Positions 1-64,000 of a stretch of 64,000 nt of DNA are shown piece after piece. The position numbers and the translations under genes are program-made. The stretch comes from an uncultured virus (IMG/VR IMGVR_UViG_3300035670_000133) (taxonomy: Duplodnaviria; Heunggongvirae; Uroviricota; Caudoviricetes), in the IMG/VR virus record IMGVR_UViG_3300035670_000133, one strand, 5' to 3'. The notes below the pieces were generated by a model, which was not told where the DNA came from, searched no databases, and worked only from the letters and a program-made list of their open reading frames with translations. Every line of letters begins with the position of its first letter. Positions within the stretch are counted from its first letter, which is position 1.

Positions 1-442
1 ATAAAGCCGGATTGATGACCGTACGCTCTAGGCCGAAGACTAAGCGGAAGCGTGGCCACCCTTCCGATGTCGATGGGCTGTAGTAGCCAAGAGTTAAATA
101 CTTCTTACATATGTCAAGTTCTAGTGCTTGCTCTACTGTTAGTTCTTGTTTTTGGACTTTATTTCCGTTTTCGTCTTTGTAGTCAGCCTGGTTATCAATA
201 TCGACAATAATCAGACCAGCTTTTATGACTCCAGTTTGGTTTTTCTGTCGTTTACCATCTTGCAGGTGCCAAGCACAAAGACCTGCTTGTCTGCCTAAGA
301 CTTCTGCGAGTTCATTCGTATCTAACTCAGACGAGTCCCAGCCTGAGTTGAACGCTGTGAAGTTCCCGCCGCTCGCGATCTTGCCCAGCTCGGGATCGAG
401 GTGAGGAACGACCCCGAGGTTTACAGAGCAAATGAACTTCAT
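1..442 (-). CDS. Primase/primase-polymerase N-terminus (partial, runs off the window)
   Basis: Not in the ORF track. From ATG 442 I translate MKFICSVNLG...LIIVDIDNQ...YYSPSTSEGWPRFRLVFGL. The DxD and SPS...RFRLVF motifs resemble AEP-type primases, and the gene lies downstream of the replication genes. Confidence 0.7.
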   Translation of the reverse strand, partial: MKFICSVNLGVVPHLDPELGKIASGGNFTAFNSGWDSSELDTNELAEVLGRQAGLCAWHLQDGKRQKNQTGVIKAGLIIVDIDNQADYKDENGNKVQKQELTVEQALELDICKKYLTLGYYSPSTSEGWPRFRLVFGLERTVINPAL

Positions 443-544
443 GGGATGTCGCTGAGCGCCTCTAGTATGGCCTGTTTTTGGGCGAGCGAACCTTAAGACA
501 GAGTGAAGAACCCTATCCTGGTGCGCTTTCGAGTGGGTTTGATT

Positions 545-1324
545 CTACGCCTGCGGGTGAAGTTCGTAGTAACTTTTTAAAACTTGCAGCCAACTCTCGC
601 AATCCTTCTCAACTTCTTCAGAACCGAAAGTAAATATTTGAGTATTGAATTCTTTAATGGCAGTTGTAACGATGATTTGCGTCTTAACTATCTTAATGCC
701 GAGGCAAGCCTCTGCAGCTAACTTGTAGGCAGCAAGCTGAAGCCTTGTCTTCTTGGTTTTAAAAACTCCCGAGATCAAAGCTTTCTTTGTTTTCTCGTCG
801 ATGTTCTGATTTTTATTTGGGAATCGAGCTGAGTAGGGGCCGTTGCTGGTCTTGAAGTCAGCCAGAATAATCTCAGCATTTGAGTTCATATAGATTAAGT
901 CACAACAGCCAGCATAACCATGGCCTGTAGACTCATCGTAGTAATGGATACGCCCGACGCCATCGTCTCCGACATACTGAGACCAGCGTGGTTGATTAAA
1001 TGGCTTCTCGCTCCAAAGCACCCGACCACCGTCTAGGAGATCATCCAGAAGCTCAGGAACACCTTCCCAGTAAGGTTTATACTGTTCTGATGGAATTACT
1101 CTGAGGCCACGCAAGTAATCTTCTACACTGTTGTGTATCCAAGTACCTCTAGTTGCCGCCGCATCAGCAGCTCCTGGGTTCATTAGATTCCAGTGCGCCA
1201 ATTTCTTACGCGTCGTCTCAGTCTGAGTGGCGCTTAGAACAGAGGTTACGGAGGGTAGAGGCTTAGGAACACCAGCGCAAAGATAGTGTCTTAATCCGTT
1301 GATCGTTACTCTTGTATCGGACAC
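545..1324 (-). CDS. PD-(D/E)xK exonuclease (Cas4/lambda-exo-like)
   Basis: PSVTSVL, RGTWIH, AGCCD, ADFKTS and QLAAY motifs. Confidence 0.85.
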   Translation of the reverse strand: MSDTRVTINGLRHYLCAGVPKPLPSVTSVLSATQTETTRKKLAHWNLMNPGAADAAATRGTWIHNSVEDYLRGLRVIPSEQYKPYWEGVPELLDDLLDGGRVLWSEKPFNQPRWSQYVGDDGVGRIHYYDESTGHGYAGCCDLIYMNSNAEIILADFKTSNGPYSARFPNKNQNIDEKTKKALISGVFKTKKTRLQLAAYKLAAEACLGIKIVKTQIIVTTAIKEFNTQIFTFGSEEVEKDCESWLQVLKSYYELHPQA

Positions 1325-1350
1325 AATTAACGTGTCAATTCCTAAATATA

Positions 1351-1698
1351 TTAGAACGAACTTGACATTACGGGACCATCATCTTCGTCATCTTCGTCTT
1401 CATCTTCATCGTCTAAGAAGAACTCAGACTTTTGATACTGATATTCACGATTGCGCTGGTCAAGCTCACCCATTAAGCACAGAGCAGCAGAGAATCCTTC
1501 GATGGTAATCTCAGCGCAATCCTCTGGCGAACGAGCATTACCCTGATAGTCAACGCACTCAGTGAGTAGCTGCTGACCTACAAGTAATGCAGTAATTTTA
1601 TCGAGCTGACGGTTCTGTTCTTTCTGGAGCTCGATTAACTGATCTAATCGTCGAAAGAGCCGCTTGCTCATAGCCTGAGGTCTTGTGGGCGATGCCAC
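1351..1698 (-). CDS. Hypothetical protein with acidic C-terminal tail
   Basis: Co-oriented ORF in the replication operon; D/E tract at the C-terminus. Confidence 0.65.
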   Translation of the reverse strand: MASPTRPQAMSKRLFRRLDQLIELQKEQNRQLDKITALLVGQQLLTECVDYQGNARSPEDCAEITIEGFSAALCLMGELDQRNREYQYQKSEFFLDDEDEDEDDEDDGPVMSSSF

Positions 1699-2204
1699 CC
1701 TACTTCGAAATCGATAGTTGTATTAACCTGAGCAGCTCCTGGTTTTTGAAACACAAACCACGCAGAAGTTACAGGATCCTTTGAATTAGTACCATCTGCA
1801 CGAAAGGATGGTCTGGGGCTCAAGATCTTAATGTTTGTGAGGGATGCGTCTTGTAAGAAATCTTCGCGTGCCCGCGTGGGTTCTAGGAACGTTAAACGGT
1901 CTAATACGCATACACCTTTCCTAGCTGCTTGCAAGCCACACTCTGTTACCCACTTTGTATAGTCTTTCATACCTTGAGTGATTGCGATAACCCAATCAAT
2001 TTTCCCTTTCTGCTGTGACCACCACGCAAGGTCTACTAAGTTCTCCTCACAGTCATTTGTGATTATGTCTGATACGTTTGCTTTACTTACTTGCTTCTCC
2101 AGCGCCTTTTCTGGGTCGTACGGCAGGAGCACCGTACCTTCAATAAGACCTGAGTTACGGATAGGATCAAAGATGTAACGAGGGACGCGGTAAAAATTTG
2201 ACAT
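1668..2204 (-). CDS. DNA adenine methyltransferase-like protein with degenerate catalytic motif
   Basis: LDRLTFLEP, RPSF and AWFVF resemble small phage MTases; the expected NPPF/Y position reads AITQG. Confidence 0.55.
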   Translation of the reverse strand: MSNFYRVPRYIFDPIRNSGLIEGTVLLPYDPEKALEKQVSKANVSDIITNDCEENLVDLAWWSQQKGKIDWVIAITQGMKDYTKWVTECGLQAARKGVCVLDRLTFLEPTRAREDFLQDASLTNIKILSPRPSFRADGTNSKDPVTSAWFVFQKPGAAQVNTTIDFEVGWHRPQDLRL

Positions 2205-2436
2205 GTCTGAACAGTTGGTAGATAAGCTGCGCTCTCACTTGACACTTGAGCAGCAGTTCACACACCGTGCTTTCTTGGACGGCATGGACAAGCTTAGCCG
2301 CAAAGAAGCTCGGGAAGTCCTTGAGGTGGTTTACGCAAACTACTTGATCCGCGCCAAGCTACTTGAAAACATCATCAAGTACTGTGTAGCTTACGGTGTG
2401 CACCTACCTTCTTTTGGTGACTTGTTAGACCTGTAG
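2203..2436 (+). CDS. nblA: Phycobilisome degradation protein NblA
   Basis: LTLEQQF...LSRKEAREVL...Y...R pattern and two-helix size match NblA. Confidence 0.75.
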   Translation: MSEQLVDKLRSHLTLEQQFTHRAFLDGMDKLSRKEAREVLEVVYANYLIRAKLLENIIKYCVAYGVHLPSFGDLLDL

Positions 2437-2440
2437 ACAC

Positions 2441-2468
2441 AAAAAAGGAGCGCTTTTGGGGCGCCCCT
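2441..2468 (-). terminator. Intrinsic terminator
   Basis: Minus-strand GC hairpin AGGGGCGC...GCGCTCCT followed by a T run, just after the 2498 stop. Confidence 0.6.
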
Positions 2469-2497
2469 CGTGGTGAACAATCCAGATAGAGCTTAAC

Positions 2498-3322
2498 TTA
2501 AAAGTCAAGCCCCGCAGCCTTGAGTGCTGCTTTTTGATCTTCTGTGAGCTCCTTCTTGTCGGCAGCCTTCTTCGGCTGCGGGGGAGCCTCAGCTTTGGCA
2601 CCAGGTGTACCGGCACCTGCAGGAAGCGCAGCTAAACCGGCTGGAGCAGCGCCCTCTAGTCGCTTGGGGTTAGCTTCGATGAAAGCTTCCTTAATCGCCG
2701 CGTGGTCTTCCCCAAGAGGTAACTCAACCAAATGAGCACCGGAGATAGTACTGCGTAAAGCAGATGCCACCAGATCTCCTGAACCAGAGTCAAGCCAATT
2801 ACCGATGTCTTCGATGAGCTTTTGCTCTTCATCCGTTTGAGCAGGACGATCTCTGAACTCTAAGACGTTGTAATTGATCTTGGCTCCGTCAGCCCCAGTC
2901 ATCGGGTCTCGTTCGTTAAAAGACTTTTGAACGAACTTTGTTTCCGTGATGACTTCGCCTACGTTAATACGGTTATTATAGAGCGTCTGGAAATACGAGA
3001 TGAAGTTCCTTTGAGACGACTTACCACTGATGATGCTAGTGCATACACACCGAGGCGGAAGCAGACGATGGTTAGGTGCAACACCAATGTAAGCAATACG
3101 AATAAACTCCTCATGCGATCGCATACCGAGATTGCCGAAATACGGCGTGAAGCCGAGTAAGACAAACGAAATCGGTATCCCATTCCCGTTACTGTCGACG
3201 ATCGCCGCTTCGCTGTCAGTATCGGATTTCCAATAACGGCTTTGAAGATCGATTCGGAGTGTGTGCGGCGGGATTTGACAAAGAATCTCATCGGCCGAAA
3301 ATTTGCCAGCAATGAAAACCAT
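2498..3322 (-). CDS. Hypothetical protein, possibly ssDNA-binding/annealing
   Basis: Follows the SSB gene; flexible Ala/Pro/Lys tail ending in LDF. Confidence 0.55.
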   Translation of the reverse strand: MVFIAGKFSADEILCQIPPHTLRIDLQSRYWKSDTDSEAAIVDSNGNGIPISFVLLGFTPYFGNLGMRSHEEFIRIAYIGVAPNHRLLPPRCVCTSIISGKSSQRNFISYFQTLYNNRINVGEVITETKFVQKSFNERDPMTGADGAKINYNVLEFRDRPAQTDEEQKLIEDIGNWLDSGSGDLVASALRSTISGAHLVELPLGEDHAAIKEAFIEANPKRLEGAAPAGLAALPAGAGTPGAKAEAPPQPKKAADKKELTEDQKAALKAAGLDF

Positions 3323-3331
3323 GGTTAGAAA

Positions 3332-3979
3332 TCAGAGAGAGAAGTCCAGAGATCCGAGAGCAGCCGTGGATACCTTGCCCTTATCGGGGTCAGCAGCCTT
3401 GGCGGGAGCAGCTTTCTTGCTGCGAGGCAGATAGAGAATTTTCTCTACGCCATAGTTAAGGTACTTACGATCTTCTTTTTCGCTTGTGCTCACGCGACCG
3501 ACCGCGATAGTTGGAGTACCTGGAGCAAGTTCAGCTAGTTGAGTGGATAGAGCATCCCATGCTGATAGTTTGAACCAAGACGTTTCTCCTTTCTCGTCTT
3601 GCCACGCCAGCGAACGATTAGTCACAGTGTTGTCGCCTAGCTGAGTTTCTTCAGTCACAGGCCCCAAGCCACCCGTGGACACAAACAGATTTATCGCCAG
3701 GAGGTCATCCCAGTTATCGTTCGTCACCACAAGCATCGGTTGCATTTGAAGAACACCATCGGGTGTCGTCTTCGTTGGACCGACTGCGAAAATCGTTTGC
3801 TTCTCTTTGAGCTCTTTAAGAATTTTTCCGTTGTATTGGTCTTCCTTTGTTGAGAGTTGTACCTTGGTTGCAACACGTCGGTCGCTTGAAGGCAGAGACT
3901 CAGCTAAGACGTGTACGACTTTGTTTTCGTCGATGTCGGCTGCGTCAGTGATGCGCAGGCCCAGCATGAAGATGTTCAC
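3332..3979 (-). CDS. ssb: Single-stranded DNA-binding protein (probably two OB folds)
   Basis: TSWFKLSAW...LAPGTPTIAVGRV is an SSB OB-fold signature; the N-terminal half has a similar beta pattern. Confidence 0.7.
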   Translation of the reverse strand: MNIFMLGLRITDAADIDENKVVHVLAESLPSSDRRVATKVQLSTKEDQYNGKILKELKEKQTIFAVGPTKTTPDGVLQMQPMLVVTNDNWDDLLAINLFVSTGGLGPVTEETQLGDNTVTNRSLAWQDEKGETSWFKLSAWDALSTQLAELAPGTPTIAVGRVSTSEKEDRKYLNYGVEKILYLPRSKKAAPAKAADPDKGKVSTAALGSLDFSL

Positions 3980-4505
3980 GGTTTAGGGTTCGGTAGATCG
4001 TTGAGCGGTGTACCTTGAGTGCCTTGGCTATCTCGCGAACGGGAACGCCTTGGCTGGAGAATGCTAGTACCAAATTTGTGTCCGCGTCTCCCAGTTTTGA
4101 CGCCTTCATCTTCTTGTAAGAGTTGTGATACGGATTGATACAGAGACGGTTGCCGCAGGAAGGCTTCACACAACCGTCTTTGTTGATCTCAAGATAATCC
4201 AGTATCAACGGGCGCACATAGTATTTGCAGCCAAGCGCGTAGATTATGGGTGAGCCATTGCAGAAGCAGCCTTCCCATTCCTCGCAGCACCCGTGCTTAA
4301 AATCGCTTGAAGCCAGCCGCCTGAACAGAGTGGCGAGGTTGCTCTCCTTTACAAATTTGTAGGACAAAGAGAATGTATCTGCCTGTAGTGCTCTGGTTAT
4401 GTCCGCAGCTTGAGCCTGCGCGTGGTTTGAATCGTTAGCTGTTACCGCTACCTCTAGGTTCTTTTCGTTTCGTTTTACGATTAGGCAGTAGTCAGTAGAC
4501 GTCAT
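3945..4505 (-). CDS. Degenerate HNH Zn-binding domain plus C-terminal HTH
   Basis: CEEWEG...SCGNRLCINPYH, then VREIAKALKVHRSTIYR. Start placed at ATG 4505. Confidence 0.6.
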   Translation of the reverse strand: MTSTDYCLIVKRNEKNLEVAVTANDSNHAQAQAADITRALQADTFSLSYKFVKESNLATLFRRLASSDFKHGCCEEWEGCFCNGSPIIYALGCKYYVRPLILDYLEINKDGCVKPSCGNRLCINPYHNSYKKMKASKLGDADTNLVLAFSSQGVPVREIAKALKVHRSTIYRTLNREHLHAGPAHH

Positions 4506-4679
4506 TCGGCTGAAATTCTGCCGCTTCAATAATACGCCTGCGGTCTTCTTCATTTGCAGCAAAAATGGGGTACAGCCCAAGCCATACCCCGATACGACTC
4601 TGTAGCAGCTTTTTAAGAAAGTTCAAGGTGACCCTTCAACTTCCTTTAGGTTAGCCCCTAAATTTTTTTTGTGTTTAGC

Positions 4680-4862
4680 TCAAACAAGACTCAGCGCCTC
4701 CCGAGCTTTGATACCTACGTGTAAGTTCTCCTCTTTGATTTGTTTTTTAATTTGTTCGTCAGTCAGCCCAGCTTTCCGCGCACGTTGAAGCGCATCGTAG
4801 CCGATGGTGTTTTCATTGCCATTCGGTCCGATAAACGCAGTGAGTGTGTTTACAGCAGCCAC
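4680..4862 (-). CDS. Single-unit homolog of the upstream repeat protein
   Basis: LTAFIG...TIGYDALQRARKAGLTDEQIK matches the repeat unit of 4894-5973. Confidence 0.7.
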   Translation of the reverse strand: MAAVNTLTAFIGPNGNENTIGYDALQRARKAGLTDEQIKKQIKEENLHVGIKAREALSLV

Positions 4863-4893
4863 GGAAACCTATAGATATAGAGACTTTCTAAGA

Positions 4894-5973
4894 TTACAAC
4901 CCTAAAGCGGATCGTGCAGCTGCTCCAAGCCCGAGTCCTTGGCTGCTCGCCATTTGTCGAATTTGACTATCAGATAGACCCGAAGAGCGAGCACGGTTAA
5001 CCGCTTCCAAACCGAGCGTGCCTTGGTTTCCTGTGCTACCGATGAAGCTGCTCAAGTTCGTGGACGAGCTAGAGCCACCACCAGAAGAGGCTCTCTGACT
5101 AGCGGACTGAACACCCAGCCGTGAAGCCGCTCCTGCACCAAAACTTAAACCTTGCTGACTGGCAAGATCTCGAATTTGAGTATCCGATAATCCTGCCGCC
5201 TTAGCCCTTCCGACAGCCTCTAAACCAAGAGTGCCTGGGGTGGCCCCTGAAGCGGCACTCCCTATGTACTGATTTAGATCAGTAACTTTTGGCGTACCTA
5301 GCTGAGCAGCGGCTTTTTCGCCAAACCCAACACCTTGTTGTTTAGCCAGATTTTTAATCAATTCATCGCTTAAACCAGATGCTCTTGCTCTATCGAGTGC
5401 TTCCAAGCCGATAGTCTTACCCTCTGCCAGCTGTCCTTGGTACTGCGTAAGCTCACTCAGTCCGAGAGTTTTTGCTGCCTCCTCACCGAAACCTATACCT
5501 TCTTGTTTGGCTTTGGCTAATACTTGCTCAGGAGTGTACCCATACTCAAGAGCACGGCCTAGTCCCAGAGCGCCGAGAGTTCCCTTAGAAGGGTCGCCCA
5601 GTTCTCCAATAAAGCTACTCAATAAACGATTAGCCTTCTCAGGCGTAGCAGCTTTTTCTTCTTTAACTACCGTAGGCATTCCTACTGCGCTTGTTACTGT
5701 GCCTGCGGTTGACCCTACCCCCTCCGGTGTCAGGCTGAATTCAGCAATTCTGGCCGGGTTCTTTGGTGCTTTATAGGTTAATGTACTTGGGCTACGACCC
5801 TTGTACATCGTCTTCATACTAAAAGAAGGTGCGAAACCATCTAACGATGTTGTACCTTCCGCTTCGTCATCGAATAACCCTGCTAGGTCAAAACCGAATT
5901 TAGACCCAGCCTTCCTGACAAAATCGCCGTATTTCTGTTCGAAGGTAGAGCCAGCCGTGGGAGTCGCAGTCAT
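4894..5973 (-). CDS. Protein with four ~55-aa C-terminal repeats
   Basis: Repeated GTLGLEAxxRAxxxGLSDxQIxxxAxxQGxxFGxxAAxxLG. Confidence 0.75.
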   Translation of the reverse strand: MTATPTAGSTFEQKYGDFVRKAGSKFGFDLAGLFDDEAEGTTSLDGFAPSFSMKTMYKGRSPSTLTYKAPKNPARIAEFSLTPEGVGSTAGTVTSAVGMPTVVKEEKAATPEKANRLLSSFIGELGDPSKGTLGALGLGRALEYGYTPEQVLAKAKQEGIGFGEEAAKTLGLSELTQYQGQLAEGKTIGLEALDRARASGLSDELIKNLAKQQGVGFGEKAAAQLGTPKVTDLNQYIGSAASGATPGTLGLEAVGRAKAAGLSDTQIRDLASQQGLSFGAGAASRLGVQSASQRASSGGGSSSSTNLSSFIGSTGNQGTLGLEAVNRARSSGLSDSQIRQMASSQGLGLGAAARSALGL

Positions 5974-6045
5974 TTAATTTCGGCCCTCAGCCTTTAACTA
6001 AAGAGTACCAGTACAAATAGTATAGGTTAGAGGGCTTGACGCTGG

Positions 6046-6321
6046 CTACTTGGGCTGCTCAAAAGTCTTAAACCCTGGAAAGACAGGTACAGCAGTTTTA
6101 CGCTCCTCTGAAGCATTCAGAGTCTTGAACCCAGTAAAAGGTTGAACAGCGGATAAACCACCATAGGCACGAGCACTTTTGTCTTCTTCAGCTCCTTCTC
6201 GCCTCTTGATTGTTTTTAATTCTGGGAAGTACCCAAGCAAAGTAGATTGCTCATTTCCCCTCGTGGGCGTTAAAGGCACTCCAAAAAAATCACCAGCAAA
6301 ACGTACAGCCATCGAGAGCAA
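6046..6321 (-). CDS. Hypothetical protein
   Basis: Co-oriented ORF filling the gap. Confidence 0.5.
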   Translation of the reverse strand: MLSMAVRFAGDFFGVPLTPTRGNEQSTLLGYFPELKTIKRREGAEEDKSARAYGGLSAVQPFTGFKTLNASEERKTAVPVFPGFKTFEQPK

Positions 6322-6329
6322 CCCCTTAT

Positions 6330-7205
6330 CTATTTATTCTCGATAAAAAATCTCTTTAAGTCAAACCCAGGACCAATCGTGCCTTTTAGAACGCGCATGG
6401 TCATTTTAGCTTTTTCGTGACACGTAAAGTGTAAAGCTTTATCTTTATTTGATGTATAGCTCACAAGATTTTTTCGCTCTTTGTCGAGGCAATCACTCAC
6501 ATACATTGAGTCTTTTATAATTACCCATACCTCTTGGAAACGCAGGAGCGGCATTGCCTTGGTCTCGTCGAGGGTGTACAATCTCGATCTCAAGGCTACC
6601 TTTTTTACGGTTTTCTTGACTACACATTTTTTAATTTCTTCTGTGTTTTTTTTGGTTTCTTTACATTGCTGAGCTGCCGGTTGCTCCAAAATTCTTTTCA
6701 AATTCCGAGCTTTGTTAGCTGCTTCTAGCGCACTGGAGAACACATCAACTGTAAAACACACTCCAGCATCCAGCCTCACACAGCCGACATAACCTGTCTC
6801 TGTCTTAGCTGTAAATACTTCTTTTTCTTTGACGACGTCGAGATTTAGGATCTCGACAGCTGTTGCCACTTTTTTCTTAGGTTTGCTAGCGACTGCGGAT
6901 TCCTTCTCGATTTGCGCAGCCGCGTGGATCATGAGACGGCCCTGCTCATGTTCTGTTGTCGATTTAAATCCGTCCCACAGAACTGCAGCATAGTGCCGAC
7001 GATCACCACGCTTATTAGTCTTAACAAAAACCTCTTTAATAGTACCTAAGCGCGTGCCGTTAACATAGCCAGCGACTTTATCTTTGACCTGCTGCTCAGC
7101 AAAAGGGCTGACACAGGTGATGTTTTTGATGTTTTCTGTGACGCGGTCACCGACCTTAAACTTGCTTGGCGAGAGTGGACGTACGCGTTTAGTAGTGCTG
7201 CTCAT
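6330..7205 (-). CDS. Hypothetical protein with SH3/KOW-like N-terminus
   Basis: FKVGDRV...GTI...AVLWDG pattern; start overlaps the polA stop. Confidence 0.6.
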   Translation of the reverse strand: MSSTTKRVRPLSPSKFKVGDRVTENIKNITCVSPFAEQQVKDKVAGYVNGTRLGTIKEVFVKTNKRGDRRHYAAVLWDGFKSTTEHEQGRLMIHAAAQIEKESAVASKPKKKVATAVEILNLDVVKEKEVFTAKTETGYVGCVRLDAGVCFTVDVFSSALEAANKARNLKRILEQPAAQQCKETKKNTEEIKKCVVKKTVKKVALRSRLYTLDETKAMPLLRFQEVWVIIKDSMYVSDCLDKERKNLVSYTSNKDKALHFTCHEKAKMTMRVLKGTIGPGFDLKRFFIENK

Positions 7206-9097
7206 TTTTCTGCCCAGGTGTCTCCGTAACTAGCGTCTGCTTTAGCAGGAACTTCTTTTAGAATGGTTTCCGCTGCCTCTTTCATGCAGCGCTCAAGTAT
7301 TTCTTTGTAGTGCTCCACTTTACCATCAACTGCTTCAAGTACGATTTCATCGTGAACACAGGCAACTAGGTGAGCTTCATCCCCGAGGTAGGGATTTAAC
7401 TTTGCTAAAGACAGCTTAAGGATATCAGCTCCTGCGCCTTGTATCAGCGTGTTGGCACAGGCAGTCATAGTGGCATCGTCATACGACAGCAGGCGACGCC
7501 GACCTAGCGGGGTACGAACGTAGGTCCAACCGTCTTCCACAAGGGCTGCGCGTTCACGGTGCCACTGCCTGAGCCGTGGGTACGCAGAGTGGAACGCCAT
7601 ATGAGCAACCTTTGCTTCAGACAAGGAAATAATCTTTCCGCTTTGAGCTGCGTAGGTTTTGTATTTTCTATAGCCCATACCGTACAGAAGCGCAAAATTC
7701 AGCGTTTTACCTTCCTGACGCTGACTCTTCTGAACTTCTTCGAGAGGCACTTTGTAGATCAGGCTCGCCGTCACCGTATGAAGATCGTGCCCATCCTTGA
7801 AGGCTTGTATCATTTGAGGAATACCGATCAGCTCAGCTCCGAGGCGTAGCTCGATCTGACTGAAGTCACAGATAATCAGCTGATAACCAGGCGTGGCAAC
7901 AAAACATTCGCGAAATTCTTTGTCCCTAGGGATCTGTTGGGCGTTAATCGCAAACTGGTCTTTAACTTTTTTGGCAGCGGTCTTTTTGGCGCCGCTTGAT
8001 GTGAATCGACCTGAGTTGGCGCCGTACTGGTTGTAACCAGAGTGAATTCGATGGGTGATTGGATTGACGTTTGCGATCAACTTTTCAGCGTGCTCTAGCT
8101 GAGTCTCTATTTTTGTCCGCTTACGGTAGAGATTGAGCAGAGGGTCATCGCTATCGAACTCTGCGAGGGATATCTGATTGAGTGTTGTCTTTCCTGTAGA
8201 AGGGTTTGTTGGTAGAGCAACGCCAAGTGCGTCAAAGAGTTTCTTGCACTGCGTGCCAGATCCAGGGTTGAACTCCTTTCTGAGGTTTTTGCCGATTGCC
8301 AGGGATCCATCGACGTTCCGTGGGAGCTTGAGGTTGTCAGGTAAAGCCGCGTCGAGCTTAGTACAGAATTCTAGTGTAACCTCTTCTAGCTTCAGCTCTA
8401 TGGTACTCCTTAGTGCTATTAGTTTGTTAACATCGACGTTAAACCCTCTATGGCACATCCTTGCTACAGGGCGTACACACTTCGACTCAAGTGAATAGAT
8501 ATCGAGCAGAGCTTCTTCCACGAGCTCTTTAAGTTGGTCTGCTGCGATGCTGGGCAGAAGGTCAACGTCCTTTGCTGCATATTCGATTTGCTCAAGGTCC
8601 AGATCTCTTTTACTCCAATCAGACACCTGCTGTTCTTTACTAATGTCGAGTTCGAGTCTGCGACTGACTACAGCTTTGAGTGAACAGCTGACGTCATCGA
8701 AGTAGGGCTTCTGGAGTTTCGGTGACATCTTTTTTTCTTTAAAACCAGCACGAAGGCAGCGCTCCGCTACGTAGGTATCGAATATCTTTCCCTGGTAGTC
8801 AATACCTTTAGACAGGAGGAACTGGAGGTCGAAGTTTAAGTTGTGACCTAAGAGCATCTCACGGCTCTCGATCATTTCTTTTAGTCCGGAAGTGTTATTT
8901 ACCTTAAACATATCCAAGACGTAAACAGTTCTGTTCTCTACCTTCTCATCAGTCGTACAGAGCTGCAGCAAACGCAGTTTTGCGACGTGTGAATCCAGGC
9001 CGGTCGTTTCTGCGTCTAGACAAAGCTTTGGGATTTGATTTAGTTCTTCGATTGCTTGTTGAAACTTGCTGTCGTCGTCTGCGTAGAAGATCTTCAT
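7202..9097 (-). CDS. polA: Family A DNA polymerase with 3'-5' exonuclease
   Basis: ExoI LDAETTG, ExoII HNLNFD, ExoIII YAAKD; motif A DFSQIELR, motif B KTLNFALLYG, motif C VHDE. Confidence 0.97.
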   Translation of the reverse strand: MKIFYADDDSKFQQAIEELNQIPKLCLDAETTGLDSHVAKLRLLQLCTTDEKVENRTVYVLDMFKVNNTSGLKEMIESREMLLGHNLNFDLQFLLSKGIDYQGKIFDTYVAERCLRAGFKEKKMSPKLQKPYFDDVSCSLKAVVSRRLELDISKEQQVSDWSKRDLDLEQIEYAAKDVDLLPSIAADQLKELVEEALLDIYSLESKCVRPVARMCHRGFNVDVNKLIALRSTIELKLEEVTLEFCTKLDAALPDNLKLPRNVDGSLAIGKNLRKEFNPGSGTQCKKLFDALGVALPTNPSTGKTTLNQISLAEFDSDDPLLNLYRKRTKIETQLEHAEKLIANVNPITHRIHSGYNQYGANSGRFTSSGAKKTAAKKVKDQFAINAQQIPRDKEFRECFVATPGYQLIICDFSQIELRLGAELIGIPQMIQAFKDGHDLHTVTASLIYKVPLEEVQKSQRQEGKTLNFALLYGMGYRKYKTYAAQSGKIISLSEAKVAHMAFHSAYPRLRQWHRERAALVEDGWTYVRTPLGRRRLLSYDDATMTACANTLIQGAGADILKLSLAKLNPYLGDEAHLVACVHDEIVLEAVDGKVEHYKEILERCMKEAAETILKEVPAKADASYGDTWAEK

Positions 9098-9104
9098 GGA
9101 AGTA

Positions 9105-9129
9105 AAAAAGGGGCATCTTGCGACGCCCC
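9105..9129 (-). terminator. Intrinsic terminator
   Basis: Minus-strand GGGGCGTC...GATGCCCC plus T6 after the 9151 stop. Confidence 0.6.
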
Positions 9130-9150
9130 GTGGATTCAGTGGTTCGCCGT

Positions 9151-9984
9151 TCAGGCAGCGTAAGACCTTTTTTCGCGAATGCGGCTGCTCCAGCGGTGAC
9201 TGATAAAATCAAAAATGTCGCCCCAGTCGTCGGCTACCTTCTTACCCATCTCAGTCGGAGACACTGCGTAAACCACGCGGCGTAACTGCTGACTGTTCTC
9301 ATCCAGTTCTTTATCTTTGCTGCCGAACTCGACGATTTCTTTCAGCTCGATCAGACCCCACTCTTTCAGAAGCTGTGCGCCATCACGCACCGCTGTATAC
9401 ATGGGCGACGCGTGGTAGCACGCACTCCGAGGAACGTTTGGCCCCTGGTTCAGCGTGCGGTAGTGACCTTCGCCATCCTTACAGAAACCCATGAAACACT
9501 GAGAATCTGCACTTACTGAGCCACGGTATGCCATGGCGTTCACACAGTTTGTTGCGATCTGACGTAACGTTTTGCTCTGACCGCTCGAAACCCCATCCAG
9601 AATCATTGCTGCGCCGACAGCCTTGAGACTGTTCATGCCCAGTAGTCCATCGATTGCTTCAACGGTGTTGTTGATTGTTTTTGTAGGTTCGATGCGGGAG
9701 ATTCGGTTCGCGTCCGTACGAGTATACGTACGTTTTTTAGGGGCCTCAATTCCGTCAATAGCAAACTTTGCAGCGAGCGAAGCCAGCGTGGGGTTCTTTG
9801 TTTCGACGCTGATCGAGAAGAGCTTCTTAGCGTCAATCATTGCTGGATCGACATGCTCGGCAATGTCGACGACAATCGCCGTGTCTTTGCCAGCTGCACT
9901 AAGGAGTGCTTTTGCTTCGCTGTTGTCTAGTGCAGTGTCGCCGATCTTGAACTTGAAGTTCATGTAATGGAAAGCGGAACGCAT
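9151..9984 (-). CDS. Hypothetical protein (possible winged-helix C-terminus)
   Basis: Long ORF; LKEWGLIE...YAVSPTEMGK resembles a wHTH wing. Confidence 0.6.
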   Translation of the reverse strand: MRSAFHYMNFKFKIGDTALDNSEAKALLSAAGKDTAIVVDIAEHVDPAMIDAKKLFSISVETKNPTLASLAAKFAIDGIEAPKKRTYTRTDANRISRIEPTKTINNTVEAIDGLLGMNSLKAVGAAMILDGVSSGQSKTLRQIATNCVNAMAYRGSVSADSQCFMGFCKDGEGHYRTLNQGPNVPRSACYHASPMYTAVRDGAQLLKEWGLIELKEIVEFGSKDKELDENSQQLRRVVYAVSPTEMGKKVADDWGDIFDFISHRWSSRIREKRSYAA

Positions 9985-10043
9985 GAATGCTATCTTTCCG
10001 ATCCCTAGAAGAGAAGGGTCTTTATATTAATTTAAGGTTTCTG

Positions 10044-10472
10044 TTACTTGAGCGTTGTCTCAAGCACCTCTTTCACTAAGTGCATGTTTTGATACCATGC
10101 TATTAGGTCATCTGTTATCTGCATAGACATAAGTTCAAAGTCGTACTCCGAGAGCATGAGGTGCATTTCTACATCCGCCTTGTTGGCAAGCCTTTTAACT
10201 CCGTAGTTTTTGTATAAGAAGCTGCTCAGTAAAACGCAGTGCTCGGTTACATCTTTCCCGATCAACATAGTTGCGTTTATTAACTCAGTCTTTTGCATAT
10301 ACAAAAGTACAGCGTCTCTGTATCTGAATAACTGAGGCTCGTCTTCTCCTAAATTGTGATAGGTGTCGTACAGCTGTTGGGCGAGCCAATCCTCTAGCTC
10401 AAACTTTTCTGTTGCTGGGGAGTACTCTGCTTCTATCCTCTTTACTGCTCTTGCATCGGCGTGCCGGTTCAT
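10044..10472 (-). CDS. Hypothetical protein
   Basis: Co-oriented 142-aa ORF. Confidence 0.55.
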   Translation of the reverse strand: MNRHADARAVKRIEAEYSPATEKFELEDWLAQQLYDTYHNLGEDEPQLFRYRDAVLLYMQKTELINATMLIGKDVTEHCVLLSSFLYKNYGVKRLANKADVEMHLMLSEYDFELMSMQITDDLIAWYQNMHLVKEVLETTLK

Positions 10473-10525
10473 GTAAGGGGCAGCAAGTACCCCTCAATCT
10501 AAGCTCCACGTTTCAAAAAGTAGCC

Positions 10526-12067
10526 TCAGCGAAGAGCATCTTGAAACAACTCTGAGCTTTTAGGATCATCTGATACGTCTACAGTGTGTACGTAGTCACT
10601 AAATTCTCCTAAAACCCGAGCTTTTTGACCGATGCAGAAGCTATTCCATTGCACGCCGTGCTCCTGCTTAAAGGCATTCAGGCGGCGAACGAAAGGATCC
10701 GACACTTCTGCATTGCCGTCTGTGATCATCAAGATATCAGCTTTCTCGACAAAGTTGATCTCTGACAGCGCGTGGTTAATAACCGAACAGAACGATGTTC
10801 CTCCCCTGGTTGTCCAGCTCAACACAAAATTTAGAAGTCTCTCGTTGTCTGCTCTATCTTTTTCAAGGTGAATACTTTTTTGTATTACTGTGTCAAACAA
10901 GTGTATGTGTGTCGCACGCTTTTGCTTAAGACATTCTTCTGCGACTACATAAGCGATAGCTTTAGACCATAACTCACATTCTCCCGTCATCGAACCACTG
11001 ATATCGATGTACATGACAACAGGGCCTTTGTCGAGCTCTTTAACTTTTGCCTCGTAATCCTTACAAAGAAGTGTTTTCTGGCTGTATTTCAGAGCAAAGA
11101 GAGCACGACCTTGTTCTGTGGCGGCCAGCGCGATCTCGGCTGGGAAAGCTTTTGTGATTGTGTCCGAGAACTTTGCGCCTACTATGTCGCTGTAACTTGT
11201 TTGTGACCTACGAGCTCGCTTACGATCGGCCCACGCTTGACGCAAGGCACCTAAGCGGCGAACGAGCTCCTTGAGGCCAGGGTTGTTGCTGAGCTTCCTT
11301 GCGAGGCTTCGCTTTTGATCAAGATCGTTGAGGCTGGCGCCCTTACCAGCTTCGCTGCCTGCGAGCGCAGCCATAGCTTCCTGGTTGTCTTTAGCTGCTT
11401 GGTGCGCACGATCAACTGCTTTGTCTACCTGAGGCTGCATTTGCTCGCTCATTTGGAGCAAGCTCTGCTCCATTTGGCGGCCGAGTTCCTTACCTTGCTG
11501 GCGAAGCTCAGCAGCCTTAGCGTTATCACCTTGCTTTTTAGCTTCCATAAACTGCTCACGAATGTCTTGAAGCTGTTGAGCGCCTTGGCTAAGAAGCTCT
11601 TCACTGAGCGAGTTGTTTTCAAGCTCTACCATCAGGATTTCGCTGAGTTCGTTGAGCACGTTTACAGCGTTGTTACCTGAAGTGAATTGATCACCAATCG
11701 ATAGAGAAACCAGCCGTGGCCATGCAGGGGATTCGCACACTTGTACAAAGAGGCTGTACCAGAACGCATACTCAGGTTTGTAGCCTTTCGGCAAGTCTGG
11801 GTTCAGCCCGTTTTGCTTGGCGCGAAAGTAAGCCTCAACCTCATCAAAACTGATGACCGTAGTTACCTGACCGCCGTTGTATAAAAAGTCGAACAGCTCC
11901 TTGCCGAAACGCGAAAGCTGTTTGATGTTGTACTTGTCTTCAAGGTATTTAACGATGGGACGTGCATCGCGGATGAAGTCGTCCCAAAGGAAATCAGACA
12001 GTGCAGAAACAGCGAGCACGAGAGGCTCGTTATTTACGAGGCGAAGAAACTCGGTGTTGGTGTTCAT
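10526..12067 (-). CDS. VWA (ViaA-like) domain protein
   Basis: MIDAS DISGSM, GGTSF and ILMITDG; coupled to the AAA+ gene. Confidence 0.9.
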   Translation of the reverse strand: MNTNTEFLRLVNNEPLVLAVSALSDFLWDDFIRDARPIVKYLEDKYNIKQLSRFGKELFDFLYNGGQVTTVISFDEVEAYFRAKQNGLNPDLPKGYKPEYAFWYSLFVQVCESPAWPRLVSLSIGDQFTSGNNAVNVLNELSEILMVELENNSLSEELLSQGAQQLQDIREQFMEAKKQGDNAKAAELRQQGKELGRQMEQSLLQMSEQMQPQVDKAVDRAHQAAKDNQEAMAALAGSEAGKGASLNDLDQKRSLARKLSNNPGLKELVRRLGALRQAWADRKRARRSQTSYSDIVGAKFSDTITKAFPAEIALAATEQGRALFALKYSQKTLLCKDYEAKVKELDKGPVVMYIDISGSMTGECELWSKAIAYVVAEECLKQKRATHIHLFDTVIQKSIHLEKDRADNERLLNFVLSWTTRGGTSFCSVINHALSEINFVEKADILMITDGNAEVSDPFVRRLNAFKQEHGVQWNSFCIGQKARVLGEFSDYVHTVDVSDDPKSSELFQDALR

Positions 12068-13248
12068 GATGAAACGTTAGAGATTGAAGCTGCTACTGAC
12101 TGAGACGAAGACTCGATTGTTTGAGCGAGTTTGGTTGCAGACTGGCGAGCACTGGCGCTGATCCGATACTGACCAGATTCCAGGATGTTATCTAGTTTGT
12201 TCGAGAGGGTATCTAGGTCACGGTGCATCTTGCGAAGCTTGCCGACCAGACGGTTTAAGTCATCGACACTTTTAGATTCTGCCGCGTGCAGAGCGTGGTA
12301 TTCAGTGAGGATCCCACTATGAGCTCGCTTAATACTCTCCATTAGCTTTTCAGCTGTAGGTACAGCTTGCTCTAGGACTTCTTTTATTACTTGCACATCA
12401 TCTTGCGTTTGGTAGACAATGTGAATCAGTGAACGATGCAGGTGCTCGGGAAATAATTCTTCGTCACCTTGAACTAAAGCCCATCCACGCAGGAACTTTA
12501 GAATCTGAACTCTTCGGCGATCACTGATGGTTATGCCTCGTGTAGCGAGTAGATCGATAACCTGAGTGAAGGAGTCTAGAAACTCTTCACTGACACTCAC
12601 ATTTGATACTTCTTTTTGAAGGGAGTTAAGGTCATCGAATGTCAGTTTCGATTCAACTACTGGCCGCTGCTTGATACCGAGAGCCCAAGCATCAAGACTG
12701 CGCTTCGATGTTGGTTTCTTAAGCAGGTCAACAGTTGGGCGGAAAAGGAATCGATCGCAGAAAGCTTGTAGGGATTCCTCTTGAGGGAATGAGTTGGTCG
12801 CAGCGACAATCGATTGAATAGGGGTCTCAAGAAGGTCACGGCCGTTATTAAAGGTTCGCTCGTTAAGGATTGTCAGCAGAGAGTTAAGCACTGCGGAGCT
12901 GCCACGGAACAGCTCATCCAGGAATGCGATGTTTGCTGTTGGTAGGTATCCTTTAACGTCTCGAACATATTCGTCTTTAAGTAACTTCGAGACAGCCACT
13001 GGACCGAACAACTCTGATGGATCCGTGGTTGGTGAAAGCAGGTAACCGAAGAACTGAGATCCTTTGAATCCGTTTGATACTGCTCGCACAAGCTCAGACT
13101 TACCCGTACCAGGCAGCCCGAATAAGAAGCTGTTTTGTTTAGTGATCAAAGATGCGAGTAGTCCGTCAATAACATCAGCGCGTTCCAAGAAGCTTGTATT
13201 TAAAGAAGCGCGGAAGGCTTGCAGATTCGAGAAAAGGGTGTCGTTCAT
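12064..13248 (-). CDS. MoxR/RavA-family AAA+ ATPase
   Basis: Walker A GLPGTGKS, Walker B FLDELF, sensor AATN, DRF. Confidence 0.92.
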   Translation of the reverse strand: MNDTLFSNLQAFRASLNTSFLERADVIDGLLASLITKQNSFLFGLPGTGKSELVRAVSNGFKGSQFFGYLLSPTTDPSELFGPVAVSKLLKDEYVRDVKGYLPTANIAFLDELFRGSSAVLNSLLTILNERTFNNGRDLLETPIQSIVAATNSFPQEESLQAFCDRFLFRPTVDLLKKPTSKRSLDAWALGIKQRPVVESKLTFDDLNSLQKEVSNVSVSEEFLDSFTQVIDLLATRGITISDRRRVQILKFLRGWALVQGDEELFPEHLHRSLIHIVYQTQDDVQVIKEVLEQAVPTAEKLMESIKRAHSGILTEYHALHAAESKSVDDLNRLVGKLRKMHRDLDTLSNKLDNILESGQYRISASARQSATKLAQTIESSSQSVAASISNVSS

Positions 13249-13368
13249 CAGTCGAAAATTGTTGAGAGAGTTTTGAACAGGTTTTTGAACAGGTCTCGTT
13301 TTAGGGTTCGGTAAGGTTTGGATAAACTTTTAGAGACCAGTAAGAACGTGAAGTCTTTTGATGTGAGC

Positions 13369-14586
13369 TCAAAAGTCGAGTTCATCTGTTGAAGCGGCTT
13401 CGATGTTTTTAACTTCATCAATTAAGTCGTCGAGGTTTGCATTCTGAGCTTTAACAAGCTCAGCTCGTTGATCAAACAACGATTGAAGATGCTTCGCCCT
13501 CTGGTGGTAAACATCCTTCTCGATCTGAAGCTCGTGGTAGAGCTGATCGAGTTGCTCTTGATTCTCAGCAGATCCGATCTTGGCAAGTAAATCTCTGTAT
13601 GTGCCAGAGAGTGCTAAAGATCGCTTGAGTGATTCGAGACCATCACTAGAGCTGCGCGATTTAACAATCGATTGAAGCTCGTCTCTGATCTTTGCCTTGA
13701 GATCTGAGTAATCTTTAAACGCTTGGTTCTTAACTTTTGCAGCATCAGACTGAAGCCGGATACCTACATCAAGCAAATCGTTCGATAGTGACGAAAGATT
13801 TTCAAAGCCAGGGCAATGACGGGTGATCAACTGCAGAGCCTCAGCAGTTATCTGCCAAGAACCTCGCCGCTTACTCCCACCAGTCTGACGTTCACCAACC
13901 TTAGATGAAACACGAACATCGAGATCATCTAGTAGTTCTGCAGCTTTTGCAAGTGCGCGATCAGCAGCGCCTTCGCGAGCTGCTTCAAGCACTTCATTGG
14001 TGTTAAACACCGCAGCCTGTTGAATCGCCGTGGCGATTGAGTGCTCCTCTTTGTTCTCAGACACCTCCATACTCACAGGATTTGGGCCGACCACAAATAC
14101 CCTGATCGGATTCTCAAACTCCTGTTTCGTAGGAAAGATAGATAAGTAGGCTTCTTTAGCGAGCTTGAACCCCTCCGTGTCGTCACGGAACAGAGGCTCT
14201 AAGAAACCTTCAACTGTGTTCGACCAGCGAGTGTACTCCTCAAGCCACAGCTCATTGAGTTGCTCGTTGTAGTTAGAAGCATCAGAGCGAATCTTTGCGA
14301 TACATTCCATAGCCTCTTCGAAGTAATCCTCATGGAGAAAGTGAACATCTCCGTTATGGATTGTGCACTCGTCATACAGTTTGCGTTGCTCTATGCGTAG
14401 CAAGTTCAGGAATTCTTTGAGCTTGCCTGAAAGCGTTGGGCGCACAGAAACAGATTGCTGTTTCTCCAGCACGTCGATCACAGTGTCTGGCAGCTGAAGA
14501 TCTGCCATCTTTATCTGCGTGCTCTGCCTGACAGATGCGCTGACAGAACAGTGAAGAAGAAAGATTTTGTCGTTACTCATGATCAC
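13369..14586 (-). CDS. Helical hypothetical protein (possibly DUF3150-like)
   Basis: 405-aa coiled-coil-rich ORF upstream of AAA+/VWA. The family is suggested by context only. Confidence 0.55.
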   Translation of the reverse strand: MIMSNDKIFLLHCSVSASVRQSTQIKMADLQLPDTVIDVLEKQQSVSVRPTLSGKLKEFLNLLRIEQRKLYDECTIHNGDVHFLHEDYFEEAMECIAKIRSDASNYNEQLNELWLEEYTRWSNTVEGFLEPLFRDDTEGFKLAKEAYLSIFPTKQEFENPIRVFVVGPNPVSMEVSENKEEHSIATAIQQAAVFNTNEVLEAAREGAADRALAKAAELLDDLDVRVSSKVGERQTGGSKRRGSWQITAEALQLITRHCPGFENLSSLSNDLLDVGIRLQSDAAKVKNQAFKDYSDLKAKIRDELQSIVKSRSSSDGLESLKRSLALSGTYRDLLAKIGSAENQEQLDQLYHELQIEKDVYHQRAKHLQSLFDQRAELVKAQNANLDDLIDEVKNIEAASTDELDF

Positions 14587-15008
14587 TTAAGGCGGCGGAA
14601 GACGGCGGTGATTTTGTCAGTGACCAGATCAACAGCTCCGGTGATGTGCAGCTGTTCGATCAAGCTGTTGCGCTCAATCTTGGCAATCTTGAGCTTGCGC
14701 TCCAGATCAACAATCTTCTCGTTGAGCTTCTCAAGCTTGGCGTGAGGCGTGGGCGAGCGATCGATTCGAACAACGATGTTCGTGCGGAACTCAGGGAATT
14801 TAAATAGAGAGTCATCGCCACGAAAGACATCTAGATCGAGTCCACTGTTGTCTGCCTTGACGAGCATCGAAGTCAGGTTGCTACGAGCAGACTCATACTC
14901 GGCACCAAACCCCTCGTTAAGTTGAGCGAGGGCAGTGTCGCAGGAGTCGTAACGCTCAGCGCTGATGCGTCCCTGTTCGATCAGGGACTGTTTAGTGACC
15001 TTAATCAT
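14583..15008 (-). CDS. Hypothetical protein, first gene of the AAA+/VWA operon
   Basis: Start moved to ATG 15008 (MIKVTKQ) because a consensus promoter lies inside the longer ORF call. Confidence 0.65.
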   Translation of the reverse strand: MIKVTKQSLIEQGRISAERYDSCDTALAQLNEGFGAEYESARSNLTSMLVKADNSGLDLDVFRGDDSLFKFPEFRTNIVVRIDRSPTPHAKLEKLNEKIVDLERKLKIAKIERNSLIEQLHITGAVDLVTDKITAVFRRLK

Positions 15009-15065
15009 GTGATGTGATGCGAAGGGAACGCACCGCGTTAAGGGCCGGTGCCGCCCATGCAGAGC

Positions 15066-15094
15066 AATGTACATTCTCCTGAGCACCTTGTCAA
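15066..15094 (-). promoter_or_regulatory. Sigma70-type promoter
   Basis: TTGACA-N17-TACATT on the minus strand. Confidence 0.75.
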
Positions 15095-15265
15095 CCCCTG
15101 CGCAGGGATTTATCTTTGGTGACACGAGAGCATAGTTATTACAACTTTTGTTAATAAGAAAACTTTTTCTAAGTAAAACAATAGCAACAAAACTGGATAC
15201 TCTTTGTAGTCTTTATCTTTCGCATTTGTGTCTCAGTTTGTTTAGAGGCACTTAAGCCTCATGAT

Positions 15266-15781
15266 TTATAGAATCCCCTTGCTACGCGATACCTTTGCGT
15301 CGTTGTTGTATCGCCCGGTGTATCTGTAGCTAGCTTGAGGAGTTTCAGCCATCTCTGTGAATACGATTTGTCCGCAACGCATCCCCGGCCAAAGCGGGAA
15401 AGCCGAGAATTGTTTGGCGTTCTTAAACTCCAAAGTCAGCACCGAGTTGCTAAATCCGGGATCGATGTAGCCGGCGAGTAGGTGCTCCAGACCAGCACGA
15501 GCCAGCGAAGATTTAAGTACGAACTGTGCTGAGATGAAGTCAGGGATGTTAAAAGTCTCAGCTGTTTCAGCCAAGATAAATTCATTAGGCATCAGCAGAT
15601 AAGGGTTCTCTCTAGTGTGCTCCGAGATGTTCTTCGGAAGTAACCCACCATCCTCAACCTCAACGTAGAGATTAGTGCCGAGTGTGACGTCAAGACTGGC
15701 GGGGTTGATCAGCGTGGGATCGAAGGGCTCGATCATGCCCCCTTGACACAAAGCTCGAATCCTAAAATCAGGTAGAACCAC
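15266..15781 (-). CDS. dcd: dCTP deaminase
   Basis: INPASLDVTL, KSSLARAG, AGYIDPGF and GQIVF motifs; probable GTG start at 15781. Confidence 0.92.
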   Translation of the reverse strand: MVLPDFRIRALCQGGMIEPFDPTLINPASLDVTLGTNLYVEVEDGGLLPKNISEHTRENPYLLMPNEFILAETAETFNIPDFISAQFVLKSSLARAGLEHLLAGYIDPGFSNSVLTLEFKNAKQFSAFPLWPGMRCGQIVFTEMAETPQASYRYTGRYNNDAKVSRSKGIL

Positions 15782-15879
15782 GGAGACTGAGAAAGCTTTC
15801 AAAGAGATTAGCTCAAGTGCCCATGGATTTTATTGAGCAAAGACCCTGAAGCAAAGTGTGTTACTGTCCTTAACTTAGA

Positions 15880-15936
15880 AAGCCCCAGCGAGCTACGAAC
15901 TCCTGAGGCCGATCAACCTGCGTTCCCAGGCCGATG
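15880..15936 (+). promoter_or_regulatory. Conserved two-hairpin leader of HNH gene (copy 1)
   Basis: Near-identical to 20509-20566, with a compensatory base change. Confidence 0.65.
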
Positions 15937-16572
15937 CCTAAGCCTATCGCACTGCCGCCGCTTGAGCGGTTAAATGAGCTGTTTGAAGTAGTCCCGATTG
16001 CCGAGTCTCAATTTGGAATTCAATCAGGATTGATGTGCAGGATAGCCCAAGGAAACCAGAAAGCAGGTAATGTTGCGGGAACACCCAGAAGGGATCGTAC
16101 GGGCAGGATCGACTGGATAGTAAGTGTTGACTCTCGGCGATATTTGGTATCGAGAATCATTTACTTTATGATAAGTGGCTTAGATCCCGGTAAATTCGAG
16201 ATCGACCATAAGGACTGTAATCCTTTAAATAACAATTTAGAGAACTTAAGACTTGGGCACAAATCGTTGCAGAAACATAATCGACCAAGACAGGCAAACA
16301 ACACCAGCGGCGCGGTGGGAGTGAGCAGGGTCAAAGGTCGTAACAAGTGGCGGGCTTATCTCACGTTCGAAACTAAACCAACCCATTTAGGCCACTTCAC
16401 CTGCAAAATCGAAGCCGCCAAAGCATACAACGACAAGGTTATAAGTCAAAACCTACACAAAATTGGTAAACCTCTTAATGATATAGAAACGCTCAGTTGT
16501 GATTGTGATAAGTGCAATGATGAGATTAACCTAAGTGGCTGTGAATTTCATCAAAGACTTCACGGCCTTTAG
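15934..16572 (+). CDS. HNH-AP2 homing endonuclease
   Basis: IDHKDCNPLNNNLENLR plus AP2-like NTSGAVGV...KWRA...LGHF...EAAKAYN; antisense to its neighbours. Confidence 0.88.
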   Translation: MPKPIALPPLERLNELFEVVPIAESQFGIQSGLMCRIAQGNQKAGNVAGTPRRDRTGRIDWIVSVDSRRYLVSRIIYFMISGLDPGKFEIDHKDCNPLNNNLENLRLGHKSLQKHNRPRQANNTSGAVGVSRVKGRNKWRAYLTFETKPTHLGHFTCKIEAAKAYNDKVISQNLHKIGKPLNDIETLSCDCDKCNDEINLSGCEFHQRLHGL

Positions 16573-16843
16573 CTGTGAGTTTCACGAGCTTGATTCTTTG
16601 ATCTGCGTGCCAGGGTTCCCGGCTTACTAGACCCATGCCCGGCTCGCCTTTCTGAGTTTGTGAATCGAGAATGCCGCAGTTACGCGAGACGGAACTCTTT
16701 GGGATGCCGAGCTTGCGAGCGATGTCTGTCTGAAGGAGTCCCTCAGGAGACTCCCCAACAGCTAGGAAGATAAAGAGTGTTGTACAAGAAACTTCGCGAG
16801 GGTTGAACTTAGCGAAGGGTTCTATTGCTTTTGAGAGGAGCAT
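16526..16843 (-). CDS. MarR-like winged-helix regulator
   Basis: QTDIARKLGIPKSSVSR and DQRIKLVKLTAKG. Confidence 0.85.
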   Translation of the reverse strand: MLLSKAIEPFAKFNPREVSCTTLFIFLAVGESPEGLLQTDIARKLGIPKSSVSRNCGILDSQTQKGEPGMGLVSREPWHADQRIKLVKLTAKGREVFDEIHSHLG

Positions 16844-17318
16844 GGAGTTAGTTGTAATAGCTTGATGTCTATCTGATTGAGGTTGTCTAGCGTAGCTTCA
16901 ATCTCTTCTTTCATCGGCTCAGACGCCGAGAGCAAGTTGAGCTGCTGCCTAGTCACTAGCGCATTGAGCGCCCTACGAAGCGTAAGGATCTCAGACTTGG
17001 TGAAGGTTACTTGTGACATTGTTCCTGGGTGATCTCTTGATGTGATCCAGTGTGATGAGCGTGGGCAGCCACAGAACTGACCAAGACGAGGCTAGTCGAA
17101 AGGAGCAGAAGGTTGATGATCAGTTTCACTTTGTCAGGTCTTCAAGAATTGGGATTAGACGGTTTGCCAGCTCTTTAGCTTGCTTGGACTTAGAGCCTTT
17201 TACAACTGCCAGGAGTGTTGCAGGCGATACGTTGGTGTACTCAATGTGCTTTTGTGAGATTTGTGATTGGAGTGTGATTGTGATTGGGTAGTTCACAGGA
17301 GTTTGGCAGCATTGAACT

Positions 17319-17483
17319 TTAGCAGCCAGGAGCAAAGTAAGGTTTACCGTTTGGTGCGAACGGACACTGTATGTGCTGTGAACGTTGCGTGTCTCCCGTG
17401 CGGATAGCTGCAGCGAATGTGATGGTCGCTGCTAGCAGGATTGCAGTCTCAGTGAAACGACGCTTCGAGAAAGGTGCCTTCAT
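17319..17483 (-). CDS. Small membrane protein (54 aa)
   Basis: Not in the ORF track: MKAPFSKRRFTETAILLAATITFAAAIR...; start overlaps the 17480 stop. Confidence 0.5.
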   Translation of the reverse strand: MKAPFSKRRFTETAILLAATITFAAAIRTGDTQRSQHIQCPFAPNGKPYFAPGC

Positions 17484-18223
17484 GATTGAACGATCAGTTT
17501 TGTGACGCCGAAGTGTTTAATCCAGGTGACGAGTTTCACCGTTGCATCAGTGTTCTCAAGGCCAATGCAGCCTGATGTACCTGACTCACCATTGAGTTTG
17601 CCGAGCGAAGGATCGACGTGAAAGCCGAGATCAGATCGCCCCGTGGAGAACATCGGTGTAATCGGAATCCAGTAACCGCGACCTAGCTCAGGATCTGGAA
17701 AGGGTCCTCTTTCGATACCCATCGTGTCGATTCGATAGTCTCCTTTCGGTAGTGGTGCTTTTGTGCCAGCTGTGTGACGATTCGCAGTTTGTCGGGACGC
17801 TCGCCCTGTTACAGCAATCATGCTGTCAAGAACCACACCGTCTTTGCTGACGAGGTTTAATCGCCAAACAGGATCCTTTGTTTTAGGGATAAGTTCTTTT
17901 GTCTTATTGAGAGTAAGAAACGCTGAGCTAGCGATGCGAGGCAGCGGGGGGATTGGATTTGTGAACTGAACTGAGGGTCGCATCGAGCCGGGTTCGGCAG
18001 GGTATCCCGGCTCAGGTACAGCATCAAGAGGTAAGACCCCATCAGCAGCTAAGCGTGCTTGATCGTCGCCTAACTCTAAAGGCTGTTGCATCGCAAGCAT
18101 CATCTCTTGGTGATACTCACTAACTTGTTGTCTTGATTCAAAGAAACGCTGCCCGTGGTGGAAGCTGAGAGCAGCTACTAGACCACCGACTGTTCCGATT
18201 AAGGCGTACATTTTGAGATTCAT
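17480..18223 (-). CDS. Membrane-anchored L,D-transpeptidase-fold (YkuD/Tlde1-like) protein
   Basis: N-terminal hydrophobic segment; PLPKGDYRI, GFH...TSGCIGL catalytic His/Cys motif. Confidence 0.8.
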   Translation of the reverse strand: MNLKMYALIGTVGGLVAALSFHHGQRFFESRQQVSEYHQEMMLAMQQPLELGDDQARLAADGVLPLDAVPEPGYPAEPGSMRPSVQFTNPIPPLPRIASSAFLTLNKTKELIPKTKDPVWRLNLVSKDGVVLDSMIAVTGRASRQTANRHTAGTKAPLPKGDYRIDTMGIERGPFPDPELGRGYWIPITPMFSTGRSDLGFHVDPSLGKLNGESGTSGCIGLENTDATVKLVTWIKHFGVTKLIVQS

Positions 18224-18230
18224 GAGTTAG

Positions 18231-18656
18231 TTACATGTTTCCTGGGCCGGTGCTTGTAACTGGGGGAGCAGGAGGAGCTGGAGGCGCATCGTAGTTGCCC
18301 GGTCCCACTGTAGGTGCGGGAGGCACCCTGGCAGGAGTTTGAGGTGCAGGGTTAGGTTGTTGAAACACAGGAGCTGGATCAGCTGCTGGTTGCGCAGCAG
18401 GTTGAGCTGACTGATTCCCTGAGGAATCCTCCTTTGTCTCTGTTTTAGTCTCTTTAGTCTCAGCTGGGCCGCCCCCTTCTAGTTGTTGGAGCCATTCAGC
18501 TTTTGATTTCTGTTGCGGGTCTGGTTCGAGTTTGCCAGCAGGATCTGATTTATTTGGGTTAGGAATCAGAACGTTGACGAAAGAACTGATAACACTGGAG
18601 GCGGTGATTGCAAAGATGAAAGCAGCGCCAGCGATGATGATGTACCTAAGTCGCAT
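18231..18656 (-). CDS. Membrane-anchored Pro-rich protein
   Basis: N-terminal TM segment; Pro/Ala-rich tail. Confidence 0.7.
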   Translation of the reverse strand: MRLRYIIIAGAAFIFAITASSVISSFVNVLIPNPNKSDPAGKLEPDPQQKSKAEWLQQLEGGGPAETKETKTETKEDSSGNQSAQPAAQPAADPAPVFQQPNPAPQTPARVPPAPTVGPGNYDAPPAPPAPPVTSTGPGNM

Positions 18657-18662
18657 GATGTA

Positions 18663-18941
18663 TCAACGGCAAAGGTAATCAGAACGCATCCAACCTACGA
18701 GGCCGTTGTATTCTGTTTTCCACCAACGCATCTTGTCGGCGCCCCACACCCAGGTGAGTGCACGAACGTAACTTTCGTTAGGGATGGAAGCGATGACCGT
18801 TGCTCGTGTTGATGGCTGATTGCGGAGATTTACTGAGCTGTTGTATTCGCGAGTGCAGGTCATTGCCCACTGAGCTTGAGCCGGCGTGGCAATAAGTAAG
18901 GATGTAAGGGAAGTAAGGAGTAAGGCGGTAAGTTTGGTCAT
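18663..18941 (-). CDS. Secreted SH3b-domain protein
   Basis: Signal peptide (AQA); VNLRNQPS...WWK..YNGLVGWM.SDYL. Confidence 0.85.
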   Translation of the reverse strand: MTKLTALLLTSLTSLLIATPAQAQWAMTCTREYNSSVNLRNQPSTRATVIASIPNESYVRALTWVWGADKMRWWKTEYNGLVGWMRSDYLCR

Positions 18942-18943
18942 GG

Positions 18944-19189
18944 TTAAGCTGTGATGATTTGGTCGATTGGAATGAGTAGTTTAATCTTCCACGCTTGGAA
19001 GTTTGAGCCGACTCGTTCTATCTCGATGAGTTGTCTTTCTTCGAGTGAGCCAACTGCTTTGAGGAATACGTTGCGGCGACTAGCTGTAACTTTGCCTAGA
19101 TAGCAAGGTTCGCCAGGATTACGTTGTTCGTGTTGTGCTACGAGACGAAGGATGTTTCGTTGGTTTGTGCGAAGGCTAGGCAGGAGCAT
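18944..19189 (-). CDS. Small hypothetical protein (possible winged helix)
   Basis: Co-oriented ORF at the head of the cluster. Confidence 0.55.
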   Translation of the reverse strand: MLLPSLRTNQRNILRLVAQHEQRNPGEPCYLGKVTASRRNVFLKAVGSLEERQLIEIERVGSNFQAWKIKLLIPIDQIITA

Positions 19190-19473
19190 GGATACTCATG
19201 GCTGCGAGTAGACTAAGGGGACCGAAGCCCAGGCCACCGTGGAAGCTAACGCTTTGTTGGATGATTACATCATTGCGATGGATCCTCAGGAGAGAGCTAG
19301 GCACCGGGAAGAAGCACGGTTAATTTATGACATGATCCAGAAGGGTGAGATACCCAATCCTGGTGACGATACAATGAAGCAGTTGATAGACCAGATTAGT
19401 GGTGTTGGTGTGAAAGGTGTTTGATTGTGTAGTTTAGGTTACTCTGTGATGGTGCCCCGCGAAGCGGAAGAAG

Positions 19474-19680
19474 TTAATCATCTAGATAACCTTCTGGCGG
19501 CGGTACGATCTGCATCAAAAGCTGATCCTCCTCAATTAGACGTTGCTGATAGCCCCACTGAGCTGCTAGCGCACAGAGAATGTTTGGATCAGGTGGACGC
19601 TTCCACGGTTCAGGTTTAGCAATCTCGATCCAGTCTTCAATTAGCTCCGGCGGTGGGGTGATGTGATGTTGCTCAGTCAT
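19474..19680 (-). CDS. Hypothetical ITPPPEL-family protein
   Basis: Paralog of 19673-20005 (HxITPPPEL...AAQWG). Confidence 0.7.
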   Translation of the reverse strand: MTEQHHITPPPELIEDWIEIAKPEPWKRPPDPNILCALAAQWGYQQRLIEEDQLLMQIVPPPEGYLDD

Positions 19681-20005
19681 CGAGCTGCTCCAGTGCGCGG
19701 CGGATAATCATCCAGTCGTCTTGTGTTTCTGTTCCGGCCATCATGCGGTTGTGTGCGTCCAGCGCCTGCTCCTTCAAGCTCAGCGGCTTGGGGCGGCGAG
19801 CGGCGCGGAGTTGCAGCGCGAGATCGCCAACACCATCCAGCCACTCACAACACGCCTCCAGCTCTTGGTCTGCGCCCCATTGGGCGGCGCGGGTGGCAAT
19901 ACCTACTTCGTATTCTTTCCAGTGCGCGTTTTCAGGATCAGTAAATTCCTCCATCCACTGCTTCACCAGCTCCGGCGGTGGGGTGATGAGATGTTGTTGT
20001 GTCAT
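19673..20005 (-). CDS. Hypothetical ITPPPEL-family protein
   Basis: ITPPPEL...AAQWGADQELEACCEWL; tandem paralog. Confidence 0.75.
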   Translation of the reverse strand: MTQQHLITPPPELVKQWMEEFTDPENAHWKEYEVGIATRAAQWGADQELEACCEWLDGVGDLALQLRAARRPKPLSLKEQALDAHNRMMAGTETQDDWMIIRRALEQLDD

Positions 20006-20060
20006 AGGTCAACAAAGTTTGAACTTCTAATTAACTTCTAAGTTGATTCAAATTAGAAGT

Positions 20061-20426
20061 TCAGTAGAGGGGAACGCGTTCAACAGTGTAATCTTGCCTG
20101 TCCTCCATGTGGATTACGTTGTCACGAGTAGTTAAAAACCATTCAAAATTAGATTGTGATACGGAAGCACCGCAAAACTCACGCAACAGAATGTGAAGAC
20201 GTGATTTAGTAGTGTTGGTGCGGTAACCGCAGTTGTTACAGATCACGCTATCTGGTGTGATTGTTGCAATCAGATTCCCGTGGAGATAGACATTCGTTCT
20301 GTCTATAATTCGATCGCCTTTGTCTACGGGATGAGGCAAGTAGATGTTCTCAACCTTGGTGTTGGCGAGACTGAGATTCTTGCGCTCAATAACCGCAGCG
20401 AGCATTTTGCGTTCGATGGCTCTCAT
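20061..20426 (-). CDS. Phage hypothetical protein
   Basis: Start moved to ATG 20426 (MRAIERKM) behind an AC-rich leader; VYLHGNLIA and TTKSRL motifs. Confidence 0.65.
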   Translation of the reverse strand: MRAIERKMLAAVIERKNLSLANTKVENIYLPHPVDKGDRIIDRTNVYLHGNLIATITPDSVICNNCGYRTNTTKSRLHILLREFCGASVSQSNFEWFLTTRDNVIHMEDRQDYTVERVPLY

Positions 20427-20508
20427 GATGTTGGTGTAATTAGGTGAGTTTGGTACCGCGAAGCGGTAGGATTTCAGATAGAAGATTCGTGATATAGTTT
20501 CAAAGTTA

Positions 20509-20566
20509 AAGCCCCGGCGAGCTGCGAACTCCCGAGGCGTGATCAACCTGTAGGAGCAGGCCGATG
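20509..20566 (+). promoter_or_regulatory. Conserved two-hairpin leader of HNH gene (copy 2)
   Basis: Near-identical to 15880-15936. Confidence 0.65.
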
Positions 20567-21163
20567 GCTAAGACTGTAGCACTGCCTCCGCTTGAGCGGT
20601 TGCGCGAGTTGTTGGAAGTTGTACCGATCGCAGAGTCTCAATATGGGGTCCAATCGGGGTTGGTGTGGCGGATAAAAAGAAGCTATAAAGCCACGGCGGG
20701 AAGCGTGGCTGGGTGTTTGAAACGACATAATTTAACTGGGGGTAGATGTGATTGGGTTGTATCTATTGATAATCGTAGGTATCTTGTGTCTAGGATAGTT
20801 TACTACATGGTAAATGAGGTCGATCCAGCTTATTCGGAAGTTGATCATAAGGATCGAAACACTTTAAATAACAATAGAGAAAATCTACGGTTAGCGGATC
20901 GTTCACTACAAGGACATAACATGATTAAACACACAAAAGCCAGTAGCAACGCTTTGGGGGTCGATCTCCACCGTAAAAGCAATCTTTGGAGAGCGCGTAT
21001 CAGGAATAAAGGATCGTCTGAGAGTCTTGGCTACTTTATCTGCAAGATTGAAGCGGCCCGCGTTTGGAATAACAAAGTCATTGAACTTGGCTTAGATAAG
21101 CTTGGGAAGCCCCTAAATGATCTAGAGGCTATCGAGTGCGACTGCTGTAAGTGTCAGCGATGA
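20564..21163 (+). CDS. HNH-AP2 homing endonuclease
   Basis: VDHKDRNTLNNNRENLR plus AP2-like domain; close paralog of 15934-16572. Confidence 0.88.
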   Translation: MAKTVALPPLERLRELLEVVPIAESQYGVQSGLVWRIKRSYKATAGSVAGCLKRHNLTGGRCDWVVSIDNRRYLVSRIVYYMVNEVDPAYSEVDHKDRNTLNNNRENLRLADRSLQGHNMIKHTKASSNALGVDLHRKSNLWRARIRNKGSSESLGYFICKIEAARVWNNKVIELGLDKLGKPLNDLEAIECDCCKCQR

Positions 21164-22038
21164 TCTTCTCCAACATACTTATTTACCACTGATTCAAAGG
21201 AATCGGGCGATGCGATAGGTTCAATCCCATCGAGTTGGCGCTTCCAATCATCCTTACGCAACCACTCTTTAGCGTTAGGGTCAGGACCAGGGAGCTCATC
21301 ACGAAAGGTAAGATCCCAGCACTTAACTAATTGAATAGCGTCGCGCATGGTGCCGTCAAACCAACCTGCAGCCAAACCTGAACCTAGGTGGGTGATTGTC
21401 CAGCGTTTCGGTTCTCTGCTTAGTTTGTTGAAACCGACGACAGGGCGGTGGACTGCAAGAGCTTCGCCTACATACTTTGCAGGCACTTTGAGCGTACCGT
21501 GACTTGTGTTTACGGTGATCATTTTCTTACTCATACTCCGCGATGGATTGTTTCAGTTGGTCGATGGCGCACATAAGGTAGTTTGCACGGGCTGAAGTTA
21601 CACAGTCTTCGAGAGAACACTCCAACTGGTTTAGTGCGTCTTTGGCATCTTCGATGGTTAGAAAGGTGTCGATGGCGAAAGGCACGCCAAACTCATCGTC
21701 AACAATTAGCTGGATCATCAGAACATACCTCGTGATTCGATGTGAGCTTGAATTTGTGCGTCAGTTGGTTCCCACCCGTCGATGTATTCGAGTGCGGGGA
21801 TGATGTTGTCTTCGATCTGTTCGGCAATGTCTGGAGGCATCATCATGTCGCGCTGCAACAGTTGTTTGAAACGTGCGAGCGTGTGGTAAGCAAGACTGTG
21901 ATAACCAAGTTGGTAAATGTCGTAAGGGATGTTGTCCATGGCGATTAGAAAGTGATGACCGTAGAAAAGACTGTGAGAGAGAAGGCCAGCACACTATACC
22001 ATGCCTGTCGGAACAGTGAGGGTGCTGGGTGCATCAGA

Positions 22039-22356
22039 TCAGTAGCTGATTGAGACAGTTGCGATTCCATCAATCGGAACGCCTAGCCTGTAGGCTGCGC
22101 CTGCTGATAAGTCAATGGAGTTACAATCACAACGATCTGTGATGGGCACAGTAAGCGTTCTACCTTTGTGTGTAACACGAACTTGTGTGCCACAAGGCAA
22201 CCACGGGTGTGCTGCAGATACACCCCAATGCTGATAGGTCTGTCCGCAGTATGTTTCTCTTGAGTGATACCATTCGTGATAGACAGTTGCAGTTACTGGG
22301 CGAGCATTAACTGGGTTGATAAACATCAAAGGAAAAAACAGAAGCAGTCGTTTCAT
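22039..22356 (-). CDS. RlpA-like double-psi beta-barrel protein
   Basis: Signal peptide; SAAHPWLPCGTQVRVT, ITDRC, IDLSAGAA. Start at ATG 22356. Confidence 0.85.
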   Translation of the reverse strand: MKRLLLFFPLMFINPVNARPVTATVYHEWYHSRETYCGQTYQHWGVSAAHPWLPCGTQVRVTHKGRTLTVPITDRCDCNSIDLSAGAAYRLGVPIDGIATVSISY

Positions 22357-23916
22357 GTGATGCTGATGTGATTGTGTGAGTCGGCCCCGCGTTAGCGGGA
22401 GGATCAATCGAATGAAGTTACAGGCCAGCCGTTAGCGCTGGTAATCTCATTGGTGAACTGATTCCTCACGCATTGACAGGCGATTGATTCAGCTTCACGG
22501 CAAGTATCAGCCTCGGTGTGAATTAAGAAATCACCGTGGTTAGATGTTTCAACGCGAACTTTGTACTTAGTCATTTGTTCGATTCGATTAAGTCTTCTGC
22601 AAACTCTTTTAGGTCCTGACTGTCGAAGTCAAAGTAACAACGTTCGCCGTCAATAAAGATGTCGAACAAATTGTCCTCGTTAAGTACAGCTGTGAACTCA
22701 GTCATCTTCGTCAATCTCGATGTAGTTGTTAAACATGAGCTCCTCGTAGGAGTCACTCATACAGTCGGAATCTAGCCAGGGAAATAGTGCAGATTCCTGT
22801 GCAAGTTGTTCATAGTCGATCATGGTTCGTACTCTGATTGTTGTTCGAGTTGGTGTTCTACTGCAGTTTGGTAAGTCTCAACGATCTTCATAAGATCAGT
22901 CAAACGTTGGTGCATACGAGGGTGAAGATAGTCATGGTTAATGACAATTTGTTCAGCGTCACTTAGTAGTGTCCAGAGATCAGTTACGCGAGAGTGTTCG
23001 AGCGGTAAGCGAAGTGTTCGGTGCATGGTTGGTTACATGGAGAGCGCAAAGATCTGAAAGGAGTCGAGCAAGTTAGTGAAGTCTTCCTGCTCCATAGGAT
23101 CGACCTGGCCAGACTCAGCCATTAGTTGTAGTGAAGCGAGAATGTAGTCAATCTCCCTGCGATTAACGAAGTTGAAAGAAGGGATAGGTTTGAGCGGTTG
23201 ATTGCGTGTCTTGAGTGTCATGATTAGAAGCTGATAGTTTGATCGAACTTAGAGAAAGTCTTGGTGCGTAGATCTTCAAGCATGGAGAGATGTTCCATAG
23301 CCCAATCACCACCAGGTTGCTCTGGGGTTTCGTTAACTAACTGCAGAAGATCTTGCTCGTAAGCACGAATCATTCTGCGCAGGAATTCACGGTCGAGTTT
23401 AGTGTTGGTGTCGTACATGATGTTGGTGTGATTGTGTTAGATAAATACGTTGCAAGACATTCCATTTTGCAGGCTTCGTGTTAGCTTGCCTCGCAGACGG
23501 TGATAAGCCATAGATAGGTTGTCTTTAGTCTCTTGATTAAGTGTCGAGACTTTGCCCGGTTCTAATAACTTAAGTGCAGCCAAGATTGCTACAGCTTGAG
23601 GCTCTGTGAGTTCGTAGATAACAGACATGATCTTGGTGTGATTGTGTGAATCGGCCCCGCGAAGCGAGTTACCTAAAGTTGTCAGGGATAGAGTGTGCGA
23701 GTGTTGACCAGAAGCTGATACGTTCGCGCTTCCAATGCTCTACAGCTTGCTTGTAGTCATCATCCGCATAGTAACCACTAAAGTGTGCGAGTTGCATACG
23801 TTGCCTTGCGCATTGTGCGATGTTGTAACGCCTTAGGCTGCACAATGAGTAGGGAGGTTCATACTCATAAGTGGAACCGTCAGTATCTGTGTAGCGGGGG
23901 AGATTGTTAGTCATGA

Positions 23917-24228
23917 TCACCAGAAGTTACCTAAACGAAACTCAGAAACGAAGGCGTGGGCGATAGATTCTGCAGCCACAAGTCTCTCGGGCTTGGGGAA
24001 CATTTGATTCCACGATGTAGACATAGAACCGTTGCACAGTTTGTAGTCTTTAGCTGCAGGAACTAACAGATAACGTTCGATGTATGCAATCGCACGATCC
24101 AAACTGAACGTGCCTTTCTGATAGAACTTAGATAAAGTCTTGCCTACTGTGTTGTAGTGAGAGCCTGAGAAGTTCAGAGCGTAAAGTTCAAGTTCACGCG
24201 CTGCAACTGTGTCGATTGTGTGTGCCGT
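23917..24228 (-). CDS. Hypothetical protein with apparent ACG start
   Basis: The frame stays open 126 nt upstream of the TTG call; ACG occupies the position of ATG in neighbouring leaders. Confidence 0.5.
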   Translation of the reverse strand, partial: TAHTIDTVAARELELYALNFSGSHYNTVGKTLSKFYQKGTFSLDRAIAYIERYLLVPAAKDYKLCNGSMSTSWNQMFPKPERLVAAESIAHAFVSEFRLGNFW

Positions 24229-25924
24229 GATGATGATGATTGTGTTGGTGTTGGTTACAGATAGAGACTTACGATACGTTCGTTGTAAGCGTCACGATGT
24301 TTATCATCATCGTACCAGTCGTCTAGTTCTTTCGTAGATTGTTCATGCTCTAGCTGTCTGCTAAGTGCGTCACACTTGTCAGCAAGTGCCTCACACTGAT
24401 CATAGAGTTTGTGTACACGATCCCAGTCTTTAGCCTGTCGAGCATTAACAATCAGCTGATCAATCAGCTTGATCTGTTCATTCAGTGCGGTGATAGTTTC
24501 AGTCATGATCACTTAAACATTGCGTTCCAAAGTGCGTTAACGATGTGATCACGCACATCCTCACGCTGTGTGTCACGAACAGTCAGCCGGCAAGTTTCAG
24601 CAAACTGATTGTTCTTGCTGTGCAAAACTACAACCTGCGTGGGTGATAGCTTCATCACGCAAGTCTCAAACGAAAGGCGTTGTGATTCAGTCATGATCAG
24701 ATTGCGATGGTGATGGATAGTTTCAGGCGTAAGTAAGAAGCTTGCCGATAGGCATCTTTGAGAAGGCAGACTTAGCTTCCATAACTGTCAGGAACTCACC
24801 TACAGTTTCATTGACAATCTTGCTGCCGACAGATCTGTACACCGTGAGTTTGTACTTATCATCGAGGTTGACATTCTTAGCAATGTAACCGAGAGGGATT
24901 GTGCCAACCTTGATAGAGAGCCAGTAGATAGAAGGCACGTCATTCCAGAGTTCGAAGCTAATCATGATGATGTGAATGTGATGGGATTGTGTTAGTTAAG
25001 ATCAGCAGTAGTAACGGCCAACGATGACATCATCGCCGCACAGTTTGACTAAAGTTCCGCTGAAATAGGAGTCGCTGCTGATACCGTGCCAACCCTTAAA
25101 CATACCGTCAGGGTTAGTGTTAGTCAGGAACTCGTTGAGATTGTAATAACGATTGCCATACTTAAAGAATGAACAATTAGAGTCAAACTCATCGTCGCTC
25201 ATCCAATCAAACTGCTTGCGGAGTTTGATACGCTCAGCGCCAGAAAACTCGCAAGTGAACAACAGCCGGCGTGGCTGATTGTTGGTCTTAATTGTCACTT
25301 CAGTCATACGTTGTACCTGGAATGAACATGGTGAGGGTAGAGGCCCTCAGTGTGCATTGTACTGCACAGGGAGAGCGTCACACTCAGAGAGTGAAACGAA
25401 GCTTTGCACCATGATCAAACGTGATCACGAATACAAACTAACCACACCCAAATAGAGACCAGGTACGAAATACCTGGCCCCTACAGGATGCAATTCTGGG
25501 AAACTGACCCCAAATTAAAGTCAGTTAGGGTGCGCATATAACGCACAAAAGCTATTAAATTGTGCCGAACTGTAAGATTCTCAGCCCGGCTGCAGGATGA
25601 TGACCGTAGGAGAGACTCCTAAGGCTCTGTCCAGCGTACCTGTGTGAGGGACAGATACTCTGGACAGGACATTCTGCAGACCCACGCATGGCGAGAGCGT
25701 GGCAAGTAACGCCGCTAAGTGATACAGCACGACTGTATCTTTCCTGTTCTCAAGGAAGTTAAATAGTTTTCGGCACCGTGCACACTTAGCCAGTCGGGTT
25801 GCAACTGTATTGTGCTCGGGGGATCGCTCGCGCCCCTAGTTCCATCTCATGACGGTGCCTGCTATACAGAATGAAGTTAACTGTGCCTTAGGCTTTCCGT
25901 GCAAACTATCTCAGCACAGTTAAC

Positions 25925-25943
25925 TATTCAGTTTTCAAGGTTC
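25925..25943 (-). promoter_or_regulatory. boxA-like antitermination motif 2
   Basis: GAACCTTGAAAACTGAATA; the first 12 nt match the cyanobacterial rrn boxA GAACCTTGAAAA. Confidence 0.7.
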
Positions 25944-26075
25944 CTCCCCCTGATACCTCACACCTAGCCTGCCCGTTTCCGGCCCATCACCGACCCCTTG
26001 CGCCCCTACGTTTCGGCACACTGTGCCTACCATCAGAGCGAGGTCTGGCTGTGACACGTTATGCCACAGACTAGG

Positions 26076-26094
26076 TATTCAGTTATCAAGGTGC
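26076..26094 (-). promoter_or_regulatory. boxA-like antitermination motif 1
   Basis: GCACCTTGATAACTGAATA, 17/19 identical to motif 2, preceded by a GGCC-ATCAC-GGCC hairpin. Confidence 0.7.
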
Positions 26095-26116
26095 GGGCCG
26101 TGATGGCCATGCCCAG

Positions 26117-26145
26117 ATCCTACAGCATGGTGCGCAGCTTGTCGG
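26117..26145 (-). promoter_or_regulatory. Putative early promoter
   Basis: CCGACA-N17-TAGGAT just upstream of the hairpin-boxA. Confidence 0.5.
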
Positions 26146-26695
26146 GATGGTGTGAAACAAAGCGAAACAATCGGCCGGGATCACATAGGATCGCAGGGGC
26201 GCGTTGCTTCAGTCTCACACCGTAACCCTGGTGGGCTGGCGTGGTGGCTGCAGGTTGTCCAGGTTCCGCGTCCGGGGCTGAGCCCCATCGGCTTGTGCCA
26301 ATGGTAAGGGCAAGACGGGCCGATGCGATACCGACCTTGTGCCGCTATGTCGACCGTCACACTAGGTGCGCTCAGTGAGCACTGCGCGAACAGGAGAGGA
26401 AACGCGCGACGCGTGCGCGAGAGGGTAGCACACGGCCGGCAGTTAGTATAAAGAATAAAGAACTACCCCCTGATGACCGTATAAACAATTAAACAACACT
26501 AAGTATAAATAATAAACAATACAATTAATTATACAAACCGTGTGCCGCTATGTAACAAATAGTGGGCGCAATCTGCCCGCAACCCGGCCTTTTTTTTATA
26601 TATACGCTTTACGCGACGACGCGGGCGATACCCTTTTCATAATCTTGGGGGGAAACTGACTTCAAAAGGTTCAGTGCCAGTATACTAGCAGCGGC

Positions 26696-26768
26696 GGGGG
26701 TTTAGCTTTCTGGCGAAAGCAGCGTCCTCATAAGACGCGGAAGGTGGGTTCGATCCCCACAACCCCTA
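26696..26768 (+). tRNA. tRNA with CAT anticodon (elongator Met or Ile2)
   Basis: Cloverleaf: GGGGGTT/AACCCCT, GCGTC-CTCATAA-GACGC, GTGGG-TTCGATC-CCCAC. No initiator GGG/CCC stem and no CCA. Confidence 0.9.
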
Positions 26769-26849
26769 TTGAAAAAAAATTTTCGCCGCGTGGTTGTCGT
26801 ATAAAACCTTTTTCCGCACTTAAGCTTGTGTATACGTTCGTGCAGTCGA

Positions 26850-27167
26850 ATGCTTTCCCCGAGTGTGCGGCAAAAAGTCGAATTTATCTGCCAAAGAATC
26901 GCTAAAGGAGAGGAAGTTCAGTTCAAAGAGATGGAATGGGTCCAAAAATGGGCCAAATCGAACCATTCTGTCGACGCTATGCTCAGAAAAGCACGTCGTG
27001 AAGCCATAAGTGGTGGTTTTGAGGAGGGAAGTCTCGACGACTTCATGCAAAAAATGGATTTAGGGGACCCTGACCCGGCGAATCACCTGCAAGGGGCACA
27101 AGATCCGCTCACTTTGGCGGAGTGGTTTACGGAAAAACGAAAATGGTTTCGAGGAACTGCTGACTAA
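26850..27167 (+). CDS. Cyanophage-type hypothetical protein
   Basis: MLS...IC.RIA.GEEV...ARR...LDDF...LGDPDP; start at ATG 26850. Confidence 0.7.
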   Translation: MLSPSVRQKVEFICQRIAKGEEVQFKEMEWVQKWAKSNHSVDAMLRKARREAISGGFEEGSLDDFMQKMDLGDPDPANHLQGAQDPLTLAEWFTEKRKWFRGTAD

Positions 27168-27367
27168 ATAGATTTCTGAGCCTCTTCGAGCTCGGTAATT
27201 AAATCTTTGACGTATGTTACGTATTGTCTTAGGTAGTGTGCAGCTACTAGGTGTTTATAGTTGTCTGTTGCTAGGTAATGCTCGTTATGACGGTCTATTG
27301 AGTCAAGTGAAGCCTTGATCATCCCATTCCATGGTTGGCGGATGGGTGTGTTCCACTCCCGTGCCAC
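27164..27367 (-). CDS. Hypothetical protein (REWNTP family)
   Basis: Convergent small ORF MAREWNTPIRQPWN. Confidence 0.6.
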   Translation of the reverse strand: MAREWNTPIRQPWNGMIKASLDSIDRHNEHYLATDNYKHLVAAHYLRQYVTYVKDLITELEEAQKSI

Positions 27368-27451
27368 GGGGAGAATGCAGAGTACAAGAAAATTCTAGGT
27401 CTTAAGTGTTGGTTTTACATTCAACTGTGTGTTTTGTATAGCAGTAATACA

Positions 27452-27478
27452 GTATCAATCGCTACCGTTTCTTATACT
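27452..27478 (+). promoter_or_regulatory. NtcA-like site plus -10 box
   Basis: GTA-TCAATCGC-TAC (27452-27465) and TATACT (27473-27478). Confidence 0.45.
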
Positions 27479-27500
27479 TGAGGTAGTTACAGGTTGCCCC

Positions 27501-27662
27501 ATGACTGTTTTAACGTATCGCGGCAAACAGTATGACACTGTTGAGCACCAGAAAGAGGTACACGAATGGCAAAAACTGACCCGTGAGGCAGGCCATCGGT
27601 GTGTTTATCGCGGCGTGGAGATTGATCCGCGTTACGCCCACAAGAGTCTTGTGATAGATTGA
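27501..27662 (+). CDS. DUF4278-like small peptide
   Basis: Two YRG motifs: LTYRGKQY and VYRGVE. Confidence 0.7.
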   Translation: MTVLTYRGKQYDTVEHQKEVHEWQKLTREAGHRCVYRGVEIDPRYAHKSLVID

Positions 27663-27740
27663 GTTCGTTCCCGCTCTGCTTTGGCATCGGGCTCCGGTTC
27701 AGGAGGCGTCCGATAACGTCTCCCCTCATTAAAACGCGTG

Positions 27741-27815
27741 TCGTGAGTAGTTCAAAAGGTAAGAACGCTAGGCAGACAGCCTAGAGACGGGAGGTTCGAT
27801 GCCTCCCCTCGCGAT
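27741..27815 (+). tRNA. Atypical tRNA-like gene, anticodon GAC (Val)
   Basis: D arm GTTC/GAAC, anticodon arm CTAGG-CAGACAG-CCTAG, T arm with TTCGATG; A at position 33 and an extra T-stem pair. Confidence 0.65.
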
Positions 27816-27842
27816 TGACAGCTTGGTTTGTCGCGTTAGACT
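27815..27842 (+). promoter_or_regulatory. Sigma70-type promoter
   Basis: TTGACA-N16-TAGACT. Confidence 0.6.
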
Positions 27843-27846
27843 TTAG

Positions 27847-27902
27847 TCGTTCCGCGATGGAACGTTGGACAAGGGGACCAAGGGGCCACTAGGCCCTTTT
27901 TT
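27847..27902 (+). ncRNA. Candidate ~55-nt sRNA
   Basis: Lies between the promoter and terminator GGGCC-ACTA-GGCCC-T6; 5' hairpin CGTTCC-GCGAT-GGAACG. Confidence 0.5.
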
Positions 27903-27954
27903 ATTGTGTTTATGTACGGCTTATAATTAAAGCCAAGGCATAATTCAGCTAAAA

Positions 27955-28827
27955 ATGGGCTGGTTTGAGAATTTAAGAAATACTGTAGGTCGTGCTATCA
28001 CGCAAAACCCCGTGGTGAAGGCTGTTACACAGTCCGCTCCTGTTCGTATGGCAGGTCGTGCTCTTGGTAGCAGTTACGTGAGACCCATGATTGGGTTTAA
28101 ACCTGAGATTGGTGGGATTATTGCTAGCGAATTTCTGCCTAAGGAAAGCCCCGTTAAGGCTTTAATTGACACAGGTCTGTACTTAGCTTCTGGTCCTTTT
28201 AATACAACTATAGGCTTAGCGGGTAGTTCTCCTCAAAGTGATGATCCCTATGGGCGCTGGCAGCAGCTTGGTTATAAGTCAAAGGAAGATATGGCTGCTC
28301 GAATTGCTGAACAGAAGCGGCGAGATGTCGCGGGCCAGGTTCCTAACCAGATGCCTAGAGTTTATACCGCTGATGATTATGGCCCTCCTCGCCCCGTGCG
28401 ATACCAAGACGGGGGTTTGATGATTGGTGATTATGCGGTAACTCGTTTTGACACTCCGGCTCAGCGTGAGCTTGATGCTACTCAACCCCAGCGTAGTGTG
28501 ACAGCACCTGCTGTTAGCCGTCCTGTCGAAGAGCAGCGCCCACCTGTTAGTCGCGTAGTGCCTCCCAGCACCACACAGCCGTCACGCGAAGAAACCCGCG
28601 TGGCTGTTGAGAACGATTTACTCAAGAAAGCAGCAGATCAAGAACGCACTGCTGAGCTCATGCGACGCATGATTGAACTTGATGTTACCGGCGGTATGAC
28701 TGCTGACAACATGCGTTCTTGGGTCTCTAAGAATCCAGTCTTGGCTGAACGTCTTATTGCGGATCGCATGGGGCGCAAAGAACGCCTGGCCAAGGAATTT
28801 GAAGGTTTTGCTGAGTACGCCCAATGA
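27955..28827 (+). CDS. Hypothetical protein (possibly virion-internal)
   Basis: 290-aa ORF behind a TATAAT box. Confidence 0.7.
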   Translation: MGWFENLRNTVGRAITQNPVVKAVTQSAPVRMAGRALGSSYVRPMIGFKPEIGGIIASEFLPKESPVKALIDTGLYLASGPFNTTIGLAGSSPQSDDPYGRWQQLGYKSKEDMAARIAEQKRRDVAGQVPNQMPRVYTADDYGPPRPVRYQDGGLMIGDYAVTRFDTPAQRELDATQPQRSVTAPAVSRPVEEQRPPVSRVVPPSTTQPSREETRVAVENDLLKKAADQERTAELMRRMIELDVTGGMTADNMRSWVSKNPVLAERLIADRMGRKERLAKEFEGFAEYAQ

Positions 28828-29049
28828 CCCCCGTGGTTTGGCCAGTCATTATTATGATGGCTGTTATTTTTGTTTTATTAATGTTAGTTGTAGCGGCAGT
28901 TATTCTTGAAGCGAATAATCTTTAGACGCGCTTCATCGAGGAGCATGATCACGCTGCCGATAGCCCACAGCAGCAAAACAACTGCGATTGTGCGTTTGAT
29001 TCCTTTAGGAGGTTCTAAAATAGATTGAGGTTTATTTCCGAAGAGCAGC

Positions 29050-29556
29050 ATGTACCGCGATCTCGTATATCGACCTGGTGAAGATTCTTACAATACACGA
29101 GATCTCGTATTTCGACCTGGCGTAGACACCAGCGCTTATCAGATGGTTCTTCGTGAGCCTGCTGGTCGTCGAGTTAGTTTTGCTGAAGTAGCTCCTTATT
29201 CCGTTACTGGAACACCAGGCATTGTTGTTGATCGACCTACCGATTACGGCATCGATGAAAGACCTTCGATTGCCGAAGTTCCCAACTTAGATAACTTAGT
29301 TCGATCTAGTGAAGATGCGACTAGGAAGGCACAGTTGCTTTTAGAGCTTTATATGCGCGGGATCGGTGGAGATCTCGTGGCTGGTTTACCAGAACCCATG
29401 TCGCAAGAAGAGTTCCAACATGAGGTGACTAAGCGCATGGACCGGAACAAACCCTCCGTTCAGGATGTGCTGCGCAACAAGTTTGGAGTGGGCAGCATCC
29501 GCGAGGGCATTAATCAAGGGATCTTCCCTGCTCCTCCTCGCCTGCCTGGCATTTAA
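29050..29556 (+). CDS. Hypothetical protein
   Basis: N-terminal duplicated RDLV(Y/F)RPG motif. Confidence 0.65.
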   Translation: MYRDLVYRPGEDSYNTRDLVFRPGVDTSAYQMVLREPAGRRVSFAEVAPYSVTGTPGIVVDRPTDYGIDERPSIAEVPNLDNLVRSSEDATRKAQLLLELYMRGIGGDLVAGLPEPMSQEEFQHEVTKRMDRNKPSVQDVLRNKFGVGSIREGINQGIFPAPPRLPGI

Positions 29557-30021
29557 CATAATAATTTTTAAGTTACGAGATCCCTTGCGGCGTCTGGGTT
29601 CCTAGAGTAAGGAACACGCAAAAGCACCGTGGGGGATCCCTACAAAACGATCGACCGAATTTCGACGCAGCTTGGCAAGCTACTGGCGTTATCTCCGGTT
29701 AGTGCTCCCGGCAGGGCGTCAAATGTCGCCACGCGTAAGGCTCAGACGCCTCCGTATCATTTAATGCACAGCATGACTTGGGATGAGGACGGCGAATTGG
29801 ATATTCGCTGACCCTGTAAATCAGTAGACTGAGTCCGGATATACAGGGATAAGTGCGTCGCAGGCAAAAAGCGTTCAAACTTTGGGCTAATGCACTCGGA
29901 CCCAAAGCAACAGACTGCCAGAAAACAGCCGATCGAGTGGCGTGGATTCGGACTGTTATCTTCGTCACGTACTTTGTCACCAATTGCTTTATCATTGCCG
30001 GTGTTATCCGACATTGGAACG

Positions 30022-30240
30022 ATGTCCTTTGAGGTTTCTCCGTATTACGAGGAGGCTATGTACAAGAGGCTTGAAGAAACTATTTTTGAGTATATGGAGG
30101 AAGATACGATTGCTATGCTCGTCCCTGCGCTTAAGAAATGTTTATGCACTGAGTTGGCTCGGCGCCGCCAGGAGGTTGCTAAGCTTGAGGCCGTAATGGC
30201 TGATTTGTTTCCTGGGGAAGGATATGGTCCGACTGAGTAA
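30022..30240 (+). CDS. Hypothetical protein
   Basis: Probable start at ATG 30022 (MSFEVSPYY). Confidence 0.55.
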   Translation: MSFEVSPYYEEAMYKRLEETIFEYMEEDTIAMLVPALKKCLCTELARRRQEVAKLEAVMADLFPGEGYGPTE

Positions 30241-30448
30241 AGATAAGAAGGCTCTGTTGCGCAAGCTCGAAAACGCCTATGTCGTTTGCAAAGACTGCGG
30301 GCTTCAGTATGGTGTGTACTCAGTAGGGTGCAGTTCTTCTTGGGTAGCTAAATGTAATGTTTGTGATCAAGAAAAGTCAGTAACAGAGGCACGCGACTAT
30401 GCGTACCTTGTTACAGGAATACGTAAATTGAAACTTGGCGAAATTTAA
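30224..30448 (+). CDS. Small Zn-finger protein
   Basis: CKDC...CNVC. Confidence 0.65.
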   Translation: MVRLSKDKKALLRKLENAYVVCKDCGLQYGVYSVGCSSSWVAKCNVCDQEKSVTEARDYAYLVTGIRKLKLGEI

Positions 30449-31284
30449 ATCGTTGACTTAGGGGTAAGGAAACCTTTTTGCGCCATGGCGGCAGCCATCG
30501 GACCTGCTGTGCTTGGTGCATACACAGGCGCCTGTTGTGCTTCTTTTTCTTTCATGCTTTCCGCCAGCAACTTCATTGTTGCTTCGTCGATAGCTTCAGC
30601 TGTTTTCTTGAACTGATCCTCGCTAGGGCCTTGGTATTTCGGAATGGTGATCCCTTGTTTGGGGTTCAGTATTTCGGCTAGTTTTTCGAGCAATAAGTCG
30701 TCAGCTGTTTTTGTGCCGTTGGTTGCTGTATCGGCAGGTATTGGCGTTTTTCCAGCTTCAACCAATACTTCACCTTGTTCCTCTGGGCGATTGATGTCAC
30801 CGTGGCCGACACGAAACACCACGCGTCCACTGGGATCTAGTGCTTCACTGAAGTATCCATAACCACCGCCGGAGCCACGGGTGATTTTGCCGCCAGGGAC
30901 GCCGGGGATAAAAATTGAAGCGCCTTCGACTGCGCCTTGATCGAAGCGCGATTTACCGGCGAATGGTACGTAAAAATCTAGGGGGTCCCAACCTGGCCGG
31001 GGGCGATGCGCAGCGGAAGCAGCTTCGAATAGCGCTTTCTTTTCTTCGGGTGTTGCATTGGGGTTCCAACGGCGACCTGAGACGGCTTGGTTGGAGAATT
31101 CGATTTCACGGCCAATACTTTTGTACTGGGCGGCCAGTGAATCAAGGGCGCGGATCTTTTCGGATAGGGGGAGGTTGCTGAGAATCTTTAAGTCGATGTG
31201 ATATGGCGATGAACCACCAATGCGTTCGCTAGGGCCGGTGAATCCAGAACGATATGTCGGAAGGTATGGATTCGAGTTAGTCAC
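30445..31284 (-). CDS. Hypothetical protein, possible M23-like peptidase domain
   Basis: YHIDL, DFYVP and GGGYGY...VGHG resemble M23-like folds; weak. Confidence 0.5.
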   Translation of the reverse strand: MTNSNPYLPTYRSGFTGPSERIGGSSPYHIDLKILSNLPLSEKIRALDSLAAQYKSIGREIEFSNQAVSGRRWNPNATPEEKKALFEAASAAHRPRPGWDPLDFYVPFAGKSRFDQGAVEGASIFIPGVPGGKITRGSGGGYGYFSEALDPSGRVVFRVGHGDINRPEEQGEVLVEAGKTPIPADTATNGTKTADDLLLEKLAEILNPKQGITIPKYQGPSEDQFKKTAEAIDEATMKLLAESMKEKEAQQAPVYAPSTAGPMAAAMAQKGFLTPKSTI

Positions 31285-31866
31285 TTCGGCCCTTTAGTTT
31301 TAAGGGTGTATAGTTCAGTTTAGCATTTATGTTTGTACAAAGAGCGGGTGCGCTGTATGAGTTATATAGTTGTTGATGAGTCCGATTTTGAGGTGATTGG
31401 GGTTGATGCGTATGGGATCTTGGTAAAGGCGGCGTGGGGTGAACAGAGTTTTGTCAGTAGCTGGCATCTGGTGGATGAGAGGAAAATCCAGTTGACCCGG
31501 AGGACAAAGCCAGCGGATTGGGACGCAAAGAAAAAGGCCCGAGAGCAGGCCGTAGAAGAGAAGAGGTAAAGGGTGTTAATAAAAACTGCGTGCGTGCACA
31601 GCTACTGGTGGGGAAAGGTGTGGGGCGCGGGCCGAAACCCCCAAAGCGCCAGTCTCATGTGTCTTATTTGAGATTTGATTTAAGTGGTTTGAACTGTCCA
31701 CACCAATCGTTGTCAGCATTAACGAGAGGCCAAACAGCCCGTGGGTGAAGGGCAGACTGCTTGTACTCGGGCGTTGGAGAAAACCGACGACACTCTCCTG
31801 CCGCGTTAAGTTCAGCGTCGTGTGTCAGTCTAAAGAATCTGCAGTGCCGGCAGACGCCTTTTTCGT

Positions 31867-32580
31867 TCATGCGACCAGACATGCGAGTTGCCAACCGGTA
31901 AAGATTGCCGTTTTCATTGCAGCGAACGCATTAAGAGCTCCGTCGACCCCGCGTTGAACATCAGGATGGCCGTAGTCATCGAAGATCACAACGCCACCAC
32001 TCTTTACCATCGGTACGTACAGCGTTGTGTCGCGAGCTACGGAAGCAGGGTCGTGGGCGCCATCAATATAAAGGACGTCGATCCAGGGTTCGCCTTTGCT
32101 TCGACGGTTCAGTTCAGGGAAAACGTCCCAGCTACAGCCCTTGATGATCTCAATCTTCTGCGCGTTGTCGGATTTGGCGATATTTCCACGAGCCGTCAGC
32201 TCAATCTGCGCCAGTTCAGGGTAATTTTCCGGTTTTTCGTGGTGTTCAGAACTTCCGGTGAACGGATCAATCGAAATTAGGCGAGATTCGGGGTGAGAAA
32301 GGTAAAAATCAGACCAAAAGCAGCTAGAGGCGCCCTCGTAAACGCCGATTTCAACGATTTGACGCTTTTCGGAGGGGTTTAAACGGATATCTTTAGCTTC
32401 ATCGCGGGTGCAGAGCACCATATCGGTGTTTAAGAGTGCGTCAAACCAGGTTTGGTTAAAGGAATATCGATCGTCAAGCTTCTTTTTGCCTTGGATTTGT
32501 ACCACGGGGGCTACGGCAGCTGTTTCGTCGCCGAGCTGAGCCATCAAGTCTTTAAAACTAGGCTTGCTTGCCGTGGTCAT
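31867..32580 (-). CDS. Class I SAM-dependent methyltransferase (Methyltransf_24-like)
   Basis: VEIGVYEGAS, IDPF, LYIDGAH and GGVVIFDDY. Confidence 0.9.
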   Translation of the reverse strand: MTTASKPSFKDLMAQLGDETAAVAPVVQIQGKKKLDDRYSFNQTWFDALLNTDMVLCTRDEAKDIRLNPSEKRQIVEIGVYEGASSCFWSDFYLSHPESRLISIDPFTGSSEHHEKPENYPELAQIELTARGNIAKSDNAQKIEIIKGCSWDVFPELNRRSKGEPWIDVLYIDGAHDPASVARDTTLYVPMVKSGGVVIFDDYGHPDVQRGVDGALNAFAAMKTAIFTGWQLACLVA

Positions 32581-32620
32581 CGCCGTATTTTTGATGTGTC
32601 AGCATCGTAGCAGTATTTCC

Positions 32621-32649
32621 TTGACACGGCCAGGCTCGCTGTGTATGAT
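32621..32649 (+). promoter_or_regulatory. Sigma70-type promoter
   Basis: TTGACA-N17-TATGAT. Confidence 0.7.
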
Positions 32650-32663
32650 GGCTGTGTCACTAG

Positions 32664-32948
32664 GTGACTTACATGACTACCAACATCGACATCAAATCAA
32701 GCCACGCCGTTTGGGCGACACTCGTCTGGAAGGGACCCACTTATATATTTCTTTGCTGTTTAATCGGAGCCTGCATAGGGTTCGCGCCGTACGTTATGGA
32801 GAACCATCGCGAACAGCGGGTTATGAAGCAGAAGTTTCAAGAGCTGGTCAGCGAGTGCGAGCGTGGTCAGTATGAAGTAAATGGAAGGTATGACTCGTTG
32901 ATCTGCCGTAAGTGGGCAAACACTTACTACCCTGTTTATAGGTACTGA
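32664..32948 (+). CDS. Small membrane protein
   Basis: Hydrophobic segment; directly behind the promoter. Confidence 0.6.
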   Translation: MTYMTTNIDIKSSHAVWATLVWKGPTYIFLCCLIGACIGFAPYVMENHREQRVMKQKFQELVSECERGQYEVNGRYDSLICRKWANTYYPVYRY

Positions 32949-32953
32949 TCGTC

Positions 32954-33169
32954 ATGACGACCCCAGAAGAGCTCTCGCCAGAGGAAAAAGCTTTGCTTGC
33001 GCAAGCAATATTGAACCTCCAATCGTTTATTGAGGAGGAGACTACGCATTATGTGCTTTTGGAAGACCCTCGTAACGAGGATGATTATGATACATTTGAG
33101 TACGGGACTGAACCGCTGCCTGGTGACCAAACCTGGAAAAAGTCTGACGAGGGTCGCGCACCGGACTGA
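32954..33169 (+). CDS. Acidic hypothetical protein
   Basis: Co-oriented ORF; FEYGTEPLP motif. Confidence 0.6.
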   Translation: MTTPEELSPEEKALLAQAILNLQSFIEEETTHYVLLEDPRNEDDYDTFEYGTEPLPGDQTWKKSDEGRAPD

Positions 33170-33245
33170 CCAGCTGTTACAGTCCGTACGCCGTTGCGAC
33201 GGGTAAAGTCGCGTGCGCAAACAGAGACGCCCACCCCAGCAACAA

Positions 33246-33318
33246 GCCCGAGTAGTCCAGCGGAAGAGACAGAGACCTTAAAAGTCTCACAGCGTGGGTT
33301 CGAATCCCACCTCGGGTA
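33246..33318 (+). tRNA. tRNA-Leu(TAA) with short variable loop
   Basis: GCCCGAG/CTCGGGT, GAGAC-CTTAAAA-GTCTC, 5-nt variable region, GTGGG-TTCGAAT-CCCAC. Confidence 0.9.
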
Positions 33319-33339
33319 TCTTTTTTAACTTCAGTTCTG

Positions 33340-33771
33340 ATGGCAGCACAGCTTAAAAAGCACACCGAGACTCAGTTAAGCGGATTTTACGCTTATCACG
33401 CAACAAAAGAGTGTCCCGCTTGTAATAGCCATAAGTTTAAAGTCGTTGAGAGCAGAAAGACTTTTGACGGGACTCGCCGACGCTATAAATGCTTAGCTTG
33501 TGATTACAGGCAAACCATGCACGAGATTTCTTCTGAGAGTTATGAAGAGCTTCGTATGCTCCGCTCTAAATTTGCGCTTATTAGGAATGCTGTATCTGAG
33601 GTAGCGCCCGAGCCTTTGACGATAACATCTCCTCCTGCGGTTGTTAAAGAGACTTCTAAGATACCTTGCTGTGACTGTGTTCACATGACACCTCATGGGT
33701 GTTCGTTTGACATCCCTGAAGCGCAGACCAAAGAGGCTGAAGGATGCAATCTATTTAAGGAATTATTTTGA
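33340..33771 (+). CDS. NrdR-like Zn-ribbon protein
   Basis: CPAC...VVESR...RRRYKCLAC...TMHE; no ATP-cone. Confidence 0.75.
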   Translation: MAAQLKKHTETQLSGFYAYHATKECPACNSHKFKVVESRKTFDGTRRRYKCLACDYRQTMHEISSESYEELRMLRSKFALIRNAVSEVAPEPLTITSPPAVVKETSKIPCCDCVHMTPHGCSFDIPEAQTKEAEGCNLFKELF

Positions 33772-33798
33772 TAGCATACTGCCATAAGCTCTAAGTAG

Positions 33799-34569
33799 AT
33801 GGCGGACTCAATCCCCGTTCTCGGTACTGCGATCGTCAATAATCCGTATTGGCTACATAGACTTTTTATGAGTATCGACTACCCTGTCGATAATTTCTTT
33901 GTCGTAAATAACAACGGCCGTGGGCAGATTACGGAGGCAGTAGAAAGTGTTCGTAGCTTGTCCAATCCTTTCGTAAAGAAGGTCCACGTTACTCATATGC
34001 CGGCCAACATCGGTTGTTCGGGAGCTTGGAATCTAATTATTAAATGTTTCATGAAGGCACCCTATTGGGTGATAGCAAACCATGACGTTATGTTTGAGCC
34101 TGGTTTTTTACAGGAGATGACTGAAAAAGCTCAGGATAAAGACGTGGCCACTGTGCACGGATCTGGAGGTGGTTGGGATATCTTTCTTCTTAAAGATTGG
34201 GTTGTGAATAAGTACGGACTTTTTGATGAGAACCTATATCCCGGATACTGCGAAGACATGGACTACGGTATGCGTTTTATTCATGATGATCTCAAGAGAG
34301 TTCTAAGCCTCACTCATGGTTACTACCACGGCAGTAAGAAAGATTATTCTGATGGTTCTCAGACCTGGCGCTCTGAACCCAACTTACAGGTAGCTGTTCA
34401 TGTAGCACATGAGTTAAATAAACGATATTTACATATGAAGTGGGGAGAAGCGTGGCAGGCTCACGTCGAAGGTGAGACACATAAAACACCTTTTAATGTT
34501 CCCGAGCTTCCTATTGATTTCACTACATATGATTTGGAGTTCGTACGTCGTAAGCATTTAGGTTTTTGA
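33799..34569 (+). CDS. GT-A fold (GT2-like) glycosyltransferase
   Basis: NIGCSGAWN, NHDV, FDENLYPGYCEDMDY. Confidence 0.85.
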   Translation: MADSIPVLGTAIVNNPYWLHRLFMSIDYPVDNFFVVNNNGRGQITEAVESVRSLSNPFVKKVHVTHMPANIGCSGAWNLIIKCFMKAPYWVIANHDVMFEPGFLQEMTEKAQDKDVATVHGSGGGWDIFLLKDWVVNKYGLFDENLYPGYCEDMDYGMRFIHDDLKRVLSLTHGYYHGSKKDYSDGSQTWRSEPNLQVAVHVAHELNKRYLHMKWGEAWQAHVEGETHKTPFNVPELPIDFTTYDLEFVRRKHLGF

Positions 34570-34570
34570 T

Positions 34571-34921
34571 ATGGAGGAGTTTCCCTGTACTGGCTGCTCT
34601 CTGTGTTGTAGAAACCTTCAAAACATACACACAGACGCACTTAAGTTTCCAGAAGGCTCTATTGTGCGGATAGCAGCTGAAACTTTTCCTTTTGCTTGGG
34701 ATGAGTCTGGAACCTGTGTAAACCTTCAGAACGATAGATGTTCTGTATACGAGGGGCGCCCTCTCTTGTGTAACGTTAAAGCGCTGTCCACGCTGTGGGC
34801 TGAACAAGCCGGATGCAACGTCAAGGATATTTACGCTTTAACGGCTGAAAGCTGTAACAGTCTCATAGATACGTACGGCCTCCCATCTGAGTTTAAAATT
34901 AACCCAGCTCAGTTTAAATAG
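34571..34921 (+). CDS. YkgJ/CxxCxxCC family protein
   Basis: CTGCSLCC...C...CSVYEGRPLLC. Confidence 0.85.
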   Translation: MEEFPCTGCSLCCRNLQNIHTDALKFPEGSIVRIAAETFPFAWDESGTCVNLQNDRCSVYEGRPLLCNVKALSTLWAEQAGCNVKDIYALTAESCNSLIDTYGLPSEFKINPAQFK

Positions 34922-34922
34922 T

Positions 34923-35195
34923 ATGCCTTTTTATTCTTCCTACACAGGGGGTAGTCGGCTTATCAATAAACTTAAGTATGTTTTAGACACAAAAAACTTG
35001 TCGTCGTTTGCGCTGAGTAAAAGGGCAAACTTATCACCTACGACGACAAGAAAAATCTATAGTGATCCTTCGTACATACCGTCGCCAGATGTTCTGGAAA
35101 AGCTCTGTGTGACCTTGAGTTGTTTGCCTGGCGATATCCTAGATATTCGAGGTAATATAGAAGAATCAGCCGTGGTAGTGTCCGGTGTTTTCTAA
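34923..35195 (+). CDS. Cro/C1-type HTH regulator
   Basis: LSKRANLSPTT...LEKLCVTLSCLPGDIL. Confidence 0.85.
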   Translation: MPFYSSYTGGSRLINKLKYVLDTKNLSSFALSKRANLSPTTTRKIYSDPSYIPSPDVLEKLCVTLSCLPGDILDIRGNIEESAVVVSGVF

Positions 35196-37788
35196 AGCCG
35201 ATTACGAATTAGCTGCTCGAATCCTGGGACTGCCTGTTCCTCAGACTCCGGCTGAGCAAGCTGCTGCCGCTCCTGTTACAGCTGAAGTTGTTCGTCGTTT
35301 CAGCCAAGGGCGCCCTCCGATGCCTGGTATGGAACCAGGTGGCTTTTACACAGGTGCTACTCATTCCCTTAATGGGTATCCGGATAACACTATGCCGATG
35401 CAGCGAGCTCAGCTTGCATCGCGGCTTCGGACTGAGCCCGAGCGTCCCCACGAGGATGCTTACTTGATGGATCTAATTCAGTCGTTAGATCCAGAAGAAT
35501 TCCAGATTGTGTTGATGCTTCTGGAGCAGTTGGCTGAGCAGGAAGAAGAGGAGTCTGATCGACTTTCTTCTCAGCGTCCTCTTGAGTACGACACTCCTAA
35601 TTTAGGTTCTAATTACAGCGTGCTCAACGCTCCTTCCTCTAATGGAATCGAGCCCTCTCGCGCCTTCCAGCCCTTAAGCTGATGCAACTAAACGCCCGCC
35701 AGAGACAACTGCGGGAGCGAGACGTTAGAAAGCTCGCTCCTGAGTTAGACGCTAATACTTTTATGCGTCTCTACATGGAAAGCAATTTTCCTCAGACGGC
35801 TGCTTTCCCTTCGCAACAGCAATTAGAGCAAGGTGTTGACACTAATAATCTGCAAGATCCTCTAAAATTAGCTAAGAAGCCCCTTGGTGGCACTAAGTAC
35901 GACAACCCTGGGGGTTTTTGATTTATGGCCAGTCCCGCTGCTGCTGTAGGTAAGTTAGGTGGTTTAACCCCTGGCGGGTTAGCTCAAGAAGTCTTAGGCG
36001 GTCTCATCATCGGAGGCGGCCAAGCTTTATTGGGTGGCTTAACTGGTGCTGTAGAACCGAGTGCTCCCCAGGGCTCGTCTGGCAGCAAATACATGATCAC
36101 CTTGCAGGATGTCAAGGAGATCGAGAAGTACGTCGCGAGTGAAAACTTCCGGCGTTCGATGCTTAATAACTTCGGTGCGGAGCTGCCCCTGCTGGATGCA
36201 GATGCAATCATCCGTGAGCGAGAGGCTCAGCTGCGTCAATCAGCAGATGAAGCAGGTGCTCGCGAGTACGCAAAAGAACAGCTGAGTATTCCTCGCGCAG
36301 TCATTCCGGCTATCGCGCAATCCGCCGCTGTGGGCGCTCAAGCCGCTTCTAACTTAGGCCAACAGTTTCTCGAAAGTTATCTAGCTCGTCCTAGTATTGA
36401 TCCAGCCATTCAGGAAGCAGCGAGGGCAGTCTGATGAATCCACTTGCAGCTCGAATTTTAAAAGGTGCTCTTGGGTTAGGTGGCATCGCCGTTGCGGGTG
36501 CTGCTGCTGACTATGGTGCTCGCAAGATATTTGGCGGAGTGGGTGAGAGCCCTGAAGAGCGCCGAGCAGAGAAAGATCGCGATTTTCAGCGTCAGCTAGA
36601 GCTTTCTCGCCAAGAGCATCAGTACGCTTTAGAGCAGATTAAAGCTCAGACCGGAGTCAGTGACGCCCAGGCTGCTGCTTTGCTGCAGGAGATGCAAGCT
36701 GACCGGCTGCTCCGCCAAGCGCTTACCGAAAAGTCACTTGATCCTGCTCTTTATGCTCAGCGAGCAGCTATTGATCAAGCGAACTGGGAACGCCAGCAAG
36801 AGCTCAGCCGAATAGCTGCTGCTGAACAAAGCCGGGAACTAACTCGACGCAAGATCGAAGGCGACGTTATCGGAGCGTGGCAAGGCATCACACAGGCCCA
36901 GATTAATGCTGACGCTCTTATTGCTAAGGGATTGATGGATCTGGCATACACATCAGGTATGCCTAACCCTAACGTTCTACAAGCCGGCGCAAGTTTTGCT
37001 CAGCAAGGCGCCGCTGGGTTTGATACTCCTCGTTCTACGATTTCTTAGTCATGGCACTTCCAGCAATTCTTGGGCCTGTATTAGGTACTGCCGCCGGAAC
37101 CGGCGTTTCGTGGGGATTAGGTAAATTATTCGGTGGCGGAGGTGATAGTAGCGGTAGTCAACCTGGTGATATTTACCAGCAGTTTGCAGCCCAAATGGCT
37201 GCGCAAAATAATCCTCTGACGGCCACTTACCAAGGCTTAAGTCTTTTACAGGGTGCGCTCGCAGGAGCAATCGGCCAAGAGGCTACAACTAAAGCATCCG
37301 CTCAGCTGAGTATGCTGACGGAAGCTCTCCAGCGAGCTCAGAAAGACGCCACGTTGCAGGCTTCTAATGCTCAGTACTATGGCAAACTTGGAGGGGACAC
37401 TTTATATAATTTGGGGCAAGCCAGGCTCTCCACAGAGCTTCAGGCACCTCAGTTAATGGCTCAAGCAGGCTCTGCTGCATTGGCCGGTGAAAACGCTCTG
37501 GCTAATCAGCTAGGGATGACAAATATTGGAGTTAAGTCTTATCAAGAGCAGCTTCGCGGCGACGTCGCCAAGAACCAAGCTGAGACTTTAAATGACGTTT
37601 ATCAGACTCGCGCTGAGAATGAAGGCCGCCTCGCTTTGGGTGCTCAACAATTTGAAAGTGCGGCTCAATTAGATAAAGTACGTACGCTTGGCGACATAAC
37701 ACGAATTAAAGCTGGCGCTAAGGCTAAGCTTGCAGAGAAACAGTGGGGTCTTAACGCTGCACTTATGGGAACTAAGCTGTTTGCATGA
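35185..37788 (+). other. Five coupled Ala/Gln/Gly-rich genes, probable internal virion/ejection proteins
   Basis: ORFs at 35185, 35682, 35925, 36434 and 37051; Gly-rich hydrophobic N-termini plus helical A/Q-rich bodies. Confidence 0.55.
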
Positions 37789-38315
37789 TTAAATCCACTA
37801 TTGGTGATTCAACAACTGTTGGCGGTTGGCTTAACTCTTTAGATAAGTCACAGCAAGACGCGTTTAAGCACTATGCAAAGAACGCAACTAGTGACATAGA
37901 GGCTTATTTGTATGCTCGGTTTTTAAAACCGGGCTACAACGGGTCTATTGCTGACCTGACAGCGTGGATCAGCGAGAAGTACCCCAAAGAAGATTTACGA
38001 AAGATCTTGCTCATCGAAATTGATTCGATGAAGACGGATCTGCACAATGTAAGGCAGATGACCCTTACTGGCATGTTGGATCATGCCACAGCCGCTACAA
38101 AGATCGCTGTTCTTCAAAAAGAAATCCGCTCGCACATCCAAGCAGTTCGCCAGTTGACTGACGGCCTCGATCGGCGCGGGCTCCTTTTAGCCGGGGCTGA
38201 CCGCTGTATGCGCGAACTGATGAACAGCTTTGAGGATGTTCCCGCTGTTTATTCTCTGCTCGAAGATGCTTCCATTGTGGTTTGGAGCACCGTGGAACGC
38301 GAGGAAAAGAGTTGA
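37785..38315 (+). CDS. Helical hypothetical protein (possible terminase small subunit)
   Basis: Size and position upstream of terL; no motif recognised. Confidence 0.45.
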   Translation: MIKSTIGDSTTVGGWLNSLDKSQQDAFKHYAKNATSDIEAYLYARFLKPGYNGSIADLTAWISEKYPKEDLRKILLIEIDSMKTDLHNVRQMTLTGMLDHATAATKIAVLQKEIRSHIQAVRQLTDGLDRRGLLLAGADRCMRELMNSFEDVPAVYSLLEDASIVVWSTVEREEKS

Positions 38316-38388
38316 GTTGCGAAGGTAGGCCGAGACCTACCCCCTAACCCGTCCTGGCTTCAGGAATATTAGAGGCGCTAAAGACCCC

Positions 38389-39471
38389 TTATTCGACGGG
38401 CTCCATTAAAGATAGCACGTTGAGTATGGGGGTCCTAAAAATGCCCACGAAATAGTCATTAACACCTAGTGACATGACGAGTTCGTCATCGTCTTCAAAG
38501 CAGCCAAAAGGAAGAATACAAGCTGGTTGATTTGAGATGTCGTTCCCGACAGGGTCTGTCCAGGTGACTAGATGGTCGTTAGTTGAACCAACAAACAAAG
38601 GTTCGTGCATCATGCGCGTGATCCTAGTTAAGTTTTTATCTAGGCAGTATGCGCCTAATGAGTACATCAGATAAGGACGCTTATCAAGCTCGTGGCACAT
38701 AAACTTCCAGTGATAGAACACGAGCCACTCGTCTTCAACAAGAATTGGCGCAGTCGAATTAAAAGTAGGGTGATCACCTGTAACCCTCTTTAAGCAACTA
38801 GCGTCGATTACTTTGTCCTGCTCACCGGGAGTTTTGATCACAACAGGTTGAGTCGAGTACAGAAGGCGCAAAGCCTCTCGGTCAGAGAAGAAGCACCAGT
38901 TTTTTTCCGACTTATTTGGAGTGTGGTTATCGCCGATAGGCGGGAAGAACTTGTCTTCGAGTAGTCCAAACTCGTTAACAACACCAGTGCAGACCTTTGG
39001 TGTCTTGATCATCTTGTGATTAGTTTTGTCCCATTTGGTCGCATATGTACTGGTTACAAACTGGCAGAGCAGATTGTCGTCGGGCGAGATAAAGATTCTC
39101 GGATCTTCGTAGCTGAGTCTATGTTTTTTATCGATAAGTTTTCTTGGGGCGATAATTGTGTCGTCAGTTAGTAGCTGACCTATCCAGATATCTGTTGGAG
39201 TATTGTTGTAGTAAAAGTATTTCATGTCGTGCCTGAAAACAAAATGTTCAGGCTGTGACCGCCACGCGATTAGCGTCGATCCCCTGTGGTTGATTACACA
39301 AGGGCTGAAGTTAGCAAAACTCTTTTCCGGCAGTCCCGACGTTATGCGCGTGAAGGTGCCGCCGATATCGTAGGCTTGATCAAATACAGAAGGAAAACCT
39401 GATTTTGTAGGTGCGAAAGCACGCTGCACAACACGATTGTGGTATGTGCGATAACGATGAAACTGAGTCAC
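38389..39471 (-). CDS. Beta-propeller glycoside hydrolase/phosphorylase-like (GH130-like)
   Basis: YEDPRIF, EKNWCFF, LPFG...SLGVND. Confidence 0.75.
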   Translation of the reverse strand: MTQFHRYRTYHNRVVQRAFAPTKSGFPSVFDQAYDIGGTFTRITSGLPEKSFANFSPCVINHRGSTLIAWRSQPEHFVFRHDMKYFYYNNTPTDIWIGQLLTDDTIIAPRKLIDKKHRLSYEDPRIFISPDDNLLCQFVTSTYATKWDKTNHKMIKTPKVCTGVVNEFGLLEDKFFPPIGDNHTPNKSEKNWCFFSDREALRLLYSTQPVVIKTPGEQDKVIDASCLKRVTGDHPTFNSTAPILVEDEWLVFYHWKFMCHELDKRPYLMYSLGAYCLDKNLTRITRMMHEPLFVGSTNDHLVTWTDPVGNDISNQPACILPFGCFEDDDELVMSLGVNDYFVGIFRTPILNVLSLMEPVE

Positions 39472-40640
39472 TTGCTGAGCTCCTCCATGGCTTTGTTAAA
39501 GGCTTCTGAGATTCGATCCCAGCGGTAAGCGGGGTTTTGTGTAACTTGATAACACTTGTCGGCTACGTGATCTCTGTATGTTTTGTCTTCATACAACTCT
39601 GTGAGTTTCAACGCAACGTCGCTCACATCGACGATACCCCTCTCGACGCTTAAATCTTTGTCATAGATCCACGCTGCTACCGTTGCCAACAACGCACTGT
39701 TTTTCCAGATATCCGAGAAAGAAGTGTGATTAGGTAAGACAAGAGGTTTCTTACAGGAAGCGTGCTCAAAGGACACCAAACCCCACCCTTCACCGTTTGC
39801 GGTGTTGATTCCAACATCACATGCGTTATAAATCTTATTTAGAAGCTCATCGGGAGGTGCGTTGGTGTAGTCAATATTGCTTGTCGTCATAACTAAACGA
39901 TTATCGGATTGCAGGTTCCTCCGCTTCATCTCGGTTTCGAATAGAGCTCGTACGTCCCATCCGAGATCTTTCTCACTCATGTGGAGATACAAAAGCGTAT
40001 CTGGTTTATCGACTGCGAACTCGGCAAATGCCTTGATGGTGAGATCTATTTGTTTGCGTGGCTGGTTTCTGTTTGCGTTAAGAACGATAAATTTGTCTTC
40101 GGGTAAGCGCAGCATTCGACGCGCTTCATTTTGATCAATCGGGAAAAACTTACCTTTATCCAAACCGTGAGGCACCACACCAAGAAGTTTTGGTTGTGCT
40201 CCTTGAGCCATCAGCCGTTGAGCTTGCTCGATCGAGAACGTAATGGCAAAGTCCCAATCGCTGATGTACGAGAGCATAGAGCTCATGTAATATTCAGAGT
40301 CAACAGGGAAGTAGGCTATGAACTTAAATTTGATGGAGTCCTTTAGAAGGTGGATCCGTTCCCACACCTGGTTGACGATCCAGATATCGTTTAGACAAAT
40401 AACAAAATCTGGTTTTTCTTTTTCGATGACCTGCGGAAGCCTACCGATACCAAAACGATCTGAAGGGTTTACCGTTCCAGCGGGATAGATCTTAAAAGGC
40501 AGGCCGTGGGGATCACCTGTGTAGTTAATTCCGAAAGCTACGACCTCGTTTGTGCGAGCTAGATGTTCCAGGATACTGTGTGATACTCTAGCGAAACCTG
40601 TATTAGAGAGAATGTCGCCGTACCAAAGAATTTTTGCCAT
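39468..40640 (-). CDS. GT4 glycosyltransferase
   Basis: TGFARV, NRNQPRK, GEGWGLVSFE. Confidence 0.92.
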   Translation of the reverse strand: MAKILWYGDILSNTGFARVSHSILEHLARTNEVVAFGINYTGDPHGLPFKIYPAGTVNPSDRFGIGRLPQVIEKEKPDFVICLNDIWIVNQVWERIHLLKDSIKFKFIAYFPVDSEYYMSSMLSYISDWDFAITFSIEQAQRLMAQGAQPKLLGVVPHGLDKGKFFPIDQNEARRMLRLPEDKFIVLNANRNQPRKQIDLTIKAFAEFAVDKPDTLLYLHMSEKDLGWDVRALFETEMKRRNLQSDNRLVMTTSNIDYTNAPPDELLNKIYNACDVGINTANGEGWGLVSFEHASCKKPLVLPNHTSFSDIWKNSALLATVAAWIYDKDLSVERGIVDVSDVALKLTELYEDKTYRDHVADKCYQVTQNPAYRWDRISEAFNKAMEELSK

Positions 40641-40688
40641 TTGGCGGTAGAATCTTGCTAACAGTATACAGACACTTTTTACAGAGAC

Positions 40689-42212
40689 ATGCCAAGTAGA
40701 GAGACTTTTGCATACCGTCGTGCGCTTAAATTACGTGCAGCAAAGGCTATAGACTCTGAGAGCTCGGCTATTGACAATATATTTTTAAGAGCAGCAGATG
40801 ACTTTCATACGTTTTGTACCATTATGGACAAAGCGCCAGCTACACACATGCTGGAGTGGCACAAGCATTTGATTACAGGTGAGAGTAATAGGTATTTATT
40901 AGATATCGCTGGACCTAATCTAGATATTCTGGCTCCTCGCGGTAGCGCCAAGAGCACTGTGCTTAACATGTTCACGGCTTGGATTATTGGTCGTCACACA
41001 ACAGCAGGACTTCCTCTCCAGATCATCTATTGCTCGTACAACATCGCCACGGCTATACCAAAGAGTCGGATTATTAAGCAGATCATCGACTCTTCGACAT
41101 ACCGAAAAATCTTTCCAAAGGTTCAACTACGTTCTGGTATGCAGTCTGATATTGGTTGGAGTATCGATTTCGATTACGCAGGGATTAGCCGTGTGGGTGA
41201 CGAAGAATTTACTTTGAGGGCTGCTGGCCTTCGAGGTTCTATTACGTCTAAACGTGCACACCTTGTTATTGTAGATGACCCTATTAAGTCCAGTACCGAT
41301 ATTAAAAACCCTACCATTAGGGAAGAGATGAATAATAACTGGAGCTCAGTTATTGCTCCGATTATTTTTGAGGGCGGTCGCGCTATCTGCCTAGGCACTC
41401 GATTCCATCCTCTAGATATTCATAAAACGATGTTTGTTCCGGATAAAGGGTGGAAGCAGGTGCAGCAGGAAGCTCTTACTTACGACGATGACGGAGAGCC
41501 CATTAGCTACTGGCCTGAGCAGTGGTCCGTCGATTACTTATTAGGTCAAAAAGAGCTCGATCCTGTTGCTTTTGCTTTCCAGTACCAGCAGCAACCTGTG
41601 ATGACTTCTGATCTGGTCCTATCCCCAGATCTCCTTGTTAAAGGGGATGTCGTTACCGAGTTTGACAGCTTGGCAGTAGGTATCGATCTTTCAGCTAGCA
41701 AGAATGAAACCTCGGACTACACTGCTTTTGTTCTTGGGGGTAAGTTAAAAGACAAATACTATATTATTGACGCGCATCAGGTGCGCTCTATAGGCAATCT
41801 TGAAAAAATAGATCTCCTGTGCAAGATGCTTGTTGAGTGGGGGATACTCCAAGAGGACAACGACGGTAAATATTTTCCAACGTATTCGACGTGTTCTCTG
41901 GTTGTTGAATCGGTGGCTTATCAAGCGTCGCTTGCTGCTGATTTGCGCAGAGTCATGCTCAACGAATGGGGCCTAGGGAATCTCCATATCCACGAGGTTA
42001 AAGGTTTCCGTGGCGATAAGATCGCACGATTCAGAGGCACCCTTGGTTTACTTGAAAATAAACGTGTGATCTTTAACAGATATAGGAAGTTTGATGCTTT
42101 ATTTGATCAGTTGATCAATATAGGTGCTACATCTCACGACGATTTATTAGATGCGTACACACACTTAGTCTGTTTTTTACAGCGTCGCGGCAATTTCGAA
42201 ATGGAGTACTGA
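40689..42212 (+). CDS. terL: Terminase large subunit
   Basis: Walker A APRGSAKS, Walker B VIVDDP, nuclease motifs GIDLS...DYTA and HDDLLDA. Confidence 0.95.
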   Translation: MPSRETFAYRRALKLRAAKAIDSESSAIDNIFLRAADDFHTFCTIMDKAPATHMLEWHKHLITGESNRYLLDIAGPNLDILAPRGSAKSTVLNMFTAWIIGRHTTAGLPLQIIYCSYNIATAIPKSRIIKQIIDSSTYRKIFPKVQLRSGMQSDIGWSIDFDYAGISRVGDEEFTLRAAGLRGSITSKRAHLVIVDDPIKSSTDIKNPTIREEMNNNWSSVIAPIIFEGGRAICLGTRFHPLDIHKTMFVPDKGWKQVQQEALTYDDDGEPISYWPEQWSVDYLLGQKELDPVAFAFQYQQQPVMTSDLVLSPDLLVKGDVVTEFDSLAVGIDLSASKNETSDYTAFVLGGKLKDKYYIIDAHQVRSIGNLEKIDLLCKMLVEWGILQEDNDGKYFPTYSTCSLVVESVAYQASLAADLRRVMLNEWGLGNLHIHEVKGFRGDKIARFRGTLGLLENKRVIFNRYRKFDALFDQLINIGATSHDDLLDAYTHLVCFLQRRGNFEMEY

Positions 42213-43099
42213 TGGAAGACTTTACTTTTTTAATTTTTGTAGCTGCTCACGACCCTCTTTCGAGATTTGACGAGCTCTTGAAAACCCTCCGTGGCTACGA
42301 GGAGTTACCTGGAGTCAAAGATGTTTTTATTCATATAGACGCTGGGCATGAGAACGATAGAGAAGTCTTAAAAGAGTTGCTAGAGCCTAATGTTAAATTT
42401 AATGCTTTAAATATTATTGTAGCTCCAGAGTCTTATGAAGGCTACGCACTTACATGGGCTCATAAGGGGTTGCTCTATGAAGCTGTAAGAAATAAATATT
42501 ATGATTTTTATGTATATACAGAGAACGATATGGTGTTTACTAGTGAGAACTTTATTTACTGGTACTTATTTAAAGACCGACTTAAAGCTTTAAACCTGGA
42601 ACCTGGTTTTGTACGATATGAGTCGTTTGGGTCAAAGTTAGTCCCGTTCGATAATCATAAGATTTGGCAGCTAAATAAGCCCACGCCGGACGTTTGGGGT
42701 GATCGCCCTTATCAAGTTGAGAGTCATCTAACACCGCTTGGCGATTTCGTTGGTTTCGTTTCTTTAGGCAACCCCTATATGGGGATGATGATCTTGGATC
42801 AAGATATGGCTGAAGAGTACGTATCGTCTCAGAGTTTTGATCCTGTAAAAAGTTTTGAACTCACCCAGTTTCGTTGCTGGCCGCTGGCTGACAGGAGTTC
42901 TATGGGACTAGCGTTTGAGAAGCTTCGACCAGGACAGGAGCATCGTCGAGTCGTTCCTCTGATTCAAGAAGGTAAAAAGCTTCAGATAGCCCCTTGTGGT
43001 TTAGTTGAGCACTGCGACACTAAGTACAGTAAGGGCTTAGAGAAACAACTAGGTTCGGTTTTGGATGTTTCTGAAATGTTCGGCTATGCTTCCCGTTAA
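42212..43099 (+). CDS. Putative glycosyltransferase-like protein
   Basis: LTWAHK...YDFYVYTEND resembles a GT-A DxD region. Confidence 0.55.
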   Translation: MEDFTFLIFVAAHDPLSRFDELLKTLRGYEELPGVKDVFIHIDAGHENDREVLKELLEPNVKFNALNIIVAPESYEGYALTWAHKGLLYEAVRNKYYDFYVYTENDMVFTSENFIYWYLFKDRLKALNLEPGFVRYESFGSKLVPFDNHKIWQLNKPTPDVWGDRPYQVESHLTPLGDFVGFVSLGNPYMGMMILDQDMAEEYVSSQSFDPVKSFELTQFRCWPLADRSSMGLAFEKLRPGQEHRRVVPLIQEGKKLQIAPCGLVEHCDTKYSKGLEKQLGSVLDVSEMFGYASR

Positions 43100-43151
43100 C
43101 AAAGCCAAGCTTAAAAGTTTATCTGAACTTGGCTTAACCGCTTTACAAAGC

Positions 43152-43382
43152 ATGTACGATCCTGTTAATCATCCGAACCACTACACGCATGGAACTATTG
43201 AGACTATTGATTATATGGAATCTTGCCTGACTCCAGAAGAGTTCTGCGGAGGTTGCAAGATGAACGTCTTAAAATATGTCTCTCGTGAGAAATTTAAGAA
43301 CGGAGTCGAGGATCTTAAAAAGGCACGGTGGTATCTAGATCGCCTGATCTGCTATTTGGAAAACAAAGCAGAGGCGAGTTAA
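43152..43382 (+). CDS. DUF3310 protein
   Basis: DPVNHPNHY...ETIDY...KY..R...KNGVEDLKKARWYL. Confidence 0.9.
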   Translation: MYDPVNHPNHYTHGTIETIDYMESCLTPEEFCGGCKMNVLKYVSREKFKNGVEDLKKARWYLDRLICYLENKAEAS

Positions 43383-43405
43383 GATATACGAAACAGTCTC
43401 TTTAT

Positions 43406-43690
43406 ATGGATATCCGGGCTTTTGGCTCTGTGTATGGGCAGACTTCGATGCTGCCCTATGCCAGCGGATTTGGTTGGGCTCCGGCTTTGGGGCGAAAGAA
43501 CTTTCCCACCTGCCGAGCTATTTTTATCGAGGCAAAATCAACAAGTGGTAAGGATTATTTGACTGTAGAGCTATCAGATGCTCCGGGGCAGCACGCCACT
43601 GCCGTTAACTTAGACGGTAATGACCTTATTCCTATTGCTTGCACTGCTTTAATTAGCGGCTCTGTTCAAGGCGTTTTTGTTCTTTACTGA
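43406..43690 (+). CDS. Small beta-rich protein (possibly structural)
   Basis: Probable start at ATG 43406. Confidence 0.6.
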   Translation: MDIRAFGSVYGQTSMLPYASGFGWAPALGRKNFPTCRAIFIEAKSTSGKDYLTVELSDAPGQHATAVNLDGNDLIPIACTALISGSVQGVFVLY

Positions 43691-43983
43691 TGGATCCATA
43701 CACTCGCGCTGCTTTTGGTTTCGCAAAAGCGTATCAAATGAATATGCGAGCTGCTGATGAGCAGCGGCGTGCTAATCAGCCTTCATCCAACGCGTTTGCG
43801 GAAGGTCTAGCGGATGAGGAGACTGACTATACGTATTCCCCTCAGCCTCAAGAGCCGGCGCCCCCTAATGAGCAGTACACCGGAATGGCGCCTGATGGCG
43901 GCACAGTGTTAGAGCAGTCCAATGGAAACTCCTTAATGCGAGCGAAGCATAAAGTTGCAAAGTACCTACAAGAGCGAGATTGA
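43690..43983 (+). CDS. Hypothetical protein
   Basis: Translationally coupled ORF. Confidence 0.6.
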   Translation: MDPYTRAAFGFAKAYQMNMRAADEQRRANQPSSNAFAEGLADEETDYTYSPQPQEPAPPNEQYTGMAPDGGTVLEQSNGNSLMRAKHKVAKYLQERD

Positions 43984-44014
43984 GTTAATATAGTGAGACC
44001 TAATAAAGCTCACT

Positions 44015-44830
44015 GTGCTCTTAGACTGCTTTACGTATTTTAATGAGCGTGAACTACTTGAGCTCCGTATTCGGACGCTTGAGGATCATGTTGATGGCTT
44101 CCTTATTACCGACGCCAACCGGACTCACGCGACTGGTGAACTGAAGCCGTTTACTTGTCTAGAGACTATTCGGGATCTCGGTCTTCCAGAAGAAAAAATT
44201 CAAGTCATGCACGTTGAGCTCCCTTCTTTGGAGGAAGCTCCGGATCCTTGGATTCGTGAAAGAGGTCAGCGTGACGCACTCGGCGTTGGGCTACACCTTA
44301 TGGATGACGATGATATTTTTATCTGCTCAGATTGCGACGAAATCGCGAATCCGGATAAGTTGCCAGAAGTAATAGAAGCTGTTAAAGAGCATAAGGATAA
44401 AGTTGTCAGACTGAGTATGTCTATGCACTATGGCCGAGCTGATAGGCAACTTGTTTCGCCTGAGGGCGAGCTATTCGATTGGCGCTGCGGCGTGGTTAGC
44501 ACTGTAGGTCAGCTAAAAGACTTTGGAACTCTGTCCTCTATGCGTTCTACACAAAATAATTACTACGTTGGTAGGCGAGATGCCGGTTGGCATTTTTCCT
44601 GGATGGGTGATTCTGATAGGCGCCTTACGAAGTTAAAGTCAATCGCTGAAGCCTACATATGGGACCGGCCAGAAGTTCAGAAACTCTGTAAGGAGTTTGA
44701 ACCTAACGAAGGCAATACAGATATGCTGGGACGTCAGGATCATTTAATTGCCACGTACCCTATCGAGGATTTACCCAAGGAAGCGGTTAAACTGGAAAGA
44801 GTAAAAAAGTACCTTCTTCCCGATGGCTAA
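44015..44830 (+). CDS. GT17-like N-acetylglucosaminyltransferase
   Basis: DCFTYFNERELLELR, SDCDEI, GWHFSW. Confidence 0.88.
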   Translation: MLLDCFTYFNERELLELRIRTLEDHVDGFLITDANRTHATGELKPFTCLETIRDLGLPEEKIQVMHVELPSLEEAPDPWIRERGQRDALGVGLHLMDDDDIFICSDCDEIANPDKLPEVIEAVKEHKDKVVRLSMSMHYGRADRQLVSPEGELFDWRCGVVSTVGQLKDFGTLSSMRSTQNNYYVGRRDAGWHFSWMGDSDRRLTKLKSIAEAYIWDRPEVQKLCKEFEPNEGNTDMLGRQDHLIATYPIEDLPKEAVKLERVKKYLLPDG

Positions 44831-44981
44831 AGGTATGCCAGCTGAGCTGCTTAAAAAGTTTGCAGCGGACCGCGAAGCTAAGAAAGCCCCCAGTGGCGAG
44901 GAGGTCAGCGGCGGTTCTGACAGCATGAAGCGTGCCAAAGCTAAAGCCAAGAAAGCTAAGGAAAGCATTTTCCGTAAATGA
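44823..44981 (+). CDS. Small Lys-rich protein (52 aa)
   Basis: Not in the ORF track: MAKGMPAELLKKF...KAKAKKAKESIFRK. Confidence 0.55.
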   Translation: MAKGMPAELLKKFAADREAKKAPSGEEVSGGSDSMKRAKAKAKKAKESIFRK

Positions 44982-45015
44982 TCCTCTAAACGGATCCCCT
45001 CACTTGTGTGTATAG

Positions 45016-47241
45016 ATGTCCAGCTCGCTTGAAACTAGGAAAAGATTCACCGAGATCTTAGAGGCGTCACGCACTCAGGATCGGAGCAACCAGTCTTCGA
45101 CGATGGTTGTTCTGAGTCATCTCCAGCAAATGACCCTTCTCATGATCAAGAAGGGTCTTGCTTTCTACTGCGACCAGGACACATTTAAGAGTCGTACACG
45201 TTTTCTCGAAGACGTTATCGCTCTCAACAAATTAGATATTCGCTTTCCGGCGATTATTCGTAATTTTTTGATCGACGGCTGTGGGTTGTTTTACTTCAGA
45301 CCTGATCCAAAGCTGAAATATCAGATTTATTTCTTTAATAAAAATCAGTATCGTGTTTACCATGACGTTAACGGTAACGTAGAAGAAGTAATTATTGTCT
45401 ATAGCTATAAGGTAAAGAACGCTAACCTAGGTTTACCTAGTAACAGCTATGGGCAGAATAAGCGTTATGTGCGTTTAACTATTACTGCTGATGAGATCAG
45501 CGAAGTCGAGACTGATACTGAGCTGAGTTTTGATTTAGAGCCAGGCGCTGTACTCACACCAGCTAAGAGGCGCCCTAATAATCTTGGTTTTATTCCTGCT
45601 GTTGAGGTTTTAAATAAACCAAACGCCAGCGGTACAGAAGGTGAGGGCGAGTTTGATCCCTTCATGGAGCAGATCGTTTTACATGATCAGCTCACTCGGA
45701 ACATTGCCAAAAACATTGAGTTTTTTGGCAACCCGACTCTGATTAGCTCGCGGCCTCGTAGCGATCTCGTCGAAGCCAACGATTCGCAAAACACTTTCCG
45801 GCCCACGATCAGCAGTCAGTCTGGTTTTGCAGGTCCGGATAGCCCATCGACTCGTGTAAGCGAGCCGTTCGGAGCCGGCATGGGTTCTGGTCTTCGCGTT
45901 CCGCGAATTATTGCGAACGTTGAACCGTCCGACCGCGTGGGCTACATGACGCCTGACCCGGTTAACGGGGACATGAATCGATACACTCTTCTTCTCCGTG
46001 AAGAGATCCGTACGGCTCTCGGCGGCGTTGATGAGATTTCTATCTCAGCAGGCGCAACAGCTACTGAGATTAAAGGTTTGATGGGTCGGGCTCAGGCCAC
46101 GGCACTCCGTAAGAACAAGAGTTTTCTTACGTATGGATTTAATCGCCTGTTGGAGATGATGATTTATCACCAAGAGGTTATTTTCCGTGAATCTTTTATC
46201 GCCGCCTCTGGTTTAAAGGAGCCAAAACCTCCGGTCGAGGAAACGGAAGAAAGTATTCAAAAATATCAAACGGCTCTAACCAAGTTTGAGGCAAAAGTTA
46301 CGCAGACTATTCAACTAGCTCTGCAGGAAAATAAGGTTCCTCCTGGAGTTATCGGCCTACCTGAAGATGGAGAACGCACGGTAACTTATAGGTACCAAGG
46401 TGACGTTTACGAAGATACCGCTTATGATATAAACCAGAAGTCAATCGTTGTTCGTAACTTACAGGAACTCGGTGTGGATAGCATCGAGGCTCTTAAGTTT
46501 CTGTTCCCCGAGAAAACCGACTCTGAGCGGGCTGAAATGTTGAAGGGCTTCCCCTTCCGCATGGTTCAGCAAACACAAACAGCAATGCAACAATTTCTGG
46601 TATTATTAAGCCAGATGTTGCAGTCTCCGCATCCTCTTGCGCCTAATCAGCCTCTTGCGGCTGATCCTAGACTGAATATCACTCCGCTCCTTTACAGGAC
46701 ATTCGACCACCTCGCGGAAGAACTAACTTACTCGGGTAGCTATGAGCCAGCAGATCCAAGCTTCGACCCCGAGCCCGGTCTCCCCGGCGGCAGCCCCGGC
46801 GGTATCATCGGACCAGGGCTCAACCGCCTACCCGCAGTGGGTGGCGCAAACCTCTACCCCGGCGGTAGCTTCGGTACCTACAGCCCAACCGCCGTCGCAG
46901 GTGGCACCGGCCTCGGTCCCTTCTACCAACAGCCAGTTCAGCCAGTTAACGTCTCAGTCCTCCCCCAGCAATCCCTGGGAGGCAGCGATGGGTACCCTGG
47001 AACGGGTGCTGTCGCAGGTGAACTCTCAGTCCCCCAGCCTGGGTCAACAGTCGCCTTACCAGGTAACTCAGCAACCGGCTACTCAACTGAGCAGTCAGAG
47101 TTTACAGGCCCAACCTTGGGCTTACCAGGAACAGCAGGTAGCGCAGACATTGCCTACCAACGCCTCACAGATCCAAACTTCCTCGCCGACTTCTACGGCC
47201 CCGCAAACGAGCGTAAGTCCCGTAACCGCAGAGGTCGTTAA
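45016..47241 (+). CDS. Portal protein
   Basis: Lies between terL and capsid; IDGCGLFYF and LGFIPAVEV portal-like segments; long disordered tail. Confidence 0.8.
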   Translation: MSSSLETRKRFTEILEASRTQDRSNQSSTMVVLSHLQQMTLLMIKKGLAFYCDQDTFKSRTRFLEDVIALNKLDIRFPAIIRNFLIDGCGLFYFRPDPKLKYQIYFFNKNQYRVYHDVNGNVEEVIIVYSYKVKNANLGLPSNSYGQNKRYVRLTITADEISEVETDTELSFDLEPGAVLTPAKRRPNNLGFIPAVEVLNKPNASGTEGEGEFDPFMEQIVLHDQLTRNIAKNIEFFGNPTLISSRPRSDLVEANDSQNTFRPTISSQSGFAGPDSPSTRVSEPFGAGMGSGLRVPRIIANVEPSDRVGYMTPDPVNGDMNRYTLLLREEIRTALGGVDEISISAGATATEIKGLMGRAQATALRKNKSFLTYGFNRLLEMMIYHQEVIFRESFIAASGLKEPKPPVEETEESIQKYQTALTKFEAKVTQTIQLALQENKVPPGVIGLPEDGERTVTYRYQGDVYEDTAYDINQKSIVVRNLQELGVDSIEALKFLFPEKTDSERAEMLKGFPFRMVQQTQTAMQQFLVLLSQMLQSPHPLAPNQPLAADPRLNITPLLYRTFDHLAEELTYSGSYEPADPSFDPEPGLPGGSPGGIIGPGLNRLPAVGGANLYPGGSFGTYSPTAVAGGTGLGPFYQQPVQPVNVSVLPQQSLGGSDGYPGTGAVAGELSVPQPGSTVALPGNSATGYSTEQSEFTGPTLGLPGTAGSADIAYQRLTDPNFLADFYGPANERKSRNRRGR

Positions 47242-47668
47242 TCACTTCGGCCTGGAAGCTCCTGGCATCCTGAATCAGTACGCTTGTTCCCTTGAGGATC
47301 TCCTCATGGATCAAGCTCAAAAGATGGATGTTCTTTCTGCTCGCCACGATGCGATGCAAACCATCCTGACTGATCCTGAGCATCTCGCTAACTACACTGA
47401 CCGCTACTTCACTGAAGTGGTGCCCGTGGATATCGACGGCGATACTCAGGCTTATCAGCCTCAGCAGATTCAGGCTTATCAACCCAACTACGACATGCCT
47501 GCACCTCCCGCTAACGCAGGTGGTGTGAACACTGGTGCACAACCTCAGCAACAGTGGGAGCAGTTCAGCGACGTTATGAATCGCAGCCCTGAGAACGCTT
47601 GGCGTGTTCTTCAGCAAATGGGTCCTGAAGCTATGCGTAGCAAGCTTCTCTTTATGGATCCTGCTTGA
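46742..47668 (+). CDS. Putative capsid scaffolding protein
   Basis: Q/P/S-rich with a helical C-terminus; followed by a terminator; overlaps the portal by 500 bp. Confidence 0.6.
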   Translation: MSQQIQASTPSPVSPAAAPAVSSDQGSTAYPQWVAQTSTPAVASVPTAQPPSQVAPASVPSTNSQFSQLTSQSSPSNPWEAAMGTLERVLSQVNSQSPSLGQQSPYQVTQQPATQLSSQSLQAQPWAYQEQQVAQTLPTNASQIQTSSPTSTAPQTSVSPVTAEVVNHFGLEAPGILNQYACSLEDLLMDQAQKMDVLSARHDAMQTILTDPEHLANYTDRYFTEVVPVDIDGDTQAYQPQQIQAYQPNYDMPAPPANAGGVNTGAQPQQQWEQFSDVMNRSPENAWRVLQQMGPEAMRSKLLFMDPA

Positions 47669-47691
47669 TAGCATTAAAGAGCCAAGGTCCG

Positions 47692-47719
47692 AAGCCCCCC
47701 GTGGTTGGGGGGCTTTTTT
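47692..47719 (+). terminator. Intrinsic terminator
   Basis: AAGCCCCCC-GTGGTT-GGGGGGCTTTTTT. Confidence 0.85.
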
Positions 47720-47878
47720 CTTGCTAACCTTTATTTATCGAGGTATTTACCATGCGAGCTTTAGGTGATCGGCGACGTAAGGCTCCTATCGAGCCTGCTA
47801 AAGAAGAATCCCCAAAGACGGAAACACCCGTTGTAGAAGAAACCAAGCAAACTGATGAGTTTGATCAGTCTGTAACTA

Positions 47879-48214
47879 TCAGCTGATTTCGTCGTCGGTT
47901 TTACCGAATCTTTTCTCGACTTCTTTTTCGGCTATACGCTCAGCTATGGCCAAAATTCGTATACCTGAGTATCCGATAATAAAAGAGACTGCAACTGACT
48001 CAGCTTTTGTGAGTTTAAACCGCTCCTCTATCGCTGGGCTTACAAACGTAGCCAACATAAAGCCGACAACAGAGGCTTTTATCAGATAGGGGATTACCTT
48101 TTTAATGCCCCGTGGGTGGGTAAAGCTCTCTGTGATAGAGCCTGAAAAACAAGCTATAGAGGCTTCTGGGTCTTCAAAAAACACAGTAAGGGCTTTCTCG
48201 AAGTGAGGCTGCAT
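47879..48214 (-). CDS. Holin-like membrane protein
   Basis: Two to three hydrophobic helices, FIIGYSG motif and a charged C-terminus. Confidence 0.6.
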   Translation of the reverse strand: MQPHFEKALTVFFEDPEASIACFSGSITESFTHPRGIKKVIPYLIKASVVGFMLATFVSPAIEERFKLTKAESVAVSFIIGYSGIRILAIAERIAEKEVEKRFGKTDDEIS

Positions 48215-48277
48215 TCGCCCTTACGTTGCTCTTAAATATTGTAGACGAAGTACAATTAAGTTATCTGGAGTGTCACT

Positions 48278-49081
48278 ATGGTGTATACGCCGCAGACTAA
48301 TTGGAAGTACGACAATAACCTCTACCACCCGATTCAATCTGGTCCGCAGCGAACTGGGGATGACTTAGATCTTCGTGACACCTACTTAACAATTTCCAGT
48401 GGTTATGTAACTCCTTCTGGGATTAGTCAGACGTGGTACGGAGTCAACGACGAGGGCGCAGATTTTGGCCGGATTCCAGTAGGTCCACCAAACGTAAGCG
48501 GCTACTTTACAACTGAATGGCGTGCAGTACCGCCAGCAGTATCTGGTTATTGGACTAACTACGAGAACACGCAGCCACACGCTTCAGGTTTACTCGATAG
48601 CTATGTAGGCTTTAGGGCTCAGGGTCTCTATAGCACTGCTAATTCCACGGTTCAGACTGCTCTTGGACCCCAGCCTGGTTTAAGGAATTTTGGTACTCAC
48701 ACTTGGTATGGGGAGCAGATACCCGATAACCAGCTTTACAGTCCTTTCCAAACTCCTAGCTCTAATGACAACACGCTCGATGGTGGAGGTATTACAGGAG
48801 GTGGTGTAACACACCCCACCTTACGATCCCCAACACTTACAAACCCTACTAACGACACTACAGGCTCTCGTGCCGCGTGGGTTTACCACTATCCGATTTA
48901 CTGCCAGTCGTTGACGGAGACTCGTTATACCGGTGTACCCGGTCAAATGGGTATCCCGGCTAGGAACAGTTATCGAGGCAAGTCTCTTCGTTACGTTCCT
49001 AACTACGGTTCGGTATATGGTGTGCTTGGTGAGGGTGTACGTAACATGGTGCGTACGTTTAGTCCTGGGACGAAGATTTAA
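48278..49081 (+). CDS. Hypothetical protein (probably structural)
   Basis: G/T/Y/P-rich 267-aa ORF before the capsid gene. Confidence 0.65.
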   Translation: MVYTPQTNWKYDNNLYHPIQSGPQRTGDDLDLRDTYLTISSGYVTPSGISQTWYGVNDEGADFGRIPVGPPNVSGYFTTEWRAVPPAVSGYWTNYENTQPHASGLLDSYVGFRAQGLYSTANSTVQTALGPQPGLRNFGTHTWYGEQIPDNQLYSPFQTPSSNDNTLDGGGITGGGVTHPTLRSPTLTNPTNDTTGSRAAWVYHYPIYCQSLTETRYTGVPGQMGIPARNSYRGKSLRYVPNYGSVYGVLGEGVRNMVRTFSPGTKI

Positions 49082-49165
49082 ACCTCTAAGAGTGCGACAA
49101 CTTGTTGTCTCGTAGGGCTTTTAAAGATTTAAGATTACTCTTGTAGTTTCTTCTGGAAATTATCG

Positions 49166-51605
49166 ATGTTCATCGATAGCTGAGTGCTCAGTTTGTCGCC
49201 TAGTCAGGTAACTGGCTAGTGATAACCGGGTGAATTCAGGGAAGCCCTTAGGCAACTCTTCTGAAACAATCGGCATAGCCGAGAACCTTGAAAATTAGAT
49301 CTTTATTTGGAGTAGGCATCCTCCGATAAAGAAGCCTGAGAGTACCTCCGTCTCAGAAGCGGGGGTATGGGTAATCCTGAGCGAAGCCAATCAAGCGTGA
49401 TTGGAACGTGCAGAGACTAGGTGGTGCAACACGATCTTGTTGCGTAATACACCATTAGCGCCCGGCATCCTGTTTTACAGGATGAAGAGATAGTCCACCT
49501 CCGTGGGAAACTGCGGGTTTAGGTGAATGATTTTCCGAAGATTCTTGGTGCCGAGCTGTACCGTCCCCACCCCGCATACATCGTTGAGATGGCTGCGGAG
49601 CCTGTTGTAGTCCATGACTTCAGCAAGCAACCAGGTCAGACAGTGCAGCTGGATCGTTATCGTTTCTTCGGTAACCCCGGCTCCAAAGAATCTCGCGAGC
49701 GTACTGCTGAGCAGACCATTGGTACTGCTAACAGCCGCAATATCGTGAAGGATAAGGTGCTCGTGACGCTTCGCGAGTACACCGGTCCCGCTGACCCGAG
49801 TGATCCCACTCAGCCCAGCACCTTCAAAATTGCTAAACCCTTGGCCCTCGTTTAAGAAATTAAGCGATGTGCACTCCGTGAATTGCTGGAATCCCTCCTG
49901 ACGTTTTAAACTGTCCGGGAAATCAGCAGCCAAGCTTGATGAGTAATCATCTTGAAGGTTCAACGACTAGGGTTGACTGTACGCTTGATCTTCTGCCTGT
50001 CGAAGATAGAGCTTTCTTAAAAGCTTGTATTTTTGGCGACGGTTGGTTAGGTCTCCAACGCAAAAAATTCGTACACCTACGAATAGGTCATTCTGCAAAA
50101 CAGTATGACTGGCTTGCCTTTAAGGCAAAGGAGATTAACCGAATCCTAGGTAAAGATAGAAAAGTTTTAGGTCCTTACTTGCAATCAGACGGCGTAAGTA
50201 AAGATAAGGAACATGAGTCTTATCTTTACTGCGTTGATGACCATGCTTTGTTCCGACCTTGGTTTTCTCGATGGTACGAGGTACCTCCTGAGGGTAAGGT
50301 GATTAAACACATTACCCACGATTTTTTATCTGACCTAGGGCTACGTGAGTTAGCTGTTCTATGGTGTGATGATGGCTCTGTTAGTTCTTCTAATAGAACC
50401 AAGTTACATAAATTAAAGGACGGTACTCTACGAAAATATCCGTACGTAGAAGCTCAAGGGCAAATTGCTCTTTGTTCTTTTAGTCTTGATGAGTACAGAC
50501 TTGTTCAAGACTGGTTATATTCCTTAACTGGAATTAAATGGCGTTACACGCCTCGGATAAGAGACAAAAGGGCAACATTAAGCATCGGGAAACGGAAACT
50601 ACGTGAGTTTTTACCTTTAATAGCTCCGTATGTACCTTCCTGCATGTCGTACAAAGTCGATCTTTCCCACTGCCGATTAAGGTAAAGGAAAGGACCCCAC
50701 GAGCGCGGAGCACCCAAACAGATAACGCTGTGGGTGATGATATAGTCTGAACTTACGGGATGGTAAACCGTAAGAACTAGAGGATAAAGAGCCTCTAGGA
50801 TAACAATTTGAGGGAAACACTGATTACCGCCCAGCGCCTGCTGCTGGACACCGGTAACCTCACCACCTTCCACCAATCGATCGGCAGCCTGACTCTGCTC
50901 GACGACTATCGTCGTTGGCGCGACCGGGTGTTCATCAACGAACTCCTGAAGGCTGTTTCCAAGGGTCAATCCTCTGATACCCAAGGCGGTTACTACTTCC
51001 CTGGTGACCTGGCCACTGGTGCTCTGAGCTACACCAACGCCGAGCAAGCTAAGTTCGACGTTAAGGATGACCTGCTGCGCGTGGTGAAGAGCCTGCGTAA
51101 GCGGAACACTCCCACCTTCCAGGACGGTTTTTATCGCTGCGTTTGCGATCCGACCTTCCTGATGCACCTGCGTCAGAACAGCGACTTCCGTGAAGTTGCT
51201 CGTTATCCTGGCAACGGGCAGATCAACCCCCTCATGTCCGGAATGCAGCCCAACGCTGCTCTGTACATGGGTCAAGGCTTCGGTCAGGCTACCTTCGTGG
51301 CCGGCGAGCCGATCATGCCCACCGGCTTTGTGTTTGAAGGCGTGCGCTTCTTCGAAAGCACCAACATGCCTACTCAAACTCAAAACGCGACCATCGCATC
51401 TTCGACCGCTGCTTACAACGCAGCTGTTGGTATCTTCTTTGGTCCTCAGGCCGTTGGTGTTGGCATCGGTGGCAACAATGCCCAGGTGCTCCTCAACAAC
51501 AACGACGACTTCAGCCGTTTTATCATGATGATTTGGAGCCTGTACGCAGGTTTCGAACTTCTGAACGCTGACTTCGTCACCGTTGGTTACTCTTTCGACG
51601 CTTGA
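49166..51605 (+). CDS. Major capsid protein, spliced: join(49166..49177,49526..49834,50811..51605), 371 aa
   Basis: Joined exons read MFID|NDFPKILGAEL...TFKIA|RETLITAQ... in frame; capsid-like GFVFEGVRFFESTN and FFGPQAVG segments. Confidence 0.88.
49178..49525 (+). mobile_element. Group I intron 1 (348 nt, no ORF)
   Basis: Exon U then terminal G; P1 with U.G wobble; P3 CCGGGTG/CGCCCGG; P7 GACTA (49415)/TAGTC (49491); extra helix between P7 and P3 (IA-like). Confidence 0.92.
49835..50810 (+). mobile_element. Group I intron 2 (976 nt) carrying a homing endonuclease
   Basis: P1 GCT|AA with TTGGC; P10 CCCT with exon AGGG; AATTGCTGGAA / AATCAGCAG core; P7 GACTA (49965)/TAGTC (50743); terminal G. 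Confidence 0.93.
49939..50685 (+). CDS. LAGLIDADG homing endonuclease (double motif)
   Basis: FLKACIFGDGWL and LAVLWCDDGSV motifs inside intron 2. Confidence 0.9.
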   Translation: MSNHLEGSTTRVDCTLDLLPVEDRAFLKACIFGDGWLGLQRKKFVHLRIGHSAKQYDWLAFKAKEINRILGKDRKVLGPYLQSDGVSKDKEHESYLYCVDDHALFRPWFSRWYEVPPEGKVIKHITHDFLSDLGLRELAVLWCDDGSVSSSNRTKLHKLKDGTLRKYPYVEAQGQIALCSFSLDEYRLVQDWLYSLTGIKWRYTPRIRDKRATLSIGKRKLREFLPLIAPYVPSCMSYKVDLSHCRLR

Positions 51606-51619
51606 GGAGGTAACTAACA

Positions 51620-52498
51620 ATGACGATCAACCCTAATCAGATCTCGGTTGCCAAGATTTATCCTGGTAACTACACCAACGTTCTTCGTTACTGGCACGAA
51701 GAAAAAACCATGCAGTTCGAGAACGCCAATGGCGTTCAAACGAGCTACACCAACCAACCCGTTGGTGGCCCTGTCGGCGTGGTGTTCCGTCCCGGTTGGA
51801 TTGCTCAGCAAGCCATCGGTTACGTTGACCTGAGCTATCAGGCACTGGGAACCAACAACCAGCTGGATTACTACACCCAGCCTTATGGTTCTGGTCAGAA
51901 CGCTGCTAATCAGCCGTTCCTGAATGCCAGCGTGATTATCCCCTCCCCCGACTACCACAAGGATGTTCGGGCGGATATCACCAACGGTATCACCGCTCCT
52001 TCGGGTGCATTCGTGTACCGCACCTCGCTCCGTGTTGACGGTGGCGATGTGGTTAGCTCTGGTGTTGCAGGTGGTTCTGCGACTCCTCAGCTGACTCTGA
52101 TCCCTGCGGTTGGCCAAGGTCTCCGCAACACCACCACCGTGGTGTCTGGTCAGTTCGGTACCTCTATCACCGGTTCCGACAGCCGTATCGCCAACGGTAG
52201 TGTTGCCTCCACTAACATCATCAACAGCAGCAGCCTGTCTGCTCTGACTGCTGATACTCAGTGGAAGCTCTTCACCACCACTAACCTTGGTGGGGTTGCT
52301 GCCTCTGGTCTGGCTCAAGGTTCGGGTATCTATGATCCCCGTGCTGGCGCTGGCAAACTGTCCGGCAAAAACAAAGCACTCGCTATTTGCGAAGTTTGCT
52401 GGATTGTTCCTGATGCTCCCCCGGAGCGTGCAGACCTTGCTCTGCAGCCCGCCGGCATCGTGGAATCCACCGCCTATACTTCGACAAGTCCTCAGTGA
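51620..52498 (+). CDS. Virion structural protein (minor capsid/decoration-like)
   Basis: GGAGG RBS; co-transcribed with the capsid gene and has similar codon bias. Confidence 0.7.
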   Translation: MTINPNQISVAKIYPGNYTNVLRYWHEEKTMQFENANGVQTSYTNQPVGGPVGVVFRPGWIAQQAIGYVDLSYQALGTNNQLDYYTQPYGSGQNAANQPFLNASVIIPSPDYHKDVRADITNGITAPSGAFVYRTSLRVDGGDVVSSGVAGGSATPQLTLIPAVGQGLRNTTTVVSGQFGTSITGSDSRIANGSVASTNIINSSSLSALTADTQWKLFTTTNLGGVAASGLAQGSGIYDPRAGAGKLSGKNKALAICEVCWIVPDAPPERADLALQPAGIVESTAYTSTSPQ

Positions 52499-52516
52499 CT
52501 TAGTGTTGCGTAGCCG

Positions 52517-52542
52517 ACCCCTCCTTTTGGAGGGGTTTTTTA
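52517..52542 (+). terminator. Intrinsic terminator
   Basis: ACCCCTCC-TTTT-GGAGGGGT plus T run. Confidence 0.85.
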
Positions 52543-52630
52543 TTGGTTTCCTGTTCTTAAGTAATTTTTTACAGTATTTAGTGTTTTCCGCTGTCAGAGT
52601 TAATAGTGCGTACCGTATTTATCCAGTTTT

Positions 52631-52894
52631 ATGGACAATCGGGAGCTTTCGGACCTTAAATTAGAGCGTAAAGAGTGCCCTAGATGCGGTGCTACTTGGC
52701 TCAACGGTATCCATCACTGGCGAACAGGGTATAAAGGTAATGAGTTAGACCTTGCAGGACTTGTTTGTAACCGAGTTAACGACTCAAGTTGTATAAACCC
52801 TAAAAAAGGGTGTACCGGAGGGGACACTTGGGAGAAGCGAGCCGAATTTTTGGGTAATTTTGAGCGAGAGCTGAAGCGTATGAGGGAAGATTGA
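52631..52894 (+). CDS. Cys-rich cyanophage-type hypothetical protein
   Basis: CPRCGATW...DLAGLVCN...CINP...GDTWEKR. Confidence 0.7.
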   Translation: MDNRELSDLKLERKECPRCGATWLNGIHHWRTGYKGNELDLAGLVCNRVNDSSCINPKKGCTGGDTWEKRAEFLGNFERELKRMRED

Positions 52895-52937
52895 GGTATT
52901 TTGGTCTAAACTACTGCTCACATACTGACTTTTTCAG

Positions 52938-53393
52938 ATGTCTGCCAAAGTCTATAAGCCCAGTGGCGTCAAAATCGACGTAATTTCTACTCACGACGAT
53001 GGTGAGTACTTTATGGTTCGGTCTAGCACCACGGGGCGCGTGTTCTTCGCCCATAAAGACCAGGTTGACGACCACACAGAAGATACAAGCCCCACACCGG
53101 GCACAAATTCGTTGCAAACTCGCCGTGGTCGGCGACCTTTGAAGAAGGAAGAGGGCGAAGTGGCTGTTGTGAAGCCGTTGCCCCCGACCGACAACCGCAT
53201 TAACTTAAATAATTTGACTCCTGAGGGTCTGACCCAGTGCCTGCCCGGTGTTGGCCTTAAGACTGCTAAGGAGATCGTTGAGCTTCGTCAGTCTCTTCCC
53301 GGTGAGCGCTTTACGAAGCTCGAGCAGCTTGAATCGATTAAGCGTGTTGAGTGGAAAGAAGTTTTTGCAACTGGTGTAATTTACGTCGAGTGA
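52938..53393 (+). CDS. Helix-hairpin-helix DNA-binding protein
   Basis: INLN...LPGVGLKTAKEIV...FTKLEQL. Confidence 0.8.
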   Translation: MSAKVYKPSGVKIDVISTHDDGEYFMVRSSTTGRVFFAHKDQVDDHTEDTSPTPGTNSLQTRRGRRPLKKEEGEVAVVKPLPPTDNRINLNNLTPEGLTQCLPGVGLKTAKEIVELRQSLPGERFTKLEQLESIKRVEWKEVFATGVIYVE

Positions 53394-53950
53394 TCTTCTG
53401 GGAAGTTTAACCAAGCAAACTCACCGAAGTATTCGATAGCCGCTTTGTCATAAGCACGGGCGGCTTCTTCTTCTGTTCTAAAGTTGCCTAAACTTATGTA
53501 TTTATAGTTAACCCTAATTCTTGAATAATACCTGTTATCTCTTTTGTCTTTGTAGTACCCTTTATACGTTTTACGGTTTCTTGGAGGTGAGTTAGCCATA
53601 TTTTGACTTCGTGTAGCTTTTCTTACTTTGCAGTTATTAGCTGAAGATCTATCCGCGTGGTCGATTTCAGTGTTCCCTGGATCGATTCCATTTTTTAAAG
53701 CGTAATAAATTCTGTGATTTAGGTAAGCTGTATTTTTAAGAGAAAACTCATAGTAAACAGTATTTTTTCTCCAACACTTGTTACCTACTGGATCCCCAAC
53801 TTTTACTCGGTTGCTGGGTCTCTTTATCCATCTAAGAGTTTCGGGGATCGATTCGTCTATCTCTATATATTCCGAAATTAGCTCAATATCTATCGGTTTG
53901 CAGTTCACGTAGAATGAGCGTATGTAGGCGAACTTTAGCAGATGGCTCAA
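53381..53950 (-). CDS. HNH-AP2 homing endonuclease
   Basis: HRIYY...IDHADR...NN..VRKATRSQN plus AP2 LGNF.TEEEAARAYD; AT-rich and antisense. The start may be GTG 53908. Confidence 0.88.
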   Translation of the reverse strand: MSHLLKFAYIRSFYVNCKPIDIELISEYIEIDESIPETLRWIKRPSNRVKVGDPVGNKCWRKNTVYYEFSLKNTAYLNHRIYYALKNGIDPGNTEIDHADRSSANNCKVRKATRSQNMANSPPRNRKTYKGYYKDKRDNRYYSRIRVNYKYISLGNFRTEEEAARAYDKAAIEYFGEFAWLNFPEDHST

Positions 53951-54562
53951 CTTTCACAGAATGAGTTAGAGCAAATCCAAAGTTATCTAGCGCAGCAAGG
54001 CGTAACATTTAATGCTACGAGCACAGACGCCACTAAGCGCGAGATCGTATACGCGGCGGTCAATCAGCTTACACGTCAACCTAGTCAAGTCTTTGGTTAC
54101 GCTCTTGACGATTTCAACTTCAGTCGTGTTGCGTATCACTTAGGTTACAATATCGCCACTGTACCTGCTGGTGATTATGCAAGGTTGCTGGAAGCATGTA
54201 ACAGCATACCTAGCGAGTTTTACTATGACAAGATTATTCAGCAAGTAGAGCGATGCGAAGAAGCTGAGCGTTTAACTGAGCTGGCTACTGGTCGAGCCAC
54301 CAGTCGTCAAGAGACAATTCTTGGTGACGTGTCTCGCTCTATTTCGATTCAGGACAAACGCGAAACTGCTCGTATTTGGAGAGAAAATTATCTCTTTGAA
54401 TGCGATCGTTTAGCGGGGATGCTTTATGTACCCAACTACAAGGACCCCGTGGCATCCCGCTATCGGTTTGAACGCAGCGGCGGAGAGTTCATACAAGCCA
54501 TACCTGGACCTCCGGATGTTTCCAGGGCAGATCGACTCTATTTTTATGCGAATTGGAGATAG
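53942..54562 (+). CDS. Putative head-tail connector protein
   Basis: Helical 206-aa protein after the capsid module; positional inference. Confidence 0.5.
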   Translation: MAQLSQNELEQIQSYLAQQGVTFNATSTDATKREIVYAAVNQLTRQPSQVFGYALDDFNFSRVAYHLGYNIATVPAGDYARLLEACNSIPSEFYYDKIIQQVERCEEAERLTELATGRATSRQETILGDVSRSISIQDKRETARIWRENYLFECDRLAGMLYVPNYKDPVASRYRFERSGGEFIQAIPGPPDVSRADRLYFYANWR

Positions 54563-54593
54563 ACTGTCTCTATTGATCTCGCGTTAGTTACAG

Positions 54594-56408
54594 ATGCAAT
54601 CGGGCATTCGCGGAGGAGTCGGTTTCCTTAGGAATTTAATCCAGCGTGCTGGCGGAGCTAAGCAAGCTCGTCAGTTAATGGAAGCCGTTCGGCAGACGCT
54701 TCCTGCAGCGGAGATGAGCGGTGTTCGTGGAATCAGTGAACCTGTACGGCGAGCAGCTGTACAAGCGGGTTTAGTAGACGAACTTACTGCGTTTCCTTCT
54801 GCTGTTTCTCGTCAAGGTGGGAACCTCGGTGTGCTCGGCACTCGTAATGTGCCTACTGCACGTCAGTTAGGTCAAGCCCCGGTACCTCAGTTTGGTCCTG
54901 GCTCTCGTACTCCTGTCGCACCTGCAGGTTCTCGTCCCGTAAATCAACTCCTGCCACAGCCTTATCAAGGGCCACGCCCTCGTGGCGGAGACATTGTACC
55001 TACTTCTTCTCCCGCGACAGCACCTGCTGCTACTCGCACTCAGTTTACTGAGGATTTAATTAGCACTCCTGTTACGCAGGGGCCGTCTCGTGCTCCCGTG
55101 CAAGGTCCGTCCATGACGGGTACTCCTGTACAAGGTCAGCTGGATCTTCGTTTCGGTCCCGGAGCTCGTTCGTCTGCTGAGTTCACGACCAGTAAAGGTG
55201 CAGTACGTCCTGTTGGCACCAACATCGCAGGACAGCCTTTCCGTGGCGGCCCTGTCGCTACTGAGCGCAATCTCGAAACATTTGCAATTAATAGAGCCGC
55301 TTCTGAACCTCTGGAAGCTGCTGCACAGCGTGTACCCCAGGGGCAAGGGTCTTTCTTTATTGAAAACACTCCTGATATCTGGACCGACGCTTTCCGTATG
55401 CGTCCGGAGTTAGTTCGTCAGCTCCCTGCTGAAGTACAGCGTCGCATCGGCACTACGATGATGCGTGAAGCGGCTGATCTCGGTCCGGTCGCACCTCGCC
55501 CGGCTTTTGGACCTAACGCTGGGCCTGCTCCTGCCGACTCCATTGTTACACGCGCCTTTTCTGGGGGTGCTGCTGGAGGCAATGAACTGGTTGATCTTGG
55601 AGCTCTAAGCGCTCTGATGAACAACCCTGCCATCCGTACCGCTTTAGGTCTAGGTGGCTTAGGTGCGATTGCTACCGGCGCGGCTTTCATGGGCGGCGAC
55701 CGTGATCGCACGGGCGAGACGACTGCTGGATCACCTCCGATGACCCCCGAGCAGCCTCTATTTCTTGAGTCAGACGGGAGTGTTTTAGGGACAGCGCCCG
55801 GAACGAATCTCGGTCTCAATCCTCCCGCGCCTGGCAATATTGACCCTTCCGCCCCTGCTCCGCAAATTACGAGCGGAGGTTTGGAGCGTGAAAGTGCTAT
55901 TCGAGAAGCACTAGCTCAAACTGCTCCGGGAGCAGCCGCTGTTATGCGTGCCGTCGAGCCCATGAGCCCTGAGAAATACCGCAGCATCGAGGAGTATGCA
56001 GCAGCTCGTCAAGCTTATGCCCAAGCTAAGCCACAAGTACAAGCTTTGATGCGGTACATGGAGACTCAGAGCCCCACTGCCGGCGGCGGCTTAGCCATGT
56101 GGGCCAGTAAGTATCCTGGTCTTGCTTCGAGTTACCAAGCACAGCAACAGCAACTTAAAAACCCTGCCGCTAATCAACAAAGCTCCGAGACAATCACAAC
56201 TACGACTGTGACTGCTCCCATCGGATCCGAAGTTTCTGCAGCCGCTGTGGGTAACGCAGAAGCTTTGTCAAATGCTGCTATAGCCCCTAGCGCAGGTGCA
56301 TTTGATATGGCTGATGTAACTCGCCCCCAGATTCAACCAAATCTGCAACGGGTACAAGAGTTTATTCAGCGTCAGGCTCCTCGCTCGGCTATGTATGCCG
56401 GTTATTGA
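54594..56408 (+). CDS. Large A/P/G-rich protein (possibly internal virion)
   Basis: 604-aa low-complexity ORF with a central hydrophobic Gly-rich segment. Confidence 0.65.
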   Translation: MQSGIRGGVGFLRNLIQRAGGAKQARQLMEAVRQTLPAAEMSGVRGISEPVRRAAVQAGLVDELTAFPSAVSRQGGNLGVLGTRNVPTARQLGQAPVPQFGPGSRTPVAPAGSRPVNQLLPQPYQGPRPRGGDIVPTSSPATAPAATRTQFTEDLISTPVTQGPSRAPVQGPSMTGTPVQGQLDLRFGPGARSSAEFTTSKGAVRPVGTNIAGQPFRGGPVATERNLETFAINRAASEPLEAAAQRVPQGQGSFFIENTPDIWTDAFRMRPELVRQLPAEVQRRIGTTMMREAADLGPVAPRPAFGPNAGPAPADSIVTRAFSGGAAGGNELVDLGALSALMNNPAIRTALGLGGLGAIATGAAFMGGDRDRTGETTAGSPPMTPEQPLFLESDGSVLGTAPGTNLGLNPPAPGNIDPSAPAPQITSGGLERESAIREALAQTAPGAAAVMRAVEPMSPEKYRSIEEYAAARQAYAQAKPQVQALMRYMETQSPTAGGGLAMWASKYPGLASSYQAQQQQLKNPAANQQSSETITTTTVTAPIGSEVSAAAVGNAEALSNAAIAPSAGAFDMADVTRPQIQPNLQRVQEFIQRQAPRSAMYAGY

Positions 56409-56448
56409 TATAAAATAACTAGAGGATTCACGGCGTAACGAGTAGCGT

Positions 56449-56982
56449 ATGGCTGAGCTTTTTATGTCACCGCGCAGCTCTGTCTACTCGGGCGGCGATC
56501 TAGTCCCTTACCGGGAGCGACCTGATATCGGTGCCGCTCCTGGTATTGCTATGGGCACTGAACCTCAAGTATCTGCCGCCCCTCAAGGCGGCGGTGGGTT
56601 TTTAGCTGGCTTAGAGCGATTTGCTGGAGCAATAAATCCTATTGTCGAAGCGGCTGTTGCATTCAAGCGCGGTTACGACACAGGGTTACCTCTTCCAGGT
56701 CGATTCGGTGGTAATCGAATGGCCGGACAGGAATTTATCTTCCAAGCTTTGGAGGATATGCGAGCTCGTAATGAACTTGCATCAGAAGAAGCCCGTCGTG
56801 AACGAGAAACTGCTCGTCAACAAGATTTAAAGACACAAGTTTTGCTTAAGGCTTATGAGAATAAAGAAATCAGCCTTCAAGACTTAATGAAAGGCATAGA
56901 GTCCGGAGATCTTTCTGGCCTTGATTCTGCAGGAAAACTTCCAAGCCAAGGAGAGCCTGCAGCACCTAAGGCAAAACCATAA
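56449..56982 (+). CDS. Hypothetical protein
   Basis: Co-oriented ORF. Confidence 0.6.
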   Translation: MAELFMSPRSSVYSGGDLVPYRERPDIGAAPGIAMGTEPQVSAAPQGGGGFLAGLERFAGAINPIVEAAVAFKRGYDTGLPLPGRFGGNRMAGQEFIFQALEDMRARNELASEEARRERETARQQDLKTQVLLKAYENKEISLQDLMKGIESGDLSGLDSAGKLPSQGEPAAPKAKP

Positions 56983-57039
56983 GTGCGGCTATAGTTAAAC
57001 AGAGATTCTTTAGTTTACTAATCTCACGGAGTACATCTA

Positions 57040-57597
57040 GTGGCCTCTACTAGCACGAACAAGCAGCCCCTCATGGTTGATCGCCCCTTTTTTCGGGGTG
57101 CAAAAATCAACAGCGGAACCACCGTCGTTGCGGATGCAAGCAACCCAGATTTCGGCGATCTGATTCAGCTTGTCCGTGTGGGCGATATCCCCTCTGAAGA
57201 TGGGGCTTTGGTTGAAGATATCTTTGTTGTTTCAGCCGAAGGCTATCCAAACAACGGGGGAGTCCGATCTGCTGCTTTTGGGGTGTACGTTTATGCGCCA
57301 AACCAGGCAGCACCGTCAACCTCTACGTCGCTGCTCGTAGGCAAGTTTGAAGTCGGCCTCTCTGGTGACACTGAAGGTGTTATCCAGCGCGTTGAACTCC
57401 CAGCAACTGTGGCGCCCACACCTCAAACAGGTGATACGTCTCTTGTGTATCCTATTGAGCGAGGCAAATCCGAAGCTATGTACCTTGAGAAGGGTTACAT
57501 TCTCTGTATCGGATATCTTGGTAACGGACCCGCTGCTGTCTCAGGTGGACTTAGCGTATCCGGTGTTTCGATCATGGCTCAAGGCGGATTTTATTGA
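57040..57597 (+). CDS. Probable tail/structural protein
   Basis: Beta-rich, ends AQGGFY; precedes the fibre genes. Confidence 0.6.
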   Translation: MASTSTNKQPLMVDRPFFRGAKINSGTTVVADASNPDFGDLIQLVRVGDIPSEDGALVEDIFVVSAEGYPNNGGVRSAAFGVYVYAPNQAAPSTSTSLLVGKFEVGLSGDTEGVIQRVELPATVAPTPQTGDTSLVYPIERGKSEAMYLEKGYILCIGYLGNGPAAVSGGLSVSGVSIMAQGGFY

Positions 57598-57600
57598 TTC

Positions 57601-59145
57601 ATGGCACGAAGAAAAGGCTCCGACGACTTTGGTTGGCAAGGGCATCAACCAAAGAAATCGAAGTTCAAATTTTCTTCGTTTGAGGGAGCCAGCTCTGCGC
57701 ATCAGCTCGGCTCCCCGATGCCGTTTAAGCGAAAGTTTAGACCAGATTTTAATTTAAAAGATTTCAGTATTCTCTTTGACTACAACTATGCGTCTATGTG
57801 GACGCGTTGGCGGAGAGGGTATGAGCTTTATATGTACGCCAATCAGGCATACGTAGGTCTTAACTACTCTTTTCGATATTGGACAACAGGCACCGTGGGA
57901 ATCGGGGCAGCACTCCCTGGTGTCTGCTACATGTACCCTTCCATGAGCCAGGATATGGCCATGAGAATGGTTGCTATTAGACCTAGAGATTCGTTTAATT
58001 TCTTAGATTTTGGTTATGCGATTAAATCAGTCACCAAGACAAGTGACACTATTTACGCTGTAGAACTTACAAGTAATTTTGGACCTCCAATTTCATTTTT
58101 TCAAGGTGAAGTTCTTTCAGATCGGTTCGATGCTACCGGCACAGAGAAGACTACATATAACAACTACACAGTAGTCGGAGTCGGCAATGGGACAACTCCC
58201 TTAACACCAGGCTTTGCTCCTATCTTTAACAGTATTTTTATCTCACTAGATACAAATAACAGCTGGTCCGTTATTGATAACGAGACGCTTCAGGCTCCTG
58301 CATCGCCGCCTACTCCGGGTGAGTATTTCACCACGGAGATGAGATTTGGTTGTAATTGTCCAGACTACCTAGCTCGTGAAGATTTTAATCTTTATGAGTA
58401 CAGCTTAAAGAGAAGATACCCTTATACACCTCCTCAGGATTTAAAACCAGGCCAGTATGACGCCGGCAACGACTATCAAGCCGGTAGGACATCACCGTCA
58501 CGAGACTATCCAGGGTTTAGTCGTGACTTCGGTTTTTTATATGTAAAGAAAATACTGGATCTACCTGCATATTCTGATGGATCTAAAGTTTACTCAGATC
58601 CTAATCTTCTTTATTTTGCGCCTAGGTGGTGTAAACATATTTATGCGTCCTTTTGGGATATGCAAAACCGCTTCGGGACTGATGTTTTTTCCCAAGCGTG
58701 GTTAGCTCAACCAAGTGATGAGCCTATGGATGATCGATATCGCGATGAATTTGAGATGAATCTTGCTAAGCAAACGACGTTTGAGAAGCGTCAGCAGAGG
58801 CTTCGTTGGTGGGAAAAGTATTCTCCTTCTCAGAATACAGTACCAAATCACATGATGTACCCAGATATGCACCCAACTATGATCAAGACGCTTAACTTTG
58901 ACACATTAGCGTCAGGTACATCGACTGCAATGACGCCTAGTGGCTTTGAGATGTTCAAGATAAATCAGTACAACCCTTTTGCTCCCCCAGATCCAGCAAT
59001 CACACCCCGGCTAGACGGAGGTACCTACAGTAACGGGGTTTTAGTTAGCGGCGCTACTTTGATTTATGATGGCGGTCAGTACTCAAACGGTGTACTGATA
59101 CCTTATCCCTCTTATCCATCGCTTATAAACGGAGGCACTTACTGA
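57601..59145 (+). CDS. Hypothetical protein with split SWIM-like Zn motif
   Basis: CNCPDY...WCKHI; C-terminal DGGxYSNGV repeats. Confidence 0.65.
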   Translation: MARRKGSDDFGWQGHQPKKSKFKFSSFEGASSAHQLGSPMPFKRKFRPDFNLKDFSILFDYNYASMWTRWRRGYELYMYANQAYVGLNYSFRYWTTGTVGIGAALPGVCYMYPSMSQDMAMRMVAIRPRDSFNFLDFGYAIKSVTKTSDTIYAVELTSNFGPPISFFQGEVLSDRFDATGTEKTTYNNYTVVGVGNGTTPLTPGFAPIFNSIFISLDTNNSWSVIDNETLQAPASPPTPGEYFTTEMRFGCNCPDYLAREDFNLYEYSLKRRYPYTPPQDLKPGQYDAGNDYQAGRTSPSRDYPGFSRDFGFLYVKKILDLPAYSDGSKVYSDPNLLYFAPRWCKHIYASFWDMQNRFGTDVFSQAWLAQPSDEPMDDRYRDEFEMNLAKQTTFEKRQQRLRWWEKYSPSQNTVPNHMMYPDMHPTMIKTLNFDTLASGTSTAMTPSGFEMFKINQYNPFAPPDPAITPRLDGGTYSNGVLVSGATLIYDGGQYSNGVLIPYPSYPSLINGGTY

Positions 59146-59146
59146 T

Positions 59147-59713
59147 ATGGCATCTACTCCAGTTATACTACTTTCTAAGCGATCTGGTAATTCTTCTGAT
59201 CGCCCAAATACATCTACGGTTCAAGCTGGCGAAGCCGCCATGAGCTTCGGTGCCGCTGACCCTGGTCTGTACTTTAAGGATTCTGCTGGAAGCATTCGGA
59301 AGTTTGGATCAAATCACTACGGGACTACAGCTCCTAATTCTGCTCCTGTTGGTTCAACGGGGAATTCTGTAGGAGAAACCTGGGTCGATTCATCAAGCAG
59401 CAGTTACTACCTTCGCGTCTGGACTGGAGCCTCGTGGCAGAAAGTTGGAGCCGGCTTTGCAGATACAACCAACACAGCCAACAGCGCTACAACCGCTGGA
59501 AGTGCTGCAACTGCAACCGTAGCTAACTCTGCTGTCGTAGCCAGCGGCGCCCTTTCGTCAGTTGTAGCCAGCGGCGCCCTTTCGTCAGTTGTAGCCAGCG
59601 GAATACAAGTAGTTACTACTTTACCCGCTGCCTCAACCGGGTACCTTGTATATCTAAATGCAGGAGCTAGCGGTCTTTATGTGTCGGCCAACGGAGGTTG
59701 GATCCTCACATAG
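59147..59713 (+). CDS. Tail fibre-like protein
   Basis: KRS...RP...GE...PGLYFKDSAG and GETWVD...LRVWTG..W motifs typical of phage fibre N-termini. Confidence 0.7.
   Translation: MASTPVILLSKRSGNSSDRPNTSTVQAGEAAMSFGAADPGLYFKDSAGSIRKFGSNHYGTTAPNSAPVGSTGNSVGETWVDSSSSSYYLRVWTGASWQKVGAGFADTTNTANSATTAGSAATATVANSAVVASGALSSVVASGALSSVVASGIQVVTTLPAASTGYLVYLNAGASGLYVSANGGWILT
59537..59601 (+). repeat. 27-bp tandem repeat (about 2.4 copies)
   Basis: GTAGCCAGCGGCGCCCTTTCGTCAGTT repeated exactly; encodes VASGALSSV. Confidence 0.9.
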
Positions 59714-60248
59714 AACCTCTAAGTGTAGCCTTTAGCATCCACGCTCCTTTAAACAGATTGCCGCAGATCTCAGCTGAAAAGTTTTCAACGTCCGGAGCGC
59801 CAGTCTCACGAGCTACTTCTGTCAGATTTTTGGCCAACATAGCGCCTGCTTCAAGGTTTTTAGTGTAGAGAATCAAACCTTCGCGGGCGTCATAGGTTTT
59901 TACGGAGGGGAATTTTTTGTAAGCGTCAAAAAGGCCGCATTGGCAGGCTGGCATCAGATAGTCCATGCTTCGGACTAACTCAGCGATGGTGTCAAAATCG
60001 GTTACATGTTGAGCATATTGCTCACCTAAGAAGTCGTGAACAGCTAAAAAGTTAGAGCACTCAACATTCAGATGCAGAAGATGAGCTTGGATATTTAGCT
60101 GGTATAAATATGAGGCAAAGGAGACCATCTGATAAGCAAGGTTATCAGGCGTGGCCTCCTTTGTGATAATCACCTCCTCTTTAACGACTTCTTGTGTCGG
60201 CGCTTCAGTCGCGCTTTGGAAGATATCGGCCAAAGAGGAGGTGTTCAT
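59706..60248 (-). CDS. dps: Dps/ferritin-like protein
   Basis: HLNV...F..VH..L.EQY......D.IAE ferroxidase pattern; C-terminal WML. Confidence 0.8.
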   Translation of the reverse strand: MNTSSLADIFQSATEAPTQEVVKEEVIITKEATPDNLAYQMVSFASYLYQLNIQAHLLHLNVECSNFLAVHDFLGEQYAQHVTDFDTIAELVRSMDYLMPACQCGLFDAYKKFPSVKTYDAREGLILYTKNLEAGAMLAKNLTEVARETGAPDVENFSAEICGNLFKGAWMLKATLRGSM

Positions 60249-60257
60249 TGTTAAGGG

Positions 60258-60509
60258 TCAGACAGCGCAAGCAGCGCTTTCTTCTACTTTAACCTCTTCC
60301 GAGCCAGAACTAAGGTAAGCCTCAAGAGCGTCCTTATTGATGCGGTAGAGAGACTTCACACCGTTGGGCTGCAGATTGACGAAGATGCCCTTCGGCCAGC
60401 CACCGGGCTGGTTGGACTCGGTCAGCATGATGCGCTTGCGTACAAAGCCTGCGGAGCAGTTCAGAAGCTCAGCGGTCTGAGCGATGGTCAGGAGCCGTGC
60501 GGAATCCAT
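60258..60509 (-). CDS. Excisionase/MerR-like HTH protein
   Basis: LLTIAQTAELLNCS...YRINKDALEAYL. Confidence 0.75.
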   Translation of the reverse strand: MDSARLLTIAQTAELLNCSAGFVRKRIMLTESNQPGGWPKGIFVNLQPNGVKSLYRINKDALEAYLSSGSEEVKVEESAACAV

Positions 60510-60643
60510 TTAATTTGACGTTGTTGATGACGACAACGAAAGGAGGTTAGCAGGAATCTTCATGAAGAAAGTCTGTGATCTCGGGTTTTATATTGATTTA
60601 ACTTTTGACACGGTAGACTGTAGAGACGCGTGAGACGCAAGCC

Positions 60644-60892
60644 GTGGCCATCCGAATCGCAGGCGAAAAATTTTCTGGGTACAACCAGCCTCGACGTGAT
60701 TCAGATGGCGGCAAGAAGTTCGTTGTCGCCGCGAAGGAAGGTGATCAGGTGCGCTTGGTACGTTTCGGCGATCCTAATATGACTATCAAGAAGCATATTC
60801 CAGAGCGGAGAGAAAACTTCAGAGCACGTCATAACTGCGATAACCCAGGAAGTAAACTCAAGGCACGTTACTGGGCTTGCAAAAGCTGGTAG
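60644..60892 (+). CDS. Conserved viral basic protein
   Basis: KKFVV...VRFGD...FRARHNCD...ARYWACK. Confidence 0.75.
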   Translation: MAIRIAGEKFSGYNQPRRDSDGGKKFVVAAKEGDQVRLVRFGDPNMTIKKHIPERRENFRARHNCDNPGSKLKARYWACKSW

Positions 60893-60924
60893 GTTCTATG
60901 GAATTAGTGAGTTGACTTAGACTT

Positions 60925-61176
60925 TTGTCAGACGCACAAGGAGCAGTGAAAGACGAGCACGGACACATCCGAGTGGGTCTAACACTTGAAGACGATTTCA
61001 CGCTACAGCGCCTTAAGAACGCCGCCCATGCTCTGAAAGGGGAGGCTCATGATCAGTATTTGTGGAAAACAATCTTTCGTTTTGTGTGTCGAGAACGTGC
61101 TTATAAGTCGGTTATGGAGGAGATCGGCGTGGCTATTGACACTAATATAGATATATTCGAAGACTCTGAAGACTAA
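60925..61176 (+). CDS. Second, divergent NblA-like protein
   Basis: LTLEDDF.L...DQYL...CRERAYKSVM resembles the NblA LSLEQQF...RE..Y pattern. Confidence 0.55.
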   Translation: MSDAQGAVKDEHGHIRVGLTLEDDFTLQRLKNAAHALKGEAHDQYLWKTIFRFVCRERAYKSVMEEIGVAIDTNIDIFEDSED

Positions 61177-61212
61177 TACCTTTCAGGGTCGCTAACTTTC
61201 AAAGTTTGGGCG

Positions 61213-61971
61213 ATGAGTTACACGACAGAGCAACTAAAAGAGATCGCTCGTCAAAAAGCTAGGGACTTCGGTGTCAACGAAGATATATTTTTACGTCTTA
61301 TCCAGAAGGAATCGACCTGGAACCCACAGGCTACAAGTAAGGCAGGGGCGCAGGGTCTTGGGCAGTTGATGCCTGGTACTGCTAGAGAGGTCGGTGTTTC
61401 CAATCCGTATGATCCAGTTCAAAGCTTAACGGGTAGTGCTCGTTACCTTGCCAACCAGTTAAAACGGTTTGGTAGTTACGATAAAGCACTTGCAGCGTAC
61501 AACGCTGGACCTGGTAACGTTGAGCGGTACGGAGGCATTCCACCGTTCTCTGAGACGCAAAACTACGTTAAGACCATCCTGGGTTCCCAGAAATCACGTC
61601 AGGTTACAACGAAGCCGCCACAAGCAGTAGAAACGCGAGAAGCCGCTACCAGCGATAAGGGGAGTAAGTTACTAAATACTTTTATTGATCTATTGTCTGT
61701 AACTGGTGGCCGATTTTTAGGGCCGCAGTCTTCTGTGCCTCAGGTGGATATTCCCAGCTATGAGAACGACACGTACACGCCTCAAGATCAAGAGTTAGAT
61801 ATTGTCCTGAATGCTGTTTCAGATCAAAAGAAACAGGAAGCTTATGAAGATCTTCTTAGGCAAGAGAGTCTTCGAGAATTGGAAACCAACGCTGCAGCTG
61901 CGGAACGAGCTCGGTCGCAGTTGTTAGCGCAAGCTCTCAGCTCGTTCTCTACACCTTCAGCAACTATTTAG
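61213..61971 (+). CDS. Lytic transglycosylase (SLT)
   Basis: [30 protein letters not shown]. Confidence 0.93.
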
Positions 61972-62004
61972 ACGTATAATCATCTAGGAGCTTTACTTAA
62001 GTCG

Positions 62005-63399
62005 ATGAGTTTCGCCGTAGGAGTAGACGTACCCGTCAGTCAAATGCCTGCAGGTATGGCCTTTGACGGAGCAAGCGGCGGAGGCATCGGCCAAAGCATC
62101 CTAGGTGGTATCGGCAAGGGTATCCTGAGTGGCTTGGATTCTGCCGTGGGCGGCGGATCTCAGGGGTCTGAGGGTTACGGTAGTCGTACTCCTTACACAG
62201 ACCGCACACGCGACATGCTTAGCTACCTTATAAAGGAGGCTATTGCTTCGTTTGAACCCGCAAAAGCAACTATTTCCTGAGTTTCGTTAGAGGTTTTTTA
62301 CAATGCCTGCCACCGCTGCTGACTTTCCCAATACGAGCTATGAAAACGTTTCTGAGCCTATCTCCTCTGCAGCCGGCCCAGGAAAAATTGGATTTGCGGG
62401 AACTCCTATTGAATCTTTAAATATTGGCAACCTAGAAAACCTGAATCGATTAGCAGGTAATCTTGGTGTGCTTTTCGGTCAAGGCAGCTCGGCTTTTGAT
62501 ATTGAAGATTCGATAAAAGATTTAAAAAATATGTACAAACAAACTAGAAAGGCGATAAATAATCGGATGGCGCGGATATACCCTGAATTGACTGGAATGA
62601 CGGGAGAAGAGGCGCTTAACAAGTACTACGACGCATTTGCTAATACTATCTCTGATGTATCTGCTAGGGGCCGTGCTGATCTGGGTGTTTCCCCAGATAT
62701 TTCATCTGAATACAATCGTTTAAATACGCGTGTACAAGATATTCAAAATCAGTATTCGCTATCTGGACGTTTAGGAGGTTATGAAAACCTCGCGTTAAAC
62801 CCACCCGTGGTAGCTATGGATGTCGCGTCCATACGTAATACGGCAGATTGGGTTGACCCAACGACTAATCAAATAAAAGGTAAATATAAGGCCATGTATG
62901 ACTACCGAGATCCTCAAACTCAACAGTTTATTTATGGTTCTCGTAACACTGCAGATGCCATTGGTAAGTACTATAACACAAGTGGTGATGTAGCTGGCCT
63001 TATGAGTTACAGCAACGTTGGTTTGTCCTGATGTCTCAGCTTCCACGCTCGCCTTTAGAGCGGCGAGCTGAATCGTTTATTAATCGAAGAGGTAATCGAC
63101 CGGGACGGGAACCGCATTCGTTTCGTTTAGCCGGTGATATTTTTAATACTGGCGCTCGTGACAAAGTACGGAGCGTAGAACGTGAGTCTCGCCAACGCTT
63201 ACAAGCCGAGCGTGTAGTCGGCGTGGGCTTTGGCGAGAAAGACAACTACGGTCCAGATAACAGTTGGGACACGCAAGACGCACTCAAGTATACACCCGAC
63301 CCAGCGTACTATAAAGGTCACAAAAGTTATGCACCGCTTGCAGGTACTCCTCGCGAGGTGGCAGATAGTAAACGAAACCAAACACCTTCGTATCAATAG
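62005..63399 (+). other. Three hypothetical genes (62005, 62303, 63031)
   Basis: Co-oriented, closely spaced ORFs after the SLT gene. Confidence 0.6.
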
Positions 63400-63874
63400 G
63401 CTTTAAATCTTTCTCACGAAGTAAGTGAGGCTTTTCACTCAGGACGCAGAGGGGAAAATCAAAACCTATCTTTTGTGTAACTAGCAGAGCAACTTCAGTC
63501 GAAGTTAAAAATATTACGGCTTGCTCGAACTCATTTCTAAGCCATTTGTTGTAAGCAAGTTCAAGCCACACGCGCTGTGCAGACTTTTTAAACCTTAGAT
63601 TCTTTCGAAACAGCCTCGTATCTTTAGGCTGTTCGTCGCCGTTCAAGATACTTCTTGGAGGAAATAAATAAACATTTTTTGACCTCCATTCTTGATTCAG
63701 TCCGTTATTGTGCCAGGAAATATACTTTTGTGCCTGAACAACTAAGTTTGCCTGTTCGCTGGAAGCTGGATCTAGTTCGATCTCACCTCCAAAGAGAGAC
63801 GCCGTGGTAGCTATTAACTCTGGAGGCGATACGAAGTCTTCGTCAGAGAATGAGACTGTTTGATAATTCATCAA
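63284..63874 (-). CDS. Phage N6-adenine methyltransferase-like protein with altered motif IV
   Basis: SPPELI...IELDPAS...NGL.QEW...VYLFPPR, where NPPY is expected. Confidence 0.7.
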   Translation of the reverse strand: MMNYQTVSFSDEDFVSPPELIATTASLFGGEIELDPASSEQANLVVQAQKYISWHNNGLNQEWRSKNVYLFPPRSILNGDEQPKDTRLFRKNLRFKKSAQRVWLELAYNKWLRNEFEQAVIFLTSTEVALLVTQKIGFDFPLCVLSEKPHLLREKDLKPIDTKVFGFVYYLPPREEYLQAVHNFCDLYSTLGRVYT

Positions 63875-64000
63875 TTTTTTTGTTGGCTTCCACAGGATCT
63901 ACAAGATGTACACAGATCTCGTTCAACTGAACCATCGCAATAAGCGCAAGATCTGAATCGGATTCTTTCTCAACGACTCGAATGATTTTGCTGAACAGAG

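Follow-up and report, generated by a model that had tools for sequence, protein, structure and literature searches.

A cyanobacterial-type boxA coupled to a conserved three-way-junction RNA in the putative early leader of an S-EIV1-like cyanophage

The intergenic stretch upstream of the replication genes in an uncultured S-EIV1-like cyanophage is non-coding, folds on its minus strand into a conserved, covarying structure, and contains a boxA of the cyanobacterial rRNA type. In two phage lineages this boxA is coupled to a compact three-way-junction RNA (3WJ). On balance, the stretch is probably an rrn- or nut-like untranslated leader of the leftward early/replication operon, putatively recruiting the host Nus machinery.

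The window, i.e., the whole analysed stretch of 64,000 nucleotides, has divergent arms. Below 25307 the minus strand encodes DNA polymerase, exonuclease, and dCTP deaminase; terminase and portal are encoded on the plus strand, and the portal-like protein shares 42% identity with its counterpart in Synechococcus phage S-EIVl. The leader region is the divergent intergenic stretch that separates the replication and structural arms, and this gene layout bears out the first-pass annotation, which had placed it at the head of the early arm; this arm is the leftward (minus-strand) replication/early arm. The first gene is a 101-aa ORF (25002–25307, minus strand, ATG at 25307–25305) with homologs 62–78% identical. 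A blastn search of 25200–26700 against 50,697 phage records gave 0 matches. G001, the record nearest to this phage, is a fragment of 10.8 kb that does not include the leader region. The features of the leader and its upstream sequence are as follows:

26528–26556, minus strand: promoter-like site Pa, GTTACA-N17-TATAAT, with 10/12 consensus positions in a promoter scan
26325–26353, minus strand: promoter-like site Pb, TCGACA-N17-TATCGC, read from the sequence as a repeat copy of Pa
26254–26265, minus strand: boxA-like site 0, AACCTGGACAAC, found by a pattern search and missed by the first-pass annotation
26117–26145, minus strand: promoter-like site Pc, CCGACA-N17-TAGGAT, with a predicted start near 26110
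26076–26094, minus strand: boxA1, CACCTTGATAACTGAATA, preceded by a small GGCC hairpin (26108–26096)
25962–26076, minus strand: domain A1 with inner hairpins, from the MFE fold and from RNAalifold and pair counts on alignment A4
25925–25943, minus strand: boxA2, GGAACCTTGAAAACTGAATA, with the core GAACCTTGAAAA at 25942–25931
25875–25925, minus strand: long hairpin A2, with a 12-bp perfect stem in the window and a conserved apical GCACGG-AGCC
25765–25861, minus strand: 3WJ, three-way-junction RNA of 97 nt, from model R1
25721–25739, minus strand: hairpin with conserved loop UCGUK; 5/5 pairs changed on both sides, 96.9% of cells paired
25627–25667, minus strand: module B, a 17-bp hairpin with invariant CAGGUACGCUGG, 85.3% paired (helix 8)
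25442–25526, minus strand: C1, hairpins 25526–25502 and 25481–25459, predicted on the close-relative alignment
25403–25437, minus strand: GATC-rich hairpin UUUGUAUUCGUGAUCA-CGUU-UGAUCAUGGUGCAAA, 15 bp predicted, three of them G.U pairs
25308–25376, minus strand: leader 3' end, GCUCUCCC ... UGAGGG ... CCCUC, with alternative pairings, followed by the ATG

The longest ORF in 25308–26695 is 59 aa, and every frame of the leader contains 9–17 stop codons. An 838-nt minus-strand stretch folds with −337.7 kcal/mol versus −288.6 ± 8.1 in 20 shuffles (z = −6.05); z equals −4.07 for the plus strand of the stretch, and −0.77 and −0.88 for two 838-nt coding stretches on the same strand, used as controls. 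The 5' half, aligned across eight Type I sequences, has 92.4% paired cells, with 36/83 pairs changed on both sides, versus 12.4 ± 2.7 in shuffles (0/500 reach 36) and at most 11 in slid controls. The first-pass annotation had proposed to compare the folding energy with shuffles and to collect homologs for covariation. The former places the stretch beyond chance, and in the latter related viral contigs show strong covariation of the leader helices. Its description of a leader RNA is supported insofar as the stretch is non-coding (no ORF of at least 60 aa), structured well beyond chance, and conserved. G.U pairs stand far above A.C pairs (69:12 and 64:4), which identifies the minus strand as the folded strand.

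These counts bear on the possibility, very improbable in our estimation, that the region acts as DNA, i.e., as a replication origin, packaging site, or operator cluster, with hairpins forming in single-stranded DNA or palindromes binding proteins. The divergent position between the replication and structural arms, the A-run and AT-rich repeats at 26440–26600, the invariant GATC cluster at 25403–25437, and the ends of several related contigs (L120–L122) inside the leader region would all suit such a role. However, the keeping of G.U and avoidance of A.C point to a one-strand RNA, pairing is maintained by compensatory changes despite sequence variation, boxA is a signal that acts in RNA, and the 3WJ cassette is also present in the early leader of T7-like phages. 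Origin or operator functions may reside in the upstream AT-rich part, outside the stretch described here.

In Rfam searched with E up to 10, no family (GOLLD and ROOL included) covers 25308–26145, in agreement with the earlier view that the leader is not a named RNA class; over 24800–27200 the same threshold returned only a tRNA (26696–26768) and a 15-bit miRNA chance match. At gathering thresholds the whole window contains two tRNAs and a group I intron, none of them in the leader. The leader also gave no match at five related loci, including that of the cultured podovirus S-CBP1, with E up to 1.

The 64 kb contain exactly two copies of ACCTTGAWAACTGAATA, at 26092–26076 and 25941–25925 (0.03 expected in shuffles; 0/100 shuffles reach 2), and boxA1 and boxA2 match at 16/17 positions. 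The boxA2 core GAACCTTGAAAA is identical at 12/12 positions to the boxA of the cyanobacterial 16S-23S spacer (ITS) as given in a passage of PMC8461337, and the 7 nt after it match the D4 sequence given there (CTGCATA) at 6/7 positions; the first-pass assignment to the cyanobacterial rrn type is supported. Both boxA motifs of that annotation are present, but family-wide conservation applies to boxA2 only, where GAACCT(T/C)GA(A/C/T)AA is found in 8/8 Type I sequences. At the boxA1 position, 6/7 of the other Type I loci carry CACCTNGAMAAC or, in L392, the near-variant GAACCTAGACAAC, and L398 has no boxA-like sequence. Since CACCTNGAMAAC/GAACCTAGACAAC can pair with CTAGGTG in these relatives, the position may there be a helix strand and not a factor site.

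A search with a boxA-like pattern gave five matches in the window versus 0.32 expected. Among them, site 0 is kept in 5/7 rows of alignment A1, including relatives devoid of boxA1, boxA2, and the 3WJ. Small boxB-type hairpins adjoin the boxA sequences: GGCC/GGCC (26108–26096, minus strand) precedes boxA1, as described earlier, GGGGC-TCA-GCCCC precedes site 0, and hairpins of the CGAGAGCC type precede boxA in relatives; their covariation is weak (helices 1–2). A viral scan with the 17-nt boxA pattern was discarded as essentially chance (117 loci, with a single blast match to the region, 31 nt long). Among bacterial genomes scanned, the same extended boxA motif was found at 120 loci, 17 of which have a CRISPR-type repeat within the next 120 nt and nine a tRNA gene within the next 200 nt, so that the motif heads untranslated operons in cyanobacteria.

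The 3WJ was recognized in the window (25861–25765) by model R1, built without the window and without any Type I sequence, with 68.8 bits (E = 2.5e-19), and RNAalifold independently found the same helices on the Type I alignment. Helix P1 (25859–25852/25779–25772) encloses a near-invariant 15-nt junction reading CAYAAGAYGGAMYUA; a GCGA tetraloop closes P3, and P4 is a two-part stem with the loop CAACC. Across 37 sequences, 97.8% of cells are paired and 11/25 pairs have changed on both sides; in 64 distinct metagenome sequences the values are 98.7% and 16/25 pairs (240 cells), and 0/500 shuffles reach either result. Two candidate elements were rejected: a hairpin 'P2' within the junction, predicted by RNAalifold, is broken in L398, whose compensatory changes favour a longer P1; and domain A1 is not a diverged copy of the 3WJ, given that R1 finds one copy only in the window. 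The motif was located at 59 viral loci and 97 metagenome loci; it is also present in S-CBP1 (T7-like), where the boxA-3WJ cassette lies in the gap, devoid of annotation, that separates thyX from the early genes. R1 found it in 0/151 cyanobacterial genomes sampled and in neither of two further genomes. As a candidate new RNA family, uncatalogued in Rfam, the 3WJ is well supported by its covariation.

The boxA core CCTNGANAA lies at most 180 nt upstream of the 3WJ in 46/47 distinct sequences. It ends 3–10 nt before P1 in 38 distinct sequences, and 66–70 nt before P1 in Type I (eight sequences), with the A2 hairpin in between. Of 39 Type II loci, 30 have a TTGACN-N16-19-TANNNT promoter and a hairpin ahead of boxA. 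The cassette is always directed toward, and near, the first early gene, and the 3WJ is always found upstream of genes on the same strand. This placement would also suit a 3WJ that serves as a cis-acting sensor (a riboswitch or protein-binding attenuator) and sets early-gene expression according to a host metabolite or factor, with boxA nearby only incidentally. The 15-nt near-invariant junction, the GNRA loop, an internal loop that we take to resemble a tetraloop receptor, and the UGAGGG of the leader 3' end with its two alternative partners, CUCUCCC and CCCUC, likewise fit a sensor. Nevertheless, we regard this explanation as improbable: the window 3WJ lies ~460 nt from the first start codon with no adjoining expression platform, no ligand or partner is indicated, and a coupling of 46/47 is too tight for incidental nearness. 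At the leader 3' end (25308–25376), UGAGGG and most of the stretch are invariant in all rows of alignments A1 and A5, the exceptions being single substitutions within CUCUCCC and CCCUC.

The remaining sequence features listed by the first-pass annotation were all recovered at the places it had given, and they exceed chance. The stem closing domain A1, ACCTAGTCTG (26076–26067)/CAGGCTAGGT (25971–25962), is part of the MFE fold, and 4/4 of its aligned pairs have changed on both sides among homologs (helix 5); the inner helices are 84–91% paired (A4). The 12-bp stem of A2 (25875–25886/25914–25925) is perfect, with 6/13 pairs double-changed in homologs (helix 11); helices 11–13 comprise 19 pairs, eight of them with both-side changes. 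The hairpins at 25721–25739, all five pairs of which covary, and at 25627–25667 (module B) are present, and those at 25502–25526 and 25459–25477 are predicted on the alignment of close relatives, with compensatory changes of the C1 hairpins in L128 and the L118 group. The second C1 hairpin looks terminator-like because UCUCUAUUU follows it; a terminator-like match at 25468–25442 overlaps C1, and the five such matches found are not above the chance level of 2.3 ± 1.5. The GATC-rich hairpin is near-invariant in 9/9 close relatives (T/C at one position, R in the loop). In most Type II loci GATCATGG is found again, 91–118 nt downstream of the 3WJ anchor. An ORF of 21 codons that begins within GATCATGG was rejected, as its flanks are invariant at all codon positions, its middle is unconserved as protein, and L126 has a 2-nt insertion.

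The leader is a mosaic of exchangeable, independently folding modules, not one 800-nt RNA class. Module B, detected by nhmmer in 61/138 viral loci (L118–L255), precedes the 3WJ in Type II and follows it in Type I. The closest relatives keep both flanks of the leader and have 25680–26117 replaced by unrelated sequence of similar length. Those closest at the flanks (L118, L119, L126/L127, and L129) are devoid of boxA1, boxA2, and the 3WJ, which marks these parts as replaceable; the boxA-like site 0 is kept there. The dense folding of the ~800-nt leader was rightly noted in the first-pass annotation, whereas its picture of one large RNA does not agree with the mosaic seen in related contigs.

Two perfect 8-bp helices had been taken to imply a pseudoknot. 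Both exist and cross, but they fared differently: 25772–25779/25852–25859 is P1 of the 3WJ and is strongly supported, whereas the pseudoknot pairing itself (25714–25721/25783–25790) is weakly supported. The latter has 87.5% of cells paired with one double change, one of its pairs is broken in 4/7 sequences, and it overlaps two covarying pairs of P4; it could possibly form a 6-bp pseudoknot. A switch had also been suggested through a competing 8-mer at 25562–25569. The 8-mer exists, but comparative support for the switch is absent. It sits in a GCACAA...UUGUGC hairpin, and close relatives without the 3WJ keep a similar sequence at this place (TTTGGCAC in L126, L129, and L121; TGCGGCAC in L122; only GGCAC in L118; GACAC in L119); no counterpart was found in the other Type I loci. 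Perfect 8-bp complements are common in the leader (18 observed versus 5.8 ± 3.0 in shuffles), so one 8-mer alone is no proof.

The promoter-like sites stand in tandem, ~205 nt apart. Pc, described earlier as CCGACA-N17-TAGGAT at 26145–26117 (minus strand), is present and conserved in the window, L118, L119, L126, and L129 (alignment A1; nhmmer module P). Pa is poorly conserved in A1 and linked by a 23-nt direct repeat to Pb, a putative site with the hairpins ATCGGC...GCCGAT and GGGGC-TCA-GCCCC downstream of it. Both Pb and Pc fall below the threshold of the promoter scan, which overall found two sites versus 2.0 expected, i.e., the chance level. The hairpin and boxA-like unit at 26353–26254 suggests that the leader may begin upstream of the start near 26110 assumed in the first-pass annotation.

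RNA-library contigs from four studies match parts of 25652–26231 at 88–99% likeness, which is compatible with transcription, though the contigs may be DNA-derived. In two of the studies the contig ends fall at 26102 and 26097, a weak hint of a start near 26110; with RNA runs alone compared, contig ends are not readable as RNA ends. Contigs of runs X2 and X3 also cover sequence upstream of 26110. In the RNA runs all shares are small (0.05–0.13). The contigs show neither RNA ends nor abundance, and the comparison is uninformative for 24700–25651 and 26548–27000, where contig cover is lacking.

The short contigs falling within 25652–26231 in four studies would also suit a stable non-coding RNA with its own job, made as such or cut out, be it the folded region as a whole or individual modules, for instance the 3WJ. 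Such an RNA might regulate, counter host defence, or act on a host factor as its decoy or sponge, with boxA only ensuring completion of the untranslated RNA, as in rRNA, tRNA, and CRISPR transcripts. We consider this unlikely, albeit worth serious attention: CRISPR arrays and tRNA operons in cyanobacterial genomes have the same boxA at their head, the swapped module order between lineages (Type I/II) fits independent units, the unpaired junction and loops of the 3WJ are conserved at riboswitch or ribozyme grade, and an AU-rich stretch after a hairpin (UAUAAAUUAGAUCAUGG, Type II) could be a processing site. On the other hand, no strong terminator was seen, the cassette always faces the first early gene from nearby, and RNA ends and abundance are not readable from the contigs.

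In the preferred reading, an rrn- or nut-like leader, we infer where transcription starts, that Nus factors bind, that termination is suppressed, and what the individual modules do. Host RNA polymerase would read the window's minus strand from one or more sigma-70-like promoters (26145–26117, perhaps 26353–26325 and 26556–26528) to the first gene at 25307. The layout resembles an rRNA-operon leader or lambda nut in that every promoter-like site has a small hairpin and a boxA(-like) sequence downstream, and the family-wide boxA (25942–25931) is coupled to the compact 3WJ (25861–25765). Host NusB-S10 would first bind the nascent boxA RNA; the adjacent folded RNA might then hold or extend the Nus complex on the polymerase, a part played by boxB/boxC in rrn and by boxB-N in lambda. 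The polymerase would thereby turn fast and termination-resistant, pass the hairpin-rich leader, and continue into the early genes. The other hairpin modules are exchangeable additions and may be processing or protein-binding sites. Against this reading stand the weakness of the promoter-like sites, the replacement of boxA1, boxA2, and the 3WJ in the closest relatives, the possible pairing at the boxA1 position, and terminator-like matches in the leader that do not exceed chance. Cyanobacteria are, to our knowledge, devoid of Rho, which also counts against antitermination.

Bacterial rrn antitermination involves tandem promoters, a boxB hairpin, boxA, and boxC, on which a NusA/B/E/G complex assembles. 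The leader shares with it the identical 12-nt boxA and, in the next 7 nt, nearly the D4 sequence, as both are given in that passage of PMC8461337. Likewise, small hairpins adjoin boxA, more than one boxA lies on an untranslated, highly folded stretch, and promoter-like sites are arranged in tandem. In contrast to rrn, the leader heads protein-coding phage genes, has the order hairpin, boxA, large fold, and carries the 97-nt 3WJ where rrn has boxC.

In lambda nutL and nutR, boxA is followed by boxB, a short hairpin of 15 nt with a GNRA-like loop; N, the arginine-rich protein that binds it, is encoded downstream. As in lambda, a phage boxA here lies near the start of an early operon in which downstream signals would have to be read through, and is closely followed by structured RNA (46/47; 3–10 or 66–70 nt). 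However, a 97-nt three-way junction takes the place of the short boxB hairpin, the boxA is of the cyanobacterial rrn type, and no N-like protein was identified, Pfam giving no family for four early ORFs and PHROGs none for the first early ORF, the one scanned.

A boxA in CRISPR leaders has reportedly been described in work on Salmonella. CRISPR and tRNA-operon leaders resemble the phage leader in having GAACCTTGAMAAY..RATA shortly downstream of the promoter region (putative in the phage) and ahead of a long untranslated RNA, but they precede host genes and have no 3WJ after boxA. In the T7 early region, tandem host promoters (A1–A3) are followed by a long leader with an RNase III site before gene 0.3. 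A long untranslated leader before early genes, in the phage studied here presumably also read by host polymerase, and tandem promoter(-like) sites are common to both, and the Type II cassette occupies a matching place in the T7-like cyanophage S-CBP1; there is, however, no sequence likeness, and the window's phage is not T7-like. HK022 put RNA and EAR of Bacillales are RNA-only or RNA-assisted processive antiterminators that work without boxA. The 3WJ is similar to them as a compact conserved leader fold before a long operon that could act on elongating polymerase, but the leader has no sequence or structure match to them (Rfam, E up to 10, 25308–26145). Among the matches listed in a literature search on cyanophages, judged by title and start of abstract, no paper describing boxA or Nus use was found.

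A broader idea is offered tentatively, as doubtful but of consequence. The boxA and the 3WJ might form a self-contained, horizontally moving cassette that reprograms host RNA polymerase and is swapped between unrelated lineages, the S-EIV1-like phages and T7-like podoviruses; the 3WJ might represent a novel type of RNA that binds polymerase or Nus, in effect an oversized 'boxB' needing no N, and the cassette the first RNA-based antitermination device for Rho-less organisms. The question is tractable, as the 12-nt signal is easily mutated, the 97-nt fold is well defined, and the cultured pair S-CBP1/Synechococcus CB0101 carries the cassette. The takeover of host transcription by cyanophages, in the minutes after infection begins, is little understood. 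If early operons are headed by the host rRNA boxA coupled to a conserved, phage-only fold, these phages may borrow the transcription machinery of rRNA.

The phage genome is organized as two divergent arms:

1-25307, minus strand: replication arm with DNA polymerase, exonuclease, ATPase, dCTP deaminase and many small ORFs
from tRNA-Met (26696-26768) onward, plus strand: tRNA-Met, then terminase, portal and tail genes

Among 50,697 phage records, the portal-like protein has a single match, the portal of Synechococcus phage S-EIVl at 42% identity. The longest ORF in the inter-arm gap (25308-26695, 1388 nt) encodes 59 aa, and the folded leader within it (25308-26145) contains 9-17 stop codons per reading frame on both strands. 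Since two HNH homing-endonuclease ORFs (15934-16572 and 20564-21163, plus strand) lie inside the minus-strand arm on the opposite strand, transcription of this 25-kb arm as one uninterrupted unit is unlikely. The structural arm also carries a tRNA-Val (27741-27815, plus strand; called by ARAGORN, absent from the Rfam search at gathering thresholds), a group I intron (49121-49517, plus strand; RF00028, 81.5 bits) with a boxA-like 12-mer inside it (49284-49295), and a nearby ORF (49936-50685, plus strand) matching a LAGLIDADG homing-endonuclease PHROG.

All the leader elements listed in the first-pass annotation were found where it had placed them. The minus strand of 25308-26145 folds at -337.7 kcal/mol (z = -6.05), compared with z = -4.07 for the plus strand and z = -0.77 and -0.88 for two coding controls of the same length and strand. 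Perfect 8-bp complements are enriched (18 vs 5.8 +/- 3.0); as chance would already produce about six, no individual 8-mer counts as evidence. The helix 25772-25779/25852-25859, proposed on such a match, is P1 of a three-way junction (3WJ). Rfam returned no match over the leader at gathering thresholds and none at E up to 10.

The 3WJ, a 97-nt module at 25861-25765, is the best conserved part and served as the search pattern, which recovered 59 viral and 97 metagenome loci. It comprises:

25772-25779/25852-25859, minus strand: P1, 8-bp helix
junction: 15 nt, near-invariant, CAYAAGAYGGAMYUA
P3: helix capped by a GCGA tetraloop
P4: two-part helix with loop CAACC

Among 37 sequences of the Type II architecture described below, 97.8% of cells are paired and both sides change in 11 of 25 pairs, a result reached by 0/500 shuffles (slid controls, maximum 3). 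Trained on only those 37 sequences, the covariance model R1 scores the window copy at 68.8 bits (E = 2.5e-19). RNAalifold on eight Type I sequences independently yields the same helices. For 64 distinct sequences, drawn from 89 metagenome hits and the window, the values are 98.7% of cells, 16 of 25 pairs and 240 cells with both-side changes (shuffles, 0/500), in an alignment that was fitted to the model and thus leans toward the structure. The motif's covariance model R1 detects no second copy within the 64-kb window. A sample of 151 cyanobacterial genomes from across the phylum yielded no 3WJ; the cultured T7-like podovirus S-CBP1 has an unannotated copy, and blastn gave a match in DSL-LC07.

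Two leader architectures contain the module. Type I (the window and seven other distinct loci) runs from a promoter-like site through a small hairpin, the boxA1-position motif, domain A1, boxA2, the long A2 hairpin, the 3WJ, a variable insert of 0-350 nt, and the UCGUK, B, C and GATC hairpins to the first gene. Type II (39 distinct upstream sequences) is a cassette located after thyX: a good TTGACN-N16-19-TANNNT promoter (30/39) is followed by a hairpin, a boxA-like site, the 3WJ, a GAGCCACA-loop hairpin, UAUAAAUUAGAUCAUGG, a Shine-Dalgarno sequence and small early genes. A boxA core precedes the 3WJ in 46 of 47 distinct sequences, so that boxA and 3WJ form a constant unit. The end of the core is 3-10 nt ahead of P1 in 38 sequences and 66-70 nt ahead of it in 8/8 Type I loci, where the A2 hairpin is inserted between them. 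Some Type II leaders also contain a roughly 57-nt element (GATAGAGCC...CTGATGAGGTATATTACG...), between GATCATGG and the first gene in loci L379, L380, L400, L413 and L432 and at 1501-1553 in L435; the T4-like cyanophages S-RIM8 and S-RIM32 carry a stretch with 85-89% identity to it, ending 3 nt before tRNA-Ala.

As for boxA itself, the 17-nt extended motif occurs exactly twice in 64 kb (0.03 expected), in agreement with the two copies originally flagged. PMC8461337 gives GAACCTTGAAAA as boxA of the cyanobacterial 16S-23S spacer, with CTGCATA as its conserved domain D4; the window reads CTGAATA at the D4 position. A genome scan gave 120 loci with the extended motif, with a CRISPR-type repeat within 120 nt downstream in 17 and a tRNA gene within 200 nt downstream in 9.

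Elsewhere in the Type I 5' half, 92.4% of cells are paired and both sides change in 36/83 pairs (shuffles 12.4 +/- 2.7, 0/500 as high; slid controls, maximum 11), the structure having been taken from the same alignment on which it was scored. Comparative data support the closing stem of A1, the stem of A2 and the UCGUK hairpin individually. In the 3' half (double changes in 9/106 pairs), close relatives are too similar for the structure to be testable; despite this similarity, compensatory changes are seen in two hairpins, 25526-25502 and 25481-25459. Little or no variation occurs in the 35-nt GATC-rich hairpin (25437-25403) or in the CUCUCCC/UGAGGG/CCCUC segment. The ratio of G.U to A.C pairs is 69 to 12 in the 5' half and 64 to 4 in the 3WJ, which identifies the folded strand there. 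This asymmetry makes it unlikely that the folded part acts as DNA; such a role may apply to the AT-rich upstream part.

Next to tRNA-Met, module U1 (26560-26695) is strongly conserved, with an invariant A8 run (TATATAAAAAAAAGG) and TCTCGCC..CG.CG, and may harbor rightward promoters or an origin. In loci L118 and L119 the AT-rich part beside it is swapped for GT/GC-rich low-complexity sequence. The 17-nt direct repeat GGGAAACTGACYYCAAA (25498-25514 and 26650-26666, 88% identical) has one copy as an arm of leader hairpin 25502-25526 and the other beside the tRNA-Met promoter region, across the gap.

Comparison of 18 related viral loci, reached through flanking proteins, shows that the leader does not constitute one RNA class. 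The closest relatives (L118, L119, L126/L127, L129) are 77-80% identical over 25001-25680 and 60-72% over 26117-26793. Where the window has the entire boxA1-A1-boxA2-A2-3WJ block (25680-26117), they carry an unrelated GC-rich stretch of similar length (441-499 nt). The replacement has no Rfam match either, and R1 finds no 3WJ in these loci. The swap looks like cassette exchange inside a conserved frame. The middle section is shared with L123, L124, L151, L193 and further loci. As nhmmer searches with ten sub-segments found modules present, missing or re-ordered independently of one another, the leader is a mosaic. Three related viral contigs (L120-L122) start inside the leader, 200-440 nt ahead of the first early gene; these starts could mark a genome end or a point in the variable cassette where assembly broke.

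A third boxA-like site (AACCTGGACAAC, 26265-26254) lies upstream of the promoter originally proposed at 26145-26117 and is kept in 5/7 aligned relatives, including those without the middle section. It is preceded by a promoter-like TCGACA-N17-TATCGC (26353-26325) and two hairpins. Another promoter-like site, 26556-26528, scored best in the promoter scan, in which the number of sites equals chance expectation; the three promoter-like sites are spaced by 203 and 208 nt. Together with the upstream boxA-like site, these candidate promoters suggest that the leader may start upstream of 26145.

Eight runs on record as RNA hold small shares of the sequence words. Contigs from four RNA runs (X1-X4, four studies) were placed at 88-99% likeness, such contigs alone being no proof of transcription:

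X1: 25758-26047
X2: 25652-25799, 25925-26130, 26105-26231, 26415-26520
X3: 25891-26102, 26114-26145
X4: 25935-26097

In the main rival reading, the folded part or just the 3WJ would be a stable RNA product. The data agree best with an early leader resembling an rrn leader or a nut region. Search listings for boxA with cyanophage, or cyanophage with antitermination, contained no description of such a leader. The antitermination mechanisms of rrn operons and phage lambda provide the basis for the proposed one: boxA would recruit host Nus factors, and the adjacent 3WJ would stabilise or extend the Nus complex.

What the first reader, a model, noticed from the sequence alone, without database searches (positions are those of the whole stretch)
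49270..49294. A third exact boxA, with a preceding hairpin, inside capsid intron 1
Seen: the enlarged P5 region of the ORF-less intron contains TCGGC-ATA-GCCGA immediately followed by GAACCTTGAAAA (49283-49294) on the sense strand. This is the same hairpin-then-boxA layout as the early leader, about 115 nt after the capsid start codon, with a strong terminator downstream at 52517. Inferred: a self-splicing intron may carry an antitermination loading site into a coding region without altering the protein, so it could be a domesticated regulatory element. Together with the early leader, this would be a genome-wide boxA system.
Basis: partly seen in the sequence, partly recalled or inferred. Interest (0 to 1): 0.8.

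Follow-up and report, generated by a model that had tools for sequence, protein, structure and literature searches.

The report
Host rRNA boxA motif inside capsid intron
A self-splicing intron in a cyanophage capsid gene keeps an exposed stretch of RNA identical to the signal that the host's ribosomal RNA operons use to load transcription elongation factors, so the intron may borrow host factors, though this is untested.

Summary
The sequence is real. TCGGC-ATA-GCCGA (49270-49282) is followed directly by GAACCTTGAAAA (49283-49294, + strand). It lies in a ~120-nt extension of P5 in a group I intron (49178-49525) that interrupts the major capsid gene after codon 4.

"Third exact boxA" is wrong. 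The window holds two exact copies and none with one mismatch.

The 12-mer is the published cyanobacterial rrn boxA. In eight distinct homologous introns it is invariant at 11 of 12 positions, while the flanking hairpins change by compensatory substitutions. A second intron backbone at the same site shares nothing in this domain except this block. The one variable position (A/C) matches the two natural host boxA forms. The motif is predicted to be mostly unpaired.

- Most capsid relatives have no intron at this site.
- Other relatives carry the same intron without the extension.
- Three near-complete related genomes have no boxA at all.
- The terminator at 52516 is present in 64 of 64 relatives whether or not they have the intron.
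- The likely host family has NusB but no Rho.

Best reading (about 0.4): a host boxB-boxA mimic that loads NusB-S10 on nascent intron RNA. The main rival (about 0.35) is a purely structural junction. No binding or read-through data exist.

The parts
49166..49177 (+). Capsid exon 1: ATG plus three codons (MFID). The 5' splice site follows T49177. The next in-frame intron codons are AGC TGA.
   Evidence: S-EIVl capsid ORF begins MFIDTDFPKIL. 69 intron-less relatives have a start codon plus three codons directly before exon 2. Alignments A1.
49178..49525 (+). Group I intron 1, 348 nt, without an ORF. P2 hairpin at 49200-49219 with a GUAA loop. Last base is G49525.
   Evidence: Rfam RF00028 81.5 bits. 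Boundaries come from the alignment with L006/L008/L055 and from exon conservation. The fold has z = -5.4.
49249..49368 (+). P5 peripheral extension (~120 nt), replaced by a 13-14-nt loop in short-form homologues.
   Evidence: L006/L008 lack it. (42 of 50 short). (contigs that skip 49248->49369 with 13 other letters between). Structure supported by covariation.
49258..49264 (+). CUUCUGA, the proposed pseudoknot strand that pairs with the loop UCAGAAG at 49353-49359.
   Evidence: Both strands are invariant in 8 sequences. In the second intron backbone the equivalent pair is GCACA/UGUGC, read by eye.
49270..49282 (+). Hairpin 1 (UCGGC-AUA-GCCGA), directly 5' of the motif.
   Evidence: Two of 5 pairs show compensatory changes and 100% of cells are paired. 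In the second backbone it is UCAGG...CCUGA.
49283..49294 (+). GAACCUUGAAAA: a conserved, mostly unpaired junction identical to cyanobacterial rrn boxA.
49300..49332 (+). Hairpin 2 of the extension.
   Evidence: All 7 outer pairs change on both sides between lineages.
49344..49366 (+). Hairpin 3 of the extension, with conserved loop UCUCAGAAG.
   Evidence: Six of 7 pairs show compensatory changes.
49526..49834 (+). Capsid exon 2 (NDFPKILGAELY...FKIA).
   Evidence: The end is inferred from the S-EIVl alignment (FKIA|RETL) and from joints.
49835..50810 (+). Group I intron 2, carrying a LAGLIDADG homing endonuclease ORF (49936-50685).
   Evidence: Rfam 26.5 bits, below the gathering score. PF03161 E = 1.8e-10. 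Boundaries are inferred.
50811..51605 (+). Capsid exon 3 (RETLITAQ... to the stop).
   Evidence: phrog_1357 major head protein, E = 2.2e-20. 599 relatives in IMG/VR.
52516..52537 (+). Terminator-like hairpin with a T-run, after the gene that follows the capsid gene.
   Evidence: An equivalent is present in 64 of 64 relatives with downstream sequence.
25932..25943 (-). The only other exact copy of the 12-mer. It is followed by CUGAAUAG and lies in a ~1.5-kb ORF-poor leader.

Best explanation
SHOWN
- The major capsid gene of this S-EIVl-like cyanophage is split after its fourth codon by a 348-nt group I intron.
- In one lineage of this intron the P5 loop has grown into a ~120-nt folded domain. 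It has three covarying hairpins and probably a loop-strand pseudoknot.
- Between hairpins 1 and 2 lies an unpaired stretch, GAACCUUGA(A/C)AA, that selection keeps constant while everything around it changes.
- The stretch is letter for letter the boxA of cyanobacterial rRNA operons. A hairpin sits directly 5' of it, as boxB does in the rRNA spacer.

INFERRED
- The element mimics the host rrn boxB-boxA (nut-like) site.
- As it leaves RNA polymerase, about 117 nt into the capsid message, it binds host NusB-S10.
- This tethers the nascent intron to the polymerase and converts the polymerase into an rRNA-type elongation complex.
- The most likely benefit is fast, pause-resistant transcription of about 2.3 kb of downstream pre-mRNA (the rest of intron 1, exon 2, intron 2, exon 3) that ribosomes cannot follow, because translation stops at a TGA two codons into the intron. 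Chaperoning of intron folding is a possible added benefit.
- The benefit is probably not read-through of the intrinsic terminator at 52516.
- On this reading the extension is an optional accessory that lowers the cost of the intron to its phage.
For: 1. Identity. The 12-mer is the stated boxA of cyanobacterial ITS (PMC8461337 passage).
2. Chance. About 0.007 exact copies are expected on the + strand of the window.
3. Conservation. Eleven of 12 motif columns are invariant in 8 distinct long-form introns, against 13 of 54 other unpaired columns and 17 of 48 paired columns. The flanking helices show 15 pairs with double changes, and 0 of 500 shuffles reach the observed value.
4. A second intron backbone at the same site (L184; L186/187/188/192) has different P4, hairpins and pseudoknot, yet keeps GAGAACCTTGACAATTAGA.
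5. The one variable position, A or C at position 10, is the position that differs between natural host boxA forms. The split was 87 A and 33 C among the 120 loci, and 19 A and 115 C at 134 places in the family of Synechococcus CS-1330 (hand count).
6. The invariant part covers GAACCUUG. This aligns with the 8 nt that NusB-NusE recognise in the Aquifex 12-mer GGCUCCUUGGCA, including the key G2, C5 and C6 (passages of PMC3177189). The same paper reports a dsRNA site contiguous with the boxA site, which would fit the abutting hairpin.
7. Accessibility. Mean unpaired probability is 0.58-0.86 in six lineages, against 0.35-0.44 for the whole intron.
8. The NusB domain is over cut-off in 31 of 31 genomes of the likely host family.
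9. The rRNA elongation complex depends mainly on boxA and has RNA-chaperone activity (passages of PMC8632103).
Against: - No binding, splicing or transcription data exist.
- The extension is not needed by the intron. 42 of 50 introns with the same 20-nt core have a 14-nt P5 loop, six of them at this same capsid site.
- 69 of the 80 capsid loci examined have no intron at this site (4 had too little upstream sequence or no exon-2 match).
- Three 78-84 kb relatives (97-100% complete by CheckV) have no boxA with one mismatch or fewer, so these phages do not generally depend on boxA.
- The downstream terminator is present in 64 of 64 relatives regardless of intron.
- The motif lacks the CUGCAUA (D4) that follows boxA in spacers. 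Most lineages have UUAGA instead.
- The conserved block extends beyond boxA (GA...UUAGA). That suits a structural junction as well.
- The A/C difference probably reflects a single evolutionary change.
- Hosts of the A-form and C-form phages are unknown.
- Rho was over cut-off in 0 of 31 genomes of the likely host family. The classical anti-Rho role of boxA therefore cannot be the benefit.
- After splicing, the motif leaves the transcript. Whether a complex would persist is unknown.
Confidence: 0.4

Rival explanations
1. Purely structural element. The A-rich unpaired stretch is a junction of a P5abc-like peripheral domain. It makes tertiary contacts with the intron core or within the extension. 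Its identity to boxA is coincidence.
For: - It lies in a multi-helix domain whose architecture is kept by covariation.
- Other unpaired pieces of the extension are also invariant within the first backbone: CUUCUGA, GCCUGA-AGU and the loop UCAGAAG.
- The conserved block is longer than boxA, with GA before it and UUAGA after it.
- From recalled knowledge, peripheral P5 extensions with A-rich bulges stabilise other group I introns (Tetrahymena P5abc).
- The extension is optional, as such stabilisers are.
Against: - A 12-of-12 match to the host signal is expected about 0.007 times per strand of the window.
- The match falls on the sense strand, unpaired, directly after a hairpin.
- The only variable position switches between the two natural host forms. 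That is 1 of 36 possible single substitutions.
- Between the two intron backbones every other part of the extension differs, yet this block stays.
- No conserved pairing partner was found. AAGGUUC in J6/7 of the second backbone is complementary to GAACCUU, but the first backbone has AACGUGC there (reading).
Confidence: 0.35
2. Decoy or sponge. The excised, stable intron from the highly expressed capsid message exposes boxA and titrates host NusB-S10 (or S1) away from host rRNA synthesis late in infection.
For: - The identity and conservation evidence is the same as for the best explanation.
- The motif leaves the mRNA with the intron, so a role in trans is natural.
- S1 is reported to bind boxA (passage of PMC8632103).
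Against: - There is no evidence on intron abundance or stability.
- The benefit late in infection is unclear.
- Most relatives do without it.
Confidence: 0.1
3. Binding site for another factor. The partner could be a phage protein or a host splicing cofactor. Alternatively the element is a DNA-level signal such as a promoter -35 box (TTGAAA/TTGACA lies inside the motif).
For: - Strong sequence-specific conservation.
- The C form contains TTGACA.
Against: - No conserved -10 element follows, because the downstream hairpin differs completely between lineages.
- The promoter scan of 44000-56000 lists no site here.
- No candidate protein was identified.
Confidence: 0.07
4. Chance or hitch-hiking: a neutral remnant, for example of a captured piece of host rrn spacer, with no present function.
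For: - Many windows were scanned, so rare coincidences occur.
- Only four or five independent lineages are known.
Against: - Eleven of 12 positions are invariant, while the adjacent helices were fully rewritten by compensatory change across two intron backbones.
- No homologue of the extension was found in the 401 cyanobacterial genomes searched. Two had weak matches to the intron core only.
Confidence: 0.05

Closest known systems
rrn nut-like antitermination sites (boxB-boxA-boxC) of bacterial rRNA operons, including the cyanobacterial ITS boxB/boxA/D4
   Same: - The 12-nt boxA is identical (A form here, C form in related introns).
- It is single-stranded, on the transcribed strand, with a hairpin directly 5', in the rrn order boxB then boxA (PMC8632103 passages).
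   Different: - It lies inside a self-splicing intron of a protein-coding phage gene, embedded in a folded domain.
- It lacks D4/boxC (UUAGA follows instead of CUGCAUA).
- It leaves the transcript on splicing.
- Binding of Nus factors is untested.
Phage lambda nutL/nutR and other boxA elements outside rrn (suhB leader, CRISPR array leaders; the latter recalled, only a search listing was seen)
   Same: A mobile element or non-rRNA transcript uses the host boxA signal, typically to protect long untranslated RNA.
   Different: - Lambda has boxA before boxB and needs the N protein. No N-like protein was sought or found here.
- The known cases counter Rho. Rho was not found over cut-off in 0 of 31 genomes of the likely host family.
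P5abc-type peripheral extensions of group I introns (Tetrahymena IC1; recalled)
   Same: An optional multi-helix domain inserted at P5, with an A-rich unpaired segment. Homologous introns function without it.
   Different: - No sequence similarity was tested.
- The architecture differs: three hairpins plus a loop-strand pseudoknot.
- The core is a small ~230-nt intron with GNRA L2 and L9 loops.
- The conserved unpaired segment equals a host protein-binding signal.
Short-form homologues of the same intron (L006, L008, L086 and others) and the group I introns of Klebsiella jumbo phages and the S-CBWM1 psbA gene
   Same: - The catalytic core is the same: 20-nt P3-P5 identity, and 76-83% identity over 49370-49496 to phage introns.
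- The short forms occupy the same capsid insertion site.
   Different: They have a 13-14-nt P5 loop and no boxA-like motif.

Membership tests
Group I intron (Rfam RF00028) | Covariance-model score above the curated gathering score | tested here: met
   81.5 bits against 50 for intron 1.
Group I intron (Rfam RF00028) | 5' splice site after U paired to G of the guide; terminal G; removal restores the reading frame of a conserved protein | tested here: met
   - Exon 1 ends ...GAT and the guide GUCG lies at about 49196.
- The intron ends at G49525.
- Joining the exons gives MFID|NDFPKIL, matching S-EIVl MFIDTDFPKIL and the intron-less relatives.
- The pairing was read by eye.
Group I intron (Rfam RF00028) | Self-splicing activity | not testable with these tools
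   Contigs from RNA libraries that join exons cannot be told from intron-less relatives.
rrn-type boxA (NusB-NusE loading site) | Sequence equals the host-clade rrn boxA | tested here: met
   12 of 12 to the published cyanobacterial boxA. Both A and C forms occur in cyanobacterial genomes in the GAACCTTGAMAACTG context.
rrn-type boxA (NusB-NusE loading site) | Single-stranded in the transcript, on the sense strand | tested here: met
   Mean predicted unpaired probability is 0.80 in the window and 0.58-0.86 over six lineages. It is on the + strand, inside the capsid transcription unit. This is prediction only.
rrn-type boxA (NusB-NusE loading site) | Companion elements: boxB hairpin upstream, boxC/D4 downstream | tested here: inconclusive
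   A covarying hairpin abuts the 5' side. D4 (CTGCATA) is absent: UUAGA follows in most lineages and CUGAG in L090.
rrn-type boxA (NusB-NusE loading site) | Binds NusB-S10 and changes elongation or termination | not testable with these tools
NusB is present in 31 of 31 genomes of the likely host family.
rrn-type boxA (NusB-NusE loading site) | Co-occurs with a need for it: conserved across relatives, or linked to a terminator | tested here: not met
   - The motif is absent (one mismatch or fewer) from 3 near-complete relatives.
- The terminator is present in 64 of 64 relatives regardless of intron.
- Rho is over cut-off in 0 of 31 host-family genomes.
P5abc-like peripheral stabiliser | Optional multi-helix insertion at P5, supported by covariation | tested here: met
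P5abc-like peripheral stabiliser | Tertiary contacts of the unpaired segment with the core; loss slows splicing | not testable with these tools
   No conserved partner was found by eye. This needs probing and kinetics.

The most novel reading that the evidence does not exclude
A self-splicing intron has acquired a copy of its host's rRNA antitermination signal (boxB-boxA). Each time the capsid gene is transcribed, the nascent intron loads NusB-S10 and turns the polymerase into an rRNA-type, chaperoning elongation complex. The intron thus brings its own remedy for the uncoupled, untranslatable RNA that it creates. The signal tracks the host's boxA form (A or C).
Probability: 0.35. Interest if true: 0.85.

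Novelty: new variant of a known kind. Interest (0 to 1): 0.62.

Why it matters
No paper found here describes a boxA-type signal inside a self-splicing intron (searches; library limited to open-access papers and bioRxiv). If the motif binds NusB-S10, three things follow:
- It would link intron biology with control of transcription elongation.
- It would show a way for a selfish element to reduce its cost to its carrier.
- It would give a natural handle for studying the almost unexplored rrn elongation complex of cyanobacteria, which lack Rho.

If the motif is only structural, it defines a new, well-supported peripheral domain of small phage group I introns. The exact identity to boxA would then be a notable coincidence.

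The question is directly testable, because natural controls exist: short-form introns and intron-less capsid genes at the same site.

Tried and rejected
1. More lineages of the extension were sought with patterns that avoid the motif: GCCTGARAGT..TCAGAAG in IMG/VR and TCAGAAG..GGGTAATCCTGAGC in metagenome contigs. In one search, 34 of 42 hits were unrelated. Only one new close variant (L178) was added.
2. RNA evidence for splicing. Only assembled contigs were available. Exon 2 to exon 3 joints in two RNA libraries, and short-P5 forms in RNA and DNA runs, cannot be told from intron-less or short-form relatives. Nothing can be said on splicing, on transcript ends, or on habitat from the small shares.
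3. The window's own assembly is not held. The nearest record, G001, had no match to the region and no boxA.
4. A homologue of the intron or its extension was sought in cyanobacterial genomes. Two of 401 had weak matches to the core only, so no host source was found among those searched.
5. A pairing partner for the motif was sought. GAAAA/UUUUC with exon 2 is only 5 bp and is not kept in L090. AAGGUUC in J6/7 occurs in the second backbone only. Both were rejected.
6. A T-loop reading of UUGAA was rejected because the C form breaks it. A promoter reading was rejected because no conserved -10 follows.
7. Co-variation between a leader boxA and the intron boxA across genomes could not be tested. 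No other genome examined has a leader copy.
8. Earlier notes of this scan held nothing for this genome.
9. No complex prediction was tried, because that tool takes proteins only.
Full report
WHAT IS THERE

The bases are as reported. TCGGCATAGCCGA lies at 49270-49282 and GAACCTTGAAAA at 49283-49294 on the + strand. Rfam finds a group I intron at 49121-49517 (81.5 bits, gathering score 50) and a weaker one at 49825-50774 (26.5 bits). In the alignment of the first, the finding lies in a long insertion in the P5 loop.

The surrounding gene is the major head protein (phrog_1357, E = 2.2e-20 for exon 3) of a phage related to Synechococcus phage S-EIVl.

The uninterrupted S-EIVl capsid ORF begins MFIDTDFPKIL. 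The true start here is therefore ATG 49166. Exon 1 is only ATGTTCATCGAT (49166-49177). The intron runs from 49178 to 49525 and ends in G. Exon 2 starts at AAT 49526. The P1 and P2 that Rfam places at 49121-49165 are misassigned.

In unspliced RNA, translation stops at a TGA two codons into the intron. A second intron (about 49835-50810) carries a LAGLIDADG endonuclease gene.

HOW MANY COPIES, AND CHANCE

The window holds two exact copies, the other at 25932-25943 on the - strand. It holds none with one mismatch, so "third exact boxA" is not borne out. A first-order Markov model expects 0.0065 exact copies on the + strand and 0.0092 on the - strand.

The 12-mer is named as the boxA of the cyanobacterial 16S-23S spacer in a passage of PMC8461337. 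Many of them are cyanobacteria: Trichodesmium, Nostoc, Fischerella, Prochlorococcus and Synechococcus. Typically a hairpin lies two or three bases upstream and CTGCATAG follows. The 15-mer also occurs in rrn-like contexts of Bacillota.

RELATIVES

The capsid has at least 599 relatives in IMG/VR, and the best 80 were kept.
- 69 of the 80 have a start codon and three codons directly in front of exon 2, so they have no intron at this site.
- 4 have an intron there: L055 long form, L006 and L008 short form, L056 second backbone.
- 3 could not be placed because of other introns.
- 4 had too little upstream sequence or no exon-2 match.

A scan for an invariant 20-mer of the intron core gave 50 loci.
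- 42 have a 14-nt P5 loop. Six of these sit at this same capsid site.
- 8 have a 118-126-nt extension.
- Of those 8, six carry the exact 12-mer and two (L090, L115) carry GAACCTTGACAA.

Scans keyed on other parts of the extension added only one close variant. A scan keyed on the motif found a second intron backbone at the same site (L184; L186, L187, L188, L192; this is also L056). Its P4, hairpins and loops all differ, but it keeps GAGAACCTTGACAATTAGA.

STRUCTURE AND CONSERVATION

I aligned eight distinct long-form sequences (A2) and tested a model of P4, P5, a short P5a, three hairpins and a loop-strand pseudoknot.
- 99.4% of cells pair.
- 15 pairs change on both sides. This is reached by 0 of 500 shuffles, and far exceeded the slid controls.
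- Compensatory changes occur in 2 of 5 pairs of hairpin 1, in 7 of 7 outer pairs of hairpin 2, and in 6 of 7 pairs of hairpin 3.
- The pseudoknot strands CUUCUGA/UCAGAAG never vary within this backbone. In the second backbone the equivalent strands read GCACA/UGUGC (read by eye).

The motif is the junction between hairpins 1 and 2. Eleven of its 12 columns are invariant, against 13 of 54 other unpaired columns and 17 of 48 paired columns of the extension.

Predicted unpaired probability of the motif averages 0.58-0.86 in six lineages, against 0.35-0.44 for whole introns.

THE VARIABLE POSITION

Position 10 is A in the window lineage, in L113 and in L084. It is C in L090 and in the second backbone. 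The same two forms occur in nature.
- Among the 120 genomic loci, 87 have A and 33 have C. The C form is the spacer boxA of the Prochlorococcus loci and of Synechococcus sp. CS-1330.
- In the family of that Synechococcus, 95 of 151 genomes match, at 134 places: 115 C and 19 A by my hand count.

This agreement probably rests on a single substitution. The hosts of the phages are unknown, so the support is modest.

The invariant GAACCUUG aligns with the eight nucleotides that NusB-NusE recognise in the Aquifex boxA 12-mer GGCUCCUUGGCA, including the critical G2, C5 and C6. The same paper reports a double-stranded RNA site contiguous with the boxA site (passages of PMC3177189).

WHAT SPEAKS AGAINST THE WIDER INTERPRETATION

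- Three related genomes of 78-84 kb (97-100% complete by CheckV) have no boxA with one mismatch or fewer. A 90-kb genome with the L090-type intron has only the intron copy.
- Four further intron-bearing contigs have only the intron copy. There is therefore no conserved genome-wide system.
- The leader copy in this window is lineage-specific. It lies about 590 nt downstream of a promoter-like site, in a ~1.5-kb ORF-poor region. In the leader's fold its 5' half is paired, and no hairpin abuts it.
- The terminator-like hairpin at 52516-52537 has an equivalent in 64 of 64 relatives with downstream sequence, and most of these have no intron at the site. Its read-through cannot depend on the intron in general.
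- In 31 genomes of the likely host family, the NusB domain is over cut-off in 31 and Rho in 0. Controls behaved as expected.
- From recalled knowledge, boxA-only complexes act mainly against Rho and only weakly on intrinsic terminators. Antitermination at 52516 is therefore an unlikely purpose.

MECHANISM

I commit, at about 0.4, to a mimic of the host boxB-boxA site that loads NusB-S10 on the nascent intron.
- The polymerase must cross about 2.3 kb that ribosomes cannot follow until both introns are removed. This is the situation of rRNA.
- The rRNA elongation complex is nucleated mainly by boxA, resists pausing and chaperones RNA folding (passages of PMC8632103).

The main rival, at about 0.35, is a purely structural junction of a P5abc-like stabiliser. 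Three points favour it: the extension is optional, the conserved block is longer than boxA, and other unpaired pieces are also conserved. Against it stand the exact identity, its persistence across two otherwise unrelated versions of the domain, and the host-like A/C switch.

A decoy role of the excised intron (0.1), another binding factor or a DNA signal (0.07), and neutrality (0.05) are less likely.

LIMITS

- Only four or five independent lineages are known.
- No RNA evidence for splicing could be obtained. The runs gave contigs only, and these are ambiguous against intron-less and short-form relatives.
- No homologue of the extension was found in 401 cyanobacterial genomes searched.
- No paper describing a boxA inside a group I intron, or boxA use by cyanophages, turned up. 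Subscription journals are not covered.
- Papers were seen only as search listings, abstracts and the passages quoted.
- The intron subgroup (IC3-like by recollection) was not tested.

Noticed in passing
window 25308-26820, - strand: A ~1.5-kb stretch without ORFs of 70 aa or more holds the other exact boxA (25932-25943), followed by CUGAAUAG, which resembles the spacer's D4. It lies about 590 nt downstream of a promoter-like site (26556-26528, 10 of 12) and about 625 nt upstream of the first - strand ORF. Two 2-mismatch copies lie just upstream (26083, 26255). Three near-complete related genomes have no such copy.
   Followed up: partly
window 49121-49165: Rfam aligns P1/P2 of intron 1 to the 5' untranslated region upstream of the capsid start. 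The real exon 1 (49166-49177), P1 and the GUAA-capped P2 (49200-49219) fall in what Rfam treats as an insertion.
   Followed up: yes
window 49835-50810: A second group I intron lies in the capsid gene. It scores below the Rfam gathering score and carries a LAGLIDADG homing endonuclease ORF (49936-50685). Related capsid genes carry further introns at other sites, for example just after ...TACCGGCC in L056 and L179.
   Followed up: partly
window 49370-49496; L181 (Klebsiella phage Muenster 302945-303067): The intron core is 79-83% identical to unannotated stretches of Klebsiella and Escherichia jumbo phages. In the one examined (Muenster) the stretch lies between tRNA genes. The core is also 76% identical to the annotated psbA intron 2 of Synechococcus phage S-CBWM1.
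   Followed up: partly
L001 (S-EIVl, KJ410740.1 60784-62010): The deposited annotation has a - strand hypothetical CDS and a short + strand CDS over what reads as one 383-aa + strand capsid ORF (L001 2486-3637).
   Followed up: partly
whole window: Matches to the 12-mer with two mismatches or fewer number 18, against 7.3 expected (0 of 100 shuffles reach 18). All seven left of 31 kb are on the - strand. This could be composition or codon bias and was not analysed.
   Followed up: no
L184, L186-L188 (second intron backbone): AAGGUUC in the P6/J6-7 region is a perfect complement of GAACCUU in the motif. This could allow an alternative fold. The window's backbone has AACGUGC there.
   Followed up: partly
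window 47691-47716 and 52516-52537: Two strong terminator-like hairpins on the + strand bracket a unit made of a 267-aa ORF, the capsid gene and a 292-aa ORF. Both ORFs are without Pfam or PHROG matches.
   Followed up: partly
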